This document shows positions 1-64,000 of a stretch of DNA of 64,000 bases, in pieces; the stretch's first letter is position 1; every line of letters begins with the position of its first letter. Made by a program: the position numbers and the translations under genes. The DNA is from an uncultured Gemmatimonadales bacterium (GTDB taxonomy: Bacteria > Gemmatimonadota > Gemmatimonadetes > Longimicrobiales > RSA9). The notes under the pieces were generated by a model. It was not told the origin of the DNA and did no database searches. It saw only the letters and a program-made list of their open reading frames with translations. The stretch spans positions 160,001 to 224,000 of the forward strand of contig CAWCRS010000003.1 in assembly GCA_963798085.1 (NCBI GenBank), in the 5' to 3' direction.

Positions 1-83
1 ATCAGTGTGGCGAGGATCGCGGTGGCCTGTTCGCGGAAGACCCGCTCGATGGCGGCGCGTGCATCCGTTGCGCTGGCGCTCAC
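1..83 (-). CDS. ECF RNA polymerase sigma factor, ECF42-like, N-terminus (partial, runs off window)
   Basis: Manual translation from GTG at 83 gives MSASATDARAAIERVFREQATAILATLI. This 'IERVFRE...ILATL' start is typical of ECF42 sigma factors, and it lies 4 nt after the YciI/DGPF gene, the usual partner. Confidence 0.75.
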   Translation of the reverse strand, partial: MSASATDARAAIERVFREQATAILATL

Positions 84-87
84 ACGC

Positions 88-429
88 TCACTCGACACCC
101 GCGTGAACCGGTCGGATCTCGACCGAGCCGCGGCCCACGCTGGGAATGCGTGACGCCCAGTCGATGGCCTCGTCGAGATCACTGCACTGGAGGATGTAGA
201 GGCCGGCCAGCTGCTCGCGCGTTTCGGCGAAGGGGCCGTCCGTCGTCAGCAGTCGACCTTCCCGCCGGCGCACTGTGGTGGCGGTGCCCGTCGGCCTCAG
301 TCCCGCGCCGGCCTTCCACACGCCGGCCTGCTTCACGCTCTTCGAGTACTCGAACCACGGCGTCAGGTCTCCGTGATCCGGGCCATCCCAGTTCTTCTCT
401 TCGTCATAGATGAGCAGCGCGTAGAACAT
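88..429 (-). CDS. YciI/DGPF-family protein
   Basis: Contains the TDGPFAETREQLAG motif and ends in VEIRPV. ATG at 429 is preceded by GAGGAGG. Confidence 0.9.
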   Translation of the reverse strand: MFYALLIYDEEKNWDGPDHGDLTPWFEYSKSVKQAGVWKAGAGLRPTGTATTVRRREGRLLTTDGPFAETREQLAGLYILQCSDLDEAIDWASRIPSVGRGSVEIRPVHAGVE

Positions 430-471
430 CCCGTCCTCCTCGCGGATGGTGAACGTCACGTCCGGATAATC

Positions 472-497
472 GACGAACGGGCTTCACGAAATCGACA
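472..497 (-). promoter_or_regulatory. ECF42-type promoter, TGTCGA-N16-CGTC
   Basis: Minus strand reads TGTCGA TTTCGTGAAGCCCGTT CGTC, ~40 nt upstream of the YciI start. It matches the ECF42 autoregulatory consensus as I recall it. Confidence 0.65.
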
Positions 498-537
498 GGA
501 TTGAGAGTGATGCGCGGCAGGCAGGCAGGAAAGCGCC

Positions 538-571
538 GACGGGAGGCCGGTGCGCGTGCCGGCCTCCCGTC
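538..571 (-). terminator. Hairpin after the amino-acid permease
   Basis: Perfect 13-bp stem GACGGGAGGCCGG/CCGGCCTCCCGTC, with only a short U-run downstream on the minus strand. Confidence 0.55.
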
Positions 572-660
572 GCGGCGCTCACATGCTCGTGGTTGTGCAG
601 GGACTGAGGTTCGCGCCGGCCCCACGCAAGGTCGGTGTCGGCGCTCCCTCGACGCGGGCC

Positions 661-2112
661 TTAGTCGGCAGCCGCCCCTCCTCGCTCGCGCAAGCGCAAT
701 GCGCCTGCACGACCGTAGAGGAAGTAGATCAGCAGTCCGATCACCAGCCAGATGATCAGCCGCTCCCACGTGGCAAGTGGCAGACCCGCCATCAGGTAGA
801 AGCAGGAGGCGGCGCCCAGCAGCGGCACCCACGGCATGGCCGGGGTCCTGAACGGACGCGGCAGCTCCGGCTGCGTGCGCCGCAACACCAGCACGCCGAG
901 GCACACCAGCACGAACGCCAGCAGTGTGCCGATGGACACCAGCTCACCCAGGATGCTGATGGGGAAGAGCGCGGCTGCGATCGCCACGCAAACGCCGGTC
1001 ACCGCTGTCGTGATGTACGGCGTGCGGAACTTGGGGTGGATCTTGCCGAACACGGGCGGCAGCAGACCGTCGCGGCTCATCGAGTAGAAGATGCGGGGCT
1101 GGCCCAGCAGCATCACGAGGATGACGCTCGAAAGACCCGCGATCGCGCCCAGCTTGATCAACGGCCGCAGCCAGAACAGGCCGGTCGCGTCAATACCCAC
1201 TGCCATGGGGTCCGCCACATTGAGCTGCCCGTAGGGCACGATGCCGGTGAGCACCGCGGACACCGCAATGTAGAGCACGGTGCAGATCAGGAGTGATGCG
1301 AGAATGCCGATGGGCATGTCGCGTTGAGGGTTCTTCGCCTCCTGCGCCGCCGTCGATACCGCATCGAATCCGATGTAGGCGAAGAAGATCACGCCGGCGC
1401 CGCGCAGCACGCCGCTCCAGCCGTAGACACCGAAGGTACCGTTGTTGGGCGGAATGAACGGTGTGAGGTTCGCCGGCTTCACGTACTGCGCGCCGAACGC
1501 GATGAACAGCAGCACCACGCACACCTTGAGGATCACGATCACCGCATTGGTGCGTGCCGATTCCTGAATGCCGATGATCAGCAGCGTCGAAACCGCCAGC
1601 ACGATGAGCATGGCAGGCAGGTTGAAGATCGCGGTTACCGGACCGCCTGCCGTGTTGATCACGGTGCCCGGCGCCGCGGAAAGCGCCGCCGGTATGTTGA
1701 TGTGGATGTCACGCAGGAAGCTGATCACGTAGCCGGACCAGCCCACGGCCACCGTGGAGGCGCCCAGCGAGTACTCGAGGATCAGGTCCCAGCCGATGAT
1801 CCACGCCAGCAGCTCGCCCATGGTCGCGTACGCATACGTGTACGCGCTGCCGGCGACCGGGATCATGCTCGCCAGCTCCGCATAGCAGAGGCCCGCGAAG
1901 GCGCAGGCGATGCCGGCGAACACGAACGACAGCACGATCGCCGGGCCCGCATACTGTGCCGCCGCCTGACCGGTCAGCACGAAAATGCCCGCGCCAATGA
2001 TGGCGCCCACGCCCAGCGTCGTGAGGTTGAGCGGTCCGAGCACGCGTTTCAGGGTGCCGGAATCCGCCTCGCGCTGCAGCGATTCGAAACTCTTCCTCGC
2101 CATCATCGACAT
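661..2112 (-). CDS. APC-family (cationic amino acid type) permease
   Basis: 483 aa, about 12 TM segments, motifs [36 protein letters not shown] and [10 protein letters not shown]. Confidence 0.95.
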
Positions 2113-2119
2113 GGTCTTC

Positions 2120-2305
2120 TCACACCCCCTTGTTGGTCCGGCTGCCTCGCCAGACGAGGTACACGAAACCGAGCAGCAGGACGTAGCCTACAATGGCCGG
2201 CGCGTTGTGTGGAATGCTCGAAAGGATCTTGCCGAGCGTAAGACCCTGGCCCTGCACTGCCGGTGACGCCGGTGCTGCCTGTATCATCAAGGTGGATTGG
2301 ATCAT
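2120..2305 (-). CDS. Small single-pass membrane protein (61 aa)
   Basis: CAGGAGG SD precedes ATG at 2305. One hydrophobic helix ([16 protein letters not shown]). The stop lies 7 nt before the permease start. Confidence 0.6.
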
Positions 2306-2750
2306 GCTGCAGTCTTCCTCCTGCCCGGGTCTGCGGCACGGCGCGTTGCGCCGCCCGTCGTTCGCCGCGCGCTGCTCCTCCGGTGCGCGGGCCGTGACGG
2401 ATCCCGTCCATCGGCCCGCATCGCCGACGCGATGTCCGGGCAAGTGCGGATGGAGAGCGCGAGCGGGCCTGGTGTGAGTCTGGCGGCAACCCCGGACTGC
2501 GCCGTCGCCATCAGAGGCGGCATCGCGGTCGGGAGCAATCGAGTACGGGTTCCATGGATGCGCACCGATACGCGAAAGGAGGCGCCAGCGCCTCCTGCCT
2601 GAGTTGGTACAAACGCCGAAATTGGGACGGTCGGGGCATGTTAGTGCTCGCCTCCCGGCCCGTCAATGCCGCGTGGTGGAGGACTTGCCCGGATGCGTGC
2701 GCGGCTCGATGCTGTGCCGGGCACATGGTGAAATTCGAGCGTGAGGACGC

Positions 2751-3860
2751 GTGAATACGGGGAGCGTCGCACTCTTCGTTCTGGGGCTGGTGCTGCTGAT
2801 CGTGGGCGCGGAGGGCCTGGTGCGCGGCTCCAGTCGCCTGGCGCGGCGCCTGGGCGTGCCTTCACTCATCATCGGGCTCACCATCGTGGCCTTCGGCACC
2901 AGTTCGCCGGAAGTGCTGGTCAGCGTCCAGGCCGCCATCGCCGGACGGCCCGACATCGCGCTCGGCAATGTGGTGGGGAGCAACATCTTCAACGTACTGT
3001 TCATCCTGGGCGTGTCGGCGCTGGTGTCGCCGCTCATCGTATCCGAGCAGCTGGTACGGAGCGATGTGCCGATCATGATCGGCGTTTCCTCGCTGGCCAT
3101 GCTGTTCGCCATGAACGGCAGACTGGGACGGGCGGAAGGCGCGTTACTGCTGCTGCTGCTCGTGCTGTACGTTGGTTTCCTCGTGTGGCTGGCGAGACGG
3201 CAGTCGCCGGCGCCAGTCGAGGCGGTGGGCCAGGGCCCGCCGCCCCCTCGACCGCGCACACGCTGGCAGCAGCTGTTCATTGACGGCGTCCTCATCGTGC
3301 TGGGGCTGGTGCTGCTGGTGGCCGGCTCGCGCTGGCTGGTGCTCGGCGCGGTCGAGATCGCGCGCGCCCTCGGCGTCAGCGAGCTGGTGATCGGACTGAC
3401 CATCGTCGCCGCCGGCACATCACTGCCCGAAGTCGCGACATCGGTTGTGGCCAGCATCCGCAAGGAACGCGACATCGCGGTGGGTAACATCATCGGCAGC
3501 AACATCTTCAACCTGCTGGGCGTGCTGGGCTGCGCGGCGCTGGTGGCGAAGGGCGGCATCAACGTGCCGGAAGCCGCGCTGACCTTCGACATGCCGGTGA
3601 TGATCACGGTGTCAATGGCGTGCCTGCCCGTGTTCTTCGCCGGTTTCCGCATCGACCGCTGGGAGGGCGCCATCTTCCTGAGCTACTACGTGGCATACAT
3701 CACGTTCCTCATCCTGGACGCCACCCATCATGAGGCGCTGCCCGTGTTCACCGGCATCATGCTGCTGTTCGTGGTGCCGCTGACGATGCTGACGTTCACC
3801 GTGGTGCTGGTACGCTCCCGCCTGGCGCAGTCGGGCGCGGCGCGCTCCCCGTCCAAGTGA
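2751..3860 (+). CDS. Calcium/sodium antiporter (CaCA, YrbG-like)
   Basis: Two alpha repeats: GTSSPE...GSNIFN and GTSLPE...GSNIFN. Confidence 0.95.
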   Translation: MNTGSVALFVLGLVLLIVGAEGLVRGSSRLARRLGVPSLIIGLTIVAFGTSSPEVLVSVQAAIAGRPDIALGNVVGSNIFNVLFILGVSALVSPLIVSEQLVRSDVPIMIGVSSLAMLFAMNGRLGRAEGALLLLLLVLYVGFLVWLARRQSPAPVEAVGQGPPPPRPRTRWQQLFIDGVLIVLGLVLLVAGSRWLVLGAVEIARALGVSELVIGLTIVAAGTSLPEVATSVVASIRKERDIAVGNIIGSNIFNLLGVLGCAALVAKGGINVPEAALTFDMPVMITVSMACLPVFFAGFRIDRWEGAIFLSYYVAYITFLILDATHHEALPVFTGIMLLFVVPLTMLTFTVVLVRSRLAQSGAARSPSK

Positions 3861-3933
3861 TTGCGTACCGGTGATGCCAGGGATGGCAGGCGACGCCGCC
3901 GCCGCTCGCCTGCGTCGCGCTTCTAACAGCCTG

Positions 3934-4371
3934 TCAGTCGTCGGGCTGCACGGGACCGCGCTCCCGCTTGCGTTCGCCGCGCTGCTTCTTGCTGCGCAGT
4001 CGCGCTTCGCGCGCGGCTCTGGTCGGCTTCGTCCGCCGGCGAGGCTTCGGCCGGCGCATGGCCGTGGCGAGCAGCGAGGCGAAGCGTTCGGTCGCAGCCT
4101 CGCGGTTGCGCAGCTGGCTGCGCTCGCCGGCGGCGACCAGGCGCAGCACACCGCGGCTGTCCAGGCGGCTGGCCAGCCGAATCAGCAGGTACGCCCGCTG
4201 CTCCTCACTGAGCGAAGGCGATGCGCTGACATCCCAGGTAAGCTCGATGCGCGTGGCCGACGTGTTGACGTGCTGGCCGCCGGGACCGCCCGCGCGCGTC
4301 GCGCGGTAGCTCAGTTCGGCCCGTGGTATGACCAGCTGCTCATTGATGCGGATCGCATCATCCTCCATCAT
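3934..4371 (-). CDS. arfB: Alternative ribosome rescue peptidyl-tRNA hydrolase ArfB
   Basis: AGGPGGQHVN (GGQ motif), RSQLRNRE, and a basic C-terminal tail. Start placed at MMEDD. Confidence 0.93.
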   Translation of the reverse strand: MMEDDAIRINEQLVIPRAELSYRATRAGGPGGQHVNTSATRIELTWDVSASPSLSEEQRAYLLIRLASRLDSRGVLRLVAAGERSQLRNREAATERFASLLATAMRRPKPRRRTKPTRAAREARLRSKKQRGERKRERGPVQPDD

Positions 4372-4520
4372 GCGCGGAGTGTGCGCTCGTGAACTGCGCC
4401 GCGCAATGTCACGCACGCCGCAGGCTTCCCCTCGCTGCGGCGGATGATAGCGCCGTGCTTCAGCGGAGCGCGCGGGAAAGGGCGGAATGCCCGCGCCGGC
4501 GAGGGTCATCGCAGGCACGC

Positions 4521-5183
4521 GTGCGGCAGGCGCTTGTGCTGCCGTTTCTTGCGTGGGTGGTGGCGCTGTCAGCCTGCGGCCGGCCGCCCGTCGATCAGCC
4601 TGCGGCGCAGACCGCGCCCGCGGACACCGTGCTGCGCGATGCGCTGTTGCGCATGGGACTGCTCGATCAGACGGTGCGCGCGGGTCTCACGGCGAGTGCG
4701 GTGGCGGATACCGGCTTCATGCGCGCCACGCTGGCCATGGACTCGGCCCTGACTCGCCGTTTGCGGCTCATTGTCACGCAGAAGGGCTGGCCCGGCTGGG
4801 ACATGGTAGGGCGCAAGGCGGGTGATGCGGCGTTCCTCGTGCTGCAGCACAGTCCATCGGATGCATTTCAGCGCGAACTGCTGCCCAGGCTGGAGAAGGC
4901 GGCCGCGGCCGGTCAGGCAGCGCCGGGTGATGTGGCTCTGCTGACCGACCGCGTGCGCACCCACGATGGCAGACCGCAGCGTTACGGCACGCAGTTCCGC
5001 ATCGTGGAGGGCGCGCTGGTGCCGTATCCCATCGAAGACCTCGGGGCTCTCGACCGACTCCGTGCCGAGGTCGGGCTCATGCCCATGAGTGAATACGTGA
5101 AGCTGCTCGAGCAGACCTACGACGGGCCGGTCCGCTGGCCGCCGGACGCCACAGCGCCGCACGCCACGACGACGACACACTGA
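4521..5183 (+). CDS. DUF6624-like lipoprotein
   Basis: Lipobox LSAC, and motifs DQxxR, GWPG, AAFLVLQH, LLTDRV and QRYGTQF. Start is uncertain. Confidence 0.7.
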   Translation: MRQALVLPFLAWVVALSACGRPPVDQPAAQTAPADTVLRDALLRMGLLDQTVRAGLTASAVADTGFMRATLAMDSALTRRLRLIVTQKGWPGWDMVGRKAGDAAFLVLQHSPSDAFQRELLPRLEKAAAAGQAAPGDVALLTDRVRTHDGRPQRYGTQFRIVEGALVPYPIEDLGALDRLRAEVGLMPMSEYVKLLEQTYDGPVRWPPDATAPHATTTTH

Positions 5184-5210
5184 GACGCATCGTCGCCTGT
5201 CATCCGTGCA

Positions 5211-6477
5211 TCAGCTGGCCTCGGCCGCGTGCACGGTCGTGATGTCACCCACGCGGATGCGGCGGATGTGGTCCACATCGTCCGTGTCCTTCCACACGCC
5301 ATACACCTCGTTACCCTTGATGCGCATCGGGTTGAAGTGGTCGGGCATCGTGATGGCGCCCAGGTACTTTCCATCCTTGTCGAAGACATCCCAGACGGGT
5401 GAGCCGGCGTTCTGCGGATCGAATTCGCCGCCTTCCTTCTGCACATCCGCCGCGGTGCGGATGCGCTGCACCCAGAGCGACGATGCCGGGCCTGCGATCA
5501 GCTGCGCGAACGCGGGATAGTTGTCCGCGAACTGCACGCTGTTCATCACGATGTCCATGGCCTGCGGCGGCACGCCCTGCCGCTGGAACAGCTCGCGGAT
5601 CAGCTTGAGGAATGCCTGCTTGTCCGCATCGGTCACCGGCTTGCGCTCGACGTTGCGGCGCACGATGCGCTGCAGCTTGCCGGTGCGGTCGTGCACGAGG
5701 ATGCTGTACTCCGAGTTCACGGCGTAGTAGAATGTGGCCGTCTTCACCCAGCGCCCAGATGGGTTCCGAGTCGAAGAGCCTGATGGTCATCGAGCCCTTG
5801 CCCATCTGGAACGACTTGCCCGGCGGCAGCTCGAGCACGGTGTCCATGATGGCGCCGGCCGGACTGCGCACGAGCAGCAGATCCTTCGGCTCGACCTGCG
5901 TCTGCGCGCCGGGGAAGTTCATCATGCGCAGCTGCTGGATGATCTGACCATCTGCCGCCACGGCCCACTTGATGGGAATGCCGCTCGAGATCGGAATGGG
6001 GAAGCCGGTCAGCAGTGTACCGTCCGAGGCGAAGCGCATCACTTCCTGTTTGCCCATGTCGGGAACCAGCAGCGTGTCGCCAGGGACGATGATGAAGCCC
6101 GCTGTGGCGGGTCCGAACTCACCCGGGCCGTTGCCTGGCTTGCCAATGGTACGCACGTACTTCCCCGCCGCATCGAACACGCGGATGTTGTGCGCCTGGG
6201 CATCGAGCACGTACATCGAGCCGTCAGCACCCACATCGAGACCCGCGACCTGACCGAACTGGTAGTTCACGTCGCCGCCCGTGCTGCCGAACGTGAGCTC
6301 CTCCTTGATGTCCGGCTGCTGGGCCGCCGTCCAGATGGGTTGTTCCGGATTCTGCACGATCTGCACGCCCGCGCTGTCGGAAACGGTGCCGGCCCAGCTG
6401 TCCCGCTGGCCGCACGCCGCAACCGCGAACACCAGGAATGCCGCCAACCGGTAATGGCTGGTGCCATGCCTCTTCAT
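5211..6477 (-). CDS. 6-bladed beta-propeller (NHL-like) lipoprotein, frameshifted at ~5737
   Basis: Lipobox VAAC and NHL-like RTIGKPGNGPGEF. The frame continues as ...DGTFYYAVNSEYS...WDVFDKDGKYLG if one base is removed from GACGGCCACATTC. Confidence 0.8.
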
Positions 6478-6710
6478 GCTGCGCTCCTCTGGATCGAGTG
6501 GGTGGCCACGGAGCATAACGCAGGACGACGAGACGGGGGAGTGCTCGCGGTCCGCGCGACGTGGCCGGACACAATACGCGGACCTGCGCGAGCGGATTCA
6601 CTGGCAGGGCGTAACCGGCTGCGTTGTCGCATATTGTCGCGTCCGGTGCAGCTTCGCAAATTTGTGCTGCGTACGCGGACGCTCGCATGCCCCTTGCCGC
6701 CGCGAATCTC

Positions 6711-8225
6711 ATGCGCCTGCGCACACGACTGCTGCTGCCGTTGCTCGCTGCGGTCGCCATCGTCATGACCGTTTTCGCGACCTGGGCGGTGGGCCAGCGT
6801 GAGACCACGCTGACGGAGCAGTCATCGCGTGAGGTGAACGCGTACGCCATTGCGCTGGGACTGGCGATCGAGCCTGCGTTCCGCGGGCCCACGCCGGGTG
6901 ATGTGCAGGCCATCATCGATGCCATCAGCCGCGAGCGCACGATCTACGGTGTGCTGGTCTATGGCGACGACGGGCACATGATGTTCGCGTCGGATCCGCT
7001 GGGATCGAGCGCGGCGGCGCCTGTGGCTGCAGTGGCGCGCGTGCTCGCGGCCAATGCGCCGTCCACCATCGAGCGCACCATTGACGACGAGCCGGTGCAC
7101 TCCGTGCTGCGTCCGATTCACGATGCACGGCAGCGCGTGGTGGGCGCATTCGAGGTGGCGCAGCCGCGTTCCTTCCTGACCGACCAGATCCGGCAGACGC
7201 GACAACGTTTCATCCTCAACACGCTGACGCTGCTGGCGGCGGTCACCATCCTGATTCTCTGGCTGGTGCAGCAACTGGTGTCGCAACCGCTGGGTCATTT
7301 CGGCATGGCGGCGCAGGCGCTCGGGCGAGGTGAGCTGGCGCACCGTATCAGCGAGCAGGGCGGCCAGGAGCTGGAGGGCCTGGCGCGCGAATTCAATCGC
7401 ATGGCCGGCCATCTGGAGACCGCGCGAACGGACCTCGTGCGTCAGGCGGAACAGCGTGTTTCGCTCGAACGGCGGCTGCGCGAAACCGAAAAGCTCGCGG
7501 CGCTGGGCAACATGGCCGCCGGGCTGGCGCACGAAATCGCGGCGCCGCTGCACGTGATTCGCGGGCGAACGGAACTGCTGCTGCGCAAGATACCGGAGAA
7601 CGCGTTGGAGGAGCGCAATCTGCGCATCATCGTGGAGCAGATCGGGCGCATCACCGTGATCATGCGCAACCTGCTCGACTTCGCGCGCCGCCGCGAGCCA
7701 CGCCTGATCGCCACTGATCTGGGCGCCGTGTTAGCCGGTGTACTGGAGTTTCTGGACTGGGAAATGGGCCGCGCGCGCGTGACCGTCACGTGGGAGGGCC
7801 CGCGCGAGCTGCCCGTGCGCGCGGACGCCGACCTGATGCACCAGGTTTTCATCAATCTGTTCATCAACGCGGTGCAGGCACTCGAGCCGTTGCAGGGGGA
7901 GGGTCGCATCGGCGTGCGCACTCGCCTGGAGACCGGGGACACGGCCGGTGACGGGCTGGAGCAGGTGGTGGTGGAAGTGGAGGACAACGGGCCGGGCATT
8001 CCGCTCGAGATCCGCGAGCATTCGTTCGAACCCTTCATTACCACGAAGACGCAAGGCGGCACCGGCCTCGGACTGGCTGTGGCGCGCAGCATTGTCGAGG
8101 AGCACGGCGGCCGGCTCGAGCTGGATTCGTCGCCGGCCCGGAGCGCCGGGGACGACGCGCGCCCGGGCGCGCTGTTCCGGTTGCTGCTGCCCGTGTCGGG
8201 ACAGGAGGCCGCGCTGCATGGCTGA
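6711..8225 (+). CDS. Membrane sensor histidine kinase (HAMP, HisKA, HATPase)
   Basis: Two TM segments, HAMP, H-box [10 protein letters not shown]-box [10 protein letters not shown]1 DNGPGIP, G2 GTGLGL. Confidence 0.95.
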
Positions 8226-9540
8226 GCAGGTGCTGCTGGTCGAAGACAATCGCGAGCTGCGCGCGTTCCTCACCGAAGTGCTGGAGGATGCAGGCCACGC
8301 GGTATCGGCATTCCCCAGCGGCGAGCTGGCGCTCGATCACGTGCTGCGCGGCGGCGCGTGCGATGTCGTGGTCACCGATCTGATGATGCCGGGCATGCGC
8401 GGCTCGGAGCTGCTGACGCGCGTACGCGAAAAGCGACCCGAGATCAACGTCATCGCCATCACCGCGTTCGGCTCCATCGAGTCTGCCATCGAGCTGGTGA
8501 AGCAGGGCGCGTTCGACTACCTGACAAAGCCTTTCGGTACGGAGGATTTCCTGCTGGCGGTTACGCGGGCGCTGGAGGAGAGCCGCTGGCGTCGCGAAGC
8601 GGCACTGCTGGCGAGGGACATGGAGCCGCCCCTGCCCGGCTTCGTGGGCGCGAGTCTGCCCATGCAGGAAGTCTTCGCGCTGATCCGCCGCATCGGGCCA
8701 TCGACACGCGCGGCGCTGCTCACGGGCGAGAGCGGCACCGGCAAGGAACTGGTCGCGCGCGCGCTGCACGCGATTTCGCAGCGACGCGAATTCATCGCTG
8801 TCAATTGCTCCGCGCTCCCCGAACAGCTGCTCGAGTCCGAGCTGTTCGGCCACGATCGCGGCGCCTTCACGGGTGCGGAGCGCTCCAGCATGGGGTTGTT
8901 CGAGGCGGCGCACGGCGGCACGCTCTTCCTCGACGAAATCGGCGAGTTGCCCGCCGCGCTGCAGCCCAAGCTGCTGCGCGCGCTGGAGAGCGGCGAGATC
9001 AGGCGAGTGGGCGCCACGACGGCGCAACGCGTGGACGCACGCGTCGTCGCCGCATCCAACCGCGACCTCGATGCCGAAGTCGCGGCCGGCCGCTTCCGCG
9101 AGGACCTCTTCTGGCGCCTCAACGTGCTGCACATCCACCTGCCGCCGCTGCGCGACCGGCCCGCGGACATTCCGCCGCTGGCCGAGCATTTCGCCGGCGA
9201 CAGGCCCATTGCCGGCGATGCAATGGCGCTGCTCACGGCGTACCCGTGGCCCGGCAATGTGCGCGAGCTGCGCAACGCCATCGATCGCGCACTCACATTG
9301 TCCACCGGCGACACGGTGCGCCCGGACGACCTGCCGCCGCGCATCCTGCGCGCGGGCCGCGCCACCACCATCGTCTCCGATGCATCACGCCGTCAGGTCT
9401 CGCTGCGCGATCTGGAACGCGAGTACATCCTCGAGATCCTGCGCCAGGTTGGCGGCAACAAGACACGCGCGGCGGAGATCCTCGGCCTGGATCGCAAGAC
9501 GCTCTACCGCAAACTCGACGAGTACGGCACGGGCGGGTGA
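8218..9540 (+). CDS. Sigma-54-dependent response regulator (NtrC/AtoC family)
   Basis: Receiver (VEDN, TDLMMP, YLTKPF), Walker [23 protein letters not shown] and Fis-type HTH. Overlaps the kinase stop. Confidence 0.96.
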
Positions 9541-9762
9541 GCGCCGGGCAACCGCCGTGGTTTCCAGCCTCGGCGCCGGCGCGAAATGCCACACCCCTCC
9601 CCGAGTCCCCTCCATCCCATGGCGTCCCGGGGCGTGGTGCGCGGCTGAGCCGAAGATGACGCCGGTGGTGGCCGCGGTGAACTGTGGCGGTGCGCCGCAC
9701 CCCGGGGCGTTGTGTCGTCGCATTAAGTACCTGTAAACAAACAACTTGAGAAACGCACTTCG

Positions 9763-9777
9763 TGGCCTCAGGCTTGC
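9763..9777 (+). promoter_or_regulatory. Sigma-54 (-24/-12) promoter
   Basis: TGGCCTCAGGCTTGC gives GG-N10-GC. It is preceded by an AT-rich IHF-like tract (9722-9750) and lies ~50 nt upstream of the AGGAGG/TTG start of the USP gene. Confidence 0.65.
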
Positions 9778-9824
9778 CATGGCAGAGATCACGCGGGCGC
9801 AGGCAAGGTGAGGAGGCAAGTCGG

Positions 9825-10275
9825 TTGAGCGAGCAGGCCGGACTGATTGTGGGTGTGGATTTCTCGGCGGGATCAGCGGCGGCGCTCGAGCACGCGCGCC
9901 GGCTCGCGGAGCAGTTCCAGTGTCCGCTCGAGATCGTGCATGTAGTGGAAGGCCGGCAGGACTGGCGGGCGGCGCCCGGTGCGGAGGGGATGGCTGGAGC
10001 AGGCGGGCGTGACTGCGGGTGAGGTGCTGCTGCGAACGGGCGTGCCCTGGTTCGAGCTGTCGCGCTACGTCGAGGACGTTGGCGCGATGATGCTGGTGGT
10101 CGGCAGTCACGGCAGATCCGGCTACCACCCGCTCGCGCTCGGATCCACCGCACTGCGGCTGGGCATCATGTGTCGCACGCCGGTGCTCATGGTGCGCGCT
10201 GCGACAGCGGGCCGCGAATGGCGTCATGGCGGCGATGGCGAGCGTGCGAAAAGTCCGGCGCGTCGCGCGGAGTGA
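9825..10275 (+). CDS. Universal stress protein (UspA family), frameshifted at ~9988
   Basis: N-terminal IVGVDFSAGSAAALEHA...IVHV and C-terminal LVVGSHGRSG...LGSTA...PVLMV lie in two frames joined at a G-run (GAGGGGATGG). Confidence 0.8.
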
Positions 10276-10320
10276 CGATCCTGAGATCAGACGATTCAAT
10301 CCCGACAGGAGGAAGAGAGC

Positions 10321-10887
10321 ATGAAGCAGCGTGTACGGAGTGTGGCCCTGCTGTCCCTCGCGGCAGCCGCAGGTCTGGTGAGCGCGTCTTGCGGCAAGAA
10401 GCGGCCGCCCGAGTCACCGGCGCCGCAGCAGCAGACGCAGTCCCGGACGCAGGTGCGCAACGACGATGCGCCGCGCGCGGACGCGGGCACTGACGACAGT
10501 GCGGCGAGGGAAGAAGCGATGCGGCGCAACCGCGCCGTCCTCGAGCAGCGCATCCTCTTCGCGTACGATGATGCCAGTCTGAGTGAGTCGGCACAGGCCG
10601 CGTTGCGCGCCAAGCTGGCGGTGCTGCGGGCCGATCCGTCGATCCGTTTGCGCATTGAAGGGCATGCGGACGAGCGCGGCTCGAACGAGTACAACCTTGC
10701 TCTGGGTTTGCGGCGCGCACGCGCGGCGGTGGAGTATCTCGCGGGTTTCGGCATTGATGCGCAGCGCATCACGGTGCAGACATTCGGCGAGGATCGTCCT
10801 GCCGCAATGGGTCACGACGAGTCGTCCTGGTCGCAGAACCGGCGCGACGAGTTCGTGGTGACAGCGCCCATGCCGCCGTCCGACTGA
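10321..10887 (+). CDS. pal: Peptidoglycan-associated lipoprotein Pal (OmpA family)
   Basis: Lipoprotein signal (SASC), FAYD, IEGHADERGSNEYNLALGLRRA, and FGEDRP...SQNRR. Confidence 0.9.
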   Translation: MKQRVRSVALLSLAAAAGLVSASCGKKRPPESPAPQQQTQSRTQVRNDDAPRADAGTDDSAAREEAMRRNRAVLEQRILFAYDDASLSESAQAALRAKLAVLRADPSIRLRIEGHADERGSNEYNLALGLRRARAAVEYLAGFGIDAQRITVQTFGEDRPAAMGHDESSWSQNRRDEFVVTAPMPPSD

Positions 10888-10906
10888 CAACCTTTCCAGG
10901 ATTGAC

Positions 10907-13012
10907 ATGACCGCGGGCCTGCTGCTGCTGATGGGCGTTCTGGCGGGTGGATCGTCTCCACCCGCCTCGCCGTTGTCACGCCATGGGACGCGGGCAACGG
11001 CGGTGGTGGGGACGCACGAGAGGGCCGCGCGGTCCGGGCTGGCAGCGGCGGATATGGCTGCGCTGCTGGAGCGCGCCAGCGGCGGCTGGTCGGCGGAAGG
11101 GTTGCGGATTCTGCGGGCCGGGCTGGCCGCGCGCGTGAAGGACCCCGTCGCCGCGGCGAAGTCGTTCGAGCGCGCGGCGCAGCTGCTGCCCGGGATGGCG
11201 GACTGGGCGCTGCTGCTGGCGGCGGATGCGCGCGCTTCGAGCGGGGACACGGCGGGTGTGCGACGTCTCCTCTCCGCGTCCGAGCCGGAGCTTGCGCGTC
11301 GCTGGGGCTGGCACTCGCGTGTAACTGCGGCGCGCATTGCCGGCGACATGGCGGGCGCTGCGCGCGCGGCCGAGGCCGCGCTGCGTGAGGCCGACGTCGG
11401 CCAGCGTGTCGAGATCGCACGCCTGCTTGCCGGGATCCGTCTGGCGACAGGCGACAGCGCGGGCGCACGCGCAGTGCTGCGCGCGGCCATCGCGGGAGCG
11501 CCGCTGTCCACCGGCGCGCTCGATGCCGCGCGGGTGCTGGTCACACTGCACCCGCTGCCGCAGGACCAGCTGCAGATCGGCCGGCTCTACTTCCGTCACG
11601 GCAACGCCGAGCGCGGCCAGGCCGGCATCGATGCCTACCTGCGCGCTAACAGCGTGTCAGAGGGCGAGCGCGCCCTGCTGCAGCTGGAAGCGGCGCGCGG
11701 CTACTCCGCATCGCCGCAGTGGCGGCTGGCCGAGCCTCGCCTGCGCGCGCTGGCCGCGGATACCGCACAGCCGGGGGTGGCCGCGGATGCGCTGGTGCTC
11801 CTGGGCCGCGTGCAGATCCGACTCGGCCGCATCGATGCTGCGGTGACAACACTGCGCGAAGCCCTCGACCGTTCGCCGGCCAGCGCGCGCGCCGAGGCGC
11901 TCTTCGCGCTGGCAGATCTGCAGCAGGACCGCGGTTCCGCGGACGAGGCCGGCATGCTCTATCGCGCATTGCTGGCGGATCATGCGGGAACGGAGCAGGC
12001 GGCCGAAGCAGCCATGCGCCTGGGCGGGCTCGACTACGTGGCCGGGCGCTACGCTGCGGCCGCGCAGATCTTCGACCAGTACCAGTCCGCGCACACGGGC
12101 GGACTGCGCTTCCAGCAGGCCGGCTACTGGGCCGGGCAGGCCTGGCTGGCCGCCGGCGACAGTGCCACGGCCGCGGTGCGGCTGGCGCAGGTGCAGCGCG
12201 CCGATCCCGCGTCGTTCTACGGACTGCGCGCGGGCGAAACGCTGGGCATGCCGCTGCGCGCCGTCCTCTCGGAATCGCCGGCCACGGACACGCTGGACGC
12301 GCGCCGCGCGCGTGGTGGCGCCGCGCGAGTGATCCTGCTGACGCAGTCCGGTCTGGGCGCCGAGGCGGCGCTGGAGACGGATCGCGTGATCGCGTTCTTC
12401 GCGCCATCGCGTGCCGGCGGCTACTCACTGGCCGAAGGTCTGGTTGCGGGCGGCCGCATCACGGAGGGCATCCGCCTTGGCCGCCAGCTGCAGCGCGCCG
12501 AAGGCAGCTGGAACGAGCGCCTGCTCCGCATCGTGTATCCCATGCCGTACCGCGACGAGATCATGGCTTCCTCGCGGCGCAACGGCGTGGACCCGTTCCT
12601 GGTCGCCGGACTCATCCGCCAGGAGTCGATGTTCGAGCCGGCCGCGCGCAGTCACGCCGGTGCCGTGGGCCTCATGCAGCTGCGACCGCTGACGGCCCGG
12701 GACCTGGCGCGCACCGACGGTCTCAAGCGCTTCACCGCGAGCATGCTGAAGGACCCGTCCGTGAACATTCGCCTGGGCACGCGCTTCGTCGCCGACCTGC
12801 TGCGCCGACACGAAGGCAGCCTGCCCTACGCCCTTGCCGCCTACAACGCGGGCCCCGGCCGCGTCACGCGCTGGCGCCGGCAGCCCGAGTCGATCGACGC
12901 CGAGATCTTCACGGAGCGCATCCCGTTTGCGGAGACGCGTGACTACGTGCGCACCGTGCAGCAGAACACGCGCATTTACGCAGCGCTGTATCCGGAGGGT
13001 GCGGGCAGGTAA
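10907..13012 (+). CDS. Soluble lytic murein transglycosylase with TPR-like helical repeats
   Basis: C-terminal SLT motifs IRQESMF, AVGLMQL, AAYNAGPG and IPFAETRDYV. Confidence 0.92.
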   Translation: MTAGLLLLMGVLAGGSSPPASPLSRHGTRATAVVGTHERAARSGLAAADMAALLERASGGWSAEGLRILRAGLAARVKDPVAAAKSFERAAQLLPGMADWALLLAADARASSGDTAGVRRLLSASEPELARRWGWHSRVTAARIAGDMAGAARAAEAALREADVGQRVEIARLLAGIRLATGDSAGARAVLRAAIAGAPLSTGALDAARVLVTLHPLPQDQLQIGRLYFRHGNAERGQAGIDAYLRANSVSEGERALLQLEAARGYSASPQWRLAEPRLRALAADTAQPGVAADALVLLGRVQIRLGRIDAAVTTLREALDRSPASARAEALFALADLQQDRGSADEAGMLYRALLADHAGTEQAAEAAMRLGGLDYVAGRYAAAAQIFDQYQSAHTGGLRFQQAGYWAGQAWLAAGDSATAAVRLAQVQRADPASFYGLRAGETLGMPLRAVLSESPATDTLDARRARGGAARVILLTQSGLGAEAALETDRVIAFFAPSRAGGYSLAEGLVAGGRITEGIRLGRQLQRAEGSWNERLLRIVYPMPYRDEIMASSRRNGVDPFLVAGLIRQESMFEPAARSHAGAVGLMQLRPLTARDLARTDGLKRFTASMLKDPSVNIRLGTRFVADLLRRHEGSLPYALAAYNAGPGRVTRWRRQPESIDAEIFTERIPFAETRDYVRTVQQNTRIYAALYPEGAGR

Positions 13013-13036
13013 GTCGTTCGGATTTCCCGACGGCGG

Positions 13037-13065
13037 TTGTCAACCAACCGCCTCCTTTCTACGAT
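13037..13065 (+). promoter_or_regulatory. Sigma-70-type promoter, probably for a leaderless mRNA
   Basis: TTGTCA-N17-TACGAT ends 5 nt before ATG 13071, and no SD sequence is present. Confidence 0.55.
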
Positions 13066-13070
13066 TCGGC

Positions 13071-13484
13071 ATGAATCGGACGCTCGCGTCGCGGTCGGTC
13101 GCGCTGCTGCTTTCGGCGCTGTTCGCGGTTTCCACCGCGGAGCTGCCAGGGCTCCACGCCTGTCCGATGCACTCGGCTCTGGCGCTCGGGCACGGGCCTG
13201 CCGCGCATGATGGCGCTGCGCCCATGGCCGGGCACATGGGCGATGCCGCAATGGCATCGCATGGTCACGAGCAGCATCAGCCGGGTTCTTCGCACCCGTG
13301 CACCTGCCTGGGCATGTGCTGCGCGGCGCAGGTCGTCGCGCTCGGCTCCGCTCGCATCCGGTGTGGTGCTGAGCCGGAGCCGGAGCAGTGGCTGACGCCG
13401 CCGCCCGCCGACCCGGGCATTCTTCCGCCCGCAGCCACACCCTACCTCCTGCCGTTTCCCAACGGACCTCCACTCACGGCGTAA
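13071..13484 (+). CDS. His/Met/Cys-rich secreted leader-like protein (DUF2946/CutF-like architecture)
   Basis: Signal peptide, CPMH, His/Met-rich linker, CTCLGMCC, and a Pro-rich tail ending PFPNGPPLTA. Confidence 0.65.
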   Translation: MNRTLASRSVALLLSALFAVSTAELPGLHACPMHSALALGHGPAAHDGAAPMAGHMGDAAMASHGHEQHQPGSSHPCTCLGMCCAAQVVALGSARIRCGAEPEPEQWLTPPPADPGILPPAATPYLLPFPNGPPLTA

Positions 13485-13789
13485 CCGCGTCTCCGCGCCG
13501 GCTCGCGTGTCGCACTGACGGGCTGACACCGGCGGAGGCACGATCCCGATCGACAAGCAAAGTCTCGCCCTCAGCACCCGCGTGGCGCGGGCTGCGGCGA
13601 GGCCGTGGCCGTCGGGAGGCGATCCCGGACTGCGTCATGCGCGCAGGCGGGAAGCCGGTCTGACGTCCTGTTAGCGACTGACCGGGGACCCGGCGCAGCA
13701 GCCACCACCGAAAGCGTGGGCTGCGGCCCGGCGTCACGCATGGGAGCGTGTAGCGGCGCTATCGCCGCGACCACCATCAGGAGGATGGG

Positions 13790-14932
13790 GTGTCAACCGC
13801 AATCGCATACATCGACGAATCCGTTTCCGCCGTGAGCAGCCGGCGGATGAAAAGCAGCGACCGCTGGCTGGTGGGGCCGTTCTACGACCTTGCCTTCATC
13901 ATCTTCTCGTCGTCGCTGCTGTTCTTCCCGCACGTGAGTCACGCGCTGGTGAAGAGCAACATCGTCGTCGACCTGCTGGTCACCATGGTCATCGGCGGAC
14001 CGCATCTCTTCGCCACCTACACGATGACGCTGATGGAGCCGGACTTCCGCAGGCGTTACCCGATCTACTCGAAGGGAGCGTTCCTGCTGCCGGTGCTCAT
14101 CGTGTCGCTGGCCGTCTGGAATCTCACGGTGCTCGTGACCGTGTTCTTCTTCTGGGCGTCCGTGCACGTGATCCATCAGGCGGCGTTCATCGCGGACGCG
14201 TATCGCATGAAGGACCCGCGCGGCTGGACGTGGGCGGGCCGCGCCATCGACTACGGTCTCATTTTCACCTGCCTCTACCCGATCGCGACGCAGAAGCTGA
14301 TCCACAGCCAGTTCGTCACGGGTGGCCGGACGCTGTTGTTTCCCGATGCCCTGAAGTTCTCGTTTGTGCCGTGGCTGGTGTGGGGTGTGTTTCTGTTCTT
14401 TCTGTTCGCGTTCGTGATAAAGACCGGCTGGGAGATCCGCACCCACCGTTTCCATGGGCCGAAAACGCTGCATATGGCGGTGGCCACCGCGCTGTTCTTC
14501 TACACGCCGTCGCTGCGCAATCTGGATGTCGCGTTCCAGGGCCTGAATGTGTGGCATTCGTTCCAGTATCTCGCGGTGGTGCTTTACCTGAACCGGCTGC
14601 GCCAGCAGAAGGGCCTGATCGGGTCGCACGCGGTGCGCAGCGTGTCGCGTCGAGGCTGGAAACTGTACGCGATGTGTCTGGCCTTCACGGTGGGCGCGGG
14701 CGTCGTGTTCCTCGGTGTGCTCGGCCTTGTCGTGCACCTGGGCGTGTTCCAGACCGGCGCACCCATGCACAACTTCCTCTACGGCACCGTCGCCAGTGAC
14801 CAGCACTACTTCGCTTTCTACAGCGTGATCCTGAGCTTCCTGCTCATCCATTACTACTTCGATCACTTCATTTTCCTGGGCCGCGACAAGCAGATCACGC
14901 CCACATTCGAGCCGCTGGCAGGCGCCGCATGA
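13790..14932 (+). CDS. Polytopic membrane protein with His motifs, function unknown
   Basis: AGGAGG SD, about 9-10 TM segments, and motifs GPHLFATY, HVIHQ, WHSFQYL and HYYFDH. Confidence 0.8.
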   Translation: MSTAIAYIDESVSAVSSRRMKSSDRWLVGPFYDLAFIIFSSSLLFFPHVSHALVKSNIVVDLLVTMVIGGPHLFATYTMTLMEPDFRRRYPIYSKGAFLLPVLIVSLAVWNLTVLVTVFFFWASVHVIHQAAFIADAYRMKDPRGWTWAGRAIDYGLIFTCLYPIATQKLIHSQFVTGGRTLLFPDALKFSFVPWLVWGVFLFFLFAFVIKTGWEIRTHRFHGPKTLHMAVATALFFYTPSLRNLDVAFQGLNVWHSFQYLAVVLYLNRLRQQKGLIGSHAVRSVSRRGWKLYAMCLAFTVGAGVVFLGVLGLVVHLGVFQTGAPMHNFLYGTVASDQHYFAFYSVILSFLLIHYYFDHFIFLGRDKQITPTFEPLAGAA

Positions 14933-15119
14933 GCAACGCAGCCGGAGTTCTGTCTCGATCCTGGCGCTCGTCGGCCCGTTGCCCGCGGCGGCCGCAACGC
15001 GGGCGTCCTGACGCGGACACGAGGCGGGCACGTCGCCCCGCATCCCCGCCGTTTTGTTGCCGCTGCAGCGGCGGTGGCGCATCTTCCGGCTCCGCTCGCA
15101 CATCACAGGGAGGTCACAC

Positions 15120-16845
15120 TTGACGCCGAAACGCATGATTCAGGCGACGATTCCGTTCATTGTTCTCGTCGCTGCCTGTCAGTCCGGTGGTGATCAGGCC
15201 GATAGCGCCGGCGCCATGGCCGGCAATGACGCCGCCATCAAGCCCGCGCTGGAGAGCATCACGTCGCAGGACATTCTCAAGCACATCCAGCGGCTGGCAT
15301 CGGACGGCTTCGAGGGCCGCGCGCCGGGCACGCGGGGCGAGGATTCCGCGGTGAACTACATCAGCTCGGAGTTCAAGCGCCTGGGGCTGAAGCCGGGCAA
15401 TCCGGATGGCACGTACATCCAGCCGGTGCCGCTCGTCGGCTTCACGGCGAAGGTGACGGCCAGCATGAATGTGAAGGGCAAGGCCATGCCATTCGCGGGA
15501 CCGGCGGACTTCGTCGCGGACACGCGGCGCGTCGTGCCCGCGGTCGACATCGACAATTCGGACGTCGTGTTCGTCGGTTACGGTGTGGATGCGCCCGAAT
15601 ACAAGTGGGACGACTACAAGGGCATGGACATGACCGGCAAGACGCTGCTGATGCTGGTCAATGATCCGCAGATCCCGGACCCGGCGGACGCGTCGAAGCT
15701 GGACACGGCGATGTTCAAGGGAAAGGCAATGACGTACTACGGGCGCTGGACCTACAAGTTCGAGGAAGCCGGCGCGAAGAAGGCCGCGGCCGTGCTGGTG
15801 ATCCACGAGACGGGACCCGCCGGGTATCCGTGGGACGTGCCGGCCAACGGCTGGGGCACGGAAGCGTTCGACATCAAGCCCGCGAATGGCAACATGGATC
15901 ATGTCGCAGTGCAGGGTTGGGTACGCGACGAATTCGTGAAGAAGCTCTTCGCCGCGTCGGGCCAGGATTTCGCGAAGCTGAAGCAGGCCGGCTCTGAGCC
16001 GTGACTTCAAGCCGGTCGCGCTGCCCGCGAAGGCGAGCTTCCACATCCGCAATGCGCTGCGCGAGGTGCAGTCACGCAATGTGATCGCGAAGCTGGAGGG
16101 GTCGGACCCGCAGCTGAAGGACCAGTACATGGTCTACACCGCGCATTGGGACCACCTCGGCCGCGACACCACGAAGAAGGGCGACCAGATCTTCAATGGC
16201 GCACTGGACAATGCGTCGGGCTCGGCTGCGCTGCTGGAGCTGGCCGAGGCCTTCACGAAGCTGAGCCCCGCGCCTCGCCGGTCGATCCTGTTTCTTTCGG
16301 TGACGGCGGAGGAGAAGGGACTGCTGGGCGCGAAGTACTACGCCGAGAATCCACTCTATCCGCTGGCAAAGACCGCGGCCGACATCAACATGGACGGCGT
16401 GAACCAGTGGGGCCGCACCAAGGACATCGTGGTGGTCGGGCTGGGCAATTCCTCGCTCGATGATGCGCTGCAGGCAGCGGCCGGCGTGCAGGAGCGCGTG
16501 CTCGCGCCCGATCCGGAATCGGAGAAGGGCTTCTTCTATCGCAGCGACCATTTCGAGTTCGCCAAGCAGGGCGTGCCCGCGCTCTACACGGACGCGGGTG
16601 TCGACTTTATCGGCAAACCCGCCGGCTGGGGCCAGCAGAAGCGTGACGAGTACACCGCCAACGACTACCACAAGGTCTCCGACGAGATCAAGCCCGACTG
16701 GGACCTCTCCGGCGCCGTCGAGGATCTCCAGCTGCTCTTCCTGGTCGGCCGCGCCGTGGCTCAAGGCGATAATATGCCGGTCTGGAAACCGGGAACGGAG
16801 TTCAAGGCGAAGCGGGATGCCATGATGGGGAAGACGGGTAGCTGA
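15120..16845 (+). CDS. M28 family metallopeptidase lipoprotein with PA domain, frameshifted at ~15990
   Basis: Lipobox [19 protein letters not shown] (PA domain), [28 protein letters not shown] and YH. The two ORFs join as [12 protein letters not shown] after removing one base. Confidence 0.88.
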
Positions 16846-16860
16846 ACGGAATTCTGTCGC

Positions 16861-17270
16861 GGCGTTTCTGGGGCTCGGGCTGGGCTAACGGATTGAACGG
16901 CGTTGCTGGGGCTGGTTGCTCCGGAACGGATTGAACGGCGTTGCTGGGGCTGGTTGCTGGCGCTGGTTGCTCGGGAACGGCGTACGGATTCAACGGCCTC
17001 TGGTGGGATGGCAGGAACGGCGAGCTCGGGTCGCCGTTCCCTGCCCTGCTAACGTGCCGTTATGACGACTCGGATGTCCCAGTTCCATGCAGTTGTCCGG
17101 CAACCAGCCCGGAAAACGGCTTTCGTCCGTGCAGTTCCCCAGCAACCAGCCCGAGCAACCAGCGCCAGCAACGCAGTCGTTTCCGTGCTGTTCCCGAGCA
17201 ACCAGCCGCAGCCCGAGCCCCAGAAACGCCATTGATCCGTTAATCCCAGCCCGAGCCCGAGCCCGAGCCC
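16861..17270. repeat. Nested palindromic REP/BIME-like intergenic element
   Basis: 22-bp perfect IR (16861-16882 / 17209-17230), 23-bp perfect IR (16953-16975 / 17150-17172), 34-bp direct repeat (16887-16920, 16925-16958), central hairpin ~17010-17045, and (AGCCCG)~4 at 17248-17270. Confidence 0.8.
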
Positions 17271-17295
17271 AAGGTCCAGAAACGCGGTTCCAACC

Positions 17296-19317
17296 ATGAC
17301 TGACCGCGACCAGGCACACGACCACCACCATCACGACGGTCACCAGACGAGTGGCCCGCATGCGGGCCACTCGCCGGCGATGTTCCGCGACCGGTTCTGG
17401 GGCTCGCTGCTGCTGACGCTGCCCACGCTGGTGTGGGCAGACATGATCCAGCGGTGGTTCCATTTCCGGGCGCCGGTGTTTCCCGGGTCTCAGTACATCC
17501 CTGCCCTGTTCGGCACGCTGGTCTTCCTGTATGGCGGCCTGGTATTCGTGCGCGGCGCAGTGGGCGAGGTGCGGGACCGGCGGCCGGGCATGATGACGCT
17601 GATCGCGCTGGCCATGGGCGTGGCCTTCAGCTTCAGCATTGCCGTAACACTCGGTTATCCGGGTACACCGATCTGGTGGGAGCTGGCCACGCTGGTAACC
17701 ATCATGCTGCTGGGCCACTGGATCGAGATGCGCTCGGTGCTGCAGGCCAGCGGGGCGCTGCGCGAGCTGGCGAAGCTGCTGCCGGACACGGCGGTGCGCC
17801 TGGCGGGCGAAACGCAGGAGGAAGTGCCAGTGTCGGCGCTGCGCGAGGGCAATGTCGTTCTGGTACGACCCGGCGCGGCGGTTCCCGCTGACGGTGAGGT
17901 GCGTTCGGGGCGGAGCAGCGTGAACGAGTCGCTGATCACAGGCGAGTCGCGGCCGGTCGAGAAGCACGAAGGCGACCGCGTCATTGCGGGCGCAGTGAAC
18001 GGCGCGGGCGCGCTGCACGTGCGGGTCACGGGCACGGGCGAGAAGACGGCGCTCGCCGGCATCATGCGACTGGTCGCACAGGCGCAGTCCTCGCGTTCGC
18101 GCGCACAGGCGCTGGCGGACCGGGCGGCGTTCCTGCTGACGATCATCGCCATCGTCTCCGGCATCGCGACGCTGGTGGTGTGGCTGCTGCTGGGCGCGGC
18201 ACCGGACTTTGCCATTCAACGGCTGGTCACCGTACTGGTGATCGCCTGCCCGCACGCGCTCGGCCTGGCGATTCCGCTGGTCATCGCGATCTCGACGACG
18301 CTGGGTGCGCGCGCCGGTCTGCTGGTGCGCGACCGTCGCGGTCTCGAGGAAGCGCGCAACCTGACGGCGGTTGTGTTCGACAAGACGGGGACCCTCACGC
18401 GTGGCGAGTTCCGCGTCGTGGACATTGCCACGACGGCCGGCACGACGGCGGATCAGGCATTGTCGCTGGCGGCCGCGCTGGAGCGGGATTCCGAGCATCC
18501 GATTGCGGCGGCCATCATGCAGAGCGCGACCGAGCGTGGGCTCATTGTTCCCGCCGCGCGTGATTTCCAGGCGATCGCGGGTCACGGCGTCCAGGCCGAA
18601 GTGGCCGGCCGAACGCTGCACGTGGGTGGGCCGGCGCTGCTCGCCCGCCTGCGCGCTGCGCCGGACGAGGCGCTGCGTGCGGCCGCCGAGCGCGCCGCTG
18701 CGCGCGGTCAGGCTGCCATCTACCTCGTCGATGATGGACAGGTGCGCGCGGTGCTGGCCGTCGCGGACGCCGTGCGCGAGGAGTCGCGCGAAGCAGTGAA
18801 CGCGCTGCATCAGGCGGGGATCCGCGTCGTCATGATGACGGGCGATGCGCGCGCCGTTGCGGATGCGGTGGGCCGCGAGCTGGGCATCGACACGGTCTTC
18901 GCGGAAGTGCTGCCCGCAGAGAAGGCGGATCGCATCAAGGAGCTGCAGCGCCAGGGCGAGACCGTGGCCATGGTCGGCGATGGCGTGAACGACGCGCCCG
19001 CGCTGCTCACGGCCAATGTGGGCATTGCGATTGGCGCGGGCACGGACGTGGCCGTGGAAGCCGGCGATGTCGTGCTCGTGCGCAGCGACCCGCGCGATGT
19101 GTCGCGCATCGTGCGGCTCAGCCGCGCCAGCTATCGCAAGATGGTGCAGAACCTGTGGTGGGCGGCCGGCTACAACATCATTGCCATCCCGCTGGCGGCG
19201 GGGATTGGCAAGCCGTGGGGCCTGGTACTCGCCCCGGCTGCCGGGGCGGTGCTCATGTCGCTGAGCACGGTGGTGGTGGCGGTGAACGCGCAGCTGCTGC
19301 GGCGGGCGGAGATCTGA
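17296..19317 (+). CDS. copB: Copper-translocating P1B-type ATPase, CPH subtype (P1B-3, CopB-like)
   Basis: His-rich N-terminus, TGES, IACPHAL, DKTGT, EHP, GDGVNDAP, YN in TM7 and MSLST in TM8. Confidence 0.9.
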   Translation: MTDRDQAHDHHHHDGHQTSGPHAGHSPAMFRDRFWGSLLLTLPTLVWADMIQRWFHFRAPVFPGSQYIPALFGTLVFLYGGLVFVRGAVGEVRDRRPGMMTLIALAMGVAFSFSIAVTLGYPGTPIWWELATLVTIMLLGHWIEMRSVLQASGALRELAKLLPDTAVRLAGETQEEVPVSALREGNVVLVRPGAAVPADGEVRSGRSSVNESLITGESRPVEKHEGDRVIAGAVNGAGALHVRVTGTGEKTALAGIMRLVAQAQSSRSRAQALADRAAFLLTIIAIVSGIATLVVWLLLGAAPDFAIQRLVTVLVIACPHALGLAIPLVIAISTTLGARAGLLVRDRRGLEEARNLTAVVFDKTGTLTRGEFRVVDIATTAGTTADQALSLAAALERDSEHPIAAAIMQSATERGLIVPAARDFQAIAGHGVQAEVAGRTLHVGGPALLARLRAAPDEALRAAAERAAARGQAAIYLVDDGQVRAVLAVADAVREESREAVNALHQAGIRVVMMTGDARAVADAVGRELGIDTVFAEVLPAEKADRIKELQRQGETVAMVGDGVNDAPALLTANVGIAIGAGTDVAVEAGDVVLVRSDPRDVSRIVRLSRASYRKMVQNLWWAAGYNIIAIPLAAGIGKPWGLVLAPAAGAVLMSLSTVVVAVNAQLLRRAEI

Positions 19318-19631
19318 TGCAGGGTGGACCCGGCCGCTGCAACGGGCTGTTATCGCCGGCGGCTGTGACTGTAACAGCGGGTCAGCAGGGGATGACTGGC
19401 GGCGCGTTCCCCGCCGTGGCGTATCCGGCTCCTCCAGCCTTGGCCGTACGCGTGTCGGTCCCGGCGCGCGGGTTGCGCCTGTAGAGGGTGGAGCCCGGTC
19501 CCCGGCCGGGCCCTGTCGCGAGATTGGCTGGACGTGCAGCTTGTGCGGACCCGCGGACTCTCCGACCCGACGGCTGCGGGGCCCGGGCAGGGCGATTCGC
19601 CCGCCCGTGCCTCCCGATCGGCTGGCAGGCA

Positions 19632-21779
19632 ATGGCAACCATGACCAGGAAAAGCGTGCAGCGCTACATCGACCGCGAGCTGAGCTGGCTCGCGTTCAAT
19701 GCGCGCGTCCTGCAGGAGGCGGCGGATCCCGCCGTGCCGGCCGGCGAGCGGCTCGCATTTCTCGGCATCTGGTCCTCGAACCTCGACGAATTCTTCCGCG
19801 TGCGGGTCGCCTCGCTGCGCAGCCTGCTGCGGCTGAAGCGCAAACGGGTGGCGGAGCTGGGCCTGGATCCGGCCCGCCTGCTGGGCGAGATCCACGTCAC
19901 GGTTGCGGAACAGCAGACGCGCTTCGGGCAGATCTTTCGTAAACAGGTGTTACCGGCGCTCGCCGGGCACGGCATTGCCCTCGTGGACGAGCGGCAGCTG
20001 ACTGCGGCACAGACCGATCAGCTGCGCGCCTGGTTCGAGAGCCAGGTGCGGCCCCTGCTGGAGATCGAGATTCTGGGCGACGACGGTCCGTCACCCTTCC
20101 TGCACAATCGTCAGGTCTATCTCGTCGTCCAGCTCTGGCCGGACACCGACCCGCTGCCGGCGTCGACCAGCCCGACGTACGCCTTGGTGCGTGTGCCATC
20201 GCCACCCCTGCCGCGCTTCGTCGTGCTGGAAGGGACAGACCGCATCGCGCACCCGGTCATCTTCCTCGATGACGTGATCCGCGCGAACCTGGATGCGCTG
20301 TTTCCCGGGCAGCGTGTGCGGGGCGCGTGGGCCGTCAAGCTCACGCGCGACGCCGAGCTGTATCTGGACGACGAGTTCGCGGGTGACATCGTCGCCTCCA
20401 TCCGCAAGAGTCTGAGCAAGCGCGAGACCGGTCTGCCCAGCCGTTTCCTGTACGACATGGAGGCGCCGCACCGGCTCGTGCGCGAGCTGACCCGCCGCCT
20501 CGAGCTGCAGCAGGAAGACCTGGTGATCGGCGGGCGCTACCACAATCTGCACGACCTCTGCGACTTCCCGCGCTTCGACTTGCCGCAGCTCTCGTACTCG
20601 CCGCTGCCCGCGCTGCCGCACGCGCAGCTCGATGATGCGCCATCGCTGCTCGGGGCGATCGGCGCACGCGATCACCTGCTGCACTTCCCGTATCAGCGTT
20701 TCGACACGGTGATCCGCCTGCTCGAGGAGGCCGCGGCCGATCCGGATGTGCGGGAGATCTGGATCACGCTGTACCGTGTGGCGAAGGATTCCGCCGTCGC
20801 GGAGGCGCTGATCCACGCGGCCGAGCGTGGCAAGCGCGTGACCGCGTTCGTCGAATTGAAGGCCCGGTTCGACGAGGAGACGAATCTCGCGTGGGCCGAG
20901 CGCATGGAGCGCGCCGGTGTGCGCACACTCTACAGCCTGCCCGGCCTGAAGGTGCATGCCAAGCTTGCACTCATCGTGCGCCGCGAGGCTGGGGGCGAAC
21001 GCGCGTACGCGTATCTGGGCACCGGCAACTTCAACGAGCGCACGGCCAGGGTCTATGCGGACAGCGCATTGCTGACCGCGGACCCCGCCATCACACGCGA
21101 TGTGCGCGCCGTGTTCGCGTATCTCGCGGGTGACGTGGCTAAGCCGGAATTCAGCGAGCTGCTGGTCGCGCCGTTCCATCTGCGCAAGCGGCTCTACCGC
21201 CTGATCGAAGCGGAAGCGGAGGCCGCGCGGGCCGGCAGGCCGGCCGGCATCCTGCTGAAGCTGAACAGCCTCGAGGACGCGCGCATCATCGAGCGCCTCT
21301 ATGATGCGGCGGCCGCGGGTGTACCCATGCAGCTGATCGTGCGCGGCATCTGCTGTCTGGTGCCAGGCGAGGATGGACTGAGCGAGACGATTGCCGCGCG
21401 CAGCATTATCGACCGCTATCTCGAGCATGCGCGCGTCTTCTGCTTCGCCAATGGCGGGCAGACGCTGTGGTACCTCGCGTCCGCCGACTGGATGACGCGC
21501 AACCTGAGTCGTCGCGTCGAGGTGGCGTTTCCCGTGAAGGATCCGGCACTGCAGCGGGAACTGCGGGCGCTGGTGCAGCTGCAGCTGGCGGACAATGTGA
21601 AGGCACGCATCCTCAATGCGACCGGCGAAAACGCGTATGCGCACGCAACGGATGCGCCGCGTGTGCGTGCGCAGCCGGACACCTATCGTTATCTCCAGGC
21701 GAGAGTTCCTCCGCGGGAGCCGGTGGTGGTGACGGGTGCCGCCGCCGCGGCCGCGCAACCGGAGAGTGTTCGCACATGA
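19632..21779 (+). CDS. ppk1: Polyphosphate kinase 1
   Basis: RELSWLAFNARVL, SNLDEFF, LLHFPY, ELKARFDE, KVHAK, GTGNFN, RGICCL, RYLEHAR and SADWMTRNL. Confidence 0.97.
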   Translation: MATMTRKSVQRYIDRELSWLAFNARVLQEAADPAVPAGERLAFLGIWSSNLDEFFRVRVASLRSLLRLKRKRVAELGLDPARLLGEIHVTVAEQQTRFGQIFRKQVLPALAGHGIALVDERQLTAAQTDQLRAWFESQVRPLLEIEILGDDGPSPFLHNRQVYLVVQLWPDTDPLPASTSPTYALVRVPSPPLPRFVVLEGTDRIAHPVIFLDDVIRANLDALFPGQRVRGAWAVKLTRDAELYLDDEFAGDIVASIRKSLSKRETGLPSRFLYDMEAPHRLVRELTRRLELQQEDLVIGGRYHNLHDLCDFPRFDLPQLSYSPLPALPHAQLDDAPSLLGAIGARDHLLHFPYQRFDTVIRLLEEAAADPDVREIWITLYRVAKDSAVAEALIHAAERGKRVTAFVELKARFDEETNLAWAERMERAGVRTLYSLPGLKVHAKLALIVRREAGGERAYAYLGTGNFNERTARVYADSALLTADPAITRDVRAVFAYLAGDVAKPEFSELLVAPFHLRKRLYRLIEAEAEAARAGRPAGILLKLNSLEDARIIERLYDAAAAGVPMQLIVRGICCLVPGEDGLSETIAARSIIDRYLEHARVFCFANGGQTLWYLASADWMTRNLSRRVEVAFPVKDPALQRELRALVQLQLADNVKARILNATGENAYAHATDAPRVRAQPDTYRYLQARVPPREPVVVTGAAAAAAQPESVRT

Positions 21780-22499
21780 CACCGGACAACGACGGCGGTC
21801 AGGCCCTGTTCGGGCCCATCCGCTCCGACCTGCCTCGTTCGCTGCCGCCGCTCGGCGAATCCGCCGAGCACGAGCCGGAGCGCGAGAAGAAGAGGAAGAA
21901 GAGCAAGGACCGGGACCGGGACCGCGCCGTGCGTGAGAAGGAGAAATCATCGCGCGGCATCGAGACCATGTTCCGCAATTCCTATCGCACGCACATCGAC
22001 ATGAGCGGCCTGGCCGACAGCAAGGCCAACATCATGATCAGCATCAACGGCCTGATCACGGGCATCGTGCTGGGCTCCATCTCCACCAAGATCGACGCCA
22101 ATTCCTGGCTGCTGCATCCCCACGATCATCCTGCTTGTCGGCTGCCTGACCTCGCTGGTCTTCGCCGTAATGGCGGCCCGCCCGCGGGTAACGGCCCGGG
22201 CGCTCACGCTCGAGGACGTGCGCGCGCAGCGTGCTAACATTCTGTTCTTCGGGAATTTCGTGAACCTGCGCGAGGATGAGTTTCGTCAGGGCATGAGCGA
22301 GCTGCTGCAGAATCCCGATGCGCTGTATCTCAGCATGATGCGCGACCTGTACAGTCTGGGCCGCGTGCTGGAGCGCAAGTTCCGCTATCTGCGCTTGTCC
22401 TACAGCATCTTCATTCTCGCGCTGGGCACTGGTGTGGCGGCCTTCATCTTTGCGTTCACGGTTGTCGTGCTGGCCAAGCCCGGTGGTGTGACGCCCTGA
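21776..22499 (+). CDS. DUF5706 / Pycsar-effector-like (PycTM-type) membrane protein, frameshifted at ~22115
   Basis: ATGA overlap with the ppk1 stop. Motifs RGIETMFR...LADSKANIMISIN, AARPRV, NILFFGNF and DLYSLGRVLERKFRYLRLSY. Frame repairs to WLLIPTIILLVG by removing one base. Confidence 0.8.
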
Positions 22500-22549
22500 C
22501 CGGTGCGCCCGCAACGCTGGTGTGATGCTGCTGCGCGACGCGCCCTGGC

Positions 22550-23281
22550 TCAGGACCCCTGGCGCGCAGCGCGGCTGCGCAACAGCTCGCCCAGGCTGCG
22601 CAGCGTCATGCGCAGCTTGAAGCCGAAGATCGCGGCCCGTGAAGGCCGGGGCGGCATGGCCTCCGGCAGGCTCGCCTCGACGGCGGCCAGACCTTCCTCG
22701 TAGAACACGACAGTTTCTACATCGCCTACACCCTCGAAGCACTCCGTCCGCCGCTCGGGCGTCTGCGCATAGAAGTCGCCGAACGAGTCCCAGGCGGGCT
22801 CCGTCAGCATCAGGTACTCGTGCGCGGGCACCGTGTTCTTGAGCATGCGGTGCACGACGATCACGTCCAGCCCGAAGAGCTTCTCGAAGCGGTCGATGCG
22901 CTCCACCGCCACCTCGCCTGTGTGCACCACCTGCTTGAGGCGCAGGTTGCCCACGTTGATGCACGCATCGCACACGCACATGGGCACGGTCTGCAGCGCC
23001 GCGATCTGCTGCTTGAAGACGCGGAACAGGCGGGGCAGCTGCGCCTTCACTTCGCCGGCCACGCGCTGCACGGTGGCGGGCGTGGCGAGGGCGTAGAAGA
23101 AGACGGCATCGCCTTCCAGCTCCGCCACCTTGAGCGGTGGCCCGCTGCTGCGCACCAGGGAATCCAGCAGGCGCACGATGATCTGGCGCGCGTGACTGCT
23201 CGAGATGGCGTACAGCCGCATGAATTGCGTGAAGCCGCTGATGTCCGCCAGCACGAGCACGGCCCGCATGGTGTCACTCAT
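22550..23281 (-). CDS. DUF2652-family protein (class III nucleotidyl cyclase-like fold)
   Basis: VLADISGFT, ELEGDAVFFY, CVCDAC, LKQVVHTGE and FGLDVIVVHRMLKN. Confidence 0.8.
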   Translation of the reverse strand: MSDTMRAVLVLADISGFTQFMRLYAISSSHARQIIVRLLDSLVRSSGPPLKVAELEGDAVFFYALATPATVQRVAGEVKAQLPRLFRVFKQQIAALQTVPMCVCDACINVGNLRLKQVVHTGEVAVERIDRFEKLFGLDVIVVHRMLKNTVPAHEYLMLTEPAWDSFGDFYAQTPERRTECFEGVGDVETVVFYEEGLAAVEASLPEAMPPRPSRAAIFGFKLRMTLRSLGELLRSRAARQGS

Positions 23282-23390
23282 CCACGCCTCGATTGCCAGA
23301 GCCACCTTTCCGGGGCCACGCGATACACTGCCTCGGCCACGCTCGCCGGCGCGCTGCGGCACGCCGGCGTTCCGCTGTGGTAATGACCTG

Positions 23391-26300
23391 TTAACGCTGA
23401 CGGTCACCGGACATGGAGATCACCGTGACCGCCGCGCCACGCAGCTTGTCATTCAATGCCGGCAGATCGCGATCCCGCAATTCGCGGAAGCGCGTGCGTA
23501 ATTCCGCCAGCTTCTGCTTGAGCAGTGTCGCCACGTCGGCCTGTTGCGCGGTGGGTGGGAGATCCGCGCCGCCATTGGCGCCGCCTGCAAGATTGAGGAA
23601 CCGGGCATACAGCCCCATGGGTGCGCGGAACGAATCCTCGCTGCGGCCGGTGAGTGTGACATCCTCGAGCAGCGTCTCAATGGCTGTCGCTTTCTGCTCG
23701 AGATCGGACGTGGCGCGGGCCAGCGTGCCGGAGGTGGCGTCGGTGCGCTCGTGCAGGATGGCGCTCACGTCCTGCAGTTGTTTCCGCGTCCACTCGAGGC
23801 TGTTGATCATGTCGACCGTCTCGTTCACCTGCGTGCGCAAGTCGAGCACGAAACCGACCTGCGTCCTGATGTCTGCCTCGGTACCGAGAGACTTCGGATC
23901 ACGCAGCACGCGCAGCTGCTGGGTGAACTCATGGCCGGCCACGGCGAGCTTGACGTTGTACGTGCCGGGCGGCACGGCGGGTGAGGCACTGGCCCCGCCG
24001 CCACCCCAGACAACGAGCGGCCGCCAGCCATCCGCGCCCACCGTCATCCACGGGCTGCCCACCGGAGCGGTGCGCAGCCGGGGCGTGTGCGCCGCTTCGT
24101 AGCGCAGATTCCACCAGGACCGGTTCAGCCCCGCGCGACCTGCGCCGCGCAGTGTGTTGATGGTGTCTCCATTGGCGCCGAGGATGGTGATGCGCCAGTC
24201 GGCCGGCGCCTTGAGCCAGAAGTTGATGTCGGCGCCGGCGGGAGGGTTCTCGCCATTGACAGAACCGCCACCCGCCGCCACCACCGCCCGGGTTGTTGCT
24301 GACATTGCGGTAGCGGTACACCTCGCGCAGCGGGAAGAGGTGTGCGTCCGCGGCTCGTACACTCGCGTCCAGATTCCGGATGGGCGTGATGTCGTCCAGT
24401 ATGTAGAAGCCGCGGCCATACGTGCCAATGACCAGGTCGTTGTAGTGCTCCTGGATGGTGAGCCAGTGCACGGGCGCATGCGGCAGGTCGATCTGCAGCG
24501 GGAACCATGATGTGCCATCATCGAGCGAGACAAACACGCCGTTATCGGTGCCGGCGTACAGCATGCCTCGCCGCACGGGATCCTCGCGCACCACGTGCAC
24601 GAAACTGGATTGCGATTTGGGAATGCCCGCGCTGATCAGTTTCCACGTCCTGCCGTAATCCGCGGTCTTGTAGATGAGGGGGTCGAAGATGCCGTTGAAC
24701 TGGAGGTCCACCGAGATGTCGGCTGCGCCGGCGTCGAAGCGCGATGGCTCGACATTCGAGATCATGCCCGCGGCCGGAGCCATGACCGCTTTGCTCACGT
24801 TCTCCCAGTGCTGGCCGCCATCCCGCGTGAGGTTCACCTGACCATCGTAGCTGCCGGCCCAGATCAGCCCCTTCTCCTTCGGCGATTCGGCCAGTGCGGA
24901 AAGCGTGGCGCCGCTGAACGTCATCAGGTTGTCGACACTGAGTCCCCCCGAGTTCTCCTTGCGCATGGCTTCATTGCTCGTGAGGTCTGGGCTGATCACG
25001 TGAAAGCTCTGGCCGCCGTCGGTGGTCTCGTGGACCACCTGGCTGCCCACGTAGACCCGGTTGTGATCGAAGGGCGAAATCGCCACCGGGAACACCCAGT
25101 GAAAGCGGTATTTCGCATCGGCCGGCCGCCAGCCATAGACGGCATCCGGCCAGACATCGACGGTGCGCGTCTGTCCGGTTCGGAAATCCATGCGGTCGAG
25201 CTGGCCATCGTAGCAGCCGGACCAGATGATGTTGCTGTCCGCCGGATCGGGAATGGCAAAACCGTCCTCGCAACCGCCCACACCCTGCCAGAGCCCCGGC
25301 GAATGCCGCCGCCGAGGCTGTTGCTGGGACCGCGCGAGGCGCCGCCATCCTGCATGTTGCCGTACACGTTGTACGGGATCTCGTTGTCCACCCAGACGTG
25401 GTACATCTGGGCGATGGGCAGTGTCACGCGACTGTACGTCTGGCCGCGATCCATGCTGATGCTCGCGCCCCCATCATTGGCCACCATAATGCGGCGAGGA
25501 TTGAGCGGATCGATCCAGACATCGTGATTGTCGCCGCCAGCGCTCGCCTCCGTGCGCACGAAGGACTCGCCGCCATCGTAGGAAACACTCCAGGACACAC
25601 AGGGGAAGTAGAGCCGGTTGGGATCATCGGGCGCCACAGCCAGTCGCGTGTAATAGGGTGAGCGCTCCGCCAGCAGATGATCGCGATTCACCAGGCGCCA
25701 CGTTTCACCACCATCATTGGAGCGGTAGAGACTCGGCGTGCTGTCTTCCATCAGCACGTACACGCGCTGCGGGTTGCTCGGTGCAATCGCCACCGCAGTC
25801 TTGCCCACGGGCCGATTCGCGGCCGGCAGACCATTGCCGCTCAGCTTCTTCCAGGTGGTGCCGCCGTCGCGCGACACGTACGCGCCGCCGCTGGTCCCGC
25901 CGCTCTTCAGGTCCCACCACTTCACGTCGACCTGCCACAGGCCCGCGAACAGCGTGCGCGGATTGCCCGGATCCATGGCGAGATCCGCGCAGCCCGTGTT
26001 CTCATCCACGAAGAGCACACGCTCCCAGGACTGGCCGCCATTGGTGGTGCGGTAGACGCCGCGCTCCTGCTGCGGCCCGTGTGCATGACCGAGCGCGCAG
26101 GCAAACACAATGTCCGGATTGGTTGGGTGAATCACGATCCGGCCAATGCGACCGGTCTTCTCGAGACCCATCGGCCTCCACGTCTGGCCGACGTCATCCG
26201 AACGGTAAATGCCATTGCCCAGTGCGTGCGCCGGCCGGATCAGGAACGTCTCGCCCGTGCCCGCCCAGATCGTGTTCGGCTGCGACGCCGGGATGGCCAG

Positions 26301-26591
26301 TGATCCAATCGACTGCACCGGCTCATCGTCGAACATCGGGTGCCAGCTGATGCCGCCATCCACCGTCTTCCACACGCCGCCTGACGCGGCGCCCACGAAC
26401 GAGATCATGGGATCGCCCGGCACGCCCACCACGGCGATCGCGCGGTTGCCACGCGGCCCTATGAAGCGATAATGCAGCGGGTCGAACGCGGCCGGCTCGA
26501 TCTGCTGCGGTGCACCAGCCGCCGGCATGAAGGCCAGCGTGCCAAGGATGGCCAGCGTGCAGCGGAACGGCGCGGAGGTGAGCGTTCTCAT
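23391..26591 (-). CDS. Large secreted BNR/VPS10-repeat glycosyl-hydrolase-like protein, frameshifted at ~25295 and ~24272
   Basis: Signal peptide, YRFIGP, GGVWKTVDGG, many [ST]xDGG/SxDxG Asp-boxes, YGNMQD, LVIGTYGRG, GENPP and AGLNR. Three consecutive ORFs join with single-base indels. Confidence 0.85.
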
Positions 26592-26923
26592 GGTTGGTCT
26601 CCCGGGAAACAAAGGAGCGACGCGCAGAAGTAAACAGCCGCATGCAAGGTGACTGGCGGCACCGGCACGGGGCAATGGCCAGGCGAGGATCTCTTGCTGC
26701 AGCGCGCTGCTGGCACTTCGCCGCGGCAGTGTGTGCGACGATTCTCCGCTGGCCGCCTGCTGCGTGCTCGCCCTCGCTCGCTGCTCCTGCTGACCACATT
26801 ATCCCGGTCAGGAAGTGCGAGCCGCTCGATCGCCTGACGAGAAGTTCGCGAACAACATCGGCAGTGCGACGCTTCGCCGCCGCTGCTGCGGCTGGCCAGC
26901 CTGCTGAATCAGAGGAGGAGACC

Positions 26924-28894
26924 GTGATCGACTGCGCACACCGCCTGTACCGGTATCGAGCCCTTCGCCTCCTCGCTTCCGCCGGGATCACGCTCGCGCT
27001 GGCGGCCACAGCGCCACGCCGGGTCGCCGCGCAGATCACGGTGGGCCGCAATGTGCAGGTGAGCGCGGCGCGTCCGAACGACATTCATTCCGAGGTCATT
27101 CTGGCCGCTGATCCCCTGCACGCGGAGCGCCTCCTGGCCGGCGTGCACATCAGCTGGGCCGACACCGTGGGCATCAAATCGATCGCCTACGTTTCGTTCG
27201 ACGGTGGCAGGACGTGGGACGTGTCGCTCGAGCGACGTGACTCCACGATCACGGCAGATCCCGCAGTTGCCTACGGTCCGGATGGCTCGGCGTACTTCGC
27301 CACACTGGCGCGCTGGGGGTTCTACCGCTCGCGCAATGGCGGTCGCACGTGGGATCCGCCGAGCAGAGTGCCGCCCGCGTACGCCTGGGACCGCGAGTAC
27401 ATCGTCTCCGATTTCACGGACGGCAAATACCGCGGTCGCGTGTACATGAACTCGACAGTCTTCCCCGTGTGGATCTCGCCGCCGGCCGACACGACCGCGG
27501 GACGCGGGGCTGGCGCGGGCCAGCGTGAGTACGGTGTGGGCATTTTCACGTCGACGGATGGCGGCACCACGTTCAACAACCCCATCATGCGCCTCGTCGT
27601 CCGCCCCGAGGGCATCCTGGGAATGGCGAACAGCGTGGTGCTCTCGGACGGAACGCTGGTGACGTTGTACGGACACTCGAAGGGCACGCAGACCGGCCGC
27701 GGCGGGGCCGGCGTGCCGTTGCCCGCCGCGAACTACTGGCTCGAAGTCGTTACTTCAACGGATGGCGGCGAGACGCTCACGAATGCCTTCCGCATCGGCG
27801 ACTACTACATGAACCGCCCGCGCTCCGAGGGCGCCGTCATCCCGCACCTGGCCGTGGACCCGGGCTCCGCGCTGTTCAAGGACCGGCTGTACGCCGTGTG
27901 GAGCGACTTTCGCACGAACCGGCTCGAAATCCTGCTCTCCTGGTCGAGCGACAAGGGCAAGACCTGGTCCGACCCCATCACCATCAATGACGATCGCGCC
28001 GCGGCCGACCCGCTGAAGGATGGCCCGGACAACATCACGCCCACGGTCGCCGTAAATCGGGATGGCGTGGTGGCGGTCTCGTGGTACGACCGGCGCGACT
28101 TCACCAATGACATGGGCTGGAACATCCGCTTCCGCGCCTCGCTCGATGGCGGTGAGACCTGGCAGCCGAGTGTGAAAGTGACGGACAAGGCCACGGCGTT
28201 CGGCGGCAATGAAGTCTGGGTGGCCGCGGGCAACAGTCGAACTGCCGGCAACGCCGCGCGCAGCGGCGGCCGCTATGTCGGACTCTCCGCCCGGCTCAGC
28301 AACGCAGGCTTCACCTTCGCGCCCGGCCACAATGGCGCGTTCGTGGCGGACGCTAACGGCGTGTTTCACCCGATGTGGATCGATTACCGGACCGGCGTCG
28401 CGCAGGTGTTTACCGCGCCGGTGACCGTCAACGCCAGGGTCGCACTGAATGGCGGCGGTGATCTGGCGGAGCTGCACGATCTTTCGGGAACCGTAAGCCT
28501 GCAGCTGACGAAGACCAGCTACGATCGCCGCAACAACCGTCTCACGTTCCAGGCACGGCTGAAGAACACAGGCAAGAGCGACACGATCCGGGGCCCGCTC
28601 AAGGCGCGCGTGCTGAGCTTTTCCTCGGAAGTGGCGAGGACGATCGAGATCGCCAACGCGGACAATCAGCTGCGCGGTGTGGGCGCTGTCTGGGACTTCA
28701 CGCCGCTGCTTCCGAAAGGCGGGCTGCTGCCCGATTCTCTCACCGCCGCCCGCGATCTGGTGTTCCAGCTGGCGGAGTTGCAACCGTTCCGGCAGGGCAC
28801 GGAGCTCAAGCTGGGGTTCGTCAACCTCGTGGCCCGCATCCTCGGGCCGGCCGCGCCAGCCAGACGTGCTGCGGTGCCGGGTGGCGAAGACTGA
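26924..28894 (+). CDS. Secreted sialidase-like (BNR/Asp-box) protein
   Basis: GAGGAGG SD before GTG, a signal peptide, Asp-boxes SFDGGRTW, SRNGGRTW, STDGGTTF, SSDKGKTW and SLDGGETW, and VSWYDRR. Confidence 0.8.
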   Translation: MIDCAHRLYRYRALRLLASAGITLALAATAPRRVAAQITVGRNVQVSAARPNDIHSEVILAADPLHAERLLAGVHISWADTVGIKSIAYVSFDGGRTWDVSLERRDSTITADPAVAYGPDGSAYFATLARWGFYRSRNGGRTWDPPSRVPPAYAWDREYIVSDFTDGKYRGRVYMNSTVFPVWISPPADTTAGRGAGAGQREYGVGIFTSTDGGTTFNNPIMRLVVRPEGILGMANSVVLSDGTLVTLYGHSKGTQTGRGGAGVPLPAANYWLEVVTSTDGGETLTNAFRIGDYYMNRPRSEGAVIPHLAVDPGSALFKDRLYAVWSDFRTNRLEILLSWSSDKGKTWSDPITINDDRAAADPLKDGPDNITPTVAVNRDGVVAVSWYDRRDFTNDMGWNIRFRASLDGGETWQPSVKVTDKATAFGGNEVWVAAGNSRTAGNAARSGGRYVGLSARLSNAGFTFAPGHNGAFVADANGVFHPMWIDYRTGVAQVFTAPVTVNARVALNGGGDLAELHDLSGTVSLQLTKTSYDRRNNRLTFQARLKNTGKSDTIRGPLKARVLSFSSEVARTIEIANADNQLRGVGAVWDFTPLLPKGGLLPDSLTAARDLVFQLAELQPFRQGTELKLGFVNLVARILGPAAPARRAAVPGGED

Positions 28895-29814
28895 TGGATG
28901 CCGCCCGGCTCATGCGGTGCGCGTCCACCTGTGCACTGCTCGCGCTCACCACATCGCCGCGGCCGGCCCGTGCGCAGGCCACTGGCGCACACAGCGCATT
29001 GGCTGCCTACAATGTCGCCGGTAAGGACCCGGTGCAATTCGAGCTGGAGAAGCCGCTGCGCGAGATTTCCGGCCTCGCCATCAATGCACAGGGTCACATT
29101 TTCGCGCACCAGGACGAGCGCGCGCTCGTCTTCCGGCTGGATCCCGCGAACGGTCGGGTGACGGAGAGCTTCCGCGTGGGCCACAACGGCGTGAGCGGCG
29201 ATTTCGAGGGCATCGCCATTGCCGGCAGGCGCTTCTTCCTCGTGTCCAGCAATGGCACACTGCTCGAGTTCGCGGAAGGCCAGGACGACGCGTCGGTCGA
29301 GTATCAGCGCACCAACCTGGGCACGCGCTCGCAGTGCACGGAGATCGAGGGCCTCGAGTACGACGCGCGCCGCGAGGAGCTGCTGCTCGCCTGCAAGATC
29401 CCCGAGCACAAACTGCGCGACCGACTGCTCGTGCTGGCCTGGTCGCTGCGCACGAAAGCGCTGCTGCCGGAGCCGCGCTTCTCGATCCCGCTCGACGACC
29501 TGAAGGAAAAAGGCGAGCCCGCAAAGCTCAACCCGTCCGGCATCGCCATCCATCCGATCACGGGCACGATCTTCCTCGTCGCCTCGGAGCAGGGCCTCCT
29601 CGTCGAACTGGACCCCGCCGGCCACGTGCTCGGAGTCGCCGAGCTGCGCCGCAAGACCCACCCCCAGCCCGAAGGCATCACCTTTGCGCCCGACGGCACC
29701 CTGTACATCTCCGACGAAGGCCGTTCCGGCCACGGCCAGCTTTCCGTCTATCCGCCGGATCGCGCGAAACTGCCCGGCCGGGCTGGTTCGGGAGGCCGGG
29801 GGGTGCCAAACTGA
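28894..29814 (+). CDS. SdiA-regulated (YjiK-like) beta-propeller protein
   Basis: Signal peptide and repeats EISGL, DFEGI, EIEGL, PSGI and QPEGITF...LYISDEG. Confidence 0.8.
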   Translation: MDAARLMRCASTCALLALTTSPRPARAQATGAHSALAAYNVAGKDPVQFELEKPLREISGLAINAQGHIFAHQDERALVFRLDPANGRVTESFRVGHNGVSGDFEGIAIAGRRFFLVSSNGTLLEFAEGQDDASVEYQRTNLGTRSQCTEIEGLEYDARREELLLACKIPEHKLRDRLLVLAWSLRTKALLPEPRFSIPLDDLKEKGEPAKLNPSGIAIHPITGTIFLVASEQGLLVELDPAGHVLGVAELRRKTHPQPEGITFAPDGTLYISDEGRSGHGQLSVYPPDRAKLPGRAGSGGRGVPN

Positions 29815-29920
29815 GCCTGGAACTGCGTTGCCGGGAGGATCAACAGGCGTTGCCGGGGCAACGCCTCTAACGCAGGATTAGCGCAACCACCACGGACCGA
29901 CGAACAGGCTGACGGAAACA

Positions 29921-30430
29921 ATGAAGAAAGTCCTGCTGCTGCGCCACGCGAAATCGAGCTGGGACGAGGAGGCGTTGCCTGATTTTCAGCGACCGCTGGC
30001 CGAGCGCGGGCGAGGGGCGGCGCAGCGCATGGGCGAGTACATGGCGTCGAAGGGCCTGGTGCCGGACGGCGTGCTGTGCTCGGGTGCGCGCCGGGCGGTG
30101 GAGACCTGGGAGCTGGTCGCGCCCGCGCTCGACAGTCCTCGCGTCCACATCGACGACAACCTCTACATGGCCTCGCCCGATGCGATCCTGGCGTGGCTGC
30201 GGCGCCTGCAGTCGGAGATGAAGGTCGTGCTGCTCATCGGACACAACCCCGGCTTCGAGGAGCTGGCCAGGCGGCTGGTGGGCGACGGCAAGAAGAAAGC
30301 GCTCAAGCAGCTGCACAGGAAATACCCGACCGGCGCGCTTGCCGTGATCCGTTTCAATGTGGCGGGCTGGCCCGACATCATGGACGCGGGCGGCTACATC
30401 GAGCGCTTCATCCGGCCGCGCGACCTGTAG
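29921..30430 (+). CDS. sixA: SixA-family phosphohistidine phosphatase
   Basis: LLRHAKSSW, DFQRPLAERG, SGARRA.ET, IGHNPG and YPTGA. Confidence 0.9.
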   Translation: MKKVLLLRHAKSSWDEEALPDFQRPLAERGRGAAQRMGEYMASKGLVPDGVLCSGARRAVETWELVAPALDSPRVHIDDNLYMASPDAILAWLRRLQSEMKVVLLIGHNPGFEELARRLVGDGKKKALKQLHRKYPTGALAVIRFNVAGWPDIMDAGGYIERFIRPRDL

Positions 30431-30438
30431 CGCCGCAA

Positions 30439-30472
30439 CGGGCGGGACCGGGCGCTCGCCCCGGCCCGCCCG
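30439..30472. terminator. GC hairpin between convergent genes
   Basis: GGGCGGGACCGGGCG..GCCCGGCCCGCCC imperfect stem, no long U-tract. Confidence 0.4.
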
Positions 30473-30479
30473 CTCGGTC

Positions 30480-31055
30480 TCAGCCCGCAGCCTTCTTCCT
30501 GACCGCGGACTTCGTCGTCTTCGTCGCGGGCTTCTTCACCTTTGCCGCGGGCTTCTTCTTTGCCGGCGGTTTCGTGGGTTCGGGCAGCTTGCCTACTTCC
30601 TCCCAGCCGGCAAACCGGCCCACGAGCGGACCCGGCAGGGGCGGCCACTGGCCGGTCGCGTCGAACGTCACTCTCGCCATGTACCAGCGCTGCGTGACCA
30701 GCTGCGCTTCCGGCCGCTGCGCGACGATCTTTCCGCCCACGTTCTCCCAGCCTGCCGTGTACAGATCCAGCCACGCCAGCATGCCGTCCGCACCGCCCGC
30801 CACGTTGCGCTCATCCACGGCCAGGCGGTAGGCCGGGCCGGACGGCGAATTCACCGGCAGTCCACGCTCGTGCGCATCCACCAGATCGGCCAGCCAGTCC
30901 TTGTAGCTGCGTTGCAGGAACGATCCCAGCTGACTGGTGGCGAAGTCTTCGGGCGCGAGCGTGGTGGGGCCGGCGCTGCCCACCGCGGGCACACGGCCCA
31001 TGCGCACGTATGCATTGGTGTTGCGGTCGAGCGTGAGTTTCTGCGGGATCTTCAT
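30480..31055 (-). CDS. Hypothetical protein with Lys/Ala/Pro-rich (PAKK-like) C-terminal tail
   Basis: ATG at 31055 follows AGAGG. The tail reads KPPAKKKPAAKVKKPATKTTKSAVRKKAAG. Confidence 0.65.
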   Translation of the reverse strand: MKIPQKLTLDRNTNAYVRMGRVPAVGSAGPTTLAPEDFATSQLGSFLQRSYKDWLADLVDAHERGLPVNSPSGPAYRLAVDERNVAGGADGMLAWLDLYTAGWENVGGKIVAQRPEAQLVTQRWYMARVTFDATGQWPPLPGPLVGRFAGWEEVGKLPEPTKPPAKKKPAAKVKKPATKTTKSAVRKKAAG

Positions 31056-31125
31056 GTGTTGCCCTCTGCGGGTGTACGCGCACGCGGCCTGCCGCCCGCG
31101 GGCGCGGGCGGCAGGCGATTCGCGG

Positions 31126-32421
31126 CTAGGCCGTGCGCGGCTTGCCGAACGGATCCTCCAGCGACGGGCTCTGCGGCGTGAGCAGTTCCGCGCCCGTCTC
31201 CGTGATGTGCATGTCATCCTCCAGGCGCACGCCGAATTCGCCGCGGATGTAGATGCCGGGCTCGTCGCTGAACATCATGTGCGGCTGCAGTAACAGCGTG
31301 TTACCGCGCACCAGGTACGGCCATTCGTGGCCGTCCATGCCAATGCCGTGGCCCACGCGGTGCGTGAAGTTGGTGTAGTCGGGGCCGTAGCCGGCATCAG
31401 TGATGACCTTGCGCGCCGCGGCGTCCACCGACTGCGCCTCCACGCCCGGCCGGGCCGCGGCCAGCGCAGCCGACTGCGCGCGGAACTCGATCTCGAACAC
31501 ATCCTTCATCTTCTGCGCAGGCGAGCCCAGCACGAAGGTGCGGCTGATGTCGGAGTGGTAGCCCTCGACCGTGCAGCCGCCGTCGATCAGCAGGATGGTC
31601 CCTTCGCGGATGCTCTGCGGCGTGATCGAGCCGTGCGGCAGCGCCGAGTACTCGGCCACGTTGACGCTGGCGCTGCCGGCGAAACCCAGGCGATCGTGCG
31701 CCTGGCTCACCAGTCTGCCGAAATCGTTCTGCGTCATGCCTTCCTTGAGCGCGTGGTACGCCGCCTCGTACGCCTTCAGGGTGACCTCGGACGCCAGGCG
31801 CATCAGCTCGATCTCGTGCGCATCCTTGATCATGCGGCAGCCCGCTGTCACCGGCGTGGCGCTGGTCAGCTTGAGCGCGGGCGCGGCGTGCGCAATGCCG
31901 TCGCTGAAGACATAACGCACGGTTTCCTCGATGCCCACGCGACCCGTGGCCACGCCGCGATCCTTGAGACCGCCTGCAATCAATGCGTAAGGACTCTCGT
32001 CTTCCTGCCACGTGCGAACATCGGCGTTACCGAGGGGTCCCAGAGCCAGCTGCTCCATGGACCGATCCTTCTCGAATGCCGGCGTCACTACGAAGGCATC
32101 GCCCTTCACGGGCACCACCACGGCGAACGTGCGCTCGCTCAGGCCCCAGTTCACGGCCGTGAAGTAGACCAGCGACGTGCCGCCCATGAGCACCATGGCG
32201 TCCAGCTTCTGCTGCGCCATGAGCTGCTTTGCCTTGTCCAGCCTGGTCGCGCGTTCCTCGCTCGTGATCGGTCTGGCCCTCGCCTTCATTGACTCGAGTG
32301 CCGCGATCAATGGCGGCAATGCGCTTCCGCCCGTCAGCTGGCTCGAGCCTTCCGCGGAGCTGCAACCGGCCGCGGCCAGCGCCGCGCCGGACATGCCCAG
32401 GAAATGACGGCGATTGATCAT
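31126..32421 (-). CDS. Xaa-Pro aminopeptidase (M24B) with Tat signal
   Basis: NRRHFL Tat motif plus AAGC, RMIKD.EIE, ALPHG, IDGG, SDISRT, HRVGHGIG.DGHE, DEPGIY and GVRLED. Confidence 0.93.
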   Translation of the reverse strand: MINRRHFLGMSGAALAAAGCSSAEGSSQLTGGSALPPLIAALESMKARARPITSEERATRLDKAKQLMAQQKLDAMVLMGGTSLVYFTAVNWGLSERTFAVVVPVKGDAFVVTPAFEKDRSMEQLALGPLGNADVRTWQEDESPYALIAGGLKDRGVATGRVGIEETVRYVFSDGIAHAAPALKLTSATPVTAGCRMIKDAHEIELMRLASEVTLKAYEAAYHALKEGMTQNDFGRLVSQAHDRLGFAGSASVNVAEYSALPHGSITPQSIREGTILLIDGGCTVEGYHSDISRTFVLGSPAQKMKDVFEIEFRAQSAALAAARPGVEAQSVDAAARKVITDAGYGPDYTNFTHRVGHGIGMDGHEWPYLVRGNTLLLQPHMMFSDEPGIYIRGEFGVRLEDDMHITETGAELLTPQSPSLEDPFGKPRTA

Positions 32422-32630
32422 GCGAGCTGTCTCCGGATCGGATTGTGGCAGGAAGCGACTGGCGGGATTCCGCCGCGTTCGAGTTTCTGGTGGTTCCGGG
32501 GAAGAGGAGATTTATCGACCGGGCCCGCTCGCGACAACCCGCGTGCGGCTGGCGCGTGGCGTGGCTCTCTGCGGCGGAGGCCGAACGTGCCGCTTGCGCC
32601 CCGCGCGCCGGCGGCGCTGCCGGCCAAGCG

Positions 32631-32999
32631 TCAGAGGCCTCTGCGGATCAGCCCGATGCGGTTGACATTGGGTGGGATCTCGACAATCACCTGCTCGCCC
32701 GGACTCACGCTCCACTCCTCACTGCGGAAGCGCTGGCCTGCGAGCAGGTTGACCTCGACCTGGATCGCCGGCCCGTACCATGCCGAGTTGAACGTCACGC
32801 GACTGTTGCCACCGACGACGCCGAGACGGCGGCGGTCTCCACGCCAGAGCAGGTAGACCGTGGCGTCGTAGAAATTCTGGTTCTCGATGCGCACGCGGAT
32901 GGGTGGGTACTGGTTCGACTGGCGCTGTTTCTTCAATGCGCACCCGCCGACCAGCAGCACGACGGCCAGCAGGATGAGGCCTGATCTGGAGCGTTTCAC
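32631..32999 (-). CDS. Hypothetical lipoprotein
   Basis: Lipobox VGGC followed by a small beta-rich domain (IRVRIENQNFYDATVYL). Confidence 0.7.
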   Translation of the reverse strand: MKRSRSGLILLAVVLLVGGCALKKQRQSNQYPPIRVRIENQNFYDATVYLLWRGDRRRLGVVGGNSRVTFNSAWYGPAIQVEVNLLAGQRFRSEEWSVSPGEQVIVEIPPNVNRIGLIRRGL

Positions 33000-33144
33000 G
33001 CGGTTCCCCCGCTCATGTGCGCCGTCTCGCCCGGGATTCCCTCAAGTCCCCTCCTGCAACGAGTCGCGCCCTGCAATCAAGCTGAACGCCGCGTGTCCGC
33101 AGCGCCAGTCTGGCTGCCCCGCCGGCTGGCTCGCGCGGCGCACG

Positions 33145-35772
33145 TCAATGCGCGCCCAGCGAGACCAGGTTCGCCAGCAGCCGGTACGCTCCGGGTACGC
33201 CTTCTGGAAGTTCGCGGAAGAAAGAGAGTGCGACGTAAACGTACGTTCCGCGCCCGTATTTCGTGACGAGCAGGCTGCCGCGCAACGGCGCTTCGCCCGG
33301 GTCGTTCATCTCGAATACCGGTGTGTAATGATCGTCCCAGTGACCCGGAAAATAGAGACCGCGCTCCTGCACCCAGCCATCGAAGTCGGATGCGCCAATG
33401 CGATTGGGTGTGGTAACCACCGGACTGGAAGAGTCGAGGATGCGCACCGGCGCGGTCTCGTCCGTCACCCGATCGCCCGATGCGATGGACAGCGGGTACG
33501 GCGCGTAGTTGCCCTGTGCGAATGCCGGCTGGTTGTACTGCACGATGTAGGTGCCGCCGCGCTGCACCCAGTCGAGCACGCGCGCGTTGCTGGCATCGAG
33601 ATCCTCGCGCACTTCGTACGCGCGTATGCCCGCGACGATCACATCGAAGCGGGAGAGGTCGCCGCTGCGCAGCAGTTCCGCGCTGACCGGCTCGACGTGC
33701 AGCCCCATCTGCTCGAGCGCGCTGGCCACGTTGTCGCCGGCCCCTTCAATGTAACCTACGCGCAGACCCTGCGCGACGCTGAGCGGGAACGCCGAGAACA
33801 ATGCCGCGGCATCGCGGAACAGCAGACGAGGCCGGATGTGCGGGTAATCGATGATGTTGTAGCCGCGGCGGTACGCAGCGCCGTCCTGCGTTTCGAATAC
33901 CGCGCCTACGCGGTACTGACCCGGCGCCAGCTCCGCAGGCGGCGACACCCTGAACTTCACGTTCTGGTCCTGGCCAGCCTTCGCGAATTGCACGGGCACT
34001 GCCGCCGGCTCGACGTGCCAGCCCGCGGGGGCTTCCAGCCGCAGGCTCCCCTGCACGGCGGACGTCGCCTCGGAGTGCACGAACACCGTCACGTCGTGGT
34101 TCGAGGTCGCGGCGCCTGCGCCATCGCTGTGGTTCGCGGGAGCGTCGCTGATGGGCGCGATCGCAATGCGCGGCTCGACCAGCACGCTGATCGCAGGCAC
34201 GATCAGCACGGGAAGCCGCCGTTCGCCTGTCGCCTTGTCCACGTCGACGAACGTGGCCGCGGTCGCGAAAGCCACAGCCTGTCCCGCCAGTCGCACGGTC
34301 GCCTCGGCCTGCACCGGTGGCGGCGCGTACGGCTCGCCGCGCAGCGCCGTGTCCGCGGGCCACGTGTACATGTCGCCCTGTCGTGGCTGGCGCAGGAAGT
34401 ACGGCTCGCTGGGCGGTGCACTGGTGGGCACGTGCACGTGGAACTCGCGCGTGGCCATTTCGCCGGGCCGCACCTGTGTGACCGCCGCGCCCCCACCGTC
34501 CACGGTCCAGCCCGCGGGCACCACGGGTTGCAGCCGGTCCACGGCGAGCGGCGCACGGCCGCCGTTCCACAAACGCACGGTTAGGACGAATCCCTCGCCC
34601 GGCACCACGCGCGGCCGGCTGGCCGTCGCGTCCAGCACGATGCCGTCGGCCAGGCGCAGCGCTTCCGTCAGCTCGTCGCGTTCCGCGGCAATGCGGAAGC
34701 GCAGATCCGTGGCGCTCCCGCCCTGCGTACCGGCCAGCGAGTCCGCGCGCTGCAATGCCGTCAACGCGCCCTCGAGAACCGGCACGATGGAGGCGGGCTG
34801 AAGAGCATCCCACGATGTCGTCGCCTTCGATACATCCTTTTCGTAGCTGTCGAGCGTGGCGGCCAGCAGGGCAGCGCGCGGGAAGGCGTGGCGGGCCATG
34901 CCTGCGAGTGTGGTGTCGAGTCCCTGGAACAGGGATGTGAATCCGGTGCGTGGCGCGCCCGCGATCACGAGCACGGCGGATCGCTGCGGTCCCGGCGGCT
35001 GCTGCGAGCCCTGGCCCTGCGAGCGATGGCGGCTGCGTCCCTCGAGCGCGATCTGGTAGTCGGAGCGGCCGAACAGCGGATCGAAATCGCCGGGTGACAG
35101 CCAGAACGCCACGCTGTCCGCCTGCCGCCACGTGGCCTGCAGCAGATACGGTGTCTTGTACGCGCGCAGGCCGGCCGCGATCTGTCCCGGGAAGCGCGCG
35201 GGATCCGCGGCCGCCTCGAATGCTTCGCGCGTAACGAGTCCTGAAGCCTGATGCTGGCCGTGCCCATCGCGCGGCGTGCCGCTCCACACGGAAAGAATCA
35301 CGTCCGGCCGGAACTTGCGAATCACCTCGACAACGTCGGCCACTACGGAATCGCGGGGCCAGTGGCGAAACGCCTCGTCGGCGGACTTCGAGAAGCCGTA
35401 GTCGTATTCGCGTCCGAAATACTGCCGCGCGCCATCCAGCCGCCGTGCCGCGAGCAGTTCATCCGTGCGGATCAGGCCCAGCCCTTCCTTCAGCTCCGGC
35501 CCGATGAGGTTCTGCCCGCCGTCGCCGCGCGTAAGAGACAGATAGGCGACGTCCAGTCCATCGCCCAGCGCCAGCGCAGCCAGGACGCCGTTGTTCTCGT
35601 CGTCGGGGTGCGCACCGATCATCAGCACGCGACCCGTGGTGTGCAGTCGCCGCAGCGCCAGTCCCAGCGCCTGCGCGCCGCGATACTCCGTCTCGTTGAC
35701 CTGCGCCGTCGCCGGTCCCGCGAGAACGGGAACGGCGAGCAGCACGGTGCTGAGCAGGTGTTTGACGTTCAT
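33145..35772 (-). CDS. PIG-L/LmbE-family deacetylase with NEW3-like and C-terminal GATase-like domains
   Basis: Signal peptide, GAHPDDE, TRGDGGQN, DYGFSK, HGQHQ, RSRHRSQG and WVQERGLY. Confidence 0.9.
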   Translation of the reverse strand: MNVKHLLSTVLLAVPVLAGPATAQVNETEYRGAQALGLALRRLHTTGRVLMIGAHPDDENNGVLAALALGDGLDVAYLSLTRGDGGQNLIGPELKEGLGLIRTDELLAARRLDGARQYFGREYDYGFSKSADEAFRHWPRDSVVADVVEVIRKFRPDVILSVWSGTPRDGHGQHQASGLVTREAFEAAADPARFPGQIAAGLRAYKTPYLLQATWRQADSVAFWLSPGDFDPLFGRSDYQIALEGRSRHRSQGQGSQQPPGPQRSAVLVIAGAPRTGFTSLFQGLDTTLAGMARHAFPRAALLAATLDSYEKDVSKATTSWDALQPASIVPVLEGALTALQRADSLAGTQGGSATDLRFRIAAERDELTEALRLADGIVLDATASRPRVVPGEGFVLTVRLWNGGRAPLAVDRLQPVVPAGWTVDGGGAAVTQVRPGEMATREFHVHVPTSAPPSEPYFLRQPRQGDMYTWPADTALRGEPYAPPPVQAEATVRLAGQAVAFATAATFVDVDKATGERRLPVLIVPAISVLVEPRIAIAPISDAPANHSDGAGAATSNHDVTVFVHSEATSAVQGSLRLEAPAGWHVEPAAVPVQFAKAGQDQNVKFRVSPPAELAPGQYRVGAVFETQDGAAYRRGYNIIDYPHIRPRLLFRDAAALFSAFPLSVAQGLRVGYIEGAGDNVASALEQMGLHVEPVSAELLRSGDLSRFDVIVAGIRAYEVREDLDASNARVLDWVQRGGTYIVQYNQPAFAQGNYAPYPLSIASGDRVTDETAPVRILDSSSPVVTTPNRIGASDFDGWVQERGLYFPGHWDDHYTPVFEMNDPGEAPLRGSLLVTKYGRGTYVYVALSFFRELPEGVPGAYRLLANLVSLGAH

Positions 35773-35875
35773 GAGACCCGATGATACGGTCACGAGGAAT
35801 CCCGGCAGGGCCCGGCTGGTGAACCCGCGAGGCATTGCCGGGGTTCCTCTTTGTGCCTCTCCAGGTGGAGCGCGC

Positions 35876-36766
35876 GTGCCCGAGCTGCCCGAGATCACAG
35901 TCTATCTGGACGCGCTCCAGCGTTTCGTCGTCGGCCAGCCGCTGGATCGCCTGCGCATTGCATCGCCATCCCTGCTGCGCACCTTCGATCCGCCCGCCTC
36001 CATTCTGCAGGGTCGCAGGGTGACGGGCGTCTTCCGCGTCGGCAAACGCATTGTCCTCGAGTTCGAAGGCGATCTCTTCGCGGTCATCCACCTCATGATC
36101 GCGGGCCGCCTGCGCTGGAAGCCGCGGGGCGCACCCGTGCCGCGCAAGCTGGGTCATGCCGCCTTCGACTTTCCTCATGGCACGCTGTTGCTCACCGAGG
36201 CGGGCACGAAGAAACGTGCGTCGCTGCACGTGGTACGCGGACGAGCGGCTGCCGAAGCGCTGGGCCGCGGCGGCATCGAGCCGCTCGAGGCGTCACCCGC
36301 GCAATTCCGCGAGGCACTGCTGCGCGAGAACCGCACGCTCAAGCGCGCACTCACCGATCCCCGCTTGTTCAGCGGCATCGGCAATGCGCACTCGGATGAG
36401 ATCCTGCTGGATGCGCGGCTCTCACCCGCACGGCTCACACGGAAGCTGGCCGACGACGAGATCGAGCGCCTCTACGCGGCCGTGCGCAGCTCGCTCGAGC
36501 ACTGGCTGCGCATCCTGCGCGAGGAAACCGGCACCGGCTTCCCCGACAGGATCACCGCATTCCACCCGCGCATGCGCGTGCACGGCCGATTCGGCCAGCC
36601 CTGCCCGGTGTGCGGCTCACCCATTCAACGCATCGTGTACGCGCAGAACGAGACCAACTACTGCGCCCACTGCCAGACGGGCGGCCGCCTGCTCGCGGAT
36701 CGCGCCTTCTCCCGCCTGCTCGGTGAAGACTGGCCGCGCACACTGGAAGAGCTGGAGGAAAAGTGA
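35876..36766 (+). CDS. Fpg/Nei-family DNA glycosylase/AP lyase
   Basis: N-terminal PELPE, RVGK, HLMIAGR, H2TH SGIGNA.SDEIL, and C-terminal CxxC...CxxC zinc finger. Confidence 0.92.
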   Translation: MPELPEITVYLDALQRFVVGQPLDRLRIASPSLLRTFDPPASILQGRRVTGVFRVGKRIVLEFEGDLFAVIHLMIAGRLRWKPRGAPVPRKLGHAAFDFPHGTLLLTEAGTKKRASLHVVRGRAAAEALGRGGIEPLEASPAQFREALLRENRTLKRALTDPRLFSGIGNAHSDEILLDARLSPARLTRKLADDEIERLYAAVRSSLEHWLRILREETGTGFPDRITAFHPRMRVHGRFGQPCPVCGSPIQRIVYAQNETNYCAHCQTGGRLLADRAFSRLLGEDWPRTLEELEEK

Positions 36767-38985
36767 AGGCGACGATGCTGCGTCGGGTCTTCGTCGCCTG
36801 CACACTCTTCTGTCTGATCACCACTCGGGCGGGGGCGCAGACCGGCGATTCGCTGCCGCCGCACCGGCCGCGCATTGGACTCGCGCTGGGCGGCGGTGGC
36901 GCGCGCGGCCTCGCCCACGTGGGTGTGCTCGAAGCACTCGAGGAATTGCACGTTCCCGTCGACATGATCGCGGGCACCAGCATTGGCGCGATCGTGGGCG
37001 GGCTCTACGCCGCGGGCCTCTCCGCGCACGACATCGAGGAGCGCCTGGCCACCATCGACTGGGACGATGTGCTCAGCAGCAAGCCGGCGCGCCGCGACGT
37101 CGAGTATCGCCGCAAGCAGGATGATCCGAATCTGCTCATCAAGTTCGATATGGGCTTCAGCGGCGGCCGCTTCCATCTGCCCGCGGGCGTGGTCGCGGCA
37201 CAGCGGCCCAGCCTGCTGCTGCGCCTGCTCACGCTGCCCGTAACCGGTGTGCGCGACTTCAACGCACTGCCCGTCCCCTTCCGCGCCGTGACCACGGACA
37301 TCACCACCGGCGACATGGTGGTGCTGGATCACGGCGACCTGGCGCAGTCCATTCTCGCGAGCATGGCCATTCCCGGCGTGTTCGCACCCGTCAGCATCGA
37401 CGGTCACCTGCTGGTGGACGGCGGTGTGGTGCGCAACCTGCCCGTCGATGTCGTGCGCGACATGGGCGCGGACATCGTGATCGCGGTCGATGTGGGCGCG
37501 CCCCTCGCACAGGCCGCCGACCTGACTTCGGCGGTCGACGTCTACGTGCAGACGCTCACCATCTTCACGCGCGGCAATGCGAACACGCAGGTTCGCGAGC
37601 TGCAACCGCAGGACGTGCTCATTGCCCCGGATCCCGGCAACACTGCGACCATGGATTTCCAGAAGCTGCGCGCTCTCGTCGCGGCCGGACGCCGCAGTGT
37701 CGAGCCGCTGCGCGACCGGCTCGCCGCGCTCGCCCTGCCCGCCGCGCAGTACGACTCGATCGCCGCCGCCCGCCGGCGCCACACGCAGCCGCACCCGCTG
37801 GATTTCGTGCGCGTCGACAACCCGTCGCGCTACTCGACGCGCATCGTCAAGGGCCGCCTCACACTGCAGCCCGGCGATACGCTCGACCCCGATCGCCTGG
37901 CCAGCGCCATCGACCGCGTCTACGGCCTGGGCGTGTTCGAGAAGGTGGACTTCGAGGTGGCGCACGATGACACGGCCGGCGACGGCATCATCCTGCACCT
38001 GCGCGAGAAGCCGTGGGGCCCCGCCACGCTGCGCTTCGGACTGGGCCTGACCGATGAGCCGAACGGCGAGAGCACCTACGAGCTGCGCACTAACATGACG
38101 TTGACAGGGCTGGATGCGCTGGGCGCGGACCTGCGCACCGAGTTCCGCGCGGGAGAAGTACGCGGCGGTCTGGTCGAGTTGTACCAGCCGGTCACCTTCA
38201 GCGGCCGCTTCTTCGTGTCACCCTGGCTGGAAGGTGAGCAGACCCTGTTCGACACCTTCCAGGACAACGTGCGCATTGCGGAGTACGACACGGACCGCCT
38301 GAGTGCGGGCTTCGATGCCGGTGTGCAGTTCGGACGCTGGGGTCAGCTGCGCATGGGCGTCGAGCGGCGCAAGGTGCACGCCGACCCGCTCATCGGTGAG
38401 CCCACCCTGCCCACGTACGACGTGCGCCACACCGTGTTCGGCGCGCAGCTCGACATCGATCGCCTGGACGACGTCTACTTCCCCACACGCGGCGGCCTCA
38501 CTCACCTGCGCTTCGAACGCGCCAGCCACTCCGACAGCGTGCCCGCCTTCACTCGCCTGCAGGCCAGCGCGCTTTCCGTCTTCTCCGCCGGACCGCACAC
38601 GCTGATCACCGCACTCGATGCCGGCACCGGCTTCGGCCCCGACCTGCCCGCCTACGAGCAGTTCGAGCTGGGCGGCTTCCTGCACCTCTCCGGCCTCCAC
38701 CGCCGCCAGGCCGCCGGCCGCTACTTCGCGCTGGGCCGGCTCATCTACATGAACCGCGTCGGCGACGCCGTCGGTCTCCGTTTCGCCGGCGGCCTGCGCA
38801 TGGGCGGCTCACTCGAGCTCGGCAACGCCTGGCAGGACCCGCCCCCCCTCGCCGGCAACGCCCTCCGCCTCGGCGTCAGCATCTTCGGTGGCCTCGAAAC
38901 CGTGCTCGGCCCCCTCTACGCCGCGTATGGAATCGCCGATCGCGGACGAAGGGCCTGGTACATTCTGTTAGGCAGAGCGCTCTAG
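36763..38985 (+). CDS. Patatin-like phospholipase fused to POTRA and Omp85-type beta-barrel (PlpD-like)
   Basis: Signal peptide, GGGGARG, GTSIG, ASMAIPG, DGG, and a beta-strand-rich C-terminus ending GPLYAAYG...WYILLG. Confidence 0.88.
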   Translation: MKATMLRRVFVACTLFCLITTRAGAQTGDSLPPHRPRIGLALGGGGARGLAHVGVLEALEELHVPVDMIAGTSIGAIVGGLYAAGLSAHDIEERLATIDWDDVLSSKPARRDVEYRRKQDDPNLLIKFDMGFSGGRFHLPAGVVAAQRPSLLLRLLTLPVTGVRDFNALPVPFRAVTTDITTGDMVVLDHGDLAQSILASMAIPGVFAPVSIDGHLLVDGGVVRNLPVDVVRDMGADIVIAVDVGAPLAQAADLTSAVDVYVQTLTIFTRGNANTQVRELQPQDVLIAPDPGNTATMDFQKLRALVAAGRRSVEPLRDRLAALALPAAQYDSIAAARRRHTQPHPLDFVRVDNPSRYSTRIVKGRLTLQPGDTLDPDRLASAIDRVYGLGVFEKVDFEVAHDDTAGDGIILHLREKPWGPATLRFGLGLTDEPNGESTYELRTNMTLTGLDALGADLRTEFRAGEVRGGLVELYQPVTFSGRFFVSPWLEGEQTLFDTFQDNVRIAEYDTDRLSAGFDAGVQFGRWGQLRMGVERRKVHADPLIGEPTLPTYDVRHTVFGAQLDIDRLDDVYFPTRGGLTHLRFERASHSDSVPAFTRLQASALSVFSAGPHTLITALDAGTGFGPDLPAYEQFELGGFLHLSGLHRRQAAGRYFALGRLIYMNRVGDAVGLRFAGGLRMGGSLELGNAWQDPPPLAGNALRLGVSIFGGLETVLGPLYAAYGIADRGRRAWYILLGRAL

Positions 38986-38993
38986 GGGACCGC

Positions 38994-39041
38994 GAACTGC
39001 GTTGCTGGGGCTGGTTGCTGGGCAACGAGCAACCAGCAACG
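38994..39041. repeat. Short copy of the REP-like repeat family
   Basis: GAACTGCGTTGCTGGGGCTGGTTGCT...AGCAACCAGCAAC shares GTTGCTGGGGCTGGTTGCT with 16902-16920 and lies between convergent genes. Confidence 0.7.
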
Positions 39042-39052
39042 CCTTTCCGGAC

Positions 39053-40159
39053 CTAATGCTTATGCCGCCCACCCCCCATGTCCATCGACCCCATGTCCAT
39101 CATCATCTCGTGCGGATGAGCATTGCTCACGGTTTCGACGTCCTTCAGGTACATGGGGTTCTTCGGGTCGATGGCGGGCCATTCGGCGCCGCGGCTGGCC
39201 AGCATGATGCCACCGAGTGCGCCCATGCCACCGCCGCGCAGGGTGTCACCGGTCGGATTCTCGTAGATCACGGTCAGGCGGTACGTGTGATCCGTGTGCA
39301 GCGGGATGCCCAGCTTCCACAGGAACATGTTCTGCGGCATGCCCTCGACATCGCCTGCGTCATCAAGGATGGGCTTCGCCTCGTAGAGCATTCTGCTCGC
39401 GGTCTGGTCGAACAGCTGCAGCGACGTCGCGTACCGGTGCACGTGACCGCCCATGCCGAGGATGCGCCCGGCTACGGCCGGCTTGCCTTCCCAGCTCTTC
39501 ACGAAATGACCGGGCGGCAGGTCGAACTCGTGGACGCCGGCCGGCGGCATCACGTCGAGGTAGAACGGATACACGCGCAGCGGCTGCAGCATGCCCGAGC
39601 GGTCGCCGTGCGGCATGCGCACGCGCACACGCACGCCTTCATAGGACTGATCGGTCGGATTGTAGAGCATCGCCATCAGCATCACGCGGTCGCCGCGGCT
39701 CAGCGGATAGCCCACGAAGCGGGGCGCATCCACGGGGCCGGTCTCGTGACCCGCCGCGCCCAGCCGCTGCATGATCGGGCTGAACAGCTCGCGGCGGCCG
39801 GGCACGATGATGTTCACGTGGTGCACCAGGTCATGCGGCACTTCCCGGCCGTACTTGTCGAGCAGCTCGATGTGGTAACCGTGCGCCCAGCCGTTGACCG
39901 GGACCACGCCTTCGCGCGTGGGTGGCTGCGTCATCGCCATGTCGGGCGCATGCGCCGGCAGATCCACCGGCGCCATCTCGAAGACCAGCTCATGGCTGCC
40001 GGCATCATAGGCGACACCCAGCGCACCGTCCTGCGCCGGTATCGGCTCCGGCCCCACCTGCGGCGGTCCCGTCCGGGCACAGGCTGCCAGGGCCGCCAGC
40101 AGCACCAGCGCCACTCGGCCGTCGACCTCGAAACCGGATCGGTCCAGCTGCTTCTGCAT
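39053..40159 (-). CDS. Lipoprotein with copper type II monooxygenase-like motifs and Met/His-rich tail
   Basis: Lipobox LAAC, VHHVN, MGGHVH, GGGMG, and tail HPHEMMMDMGSMDMGGGRHKH. Confidence 0.6.
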   Translation of the reverse strand: MQKQLDRSGFEVDGRVALVLLAALAACARTGPPQVGPEPIPAQDGALGVAYDAGSHELVFEMAPVDLPAHAPDMAMTQPPTREGVVPVNGWAHGYHIELLDKYGREVPHDLVHHVNIIVPGRRELFSPIMQRLGAAGHETGPVDAPRFVGYPLSRGDRVMLMAMLYNPTDQSYEGVRVRVRMPHGDRSGMLQPLRVYPFYLDVMPPAGVHEFDLPPGHFVKSWEGKPAVAGRILGMGGHVHRYATSLQLFDQTASRMLYEAKPILDDAGDVEGMPQNMFLWKLGIPLHTDHTYRLTVIYENPTGDTLRGGGMGALGGIMLASRGAEWPAIDPKNPMYLKDVETVSNAHPHEMMMDMGSMDMGGGRHKH

Positions 40160-40383
40160 GCTCCGTTCCCTTCGTGTCTGGTTCACTCCGGTGTTCCGGG
40201 GTGCTGCTTACAACCCGCAAGCCAGCACGCGGTTTCGCTGCGTGCCGCAGCACGCGCGGGCCCGAGCGCGCCGCGCGCCCACGTGTTATTCTTCTGTCCC
40301 AAAAGGCGCCCGGCGAGGAATGACGCTCGAGCCTGCACCCCCGGCCCGACCCATCCTCGCGGAAACCCGTGGAGACCCGCGTC

Positions 40384-41691
<1,308 letters not shown>

Positions 41692-41756
41692 CGAACAGCC
41701 TGTCAGGAGGCGACCGGAGCGCGTCCGCTTCCGGCCCCCCGGCGCGCGCCTCCGCC

Positions 41757-44600
41757 TCAGCCTTCCAGCGCGCGCACGAAGTCCGGCAGTGTGGTGCTGG
41801 CGCCCACATCAATGCGTGGCAGCGCCAGCCGGTCATCGGTGCGCTGGCTGCGCCGGTCGCCACGCGCCACTGCTATGCGGAAGCCGCAGCCACTCACGAT
41901 GTGTCGCATCACGCCGTCCGCCGCCGCCACCAGATACGCGAACACCGACACGCGCTCGCCCAGTGCCTGCTCCAGCAGCAGCCTCGAGGTCACGGCTTCG
42001 TGCACGGCTTCGTCGGCGCGCATGCCGAGCAGGCTGATACCGTTGGCCGCGTGCGCGCCGAACTGCACGCCCTCGTCATGCAGCCGGCGGATGCTGCGCC
42101 AGTCGAGCCGTCCATCGTCGTGCGCGGACGTTTCCCGGATCAACGCGGCCGGCACGAACACCGTGGCGTGAAGGCCGTGGCGTCGCAGGACGGGCCAGGC
42201 ATGCTCGGCGAAGCTGCGCTCCGCCCCGTCGAACGTGAGCGCCACACAACGCCCGCGCAGCGGGCGGTGCGCGGCCGTGGCCTCCTGCCATTCGCCGAGT
42301 GTGACGGTGCGATAGCCGGCCTGCCGCAGGTGCGCCATCTGCTCCCCGAAAGCCGCCAGGCTCACCTCGCCTGCCGCGGGCGCAGTCCTGGCGCCCGCCA
42401 GACCCGCGTAGCGCAGAATGGGCAGCACCGTGGTGAGCCACATGTCATGGTCGCTGCCGGCCTGCGTGAGCGGCGGTCGAGGCCGCCGCACGGGCGCCGC
42501 CATCACCTCGGGCGCGGAGACCACCACCTGCCGGCCGGCGCGGGCCGGTTGCAGGGAAGCGACCGGTTCGCCTGCCCCCTGCCATGCACGACTCAGTAAC
42601 TCGGCGTTAGAAGAGGGCAGGCGCACCCGCCCGCAGCCGCTGCCCGGCGTGCCCCCCAGCACCAGCGTCGCCGCGCCCGGCACCGCCAGCTGCGCGGCCG
42701 CGCGACCGGCGCCCGGACTCATGCGCAACCGCGCAGGCATGAGCGGCGCCGCCGGCAGGCGCTGCGCACGCGCGGCTCGCCACAGCCGCACGCGCAGCGG
42801 TATGTCCGCACCCAGCGACCGGCCCACCAGCGCTTCGCGCACGGCAACCCGGCACAGTTGAAATCCCGCCGCGCTGGTCAGCGCCACGCGCAAGCGGCGA
42901 GGTGAGACGCGGCCCTCGCGCAGCGGAATCCAGAGGCAGGTCACGGGCGTACCGCCGATCCACAACTCCACAAGCACGCGCTCACCATCGCCACGCAACG
43001 ACGGCAGCTTGCGCCCGGCCTCGATGACGACGCCGGAAGCCGGCGCGTGCACCGAAGGCCCGGTGAGGCTGTACCAGCGCGCGCCGGGCTCGTCCTCATT
43101 GTAGAACGCGTCCATACGCGCACGCGGCAGACCCCACAGCTCCTGGAGCAGCACCTGCCAGCCTATGGCATCGTGCAATTCGGACCCGATGGTGGTCGCT
43201 TCGCGCTCGAGGCCCGCTGTCAGCTGCACACCGCCGCGGCTCGCCGTGTAGCCGCCCTGCTCTCGACGAAAGCGGAGTTCCCGGTACACACCCCGCGCAA
43301 AGAAGCGGCCCAGCAGTACCCATGCGAAACGCTCGGCAATGGCGTCGGCGATCACCTGCGCGGCAACACTGCCATCGACCACGGGCAGCTCGAGTGTGCC
43401 CAGTGCTTCGCCGTCCGCGAAGCAGTGCAGGAGCAGGACATCGGCATTTGGAATTGCCAGCGATGGAATCGGCGCCGTGATTTCCAGCGGGCGTACGTGG
43501 GTGCAGCCGGCCGTAAGCGTGGCGTCCGCGGGGGCCGCACGCAGCATGGCGCGATCGAGGTAGCTGAGCGTGCGTCGCGTGAGACCCGGCGAGGGTACGC
43601 GCGCCTCCAGTGCATCGACGAAGGACTGCGTGCTGGACCGGATGGCAGCCCAGTGCTGCAGAAGGCGCTCGCCGTGGCCCATGCTGGCGACGAGCATGGC
43701 CGCGTGCAACGTGATGGCAACGTCCTCCGCGTCGATCACCTGCGCCGCCGCGCGTGCCACGTCATCGAGCAGCGCCACCGGATCTTCACCGCTGGCCAGC
43801 ATGAGGCCCGCCGGCCAGCACACCCACCGCAGCATTGACGTGGTCAGTTCGCTCAGTGGCATGCCCGCGGCGTACGCGGGCAGCGGTATGCGCACGCGCG
43901 GGTCAGCCGCGTGCGCGCTGGTCAGCACCCGCCGGGCCGCATTCCACAGCGGCCGTACCCGCGTGGTCAGTGATCCCGCGCGCAGGCGGTACTCGACCAG
44001 TGGCTCGCGCAGCGTGGCCCAGCGTGCGCCCGCGCGCGCCAGTCGCAGCCACAGGTCCCAGTCCTCGCACACGGCAAACGATGGATCGAACGCGCCCGCC
44101 TTCAGCACCGTCGCCCGCCGCACCATGCAGCCGTGAATCACAGTGGCGCAGTAACGGGAGAAGGCGGCAAACGGCTCCCCGAAGAACTCCGGGTATTCCG
44201 CCGGCATGACGGCGCCGTCCGGCCCCACGCGGGTCCAGCCGCAGCAAAGGGCATCCACATCGGGCGCCTCGTCCAGCTTTTCGCACATGCGGCCCAGCGC
44301 GTTGGGTAACAGCGTGTCATCAGCATCGAGGAAGAGCAGCCAGTCCGCGGACGCCCGTGTCAGGCCGGCATTGCGCGCCGCTGCCGCGCCCGCGTGCTCG
44401 CACCGCAGCAGGTGGATGCGCGCGTCCACCTCGCGCTGTACTACTGCCACGGTGCCATCAGTCGACCCGTCGTCGACCACGATGGCCTCCCAGTCCGTCA
44501 TGTGCTGCGCGCGCAGCGAAGCCAGTGCCGCCTGTACGGTGGCTTCCGCCTGCCACGCGGCCATGATGACCGAGACCCGGGGCCGCTCCCCTGCGCCCAT
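41757..44600 (-). CDS. GT2 glycosyltransferase fused to a degenerate polysaccharide deacetylase domain
   Basis: N-terminal VDDGSTD, ARNAG, FLDADD and EDWDLW. C-terminal PILRY, TFDGA, ATVFV and LPRI. Confidence 0.85.
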   Translation of the reverse strand: MGAGERPRVSVIMAAWQAEATVQAALASLRAQHMTDWEAIVVDDGSTDGTVAVVQREVDARIHLLRCEHAGAAAARNAGLTRASADWLLFLDADDTLLPNALGRMCEKLDEAPDVDALCCGWTRVGPDGAVMPAEYPEFFGEPFAAFSRYCATVIHGCMVRRATVLKAGAFDPSFAVCEDWDLWLRLARAGARWATLREPLVEYRLRAGSLTTRVRPLWNAARRVLTSAHAADPRVRIPLPAYAAGMPLSELTTSMLRWVCWPAGLMLASGEDPVALLDDVARAAAQVIDAEDVAITLHAAMLVASMGHGERLLQHWAAIRSSTQSFVDALEARVPSPGLTRRTLSYLDRAMLRAAPADATLTAGCTHVRPLEITAPIPSLAIPNADVLLLHCFADGEALGTLELPVVDGSVAAQVIADAIAERFAWVLLGRFFARGVYRELRFRREQGGYTASRGGVQLTAGLEREATTIGSELHDAIGWQVLLQELWGLPRARMDAFYNEDEPGARWYSLTGPSVHAPASGVVIEAGRKLPSLRGDGERVLVELWIGGTPVTCLWIPLREGRVSPRRLRVALTSAAGFQLCRVAVREALVGRSLGADIPLRVRLWRAARAQRLPAAPLMPARLRMSPGAGRAAAQLAVPGAATLVLGGTPGSGCGRVRLPSSNAELLSRAWQGAGEPVASLQPARAGRQVVVSAPEVMAAPVRRPRPPLTQAGSDHDMWLTTVLPILRYAGLAGARTAPAAGEVSLAAFGEQMAHLRQAGYRTVTLGEWQEATAAHRPLRGRCVALTFDGAERSFAEHAWPVLRRHGLHATVFVPAALIRETSAHDDGRLDWRSIRRLHDEGVQFGAHAANGISLLGMRADEAVHEAVTSRLLLEQALGERVSVFAYLVAAADGVMRHIVSGCGFRIAVARGDRRSQRTDDRLALPRIDVGASTTLPDFVRALEG

Positions 44601-46756
44601 CAGTGTCCCGGCGGCTGCGGCACGGTGTCACGCGCAACGGCGGCGGTGTCGCGCACGACAGTCCGCTCCCAGATCTCCACCTGCGGGTCATCGTACACGC
44701 GCTGGAAATACGTCTGCAGCGTGCTGGCGCGCGTCAGCATGAAGCTCTCCCAGGTCTGTTCGTCCGGAAACCCGTTGTTCTCGAGAAAGCGCATCTCGCG
44801 GAACAGGTATGTGATTCCCAGGGAATCAATGCGCGCGATCACGTCGCTCTCATCGTCGTCCGCCGTCCACAGATCACGCAACGCCGGCGCCAGCGCGTTC
44901 AGCCGGCCCTGCACGCCCAGGAAATGATCGCCCCCGGCATAGGCCAGGACGACAGCGCCGGGCGGAAGATGCGCGTCCGCCCAGGCCCAGGCGTTGGCCG
45001 TGTGCACTTCGCGCTGCCTGTAGGTTGCCGCCGTCTCCGATCCCACCACCACCATGGGGATCGCTCGCCTGGTGTTGGCCAGCCAGCCCTGCCACTCGCG
45101 GCGGTCACCCTCGTGCAGCGGTGTGAACGCCGGCAGCTGCAATCCCAGCACACCCGCCAGGAACAACCACAGCAGAATGCGTGGCGGCCACGCCATTGCC
45201 GCTCCCAGACGCGTGACGCCGGCGGCCGCCAGCAGCGCGAACAGCGGTGTTACCGGAATCAGCCAGCGCAGCTGGAAACTGGCCAGCGGCAATGCCCAGA
45301 GGGCGAGAAACCCGAAGGCAAAGACCGCGATGGCGCGCAGTCCCGACGCCTTTGCCGGTTGCGCCGGCCGCAGCAGCAGCCCCGGTATCAACGCCAGCAG
45401 CAGCGGCCCCACCGTGCCCGCGTAGTGCGCACCGTGCATGGTCGCGTCCCAGGGCAGTAACAGCAGGTTGCGCAGTGTGCGCGGCTGGCCGAACTGTCCC
45501 ATGAAGCGCGCCAGTGCCTCGTTCGCCGTGTCATCCCAGCGGTCGCCCACGGCGCCCAGCAGGCTGTACAGCTGCGGCGACAGCGGATCGCCACCCAGCC
45601 AGTACGCGCGCGCGTACCAGATCAGGGGCGGCCCCAGCGACACGAGCGCGAGGAGCAGCACGGGCCGCAGCGCCGCGAGCAGGCTGCGCTGCTTCCGCCA
45701 CAGCTGCACGGCCAGCCAGGGCGCCGCCAGCACCGCCACCAGAATGGCTACGTGCTTCGTACCCAGTCCTAACCCGAGATTAAGAGCGGCCGCGAGCAGT
45801 GCGCCGCGCGCGCCGCTGCCGATGTAGGCCAGCAGCGCGCCCACCATCAGCGTGACGTGCAGCGCCAGCGCCACGTCGGTGTAGGCGGTCGATGCGTCCC
45901 ACTGCACGATGGGAAGCGATGCCAGCAGTGCGACGGGCAGCCAGGGCGACATGCCCGGCGCCACCCGCCGCGCCAGCCCGTACACCGCCGCCAGGGTGAG
46001 AATCAGCGCGCCGAAATGCAGCAGGACCGCCGTCTGCTCGCCGCCCAGCGCCAGGCCGTACCCGAACCACAGTTCCCACGTCATGGGGTAGAGCGACACG
46101 TACTCCGTGGGCACATCGACGAGGTGGCCCTGCGCGAGCGCCAACCGCGGAAAGAAGAGGTGGTACCACAGCGCGTCGTACTCCCGCTCCGGCGCCAGTG
46201 CGAAGAACAGCGTGACGCCCAGCAGCAGAATCGCGCAGGCCATCCATGGCACGTGCTTCATTCGCGGTCGCCGCAGTCGCGGGTTCACGCCGGGCTGATT
46301 GCGCCAGGCAACGAGCCCCAGCCACCAGGCCAGCACGGCGGACGCGACCCCGAACAGCACCCACGGGCGGTACCAGCCGAAGAGCGCGAGCCCCAGGCCC
46401 AGTGTGGCAAACGCGCCAATGCCCAGCGCGCCGCACATGGCGAACCACTCGCTCGCGTATTCGCTCTCCCAGCGCAGCAGCCGCGTGATGCGCGAGCCCA
46501 GCACGACGGCCGCCAGCATTAGCATGATGGCGACGCTGATCGAGGTCAGGTCGTGCTGCAGGGCGGGGATTAGCCAGGGAAGCCGGTTGCCGCGTTTCCA
46601 GCCTTCGAGCAGCGGCCAGTACGACTCGAGTCCGCGACGCCAGCGCAGGACGGCGCGGAAATACACGGATAGTACCAGCAATGCCCAGCCCGTGATCGCA
46701 GTGGCGAAAAGCGCGCGTGCGATCCTCGCCGTTACGCGCCTTCGCCTCTCGCTCAC
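44600..46756 (-). CDS. GT-C (ArnT/PMT-like) polytopic membrane glycosyltransferase
   Basis: Many TM segments, DALWYHL, YP..W, AYTD, GTKH, WY.R.Y...GDPL.P and RW.IP. Confidence 0.75.
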   Translation of the reverse strand: MSERRRRVTARIARALFATAITGWALLVLSVYFRAVLRWRRGLESYWPLLEGWKRGNRLPWLIPALQHDLTSISVAIMLMLAAVVLGSRITRLLRWESEYASEWFAMCGALGIGAFATLGLGLALFGWYRPWVLFGVASAVLAWWLGLVAWRNQPGVNPRLRRPRMKHVPWMACAILLLGVTLFFALAPEREYDALWYHLFFPRLALAQGHLVDVPTEYVSLYPMTWELWFGYGLALGGEQTAVLLHFGALILTLAAVYGLARRVAPGMSPWLPVALLASLPIVQWDASTAYTDVALALHVTLMVGALLAYIGSGARGALLAAALNLGLGLGTKHVAILVAVLAAPWLAVQLWRKQRSLLAALRPVLLLALVSLGPPLIWYARAYWLGGDPLSPQLYSLLGAVGDRWDDTANEALARFMGQFGQPRTLRNLLLLPWDATMHGAHYAGTVGPLLLALIPGLLLRPAQPAKASGLRAIAVFAFGFLALWALPLASFQLRWLIPVTPLFALLAAAGVTRLGAAMAWPPRILLWLFLAGVLGLQLPAFTPLHEGDRREWQGWLANTRRAIPMVVVGSETAATYRQREVHTANAWAWADAHLPPGAVVLAYAGGDHFLGVQGRLNALAPALRDLWTADDDESDVIARIDSLGITYLFREMRFLENNGFPDEQTWESFMLTRASTLQTYFQRVYDDPQVEIWERTVVRDTAAVARDTVPQPPGH

Positions 46757-48531
46757 ACGATGCTGGCCCTTTGCATCTGCGCTATGAAAGCGGCCAGGTC
46801 CGCGTCCCCGTCCACTTCAATGCGCGGCAGCGAAAGCATGCTGTCGCCGAAGGATGCGGGGCGAGGTCCGACGCCCAGGCCAAAGCTGAAACCGCAACCG
46901 GAGGTCAGGTGAGCAACCACGTCATCGTAAATGCCATAAGGGTAGGCCAGCGCCCGGGGCGGCAGGCCTGTCTCGCGGATGAGTGCGCTGCGACAGCGGG
47001 TCAACTGCTCGACAATGCCTTCTAACGACATGTCAGTCAATGGTCGATGCCCGGCCCCATGCCCGCCCAGCTCCACACCTTCCGCCTGCAGGGCGCGCAG
47101 TTCGTCCCAGTCCAGCAGCGGCACGGTTTCGCCGAGTTCCGCGTCCCACGCGTTCGCGCCGCCTACGTGATCCGTGGGCACGAAGAGCGTCGCGCCGAAC
47201 CCGTACTGCCGCAGGATGGGCCAGGCCACTTCGCCAAAATCCCGGTAGGCGTCGTCGAACGTGATGGCGACTCCCTTGCCCGCCAGCGGCCGCCGCGCAG
47301 AAACCGCCGCGAACCACTCCATGAGCGACACGGAATGGTATCCCTGCTCGCGCAGCCATTGCAGCTGCGCCTCCAGCAGCGCCGGTGGGAGGCGGTAGCG
47401 CGCGGTCAAATCCGATCCCGCCGAAGCCACACGGTGATACATGAGAATGGGCAGCCAGCGGGTCCCGCCTGCCTCCACCAGCCTTGCCTCCGGGACGCCG
47501 AGCTCGGGCCGGTGCGTGCACGGCACCACCAGCTCGGGCGAGTACATCACCCATTTGGGAGCCCGGCTGGCGTCCGGCGGCGTCACCACCGGCTCGCCCG
47601 CGAGCAGGGCGCTCTCCTGCAGGACACCCGCGCTCCCGGCCGGAAACGAGACCCGCCGCGTCACCGCGTCGCCCAGTGCCGTGTGTTCGCGACGGCCCAG
47701 CGCCATGCCCTGCCGCACCGGCGTCCCGCCCAGCGCGGTGCGCGCGACATCCAGCGGCTTCGGTTCGTAACCCTCGCGCGGGAAATGGGCCGTGCTCAGC
47801 AGCTGGCGCCGCACACTGCGGCTCGCTTCCGCCGCGCTACCCAGCATGCCCCCGCGCACGGTGATCACGCACAACTCGTAGCCGCCGCGGTCGAGCAGCA
47901 GCTCCTTCAGGTCCGCCCCGTCGAACTGTACGGGCCCACCCTGCCACCACACCGTGGCCAGGCGGCCGCCCAGTGTGCTGACGATGAGCGCGCCCTCCTC
48001 GCCGATCTCCACCGCAGGCAGCGGTTCCAGCAGCTCCAGCGTGTTGGCCCGCTCGGTCGACAGCCGCAGAACACGGCCCGCCGCGGCTGCGCGACCGGAT
48101 GGCGAGACCGGCGCCATCACCGGCTCCTGCGACATGTCGAAGAGCAGGCGCAGGAAGAAATCCCAGCCCACGGTGTCATGCAGCAGCTCGGCAAAGTCGG
48201 GATCGTCGGGGCGACGCGGCAGCGTCGCGATCACTTCGTCCCCGGCCCGCACGATCGTGCCCTCACCATCAGGAATGCGCGTGAGCTGCTGGTATTCGCG
48301 GCGTGCGAAGCGCAGGCTCAGCATGTGCCAGGCGAAGCGCGCCGCCACGGCATCGCGCAGCACGCCTCGCGCCAGAATGCTGGCCGGAGCGGGCAGGTCC
48401 AGCTCGCCCACAGGCGTGCCCTGATAACGCAGTGTCAGGTGCAGGCGCTCGACGCCGGCGGGGGCGTAGATGCCGCCCACCGGCCGGGCCAGCTCCAGAT
48501 CAACGCGCTCGTGGTCAGCGATCACCGCCAT
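46753..48531 (-). CDS. Polysaccharide deacetylase (CE4/NodB-like) with N-terminal unknown domain
   Basis: PILMYHRV, ITFDDAY, ATLFV, GGHGAGH, AYPYG and LPRI. Confidence 0.88.
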   Translation of the reverse strand: MAVIADHERVDLELARPVGGIYAPAGVERLHLTLRYQGTPVGELDLPAPASILARGVLRDAVAARFAWHMLSLRFARREYQQLTRIPDGEGTIVRAGDEVIATLPRRPDDPDFAELLHDTVGWDFFLRLLFDMSQEPVMAPVSPSGRAAAAGRVLRLSTERANTLELLEPLPAVEIGEEGALIVSTLGGRLATVWWQGGPVQFDGADLKELLLDRGGYELCVITVRGGMLGSAAEASRSVRRQLLSTAHFPREGYEPKPLDVARTALGGTPVRQGMALGRREHTALGDAVTRRVSFPAGSAGVLQESALLAGEPVVTPPDASRAPKWVMYSPELVVPCTHRPELGVPEARLVEAGGTRWLPILMYHRVASAGSDLTARYRLPPALLEAQLQWLREQGYHSVSLMEWFAAVSARRPLAGKGVAITFDDAYRDFGEVAWPILRQYGFGATLFVPTDHVGGANAWDAELGETVPLLDWDELRALQAEGVELGGHGAGHRPLTDMSLEGIVEQLTRCRSALIRETGLPPRALAYPYGIYDDVVAHLTSGCGFSFGLGVGPRPASFGDSMLSLPRIEVDGDADLAAFIAQMQRASIV

Positions 48532-48558
48532 GGACTCCAGAACGAGGCAAACAGACTG

Positions 48559-49521
48559 TCAGGATGGATCGGGGATGCGCCCCTCGCAGGCCTCGCGGAA
48601 GGCCTGCAGCTCCGCACCGTCGCGGGCCTCGGCCCGCACGCCCTCCCAGTACCACGCGATCTGCGCGTAGCGCGCCGTACGGCTCCACCATTCGCCGCCT
48701 CGCCGGTGCCACGCCACCGCGTGCGCCTCCACCAGCCGCTCGCGCAGCCCGCGGCGGGCCATGAAGGGACCGGGCGAAAGCCGTGCGATTTCGGCCGCGG
48801 CCTCCGGGTGCAGACGGCGGAACCGCACATCCGCCTGCCCCATCGAGCGCCACTGCCGGATCCATTCGCGCGCTGCCTTGCGGTAGCGGTGTACGCCTCG
48901 CGCCGCCGGCTCGTGCACGAAGCGCGCGCCGGCGCGCAGCAGACGGTAGCCCAGCTCGTAGTCCTCGCGCCCGTATCCCGTGAACACCGCGTTGAATCCG
49001 CCGTGCTCCAGGAACCAGTCCCGCTCCAGCGAGACGTTGCCCGTGACGAAATCACGGAAGCTGGCCACGTGGTCCGGCTTCGCCATCTCCACGAGCTCCC
49101 CGTCCCACCATTCCCGGACGACACGATAATGCGCGGGTTCGGGTGAGTGCACCTCCATGGGCAGTGCGCCCGTGACCACGGTATGCGGCTGCGCGTGATG
49201 CCGCAGGTGGGCCCGCACCAGACCCGGCACGGCGATGATGTCGTCATCGAGAAAGATGATGACGGCCGCCGCTGCCGCGCGTGCGCCCGCGTTCCTCGCC
49301 TGTCCCTGCCCCTGCCGTGGGCCCGTCAGTGAGCGCACGGGTACGGCCCCGTTCCGCTTCGCCACCACGCGCTCGGAATCCGCATCCTCGCCGTCGATGG
49401 CGACGATGACCTCGAAACTGCCCGGCGCCGCGTCCTGTGCCGCCAGCGCCGCCAGCGTCGCGTCCAGCAGGGCCGGCCGGCCGCGCGTGGGAATCACGAC
49501 CGAGGCGCGCGGCTCGCTCAC
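48559..49521 (-). CDS. GT2 glycosyltransferase
   Basis: SVVIPT, ARNAG, FLDDD, GGFN and EDYELGYRL. GTG start overlaps the upstream stop. Confidence 0.9.
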   Translation of the reverse strand: MSEPRASVVIPTRGRPALLDATLAALAAQDAAPGSFEVIVAIDGEDADSERVVAKRNGAVPVRSLTGPRQGQGQARNAGARAAAAAVIIFLDDDIIAVPGLVRAHLRHHAQPHTVVTGALPMEVHSPEPAHYRVVREWWDGELVEMAKPDHVASFRDFVTGNVSLERDWFLEHGGFNAVFTGYGREDYELGYRLLRAGARFVHEPAARGVHRYRKAAREWIRQWRSMGQADVRFRRLHPEAAAEIARLSPGPFMARRGLRERLVEAHAVAWHRRGGEWWSRTARYAQIAWYWEGVRAEARDGAELQAFREACEGRIPDPS

Positions 49522-50495
49522 CCGCCGTTCCCTGCTGCACTGCGTTCGCGACGCAGGCGCCGCCGCGCCTGCCAGAGCGCGACCGGCCCCCACCACGATC
49601 CCATCAGCTCCGCCAGCACCAGACGCGGCGGCAGTTCGCCGTTGCGGCGTGAAAACGAATTGGGCAGCCGCGTGATGTGCCACCACATGTACTTCACGGC
49701 CGCGGGCGGAATGCGCCGGTCGCGGGTGCGCAGCCACCAGTGCGTCCAGAAAGCGAACACGCCCACACCGTAGCCGAACAGCTGGCGGCGCAGCTCGGGC
49801 AGCGTGCGCCGGTGCCGATGGCGCACGCTGGCGCGCGGCTCGTAGATCAGGCGGTGTCCCGCCTCAATGAAGCGCGCGAACATCTCTGTGTCGCCACCGC
49901 TGTGCGTCTCCGTGCCCGCGTCGAATGCCTCATCGAACGGGCCTACGCCCGCCAGCAGCGCGCGCGGAAACGCCATGTTAGCGCCGGCACCCACGTGTCC
50001 GGCGAATGCCGGCGGCCAGGGCAGCACGTACTCGCGACGCTGGTCGCGGCGCCGCTTCCCCGCCATGTACAGCAGGTACTCCTCGAAGAGCCGCTGCGCC
50101 GGCGTCTCCAGCTCGGCCGGCTGCACCGCGCCCGCCATGCCGCCCACGTTGGGCTCCTCCAGGACCTCACGCACGCAGCGCGTCCAGTCGGCATCGGGAA
50201 TGGCGTCATCATCGGTGTAGGCGACAATGTCACCGGTGCTCGCCTGCGCTCCGGCGTTGCGCGCAATGTCCAGGCCCTTGCGCGCCTCCTGGATGTAGCG
50301 CACACCCGCCTGTTCGCACACCGCGCGGGTCCGCTCCGTGCGCGGCGCGTTGTCCACGACAATGACCTCGATGGGCGGCTCGACCTGCGCCGCCAGTGCC
50401 GCCAGGCAGCGCACCAGGTCATCCGGCCGCTCGTGCGTGCACACCACGACGGACACCGTCAGTCTGCGGCCGGCGGTCTCCCCCGCTTCTGTCAT
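49518..50495 (-). CDS. GT2 glycosyltransferase
   Basis: SVVVCT, VVDN, GLDIARN, YTDDD, GANMAF and GGDTE. Confidence 0.92.
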   Translation of the reverse strand: MTEAGETAGRRLTVSVVVCTHERPDDLVRCLAALAAQVEPPIEVIVVDNAPRTERTRAVCEQAGVRYIQEARKGLDIARNAGAQASTGDIVAYTDDDAIPDADWTRCVREVLEEPNVGGMAGAVQPAELETPAQRLFEEYLLYMAGKRRRDQRREYVLPWPPAFAGHVGAGANMAFPRALLAGVGPFDEAFDAGTETHSGGDTEMFARFIEAGHRLIYEPRASVRHRHRRTLPELRRQLFGYGVGVFAFWTHWWLRTRDRRIPPAAVKYMWWHITRLPNSFSRRNGELPPRLVLAELMGSWWGPVALWQARRRLRRERSAAGNGG

Positions 50496-52052
50496 GCTGC
50501 GCTCCTTTCGCGCAACCACTTCTGCACTCGCCGGGCCGCGGCGCGCCGGTTCATGCCCAGCAGGACGCTGGCGAATTGCGCGGCCGCCGCGTCCCGCAAT
50601 CGGTCGGCACCCACACAGCCGGCCACCACCGGCAGCTTCAGCTCGCCCAGCAGCACACCGTCGAGGCGCACCTGCACGCGCACGCGGGCCGCACTGCCCA
50701 GACCACGCAGCGGCGAGGGCGCTTCCCGCAGCTCCACCGAAGCGTTGACTTCGCTGTTCGCGTCGACCGGCGGGTGCAGCTTCTGGAAAGCACGGGGAAC
50801 AGCGTCGTCGCCTGCAGACCGATAACGGGCCGGACCCTCACGCTGGGCGCGCCACTCGCGCAGCACCATCTCGGACGGGAAACGACGACCCAGGCGGGCG
50901 CGCAGGTAGCGCTGTGCGAACCAGGTCCGGTCCAGCCAGCGCCGCAGCGCCAGCGCGGGCGCCGCTTCCTCCGGGAACGCGAGCGAAATGCTGGTCAGGT
51001 ACGCGGCCATGCCTGTGCCCCAGCTGACCAGCTGTGCGTCCAGCTCCGCACGCGTGCGCCAATGGCGGTGGCGCACGACCGCGGCCGGCTCGTAGAGCAG
51101 CAGCCCACCTGCCTTCAGCACGCGGAAGAACATCCCCAGGTCACCCGCACCGCCCGCTGGCGTGCCGGCGTCCAGCGCCGGATCGAAGCCACCCACACGG
51201 CCGAGCGCTTCCCGTCGAACAGCCATGTTCGCGCCCGTCCCCAGCTTGCCGGTGTTGCCGTGGCGCCGCGCGATGGGTCCGTCCGACTCCGCCAGGTACC
51301 AGCGCCGCTCCATGCCCCGGCCAAAACCCAGGTAACGCTCGAACAGCCACTGCGCCTCGGTCTCCAGCTCGAGCGGCAGCACCAGGCCGGTGATGGCGCT
51401 GACATCCGGATTGCGGGCGAAACGCGCCGCCAGCGTCCGCACCCACGCGACATCGGCGCGCGCATCGTCATCGGTGAAGGCTAACAGCGTGCGAGTCGTT
51501 TCCGCCGCCGCGCGGTTGCGCGCCCGGTCCAGGCCGGGACGCTCCTCGCGCACGTAGCGCACGCCGGGATGCGCGCGCACCAGCGTTTCCGTCACCGCAT
51601 CACGCGGCGCACTGTCCACCACCACCAGCTCCGCGCCCGCCGCCGTGGCGATCAATGCGGGCAGCGCCTGGCCCAGCTCAGCCGGTCGTTCGCGTGTGCA
51701 CAGCACCACTGCCACGTCGCGGCCGTCCGCGGCATTCTGCATCCGGCGCCGCCTCCAGCAGCTGCTCCAGCCGGCCGCCCGCCGCCAGGGGTCGCCTCGC
51801 CGCGCGCCGGGCCAGCAGCGCCACAACATTGCCCGCCAGCGGCAGCGCCCGCCGACACGCTTCCGCTCGCCCGTCCGCCGACCAGTTGAACCCGACTACG
51901 CCCGCCGGCTCACCATGCAGACGGATGCACGCCTCCACCCTGGTGCCTTCCCGCGGGTCCGCCGCCAGCGGCTCCCCGGGAATCAACTCGAGGTCGACCG
52001 GCAGCAGGGGCGTGAACGCGTGCTCCGGCTCGCGCTTCGCCAGGCCGCTCAT
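50492..52052 (-). CDS. GT2 glycosyltransferase, probably frameshifted at ~51745 (alternatively two genes, the second starting at ATG 51742)
   Basis: Core motifs VVLCTRER, GLDRARN, FTDDD, GTGANM and GGAGD. The N-terminal segment (IRLHGEPAG) lies in a different frame that overlaps the wzt stop. Confidence 0.8.
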
Positions 52053-52810
52053 CCCGCGGTCAGACTCGCTGCCTCGTATGCCGCGATCACTTCATCGATC
52101 GGACCCCGGCTCCGCACCCGACCGTGGTCCAGCCAGATCCCCTGCGAGCACAACTCGCGTACGCCGTCGAAGTCGTGCGTCACGACGATGAGCGTGCCAC
52201 CCGCGTCGCGAAACTCACGCAGCCGCTCCAGGCATTTCCCCCGGAACTCGTGGTCACCCACCGCCAGCACTTCGTCCAGTAACAGCGTGTCAGGCTCCGC
52301 GTGCGCCGTGATCGCGAACGCCAGCCGCGACCGCATGCCCGACGAGTAGTACTTCAGCGGGACATCACGGAATTCGCCCACGCCGGAGAAGTCGAAGATG
52401 GCTTCACGCCGCTCCGCGATTTCCCGCCGGCTCAGGCCCAGCGCCGCCGCGTACAGCTCGACGTTCTCATTGCCCGTCAGGTCCGGCTGGAACGTCGTGC
52501 CCAGCTCGATTACCGCAGCCACCCGGCCGTGCCGCACCACCACACCCTCCGTGGGCGGGTAGATCCCGGCCATCAGGCGAAGCGCCGTGCTCTTGCCCGA
52601 GCCGTTCGCGCCGATCAGTGCAAGCGACGCGCCCCGTTCCACGACCAGATCCAGTCCGGTCAGCTCGAATTGCGCGTGGCGCACGTGCACGGGCCGGCCG
52701 CGCAGCACCCGCAGCACGAACTCCTGCAGCGTGGTCGTCCGGTGCTCGTAGTGGTAGAAACGCTTTACCACACCCCGGCACTCCACCGCAACACCGCTGT
52801 TCGCGTCCAT
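52049..52810 (-). CDS. wzt: Polysaccharide ABC transporter ATP-binding protein (Wzt/TagH-like, no C-terminal CBM)
   Basis: GANGSGKS, YSSGMRSRLAF, LLDEVLAVGD.EF and VTHD. Confidence 0.93.
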   Translation of the reverse strand: MDANSGVAVECRGVVKRFYHYEHRTTTLQEFVLRVLRGRPVHVRHAQFELTGLDLVVERGASLALIGANGSGKSTALRLMAGIYPPTEGVVVRHGRVAAVIELGTTFQPDLTGNENVELYAAALGLSRREIAERREAIFDFSGVGEFRDVPLKYYSSGMRSRLAFAITAHAEPDTLLLDEVLAVGDHEFRGKCLERLREFRDAGGTLIVVTHDFDGVRELCSQGIWLDHGRVRSRGPIDEVIAAYEAASLTAG

Positions 52811-52814
52811 CACG

Positions 52815-53615
52815 TCACACCACTTCCGCGAAGTACGCGCGCTTCCACCGGAAAAGTGCCAGACCTGCCGCAAAACACACGAGTGCCGCCAGGGCGGGCA
52901 GCAGGAAGGCGCGGGCTGCCGGGATCTGCCCGTCGTACAGCACCGTGTGGTACAGCTCCATGAGTCCCGCGAACGGATTGAGCGCATAGATCGCCTGGGC
53001 CGTCCTGGGCACGTAGCTGGCCGGGTAGTAGACCGGCGACAGGAAGGAAAGCAGCGTCAGCGCCACCGGCAGTGCGTGCTCCACGTCGCGGAAGAAAACG
53101 CCCAATGCCGCAATGGGCAGTGCCAGCCCGGTGGCCAGCAGGAGCTGAACCACGATCACAAGCGGCAGCACCACCAGGCTGAGCGGTACCGCATGGTGCC
53201 GGAACACGACCAGAGCGATCACGACGAGCACCATTTCGGCCGCGAATTCGACAAGCCTCGACAGCACGCCGCTCAGCACCAGCACTTCGCTCGGAAATGC
53301 CAGGCTGCGCGACATGTAGGAGTGTCCCGTCACCTGTGTTGCGCTCGTGCCGAGCGTGTGCAACACGAACACCCATGGGAAATAGCCGCTGATCAGGAAC
53401 GCCCAGTACTGCGGCACGTTCATCCTCAGGATCGCCTGGAACACGAGCACCAGGATCAGCACGGTCAGCAGCGGGTTCAGCAGCGTCCACACAAACCCCA
53501 GAATCGAGCGCTGATAGCGCATCTTCAGGTTGCGTGAGACCAGTGCCCGCAGCAGCTCGCGGTGGCTCCACACTTCAGCGGCAAATCCAGGCGAATCCAG
53601 CGCGGCGTCGGTCAT
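52815..53615 (-). CDS. wzm: Polysaccharide ABC transporter permease (Wzm/TagG-like)
   Basis: RYQRSILGFVWTLLNPL, FRDV, SPVYYP and NPF, with 6 TM segments. Confidence 0.93.
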   Translation of the reverse strand: MTDAALDSPGFAAEVWSHRELLRALVSRNLKMRYQRSILGFVWTLLNPLLTVLILVLVFQAILRMNVPQYWAFLISGYFPWVFVLHTLGTSATQVTGHSYMSRSLAFPSEVLVLSGVLSRLVEFAAEMVLVVIALVVFRHHAVPLSLVVLPLVIVVQLLLATGLALPIAALGVFFRDVEHALPVALTLLSFLSPVYYPASYVPRTAQAIYALNPFAGLMELYHTVLYDGQIPAARAFLLPALAALVCFAAGLALFRWKRAYFAEVV

Positions 53616-53881
53616 GGACCTCGCATCATGGACCTGTTTCGTTCCAACGCAATGCTCTATAGTGTAGCGAATTGCTTGCCTCGCGCCGGCATCCCCGGGC
53701 CCGTCGTGCTGGCGCCTGGCAGGCATAAGTTGCTTCCATTGCACGCTGTTCCATCCGAAAATGCGTCTCCGGCCCGGTCGCCGCTGCATCGGCGAGACAA
53801 TTGCAAGCCTGTTGGCGGTTCGCACTGTTACGAAACCGTGCACTTGTGCGGTTTCCAGAGGCAGACATTCGCGGGAGAGTC

Positions 53882-54886
53882 ATGGACACGCGCGCCGACG
53901 CGCCGACCTTTTCTATCGTCATCCCGACCTACGACCGGCCTGACCTCGTGCGCAGGTTGCTCAGTGCGCTGAGTCGCCTGGACTACCCGGCCGAGCGTTT
54001 CGAGGTGATCGTCGTCGATGACGGCAGTCCCAGGCCTCTGCATGCGGTGATCGCCGAGTTCGTGGACCGTCTGGACGTGCGCCTGATTCGTCAGCGCAAT
54101 GCCGGGCCTGCAACCGCACGCAACCGCGGCGCTGGCGAGGCCCGCGGCCAGTGGCTGGCCTTCACGGATGATGACTGCGTTCCGGAGCGCGGCTGGCTGA
54201 ACGGGCTGGAGCGTGCGTTGCTGCGTGATTCCGAGGTGGCTGTGGGCGGGCGGTTGCTCAGCTACCCGGAGGACACGGTGTATTCGGTGGCCAGCCAGAA
54301 CCTGGTCGAGTATCTGTACCACTACTACAACCGGCCGGACTCGAGCGCCCGTTTCTTCTCCAGCGCGAACCTCGCATGCGCGCGCGACCTCTTCCTCGCG
54401 ACGGGCGGCTTCAATGAATCGTTCCGCATTGCCGCCGCCGAGGATCGTGACATCTGCGACCGCTGGTGCGAACAGGGCAGGCGCCTGGTCTTCGCCGGCA
54501 ATGCGGTGGTCCGACACGCACCGCGGCTCACCTTCCGCCGTTTCGTGCGCCAGCATTTCAACTATGGCCGCGGCGCCCTCTGCCTGCATCGCGCCCGCGA
54601 GCTGCGCGGCGTTTCGCGCCCTCGCCGGGAGCCACTGCGGTTCTATTTCGGGCTCCTCGTCTACCCGATCGGCCGGGGCTTTGGCCTGCGCACACCGCAG
54701 CTCGTGGCGCTGGCGCTGACCACGCAGATCGTGTACGTGCTCGGCTTTCTCAGCGAGCGCTCGCTCACGCGCAAGACCCCACCCGCCGCGGCAGAAGCGC
54801 GAAAGCAGGATGCGACCGACCCTTTCCAGAATCGGGCAGTTCGACGCCAAATGGCTGACTTCGAACACGAGTTCATCCGGCACTGA
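53882..54886 (+). CDS. GT2 glycosyltransferase, divergent from the wzm operon
   Basis: SIVIPTYDR, VDDGS, GPATARN, FTDDD and GGFNE...AAED. Confidence 0.92.
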   Translation: MDTRADAPTFSIVIPTYDRPDLVRRLLSALSRLDYPAERFEVIVVDDGSPRPLHAVIAEFVDRLDVRLIRQRNAGPATARNRGAGEARGQWLAFTDDDCVPERGWLNGLERALLRDSEVAVGGRLLSYPEDTVYSVASQNLVEYLYHYYNRPDSSARFFSSANLACARDLFLATGGFNESFRIAAAEDRDICDRWCEQGRRLVFAGNAVVRHAPRLTFRRFVRQHFNYGRGALCLHRARELRGVSRPRREPLRFYFGLLVYPIGRGFGLRTPQLVALALTTQIVYVLGFLSERSLTRKTPPAAAEARKQDATDPFQNRAVRRQMADFEHEFIRH

Positions 54887-54909
54887 GCGCCGGACAGACT
54901 GCATCGAAG

Positions 54910-54952
54910 CGCGGCGGACGGGTCCGTTCGACCTGTCCGCCGCGTCCTTTTT
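54910..54952 (+). terminator. Intrinsic terminator
   Basis: 15-bp stem CGCGGCGGACGGGTC/GACCTGTCCGCCGCG (one G-U pair) followed by TCCTTTTT. Confidence 0.7.
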
Positions 54953-55518
54953 CAGCGGGCCTTCTTCCGCTTCTCAGGCTTGGGAGCCAGGATGGTGCCG
55001 CGACAGCTCTCGGCGCCACAGCGGCAGGGATACATGCGCTTCAGCGCGGGCGTCAGCGGCTCGTCCAGGTCGTACGCGTAGTCGTAGAACAGCTCTTCGC
55101 CCGGGGCAATGTCGCGCACCGCCTCGATGAAGATGCGCCCGCCATAATCCAGCGCCTCACAGTTGGGCTCGCACGAATGATTGATGAACTTCGCCGCGTT
55201 GCCCTTCACGCCGGCATCGATGACCGTGTCATCATCGATCGCGAACAGGAACGTGTGATGCCGGGCCATTTGCTCGTCGTCATAGCGCTGGTCCGCCTCA
55301 TCCTGCGTGATGCGTTCGCCCGTGTACTCGATGATGCGCGTACCCATGGAGATCCAGCGCGTGGCAAACGCGCCGTTACCCTGAATGTGCGAGCGGCGGA
55401 TCGTGAACGGACGGGGCCAGGCGACACCATCCGCTCCTTTCCTGCGCCGCGTTCCAGCGGCTCGCTTCGTTCTGCTGCCTGCGCCGCTGCTCTTCCTGCG
55501 TCGGGAGCCTGTTGCCAA
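54952..55518 (-). CDS. SET-domain protein-lysine methyltransferase with post-SET zinc cluster
   Basis: IQGNGAFA, IIEYTGE, FINHSCEPN, GEELFYDY and CRCGAESCRG. Probable TTG start after AAGGAG; GTG at 55626 is an alternative. Confidence 0.9.
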   Translation of the reverse strand: MATGSRRRKSSGAGSRTKRAAGTRRRKGADGVAWPRPFTIRRSHIQGNGAFATRWISMGTRIIEYTGERITQDEADQRYDDEQMARHHTFLFAIDDDTVIDAGVKGNAAKFINHSCEPNCEALDYGGRIFIEAVRDIAPGEELFYDYAYDLDEPLTPALKRMYPCRCGAESCRGTILAPKPEKRKKAR

Positions 55519-55703
55519 AACCCCACTCTCCTTTGTTGCCTGCGTCCGTTCCTTCGCCGGCTGCGCCCGGTTAGCCGTCTTTTTCCGGTGCAGTGTCGGG
55601 AATCTAGGACCAACCGCGCCTCTCACCTAGAGGACGACAGTCGAACCTTGTAGGTTGGGGAGTGTTGTATGGACGATCCGTACCTGCCGCCAGGACTGTT
55701 CGC

Positions 55704-58067
55704 ATGACCGACGGTTTCCCGTTCCGGCGTGTTCTGACCTTCGCCCCGCTGATCGAACACTGGCGTGAGGTGGCAGCACGCACCGGACTGCAGGCCGAGA
55801 TCGCCGCCAGCGTGCTGCGCCGCGTCGACGACACACCGCTGCTCCTGAGCCCGATCGACGACGCCGCACAGCTGCGTGGCTGCGCCGACCTCGTCGAAGT
55901 GTTGCTGCACCCGATCTTCCCGCAGGCGGGCCACGGCGAGTCGTATGGCGCCGTGCTCACGCCCTTCGGCCACGAGTGCATCCACCAGACGCGGGCATTC
56001 GAGCGCCGCGGTCTGCTGGATCAGCTCCTGCAGCAGCTGGCCCAGGCCGATCGCCAGGTACACCGCGCGATCGTCGCATGGGAGTACGTGTTGTCCGGCA
56101 TCTACGGCACGCCCTTCGACGTGTCCATTCCCTTCGTGGCAACGTCTGTGGATGCGACGACCGGCCTCGATCGTTACTTCGGCGTCCTGCTCGACCATCG
56201 TTTCTGCCGCCCTGTCGCCGTCGGACCGGTGCCCACGCTCAGCGCCGAACAAATGGAATCGCTGCAGGACAACCGTCTGGACCTGGATCTCTGGCGACGC
56301 ACGCTCCCGCCCGAAAACTTCGAGCTGCACGGACTGGGTGTGTTCCACGCGCGCGACGTCACGGAACAGAAGGTCATGGCCAGCCTGACCGGCGAGCTGC
56401 TGCAGCCCGACGCCATGAGATCCGTCGAACGCGTGCTGCGCCTGGAGTCACACGTGCGCACGCTGCTCAACCGTCCTCACGTCGAGCTGGGTCTCATCTG
56501 CGTCGAGCGTGATGGCGCGGACGCCATTTCCGCAGCGCGCGCGGTGGGCCGCAGCCTGCTGTTGAGCAAAGGCGAAATGCCCTATTGCTGCAATGCCGCG
56601 GAGTCCGTCTACACGCGCGTGATCGAGACACGCAAACCCGAAGTGGTGCGCGATCTCGCGTGCTGCGGCATCAGCACCGAATACGAGCAGCACCTGCGCG
56701 ATCAGGGCATGCGCAATCTGCTGATCGCGCCGCTCATGGTGGGTGACCGCCTGGTCGGCCTGATCGAGCTGGCCTCGCCCGTGCCCGGCGACGTGCACAT
56801 CCTCAACGCCGGACCGGTGCACCAGGTGCTGGGCCTGTTCGCCGCCGCCATGAAGCGCACCTACGACGATCGCGAGACTCGCGTACAGGCTGTTATCAAG
56901 CAACAGTACACGGCCATCCACCCGTCCGTGGAATGGCGCTTCCGCAAGGCCGCGCTCAAGTACATGGAAGCCGTGGCCCAGGACGAGATGCCCACCGCCG
57001 ATGCCATCGTCTTCAAGGATGTGTATCCGCTCTATGGCCTGTCCGACATCCGCGGCTCATCCAGCCGCCGCAGCGAGGCCATCCAGCAGGACCTGCGCCG
57101 GCAGCTGGACCTGGCGCGTGATGTGGTGCGCGCCGCCAGCATGGCGAAACCGCTGCCCGTGCTGACCGAGCTGGACCACCGCATGGATCGCTGCCTCGCC
57201 GATCTCGCCAATGGCCTGCGCGCCGGCGATGAGCTGCGCGTGCTCGATTTCCTGCGCCAGGACCTCGAGGAGATTTTCCAGCAGCTGGATGACTTCGGAG
57301 AAACCACTGCGGCTGCGTTGCGCGCCTACCGCGCGGCGCTCGACCCCGAGCTGGGGTTCCTCTACGGGGAGCGCCGCGCCTTCGAGCAGGCGGTTGCGCT
57401 GATCAACGACACCATCTCCGTGTACATCGATCGCGAGCAGGCGCTGGCCCAGGCCATGTTCCCGCACTACTTCGAGAAGTTCAAGACCAATGGCGTCGAC
57501 TACAACATCTACGTAGGCGCATCCCTGCAGGAGGAACGCCGCTTCCAGCCGCTCTACCTGCGCAATCTGCGCATCTGGCAGCTCATGCTGATGTGCGGCA
57601 TCATCTGGGAGCTGGACCGCGTCGGCCCGCGCCTGCCCATCCCGCTGGAGACCGCGCACCTCATCCTGGCACAGTCTACGCCGCTCTCCATCCGCTTCCG
57701 CGTCGAAGAGAAGCAGTTCGACGTCGACGGTGCCTACAACATCCGCTACGAGATCGTGAAGAAGCGCATCGACAAGGCGCGCGTCCGCGGCGGCCGTGAA
57801 CACCTCACGCAGCCTGGCTGCATCGCCATCGTGTACTCACACCCCCGCGAGGCCGCCGAGTACCGCGAATACCTCGACTTCCTCGCCGCCGCCGGCTACC
57901 TGACCGGCCCCATCGAAGAACTCGAGCTGGAAGACCTCCAGGGCGCCAGCGGCCTGCAGGCAATGCGCGTCACCGTGGCCCGCGCCGGCGCCACCACCAC
58001 CGACGCCCGGCCCATCGTCGAGCGCGTCAATGTGCTGCACCGCAAACTCGCTGTGAGAGGCGCATGA
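55704..58067 (+). CDS. Large GAF-domain protein with C-terminal cyclase-like motifs
   Basis: GAF signature NLLIAPLMVGDRLVGLIEL, then TAIHPSVEWRF, YPLYGLSDIRGSS, FPHYFEKFKTNGVDYNIYVG, FDVDGAYNIRYE and LEDLQG. Confidence 0.8.
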   Translation: MTDGFPFRRVLTFAPLIEHWREVAARTGLQAEIAASVLRRVDDTPLLLSPIDDAAQLRGCADLVEVLLHPIFPQAGHGESYGAVLTPFGHECIHQTRAFERRGLLDQLLQQLAQADRQVHRAIVAWEYVLSGIYGTPFDVSIPFVATSVDATTGLDRYFGVLLDHRFCRPVAVGPVPTLSAEQMESLQDNRLDLDLWRRTLPPENFELHGLGVFHARDVTEQKVMASLTGELLQPDAMRSVERVLRLESHVRTLLNRPHVELGLICVERDGADAISAARAVGRSLLLSKGEMPYCCNAAESVYTRVIETRKPEVVRDLACCGISTEYEQHLRDQGMRNLLIAPLMVGDRLVGLIELASPVPGDVHILNAGPVHQVLGLFAAAMKRTYDDRETRVQAVIKQQYTAIHPSVEWRFRKAALKYMEAVAQDEMPTADAIVFKDVYPLYGLSDIRGSSSRRSEAIQQDLRRQLDLARDVVRAASMAKPLPVLTELDHRMDRCLADLANGLRAGDELRVLDFLRQDLEEIFQQLDDFGETTAAALRAYRAALDPELGFLYGERRAFEQAVALINDTISVYIDREQALAQAMFPHYFEKFKTNGVDYNIYVGASLQEERRFQPLYLRNLRIWQLMLMCGIIWELDRVGPRLPIPLETAHLILAQSTPLSIRFRVEEKQFDVDGAYNIRYEIVKKRIDKARVRGGREHLTQPGCIAIVYSHPREAAEYREYLDFLAAAGYLTGPIEELELEDLQGASGLQAMRVTVARAGATTTDARPIVERVNVLHRKLAVRGA

Positions 58068-58483
58068 GGGCGGCCGACTCCGTTACGCGCCCGCGCGCGC
58101 ATTCCCCACGCGGAGAACCGGGAGAACCGCGTCCGCACACGGTGCCCACAAGGCAGCGGGGGGCGCTGCCACCCGGCGCCGGAAGCAGCCGGGGGCCCGC
58201 GTCAACGGCCCCGCAAATTGAGCCATCGCCGCGCCTGATGCGCTGGCCGGGTCCGGACCCGAATGATCGACCACCCCTGAGAACCCGTGCCCTGTGTCCC
58301 CTGCTTCCTGCGTCCACGTCTCTGTGATAATAATCCGTTAACCGTTCCCACGGGTACGCCCCCGGGGTGGGGAAGAGCGGCCTACTACCACGGTGTTAAA
58401 CGCCATGCCCGCCCCAGCATGGCCACAACAGCAGCTGCGCCGGGCGGGACGCCCGCGCTCGACGGGGCCGCGCAGCAGCGCGC

Positions 58484-58822
58484 TCACACCCGTCGCGGAC
58501 GCGTGCCCAGCTGCACACCATCCCACATGCGCTCCAGCATGCGACGCGTCGATTCCAGCGCGCGCACGCCCGGCGGACGCAGCCGGAAGTGCCGCTTCGC
58601 ACGGCCGCCTCGCCGCGGCGTCGCCTCACCCTGCCACGACGCCACGTAGCCTTTCTCTTCCAGCCGCGCCAGCGTCGCATAGATGGCGCCCACCGCTACA
58701 CCGCGCCCCGTGCGTCGCTCGATTTCGCGACGGATCGTCGTGCCGTAGCCGTCCTCACCCAGCTGTGCCACCGCCAGCAGCACGACCTGCTCGAACTCAC
58801 CCAGGTAATCGCCTTTCGTCAT
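58484..58822 (-). CDS. PadR-family transcriptional regulator (acidobacterial type)
   Basis: LGEFEQVVLLA, YG, GAIYATLARLEEKG and RGGRAKR. Confidence 0.9.
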   Translation of the reverse strand: MTKGDYLGEFEQVVLLAVAQLGEDGYGTTIRREIERRTGRGVAVGAIYATLARLEEKGYVASWQGEATPRRGGRAKRHFRLRPPGVRALESTRRMLERMWDGVQLGTRPRRV

Positions 58823-58838
58823 GTTATATGTATTACAT
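58821..58838. promoter_or_regulatory. Putative PadR operator, ATGT-N10-ACAT
   Basis: AT-rich imperfect palindrome ATGTTATATGTATTACAT overlapping the padR start codon. Confidence 0.55.
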
Positions 58839-59056
58839 TCCAGAACAAAACAGGCAAGCGCGCGGCTGCTCCCGATCCGCCCGCCGCGCCGCGCGAAACA
58901 CACCGTTTGCGACGGTTTCCCAATGCGAGCGCGCGTCGCGAGACCGCAACATGGCGTCCAGCCTGCGCTTGCCTCGCACCCGCTTGATCCGCGCCGATCC
59001 CGCCGCTCATATTCCCGCACGCATTGACTCCCTCCCCTTTTCCGGAGAACGGCCGC

Positions 59057-60547
59057 ATGACGCTTCCCGGCCGGTATGGTACAGGCTGGTGCGCGGCGCG
59101 CTGCCGCGCGATTGCGGCGCTGACGCTGCTGCTCGCGACGCACGCTTCGGCCCAGGAAGCAGCGCAGGCCCGCGCGCGACGGACGCGCGTCGAGCATGGG
59201 TTGCGCTCCACGATCATCGTCTCCGGCAGCAGCCGCGGCTGGTCCCTCGCGGAGCGCATGGCCCACTATCGTGTGCCGGCGGTCAGCATCGCCGTGATCG
59301 ACAATGGCCGCATCGAGTGGGCGCGCGCGTATGGTGTCGCCAATGTCGTCGAGGCACGCACGGCCACGACGGAGACGCTGTTCCAGGCTGCATCAGTGAG
59401 CAAGCCGCTGACCGCACTGGCCGCGCTGCACCTCGTGGAGCAGCAGCGCATCACATTGGATGGCGACGTCAACACCTGGCTGCGCTCCTGGCAGGTCCCG
59501 TCCGATTCGCTCACCGCCCAACAGCCTGTTACAGTGCGCGAGCTGCTCACGCACACGGCCGGCCTCACCGTGCACGGATTTCCCGGCTATGCGGCCAACG
59601 AGGCCGTTCCCACGCTGCTCCAGGTGCTCAATGGCGCCGATCCCGCGAACACGCCCGCGATTCGTGTCGACACACGTCCCGGTACGCAGTGGCGGTATTC
59701 GGGCGGTGGCTACACCGTGCTGCAGCAGCTGCTCATCGACGTCAGCGGCATGCCTTTCCCGCAATTGCTGCGGCAGCTCGTGCTCGACCCCATGGGCATG
59801 ACGCGGAGCACGTACTCGCAGCCGCTCGAGCCGCTGCGTGCGCACGAAGCCGCGTCCGGTTACCGCACGGATGGCTCCGCCATACCGCACCACTGGCACA
59901 CCTACCCGGAAATGGCGGCGGCCGGCCTGTGGACGACGCCTACGGATCTCGCGCGCTACATCCTGGAGGTGCAGGCCGCCTGGGCCGGCCGTTCCCGACG
60001 CGTGATTTCGCCGGACATGGCAAGGCAGATGCTGACGGCGGGCACCGGCGGCTGGGGCCTCGGCCCGCAGCTGGGCGGTTCCGGAGACAGTCTCCATTTC
60101 CAGCACGGTGGCGCTAACGAGGGATTTCGCTGCGAGTTCATTGGCTCGGTAACGGGCGGCCGTGGCGCCGTGGTGATGACCAACAGCGATGCAGGCAGCC
60201 TGATCGTCAACGAGATCCTGCTCGCGATTGGCGACGTCTACGGCTGGCCCGACGTGCCCCGCAGCGCCCTGCGGCCGGTCGCGCTGCCCGACAGCGTCGC
60301 CTCGGAATACGTGGGTCGCTATCACCTGCCGGCGCAGGCCGGCGGTGTGCTCGCGGTGGCGTGGCGGGATGGCGGACTGGTCGCGATCGTCGGCGATCTG
60401 CCGGCGTCGCCCCTCGTGCACACCGGCGAGGATGCGTTCATCGGGCTCGACAATGGCACGAGTCTCCGCTTCATTCGCGAAAATGGCAGGATCGTCGCCG
60501 CCGGCATTTACGGCGTGCGCGCCCAGCGCATGGCGAGTCAGCCGTAG
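59057..60547 (+). CDS. Serine hydrolase, beta-lactamase class C/AmpC-like family, secreted
   Basis: Signal peptide, FQAASVSK (SxxK), LLTHTAG, YSGGGY, AAAGLWTT and HGG. Confidence 0.9.
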   Translation: MTLPGRYGTGWCAARCRAIAALTLLLATHASAQEAAQARARRTRVEHGLRSTIIVSGSSRGWSLAERMAHYRVPAVSIAVIDNGRIEWARAYGVANVVEARTATTETLFQAASVSKPLTALAALHLVEQQRITLDGDVNTWLRSWQVPSDSLTAQQPVTVRELLTHTAGLTVHGFPGYAANEAVPTLLQVLNGADPANTPAIRVDTRPGTQWRYSGGGYTVLQQLLIDVSGMPFPQLLRQLVLDPMGMTRSTYSQPLEPLRAHEAASGYRTDGSAIPHHWHTYPEMAAAGLWTTPTDLARYILEVQAAWAGRSRRVISPDMARQMLTAGTGGWGLGPQLGGSGDSLHFQHGGANEGFRCEFIGSVTGGRGAVVMTNSDAGSLIVNEILLAIGDVYGWPDVPRSALRPVALPDSVASEYVGRYHLPAQAGGVLAVAWRDGGLVAIVGDLPASPLVHTGEDAFIGLDNGTSLRFIRENGRIVAAGIYGVRAQRMASQP

Positions 60548-60552
60548 CCGGC

Positions 60553-61677
60553 ATGGACGCGCCGGTGGCGGGGTCCGCGGTGACGGTCGTGACCGGAAGT
60601 GTCGTGGTGCTGCGTCTTTTCAATGTGGCCAATGCCATCGATCTCACGCGCGTCGAGCAGCAGGCAGTGGCCGGCGCGTCGACGCGCATCCGCCTCACCA
60701 ATGTCAAACCCAAGGCCGTGACCTTCGGCGAGCCGCCGGTCGAGATCGCGCTGGGAAGGGTCAATGTGACAGTGGCTGGCGCCAGCCTGCCCGCCGATCT
60801 CACGACGCGCATCTACGACTTCGGCACCGTCTCGCTCGCCTTCCGCTTCCGTGCCGACGCTCTGGACTGGACCGGCTACGTGGAACGCATCGACGCCATC
60901 AACGCGGCGCTCGACGGCGCACCGCTTTGGATCGAGCAGCTGGACCGCGTGCGCACGCTGGTCGCGCCCGCACTCGATCGCCCCACGACCACCGTGATCG
61001 AGGAAGACTACCTGCTGGCCACGGTGGACCGCTTCGATCGTCCGCTCACCGCGGAGCGCATCGTCGCCGAGCTCAATGTGGCCCGCCTGCTATCCGGCGA
61101 GGCCCGACCGCTGTCGCGCCGGACCCGCGACGAGCTGATGCGCAATTCCTTCAGCTACTACGAGGACGATCTCGTGGCGCTGACCTGGGACCGCGCGCTC
61201 ATCGTGGAGCCGGGCGGAGAGTTCGACGTCGCGGAAGTGCTGGAAGTCGCTAACGCGCAGTTGCTGGAACTGCGCTTCTACGATACGCTGCTGGACTCGG
61301 AGCTGCCCCGCATGTACGAGCGCGTCGAGCAGGCCAGACAGCGCTTTGGCGGGCTCGGCCGGCGGCGCTATGCCAACCTCGCCCGCGAAATCTACAAACG
61401 CGTAGCCGAAGTCACGGAAATCGCCGAGCGCGTGGACAACGCCCTCATCGTCACCGAGGATGTGTACCTCGCCCGCATTTACGGCGCCGCGCTCGACCTG
61501 TTCCGCGTGCGCGCCTGGAACGCCGCCGTCGAGCGCAAACTGGCCATTATGCGCGACACCTACTCCGCCCTCTATGACGAAGCTACTTCCGCGCGCGCCG
61601 AGTACCTCGAGACCACGATCGTCATTCTCATTGTGCTCGAGATCGTGCTGGCCCTCGTGATGCGCCGCACGGGCTGA
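60553..61677 (+). CDS. RMD1/DUF155-like protein with C-terminal TM segment
   Basis: LEVANAQLLELRFYD, D.YLARIY, W...V.RKL and LETTIVILIVLEI. Confidence 0.65.
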   Translation: MDAPVAGSAVTVVTGSVVVLRLFNVANAIDLTRVEQQAVAGASTRIRLTNVKPKAVTFGEPPVEIALGRVNVTVAGASLPADLTTRIYDFGTVSLAFRFRADALDWTGYVERIDAINAALDGAPLWIEQLDRVRTLVAPALDRPTTTVIEEDYLLATVDRFDRPLTAERIVAELNVARLLSGEARPLSRRTRDELMRNSFSYYEDDLVALTWDRALIVEPGGEFDVAEVLEVANAQLLELRFYDTLLDSELPRMYERVEQARQRFGGLGRRRYANLAREIYKRVAEVTEIAERVDNALIVTEDVYLARIYGAALDLFRVRAWNAAVERKLAIMRDTYSALYDEATSARAEYLETTIVILIVLEIVLALVMRRTG

Positions 61678-61707
61678 ATCGCCGGCGGCGCACCCGCCAG
61701 GCCCCGC

Positions 61708-62088
61708 TCAGCCGAATTGCGCGAAGCCCACGGAGTTGCCGCCAGGCTCGCGCACGAACAGCTCGTCGGCGCCATAGAACGTCTTGCGCCGCGGCACCAG
61801 GATCTCGGCGCCCGCCATCGCCTTCTCAATGCCCGCAATGTCATTGACTTCGATGAACAATGTGGAGCCGCGCAGCGGTGTGTCCGACATCACGGGAACA
61901 TCGTTCTCCACGCTGCGCAGCGTCTGGTACATGATCTCGATGCCGTCGCTGGCCAGGATCACGAATTGAAGACGGTCGCCATCGGGTACTTCCGCCGTCT
62001 TCGTGAATCCCAGACGGTCCGTCCAGAACGACAGGCAGGGCTCGATCGCGTCCACCATCAGAATCGGCGTCAGCTTCTTGAGTTGCAT
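61708..62088 (-). CDS. VOC/glyoxalase-family protein
   Basis: LTPILMV, FWTDRLGF and TFYGADELFVREPGGN. Confidence 0.85.
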   Translation of the reverse strand: MQLKKLTPILMVDAIEPCLSFWTDRLGFTKTAEVPDGDRLQFVILASDGIEIMYQTLRSVENDVPVMSDTPLRGSTLFIEVNDIAGIEKAMAGAEILVPRRKTFYGADELFVREPGGNSVGFAQFG

Positions 62089-62128
62089 GGGCTCCTCGTG
62101 TGTGAGAGTTCGATGAGCCCGAAACTAA

Positions 62129-62173
62129 TGCGCCGGCGCAGCGGACTCTTGTACGAATCCGCACGCCGGCGCA
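62129..62173. terminator. Hairpin between the SHOCT gene and the VOC gene
   Basis: TGCGCCGGCG..GCGGA / TCCGC..CGCCGGCGCA stem. Confidence 0.4.
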
Positions 62174-62263
62174 AAGCGCTTGAACGCTGCAGCCTGGCTG
62201 TTTCTACTGCCCGGGAGCCCGCAGCGTCCGCCGAGGCGGCTGCACAGCCGGGTTCCTGCCGGG

Positions 62264-62602
62264 CTACTCGCCCTTCAGGCCGTACAGGTCACCCACGCTG
62301 CGCTCATACTCCTCGATCGACAGCTCCCCCGAAGCAAAGCGGCGCTGCAGCGACTCGAGCCGCGTTTCCGCTCGCGGCGGCGCCGCCACCGGCGGCGTGT
62401 TCAGCTGCAGTGGAGACTGCGGTGGAGCCTTCATGGGCGGCGCCGGCGGCGAGAACGGGTGGAACATGTCATCGCCTTCCAGCATCCGCTGCCATTGGCG
62501 CCGCATCCTGCGCTGACGGCGCCAGGGATCCCCACCAAGCGCCGCACCCACAGTGCGGCTCACGATCATGACCAGGAACATGATCATCAGGAGCGACATC
62601 AT
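62264..62602 (-). CDS. Small membrane protein with C-terminal SHOCT-like domain
   Basis: N-terminal TM segment, Pro-rich linker, and LQRRFASGELSIEEYER. Confidence 0.7.
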   Translation of the reverse strand: MMSLLMIMFLVMIVSRTVGAALGGDPWRRQRRMRRQWQRMLEGDDMFHPFSPPAPPMKAPPQSPLQLNTPPVAAPPRAETRLESLQRRFASGELSIEEYERSVGDLYGLKGE

Positions 62603-62620
62603 CCTCGCCTTCCCTTCGCC

Positions 62621-63190
62621 TCAGGCCGGACTCTCGCCACGCCTGCGTGTGGCGTCTTCCATTTCGCGCGTCGCCCGCTCCAGGATTTCCTTGAGCCGGT
62701 CCAGCGAATCCTTGTCGCCGGCGCGCTTCACCGCTTCCTCGAAGCTCACCTGCGCGAAATGAATGAAAGACTTCGTGAGATCCCGCATCTCCGAGCCTGT
62801 AAAACGACCCGTGAAATCCGAGATGCGATCGAATACGTCGGCCACCCGCTCCCGATTCTCATCGAGAAAGCGACGCCCCTCGTCCGTGATGCTGTAGGTG
62901 CGCTTGCCGTCCCGCTCCTCCGAGCGCACGTAGCTCTGGTCCTCCAGCATTTGGAGCACCGGGTAGACCGAGCCCGCACTGGGCGTGTACCAGCCACGTG
63001 CCTCGCTGCCCAGCGCCTGCATGACTTCGTACCCGTGCATGGGCCGGTCCGCCAGAAGCTTGAGGATCAGATAGCGCAGATCGCCGCGGTCGAACACCCG
63101 CGAGCGGAAGCGGTGCCTGCCGAATTTCGCCTCGGGCCCGCAGAACGCGGCCCAGGCGCCAAACCCGAAATCCCTGTGTCGATCCCTCAT
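62621..63190 (-). CDS. PadR-family transcriptional regulator (YqjI-like)
   Basis: RGDLRYLIL, PMHGYE, YTPSAGSVYP.L..LED and KRTYSITDEGR. Confidence 0.93.
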   Translation of the reverse strand: MRDRHRDFGFGAWAAFCGPEAKFGRHRFRSRVFDRGDLRYLILKLLADRPMHGYEVMQALGSEARGWYTPSAGSVYPVLQMLEDQSYVRSEERDGKRTYSITDEGRRFLDENRERVADVFDRISDFTGRFTGSEMRDLTKSFIHFAQVSFEEAVKRAGDKDSLDRLKEILERATREMEDATRRRGESPA

Positions 63191-63242
63191 GTTCTCGCCT
63201 CTCCGTTTCGGCCGGACACCGTGTCCAGCCGATGTGTCGGGT

Positions 63243-63272
63243 AATATCGCGATATATCGCTTGAAGAGTCAA
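63243..63272 (-). promoter_or_regulatory. Sigma-70 promoter with overlapping palindromic operator
   Basis: Minus strand reads TTGACT-N18-GATATT. Two overlapping perfect 12-bp palindromes: ATATCGCGATAT (63244-63255) and GCGATATATCGC (63249-63260). Confidence 0.65.
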
Positions 63273-63584
63273 GGGCCCTGAAGCCAGCCGCCGACAGTCA
63301 CCCGTTTCCAGGGCCGGGCCTCGGGCTGGGGCTCGGGCCGAACGCACGAAACCCTTCACCGCTCCATGAACACCTGCCCTGCTCCTTCGCCCCGTCTCGC
63401 TCCCCTTCACCGCTGTGCCCGCCGACCCGCGCCAGCTGGGCGATCAATCCGGACTCGCCGCCGGAGGGCGACGCTCAATGAAATCGCCGGCACCTCGATC
63501 CCGACCCACGCGAGGCGATGGCGGGTGTCGCGGGACGAGGAAAATCGAAGTAGGCTGGGTGCACGGATTCGGCATGGAGGAATC

Positions 63585-64000
63585 ATGACGGGAATCGGGC
63601 GCGGCGGGCTGGTGCTGGTGGTTCTGCTGGCGGGTTGCAATCGGGCGGCGGTGCAGCCGGGGATGCAGCCGGCGCCGGCCGGCGTGACGCCGGCGGGAGC
63701 GGCGGCGGCACTGCCCGGGTCGGTGCAATGGACACGCAGCTCGGCGGAGCACGACGCGCTCTTCCGGCAGACCTATCGATTCGCGGGCGAGCGCATTCGC
63801 ACGCTGTCGTCGGGCCGCGCCCCGGGCACCTGGGGTGTGATCATGGATGCGGACGAGACGCTGCTCGATAACTCGGAGTATCAGCGGGACCGCGCGCGCG
63901 CCGGTGGCGGGTTCGATGCGGCATCGTGGACGGCGTGGGTGAAGCGGGAAGCGGCCACGGCTCTGCCGGGCGCGCTCGATTTCATCCGCACCGTGCATGA
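63585..64000 (+). CDS. HAD class C acid phosphatase / 5'-nucleotidase e(P4)-like lipoprotein (partial)
   Basis: Not in the ORF track. Manual translation gives MTGIGRGGLVLVVLLAGC...WTRSSAEH...VIMDADETLLDNS...W.AWV...LPGALDF, with a GGAGG SD. Confidence 0.88.
   Translation, partial: MTGIGRGGLVLVVLLAGCNRAAVQPGMQPAPAGVTPAGAAAALPGSVQWTRSSAEHDALFRQTYRFAGERIRTLSSGRAPGTWGVIMDADETLLDNSEYQRDRARAGGGFDAASWTAWVKREAATALPGALDFIRTVH

Follow-up and report, generated by a model that had tools for sequence, protein, structure and literature searches.

The closest described systems to the locus reported here are Pycsar and Pucsar, which combine a class III cyclase with a three-helix membrane protein of family PF18967: Pycsar joins the pyrimidine cyclase PycC to PycTM, and Pucsar joins the cGMP-making cyclase PucC to the 3TM effector PucTM, for which an apo hexamer has been solved, in the apo form only (bioRxiv 10.64898/2026.08.12.744502). 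The same preprint terms cyclase-STAND fusions immune-related. DUF2652 proteins form a further group of putative class III cyclases (Ramakrishnan et al. 2016, PMC4886424), in which the type with D,D / E,K / H,R residues is predicted as guanylyl cyclase; activity in that paper is predicted only, and its Table 2 gives no PycTM or ppk1 neighbour of DUF2652. In our literature searches, no DUF2652 activity was reported in the papers found, no paper on DUF5706 or on proteins joining an HD hydrolase to PycTM was found, nothing was found that joins PycTM/Pycsar or the SdiA-regulated protein to polyphosphate kinase or polyphosphate, and a search on Pycsar together with the taxon yielded no Pycsar paper among the matches listed.

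In the 64,000-nucleotide stretch analysed here (the window), ppk1, encoding polyphosphate kinase 1 of 715 aa (19632..21779, + strand), is followed by a gene for a PycTM/DUF5706-family membrane protein of about 240 aa (21776..22499, + strand), whose start overlaps the ppk1 stop in the ATGA at 21776-21779. Convergent to these lies a gene for a soluble, class III cyclase-like DUF2652 protein of 243 aa (22550..23281, - strand, start 23281), with 50 nt between its stop and that of the PycTM gene. The overlap and the spacing can be read directly from the sequence, and the three identifications made in a first-pass annotation were borne out by profile searches (TIGR03705, PF18967 and PF10851), including one with the frameshift-repaired membrane protein. 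PPK1 matches TIGR03705 over its full length at 743 bits against a cut-off of 466, with the four PPK domains present. Both PF18967 PycTM and DUF2652 are single copy in the genome. Searches in and between these genes for a sigma-70 promoter, an intrinsic terminator, an Rfam family or an unusually stable fold found none.

The PycTM gene carries one extra base at about 22115-22116 that breaks the frame; the first frame gives 153 aa before a premature stop, and the remainder, from 22116 to a stop at 22499, is read in another frame. Read across the extra base, the protein has 240 aa, with a basic N-terminal tail and three hydrophobic helices by hydropathy, and matches PF18967 (PycTM, equal to DUF5706) with an E value of 5.6e-31; the 3' piece alone matches at 1.8e-29. 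Intact orthologues are present in four relatives (G001, G023, G206 and L022). In the assembly, 6 of 52 orthologues are frameshifted, PycTM included, and an M28 peptidase gene 5 kb upstream is among the other 5 of 51. Both halves of the PycTM gene have dN/dS of 0.2-0.6, similar to ppk1, with no additional stops. On the basis of the broken orthologues and the conservation of both halves, the frameshift probably arose in the assembly. The protein collection does hold the truncated 153-aa product, the window's PycTM sits on a long end branch (0.6) of a quick tree that broadly follows taxonomy, and a barrel gene found in relatives is missing nearby, as would be expected if the frameshift were real and PycTM a recent pseudogene of this strain in a cluster that also lost its barrel gene; given the other broken orthologues, the lack of a second lesion and the ppk1-like dN/dS, we consider this quite unlikely.

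The coupling of ppk1 and PycTM is conserved. In the window's family, PycTM occurs in 5 of 64 genomes, and these are exactly the five with a close PPK1 type: the window's PPK1 is 60-67% identical to that of the four PycTM-bearing relatives and 37-42% identical to PPK1 of other family members, in full-length matches. ppk1 stands immediately 5' of the PycTM gene in 18 of 81 loci, with an ATGA at 7 of those 18 junctions, and two proteins, both from Longimicrobiaceae, are PPK1-PycTM fusions (L057 and P0385). Together with the basic residues R17, K40 and K158, which are invariant in the PycTM alignment (A2), these observations would fit a protein that serves PPK1 and the polyphosphate chain directly as an anchor or export channel, cyclic nucleotides being uninvolved. 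Such a role is nevertheless very unlikely, as ppk1 is not nearby in 45 of 80 loci, and against 55 proteins with a fused cyclase there are just 2 with a fused PPK1; moreover, ppk1, like SixA and SdiA, was found in none of the 12 Balneolales-type loci fetched. Comparison of the PycTM core with PDB sequences gave nothing useful and no sequence match to a solved polyphosphate channel. An ESM Atlas search with the PycTM core minus PF18967 returned unnamed clusters only, at no more than 0.80, and lent no support to a putative link with polyphosphate channels of the VTC/DUF202 kind. The tie to polyphosphate proposed in the first-pass annotation thus stands as a frequent association, with ppk1 in 35 of 80 loci, and not as an obligatory one, given its absence from the 12 Balneolales-type loci.

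Beyond ppk1, PycTM belongs to a conserved cluster made up of an Omp85 barrel gene (often with a metallophosphoesterase), an SdiA propeller gene, SixA and PPK1. Among the best 80 of 395 confirmed PycTM loci, the partners are the Omp85 barrel in 51, SixA in 36, PPK1 in 35, SdiA in 33, a class III cyclase in 27, a metallo-beta-lactamase (MBL) hydrolase in 6 and DUF2652 in 1, and one or more of the barrel, SixA, PPK1 and SdiA genes are found in 48 of 52 loci longer than 13 kb. An HD hydrolase is fused to PycTM in 37 of the 80 loci, and HD-fused members make up 6956 of 8000 PycTM proteins scored; in a PDB sequence search, the HD part matched uncharacterised HD proteins. In the window, the DUF2652 gene is followed by a sortilin/BNR-repeat (VPS10-like) gene in three pieces (23391..26675, - strand) and a gene for a BNR-repeat protein (26594..28894, + strand), both absent from the same place in the relatives compared, and then by genes for the conserved members SdiA-regulated beta-propeller protein (28894..29814, + strand) and SixA-like histidine phosphatase (29921..30430, + strand). 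In G001 and G023 an Omp85-barrel gene separates SdiA from SixA; at this point the window lacks it and has a gap of 106 nt instead. Comparison of the N-terminal region of the Omp85 barrel with PDB sequences gave nothing useful.

Members of this PycTM subfamily repeatedly have a class III cyclase next to them or fused to them, and to this extent the cyclase-PycTM pairing suggested by the first-pass annotation holds at the level of the family. Guanylate_cyc genes occur in 19 of 50 long PycTM loci, where genome-wide density would predict 1.07, although the genomes counted are related and the occurrences not independent; in 31 of these 50 loci, no cyclase lies within 8 kb. Among 251 Rhodothermia-class genomes, 54 have both PycTM and a cyclase-TPR match, the two being adjacent in 30 (cyclase directly upstream), within 20 kb in 14 and farther apart in 10, and 7 cyclase-PycTM fusions were found. 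Guanylate_cyc and PycTM form single chains in 55 of the best 120 matches to P0259, with both Asp residues and the Asn/Arg pair kept in 53-55 of the 55; named examples from Balneolaceae are those of Rhodohalobacter mucosus and Balneola sp. MJW-20. Among the Balneolales-type loci fetched, the three such fusion genes stand alone. The slot directly after PycTM holds a convergent Guanylate_cyc-AAA_16-TPR (cyclase-STAND) gene in G001 and G206 and an MBL hydrolase gene in G023 and L022. In the window's own genome, a cyclase-TPR gene with catalytic D, D, N and R lies on contig C5 (811716-813707), 8 kb from metallophosphoesterase and barrel genes.

The window's DUF2652 protein is a clear family member (PF10851, E value of 1.7e-33, 115.5 bits against a gathering cut-off of 22.1), as are all 76 of its homologues, and scores 0.98 in the ESM Atlas. 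It carries ADISGFT (D13), EGDA (D58), E54, K134, H144, R145 and a CxCxxC motif. The two motifs pointed out earlier as metal-binding proved conserved, with D13 in 75 and D58 in all 76 of the homologues, in register with the two Asp residues of an alignment (A3); R145 at a transition-state position is kept in 75 of 76, and CxCxxC and H30 in 75-76. Ile takes the Asn place, a departure that has been described for DUF2652 (PMC4886424). In comparisons with other cyclases, hhalign against Guanylate_cyc gave a probability of 2.9% (E value of 0.015), PF00211 was touched weakly by 6 of the 76 homologues (E up to 0.1), PDB sequences gave no match, and, by profiles only, a single PycC model was reached at E 0.032, four homologues ranging from none to 7e-5.

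The residues D13, D58, E54, K134, H144 and R145 fit the predicted guanylyl cyclase type (PMC4886424), and Pucsar is a precedent for the pairing of a 3TM effector with a cyclase that makes cGMP. DUF2652 might then be the local cognate cyclase, having replaced the convergent cyclase-STAND-TPR gene and making a cyclic nucleotide, likely cGMP, that controls PycTM. The genes found in the same slot in the four relatives are compatible with this, and a DUF2652 gene is occasionally found near the cluster elsewhere: in L092 it immediately precedes SdiA and the barrel, a position taken by a cyclase-TPR gene in L078, L084 and L097, and in L121 a 52% identical gene is directly upstream of ppk1. We find the proposal doubtful, however. 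The L092 protein is of another subtype, 33% identical to the window's, and the closest DUF2652 relatives mostly stand beside an AhpC/TSA gene (13 loci). The enrichment of DUF2652 near PycTM, whose lack would by the first-pass annotation's own criterion refute the pairing, was largely not borne out: apart from the single case among the 80 PycTM loci, PycTM was near none of 111 DUF2652 loci (0 of 93, just 50 of which reach 800 nt downstream, and 0 of 18). Of 17 PycTM-bearing genomes with DUF2652, 16 keep it outside the PycTM locus (1 observed versus 0.08 expected), and in the three closest relatives with both genes these lie on different contigs. Furthermore, the window's DUF2652 arrived together with the two BNR-repeat genes, and the window was selected because of this very coincidence. 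The ppk1-PycTM-DUF2652 trio is not a conserved module, and DUF2652 is best read as occupying a variable slot, in which two relatives have another cyclase.

An atypical defence module, raised as an option earlier, is unlikely. Under that reading, to which we assign a low probability, the cyclase would activate the PycTM pore upon infection and the cell would die, the ppk1 neighbourhood serving as a stable landing place. It can draw on the PADLOC PycTM and 2TM effector models, which match the membrane protein at E 8e-20, on the cyclase-STAND neighbours in two relatives, which are similar to immune clade 1 in the Pucsar preprint, and on a distribution that is patchy, as that of defence genes is (5 of 64 genomes in the family; 14 of the phylum's 301 PF18967 matches). 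Distant PF18967 matches in G008, G032 and G034 (E 1e-5 to 1e-14), with no cluster genes within the stretches fetched, were set aside as another subfamily. Measured against Pycsar and Pucsar, the locus has a PycTM (pJV1-spdB3 3TM) effector, but by profiles only no PycC/PucC-clade cyclase, and no conserved cyclase-effector two-gene operon was found, DUF2652 being convergent; patchiness is the one sign in favour, mobile context and fast evolution being absent. PADLOC detected no cyclase and no defence-specific match among 27 window ORFs, and the window contains no defence island. The fused and adjacent cyclases are closer to the ordinary cyclase 3mr7 (1e-19) than to PycC models (E 5e-7 to 4e-5). 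PycTM core dN is at or below that of PPK1 in six ortholog pairs, the subfamily had no match in 50,697 phage records or in viral contigs, its occurrence in 72,556 plasmids came down to 3 non-mobilizable replicons, and its HD-fused members run to thousands. The phosphate-storage, housekeeping context inferred in the first-pass annotation was upheld.

Relatives lie in a conserved chromosomal phosphate/envelope cluster and often have an adjacent or fused cyclase, so that PycTM is probably a membrane protein with an everyday function under cyclic-nucleotide control. On gene content and sequence comparison, we lean toward the subfamily being a housekeeping cNMP-controlled channel of the phosphate/envelope cluster and not an anti-phage pore, with DUF2652 as a lineage-specific insertion and not a dedicated cyclase. 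In such a scheme, PycTM may form a ring like the PucTM hexamer, which would bind a cNMP made by a class III cyclase; HD, metallo-beta-lactamase or metallophosphoesterase domains would end the signal, and the output may act on phosphate or polyphosphate handling at the envelope. The likeliest signal source in this genome would be the C5 cyclase-TPR gene, acting from a distance. A broader version, which we hold to be rather improbable, makes the subfamily the physiological sister of the Pycsar/Pucsar pores, or their source, linking cNMP signalling to envelope polyphosphate, with a cyclase slot in which class III enzymes can replace one another (a cyclase-TPR or cyclase-STAND protein, a fused cyclase or, in the window, DUF2652 as likely cGMP source). 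If the housekeeping reading is true, a 'defence' domain would have an everyday role beside polyphosphate kinase, and of the genes annotated as 'Pycsar system effector', thousands likely have no part in defence. This large, slow-evolving, likely non-toxic subfamily, with its single-chain cyclase-PycTM fusions, would be a simple object for testing nucleotide binding by PycTM-type effectors; should DUF2652 serve as the cGMP source of PycTM, this would be its first function.

Compared with known systems, the window's PPK1 is like TIGR03705 members over its full length and above the curated cut-off, and its gene differs in being coupled to one for a membrane protein; in most other members of the window's family a CYTH-PPK1 fusion takes its place, next to a barrel gene of the same kind. 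The DUF2652 protein shares with the group of Ramakrishnan et al. the Pfam match, both metal Asp residues, the E/K specificity pair, the H/R pair and the soluble single domain, and its subfamily adds CxCxxC and H30. The HD-PycTM proteins of Bacteroidota, Ignavibacteria and Rhodothermia (named 'Pycsar system effector family protein' at NCBI) have a membrane domain 40-72% identical to the window's and share with it the motifs RGIETMFR, DxKANIMIS and NLLFFGNF and the gene neighbours, whereas the window's PycTM has no HD domain, its N terminus being a basic tail only, and its gene overlaps ppk1 at the ATGA. With Pycsar and Pucsar, the locus has in common the membrane family PF18967 with its three hydrophobic helices and, beside the membrane protein, a class III cyclase-fold gene in many relatives and a putative one here. 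It differs in a chromosomal, housekeeping context, in a cyclase-like gene that is DUF2652 and not PycC and is convergent and not in one operon, and in a slow-evolving PycTM subfamily that is coupled or fused to PPK1, an HD hydrolase or an ordinary cyclase.

In the window, ppk1 (19632-21779; 715 aa; TIGR03705, 743 bits) shares an ATGA, its stop and the next start, with a gene for a PycTM-family membrane protein (PF18967, DUF5706), which meets an early stop in its first frame and continues in another frame from 22116. Read across one extra base, this gene yields a 240-aa product that matches PF18967 (E 5.6e-31) and the PADLOC PycTM model (E 8e-20), with three hydrophobic segments (about 84-104, 106-136, and 205-239). 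Fifty nucleotides beyond its stop lies the end of a convergent DUF2652 gene (PF10851, class III cyclase-like; 23281-22550; E 1.7e-33); each of these two families has one copy in the genome. The first-pass annotation had described ppk1, the ATGA overlap, the broken PycTM gene, and DUF2652 50 nt away, and this description held. A heavy-metal P-type ATPase gene (17296-19317), located between an M28 peptidase gene and ppk1, is not at this place in two relatives, G001 and G023.

The extra base in the PycTM gene is likely an assembly error, judging from the sequence comparisons. When related genomes were aligned to this assembly, frame changes were found in 6 of 52 orthologues, the PycTM gene included, with 7 frame switches in 19,671 codons. 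The gene is intact in all four orthologues compared (G001, G023, G206, and locus L022), against which no second lesion was seen in its halves; dN/dS of both halves was 0.20-0.63, with ppk1 similar at 0.27-0.37. The site is not spanned by any of three contig sets. A truly broken gene is improbable; the long end branch of the window's protein in a quick tree counts against an assembly error. Elsewhere in the window, the M28 peptidase gene (15054-16845) is split over two frames and a VPS10/BNR gene (23391-26675) over three, as long-read assembly would be expected to give.

A scan of GTDB genomes for PycTM gave at least 600 stretches, of which 395 were confirmed and the best 80 retained; among these 80, the closest named relatives were Longimicrobiales. 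Partners were counted with profiles built from the 80 loci, including L069 (genome G353, flagged unpublished), on which no claim solely rests. An Omp85 barrel, frequently with a metallophosphoesterase fused to it, was present in 51 of these best 80, SixA in 36, PPK1 in 35, the SdiA-regulated propeller in 33, a class III cyclase in 27, an MBL hydrolase in 6, and DUF2652 in 1. An N-terminal HD domain is carried by 37 of the 80 PycTM proteins. At least one of barrel, SixA, PPK1, and SdiA occurred in 48 of 52 loci longer than 13 kb, and no partner of the set in 3. Once L009 is added to the 80, ppk1 lies immediately 5' of PycTM in 18 of 81 loci; 7 of the 18 junctions read ATGA, and one is an in-frame fusion. 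A second PPK1-PycTM fusion, P0385, was found among 150 representatives, and the two, both from Longimicrobiaceae, may reflect one event. Within the window's family, PycTM of this type occurs in 5 of 64 genomes and PPK1 in 39 of 64; the genomes that have this PycTM and those that have the close PPK1 type are the same five. Four of five other fetched family members encode a CYTH-PPK1 fusion of about 1050-1070 aa and no PycTM gene (L202:5452-8634, L204:4984-8196, L206:5519-8752, and L203:2542-5676), directly behind a cluster-type barrel gene in three of the four. In Rhodothermales, PPK1 is fused to the SdiA-regulated propeller (L028:888-4055, L035, L037:654-4031, and L040). The PycTM protein P0370 has a fused C-terminal region of ~300 aa without Pfam match that is propeller-like by eye.

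The proposal that DUF2652 is a conserved PycTM partner within a nucleotide-messenger module was not borne out, with 1 of 80 PycTM loci and none of the DUF2652 loci, sampled in two sets, pairing the two. Among 50 PycTM genomes (the longest-flank loci of the 80, two excepted), 17 contain DUF2652, inside the locus in 1 (0.08 expected); in G001, G023, and G206, the two genes are on separate contigs. From the DUF2652 side, PycTM was found in none of 93 loci (80 metagenome loci, the best of 420, together with 13 from genomes; the sequence extends 800 nt downstream in 50 of them) and in none of another 18 from the class to which G369 belongs; the commonest neighbor of the closest DUF2652 relatives (13 loci) is an AhpC/TSA gene. 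By gene neighborhood, then, DUF2652 is not a conserved partner of PycTM. That it is the local cognate cyclase of the window's PycTM is doubtful; in its favor, relatives fill the slot it takes here with other genes (G001 and G206 with a cyclase-STAND-TPR gene, likewise convergent, G023 and L022 with one for an MBL hydrolase), a DUF2652 of different subtype lies inside the cluster in L092, and a close DUF2652 lies immediately 5' of ppk1 in L121. There may be a low-frequency link. The window's slot between PycTM and SdiA holds DUF2652 and two BNR-repeat genes, a stretch unmatched in the relatives compared.

DUF2652 was proposed earlier as class III cyclase-like, in the part of PMC4886424 used here a prediction without assay. 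Among 76 homologues, D13 and R145 are kept in 75, and E54, D58, K134, and H144 in all 76; the key residues are in register with ten cyclase domains, at a weak profile score (2.9%), and the match to the PycC profile has an E of 0.032. The residue pattern fits the guanylyl type predicted in that paper. H30 and a CxCxxC motif (residues 102-107), kept in 75-76 of the 76, form a possible zinc site in this subfamily (window 22550-23281).

Other class III cyclases are found beside or fused to PycTM. Guanylate_cyc genes occur in 19 of 50 long PycTM loci, compared to 1.07 expected, and are not 19 independent events because the genomes are related; at least four architectures are represented (cyclase-TPR, membrane cyclase, cyclase-STAND, and receiver-cyclase). 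Single-chain Guanylate_cyc-PycTM proteins of about 356 aa from Balneolaceae (P0259 and 54 others, P0401-P0454, among the best 120 matches) retain both Asp and the Asn/Arg residues in 53-55 of 55, and their genes stand alone in three fetched loci (L225-L227; genomes G757, G773, and G577); they look like joined cyclase-TPR and PycTM genes with the TPR part lost. In a survey of 251 genomes of the class Rhodothermia (that of G326; threshold E 1e-60), 86 matched, with 7 fusions and 54 genomes matching both PycTM and cyclase-TPR (30 adjacent, 14 within 20 kb, and 10 farther); the other 25 were left out of this distance count because they had one match kind only. A barrel gene is followed by cyclase-TPR in all nine non-fusion loci fetched, with PycTM next in seven, forming a Balneolales-type run with a barrel of about 1250 aa (L228, L229, L231-L233, L235, and L236), and ppk1, SixA, and SdiA are absent from all 12 Balneolales-type loci fetched in this class. 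That the membrane protein is a PPK1 anchor or polyP channel with no cNMP involved is improbable. PycTM-linked cyclases match 3mr7, an ordinary cyclase, at E 1e-19 versus 5e-7 to 4e-5 for PycC, which places them far closer to ordinary cyclases by sequence. The window's genome has seven Guanylate_cyc genes; one of them, on contig C5 (G000:C5:811716-825601), is a cyclase-TPR gene like that of the cluster (43% to that type; D, D, N, and R present) and lies 8 kb from adjacent metallophosphoesterase and barrel genes. Together these may be what this genome has of the remaining cluster.

Our preferred reading, which we hold somewhat more probable than its negation, is that the PycTM subfamily forms a ring like the PucTM hexamer, which would be switched by cNMP from a fused, adjacent, or distant cyclase, would return to its resting state through the action of HD, MBL, or metallophosphoesterase domains, and would serve phosphate or envelope physiology with PPK1 as a frequent partner. 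PucTM, of the PycTM family, is described in the part of the preprint used here as a hexamer with a central channel, a partner cGMP cyclase, and an unsolved ligand site (bioRxiv 10.64898/2026.08.12.744502). No paper on the PycTM/PPK1 cluster was found in the literature searched, subscription journals being mostly outside reach.

It is improbable that the PycTM locus is a defense system. The PycTM membrane core has diverged no more than PPK1 in six ortholog pairs, the subfamily was found neither in phage records nor in viral contigs, and three non-mobilizable plasmid replicons carry it. GC is flat along the window, and PADLOC on 27 window ORFs matched generic domains only (transporter, AAA, OmpA/MotB, and patatin). 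Taking Pycsar as defined in the portions of PMC11224242 and PMC13069673 used here, the window's locus has like kinds of part and would work like Pycsar in parts, but it differs from Pycsar in cyclase clade, operon, and context, and so falls outside that class.
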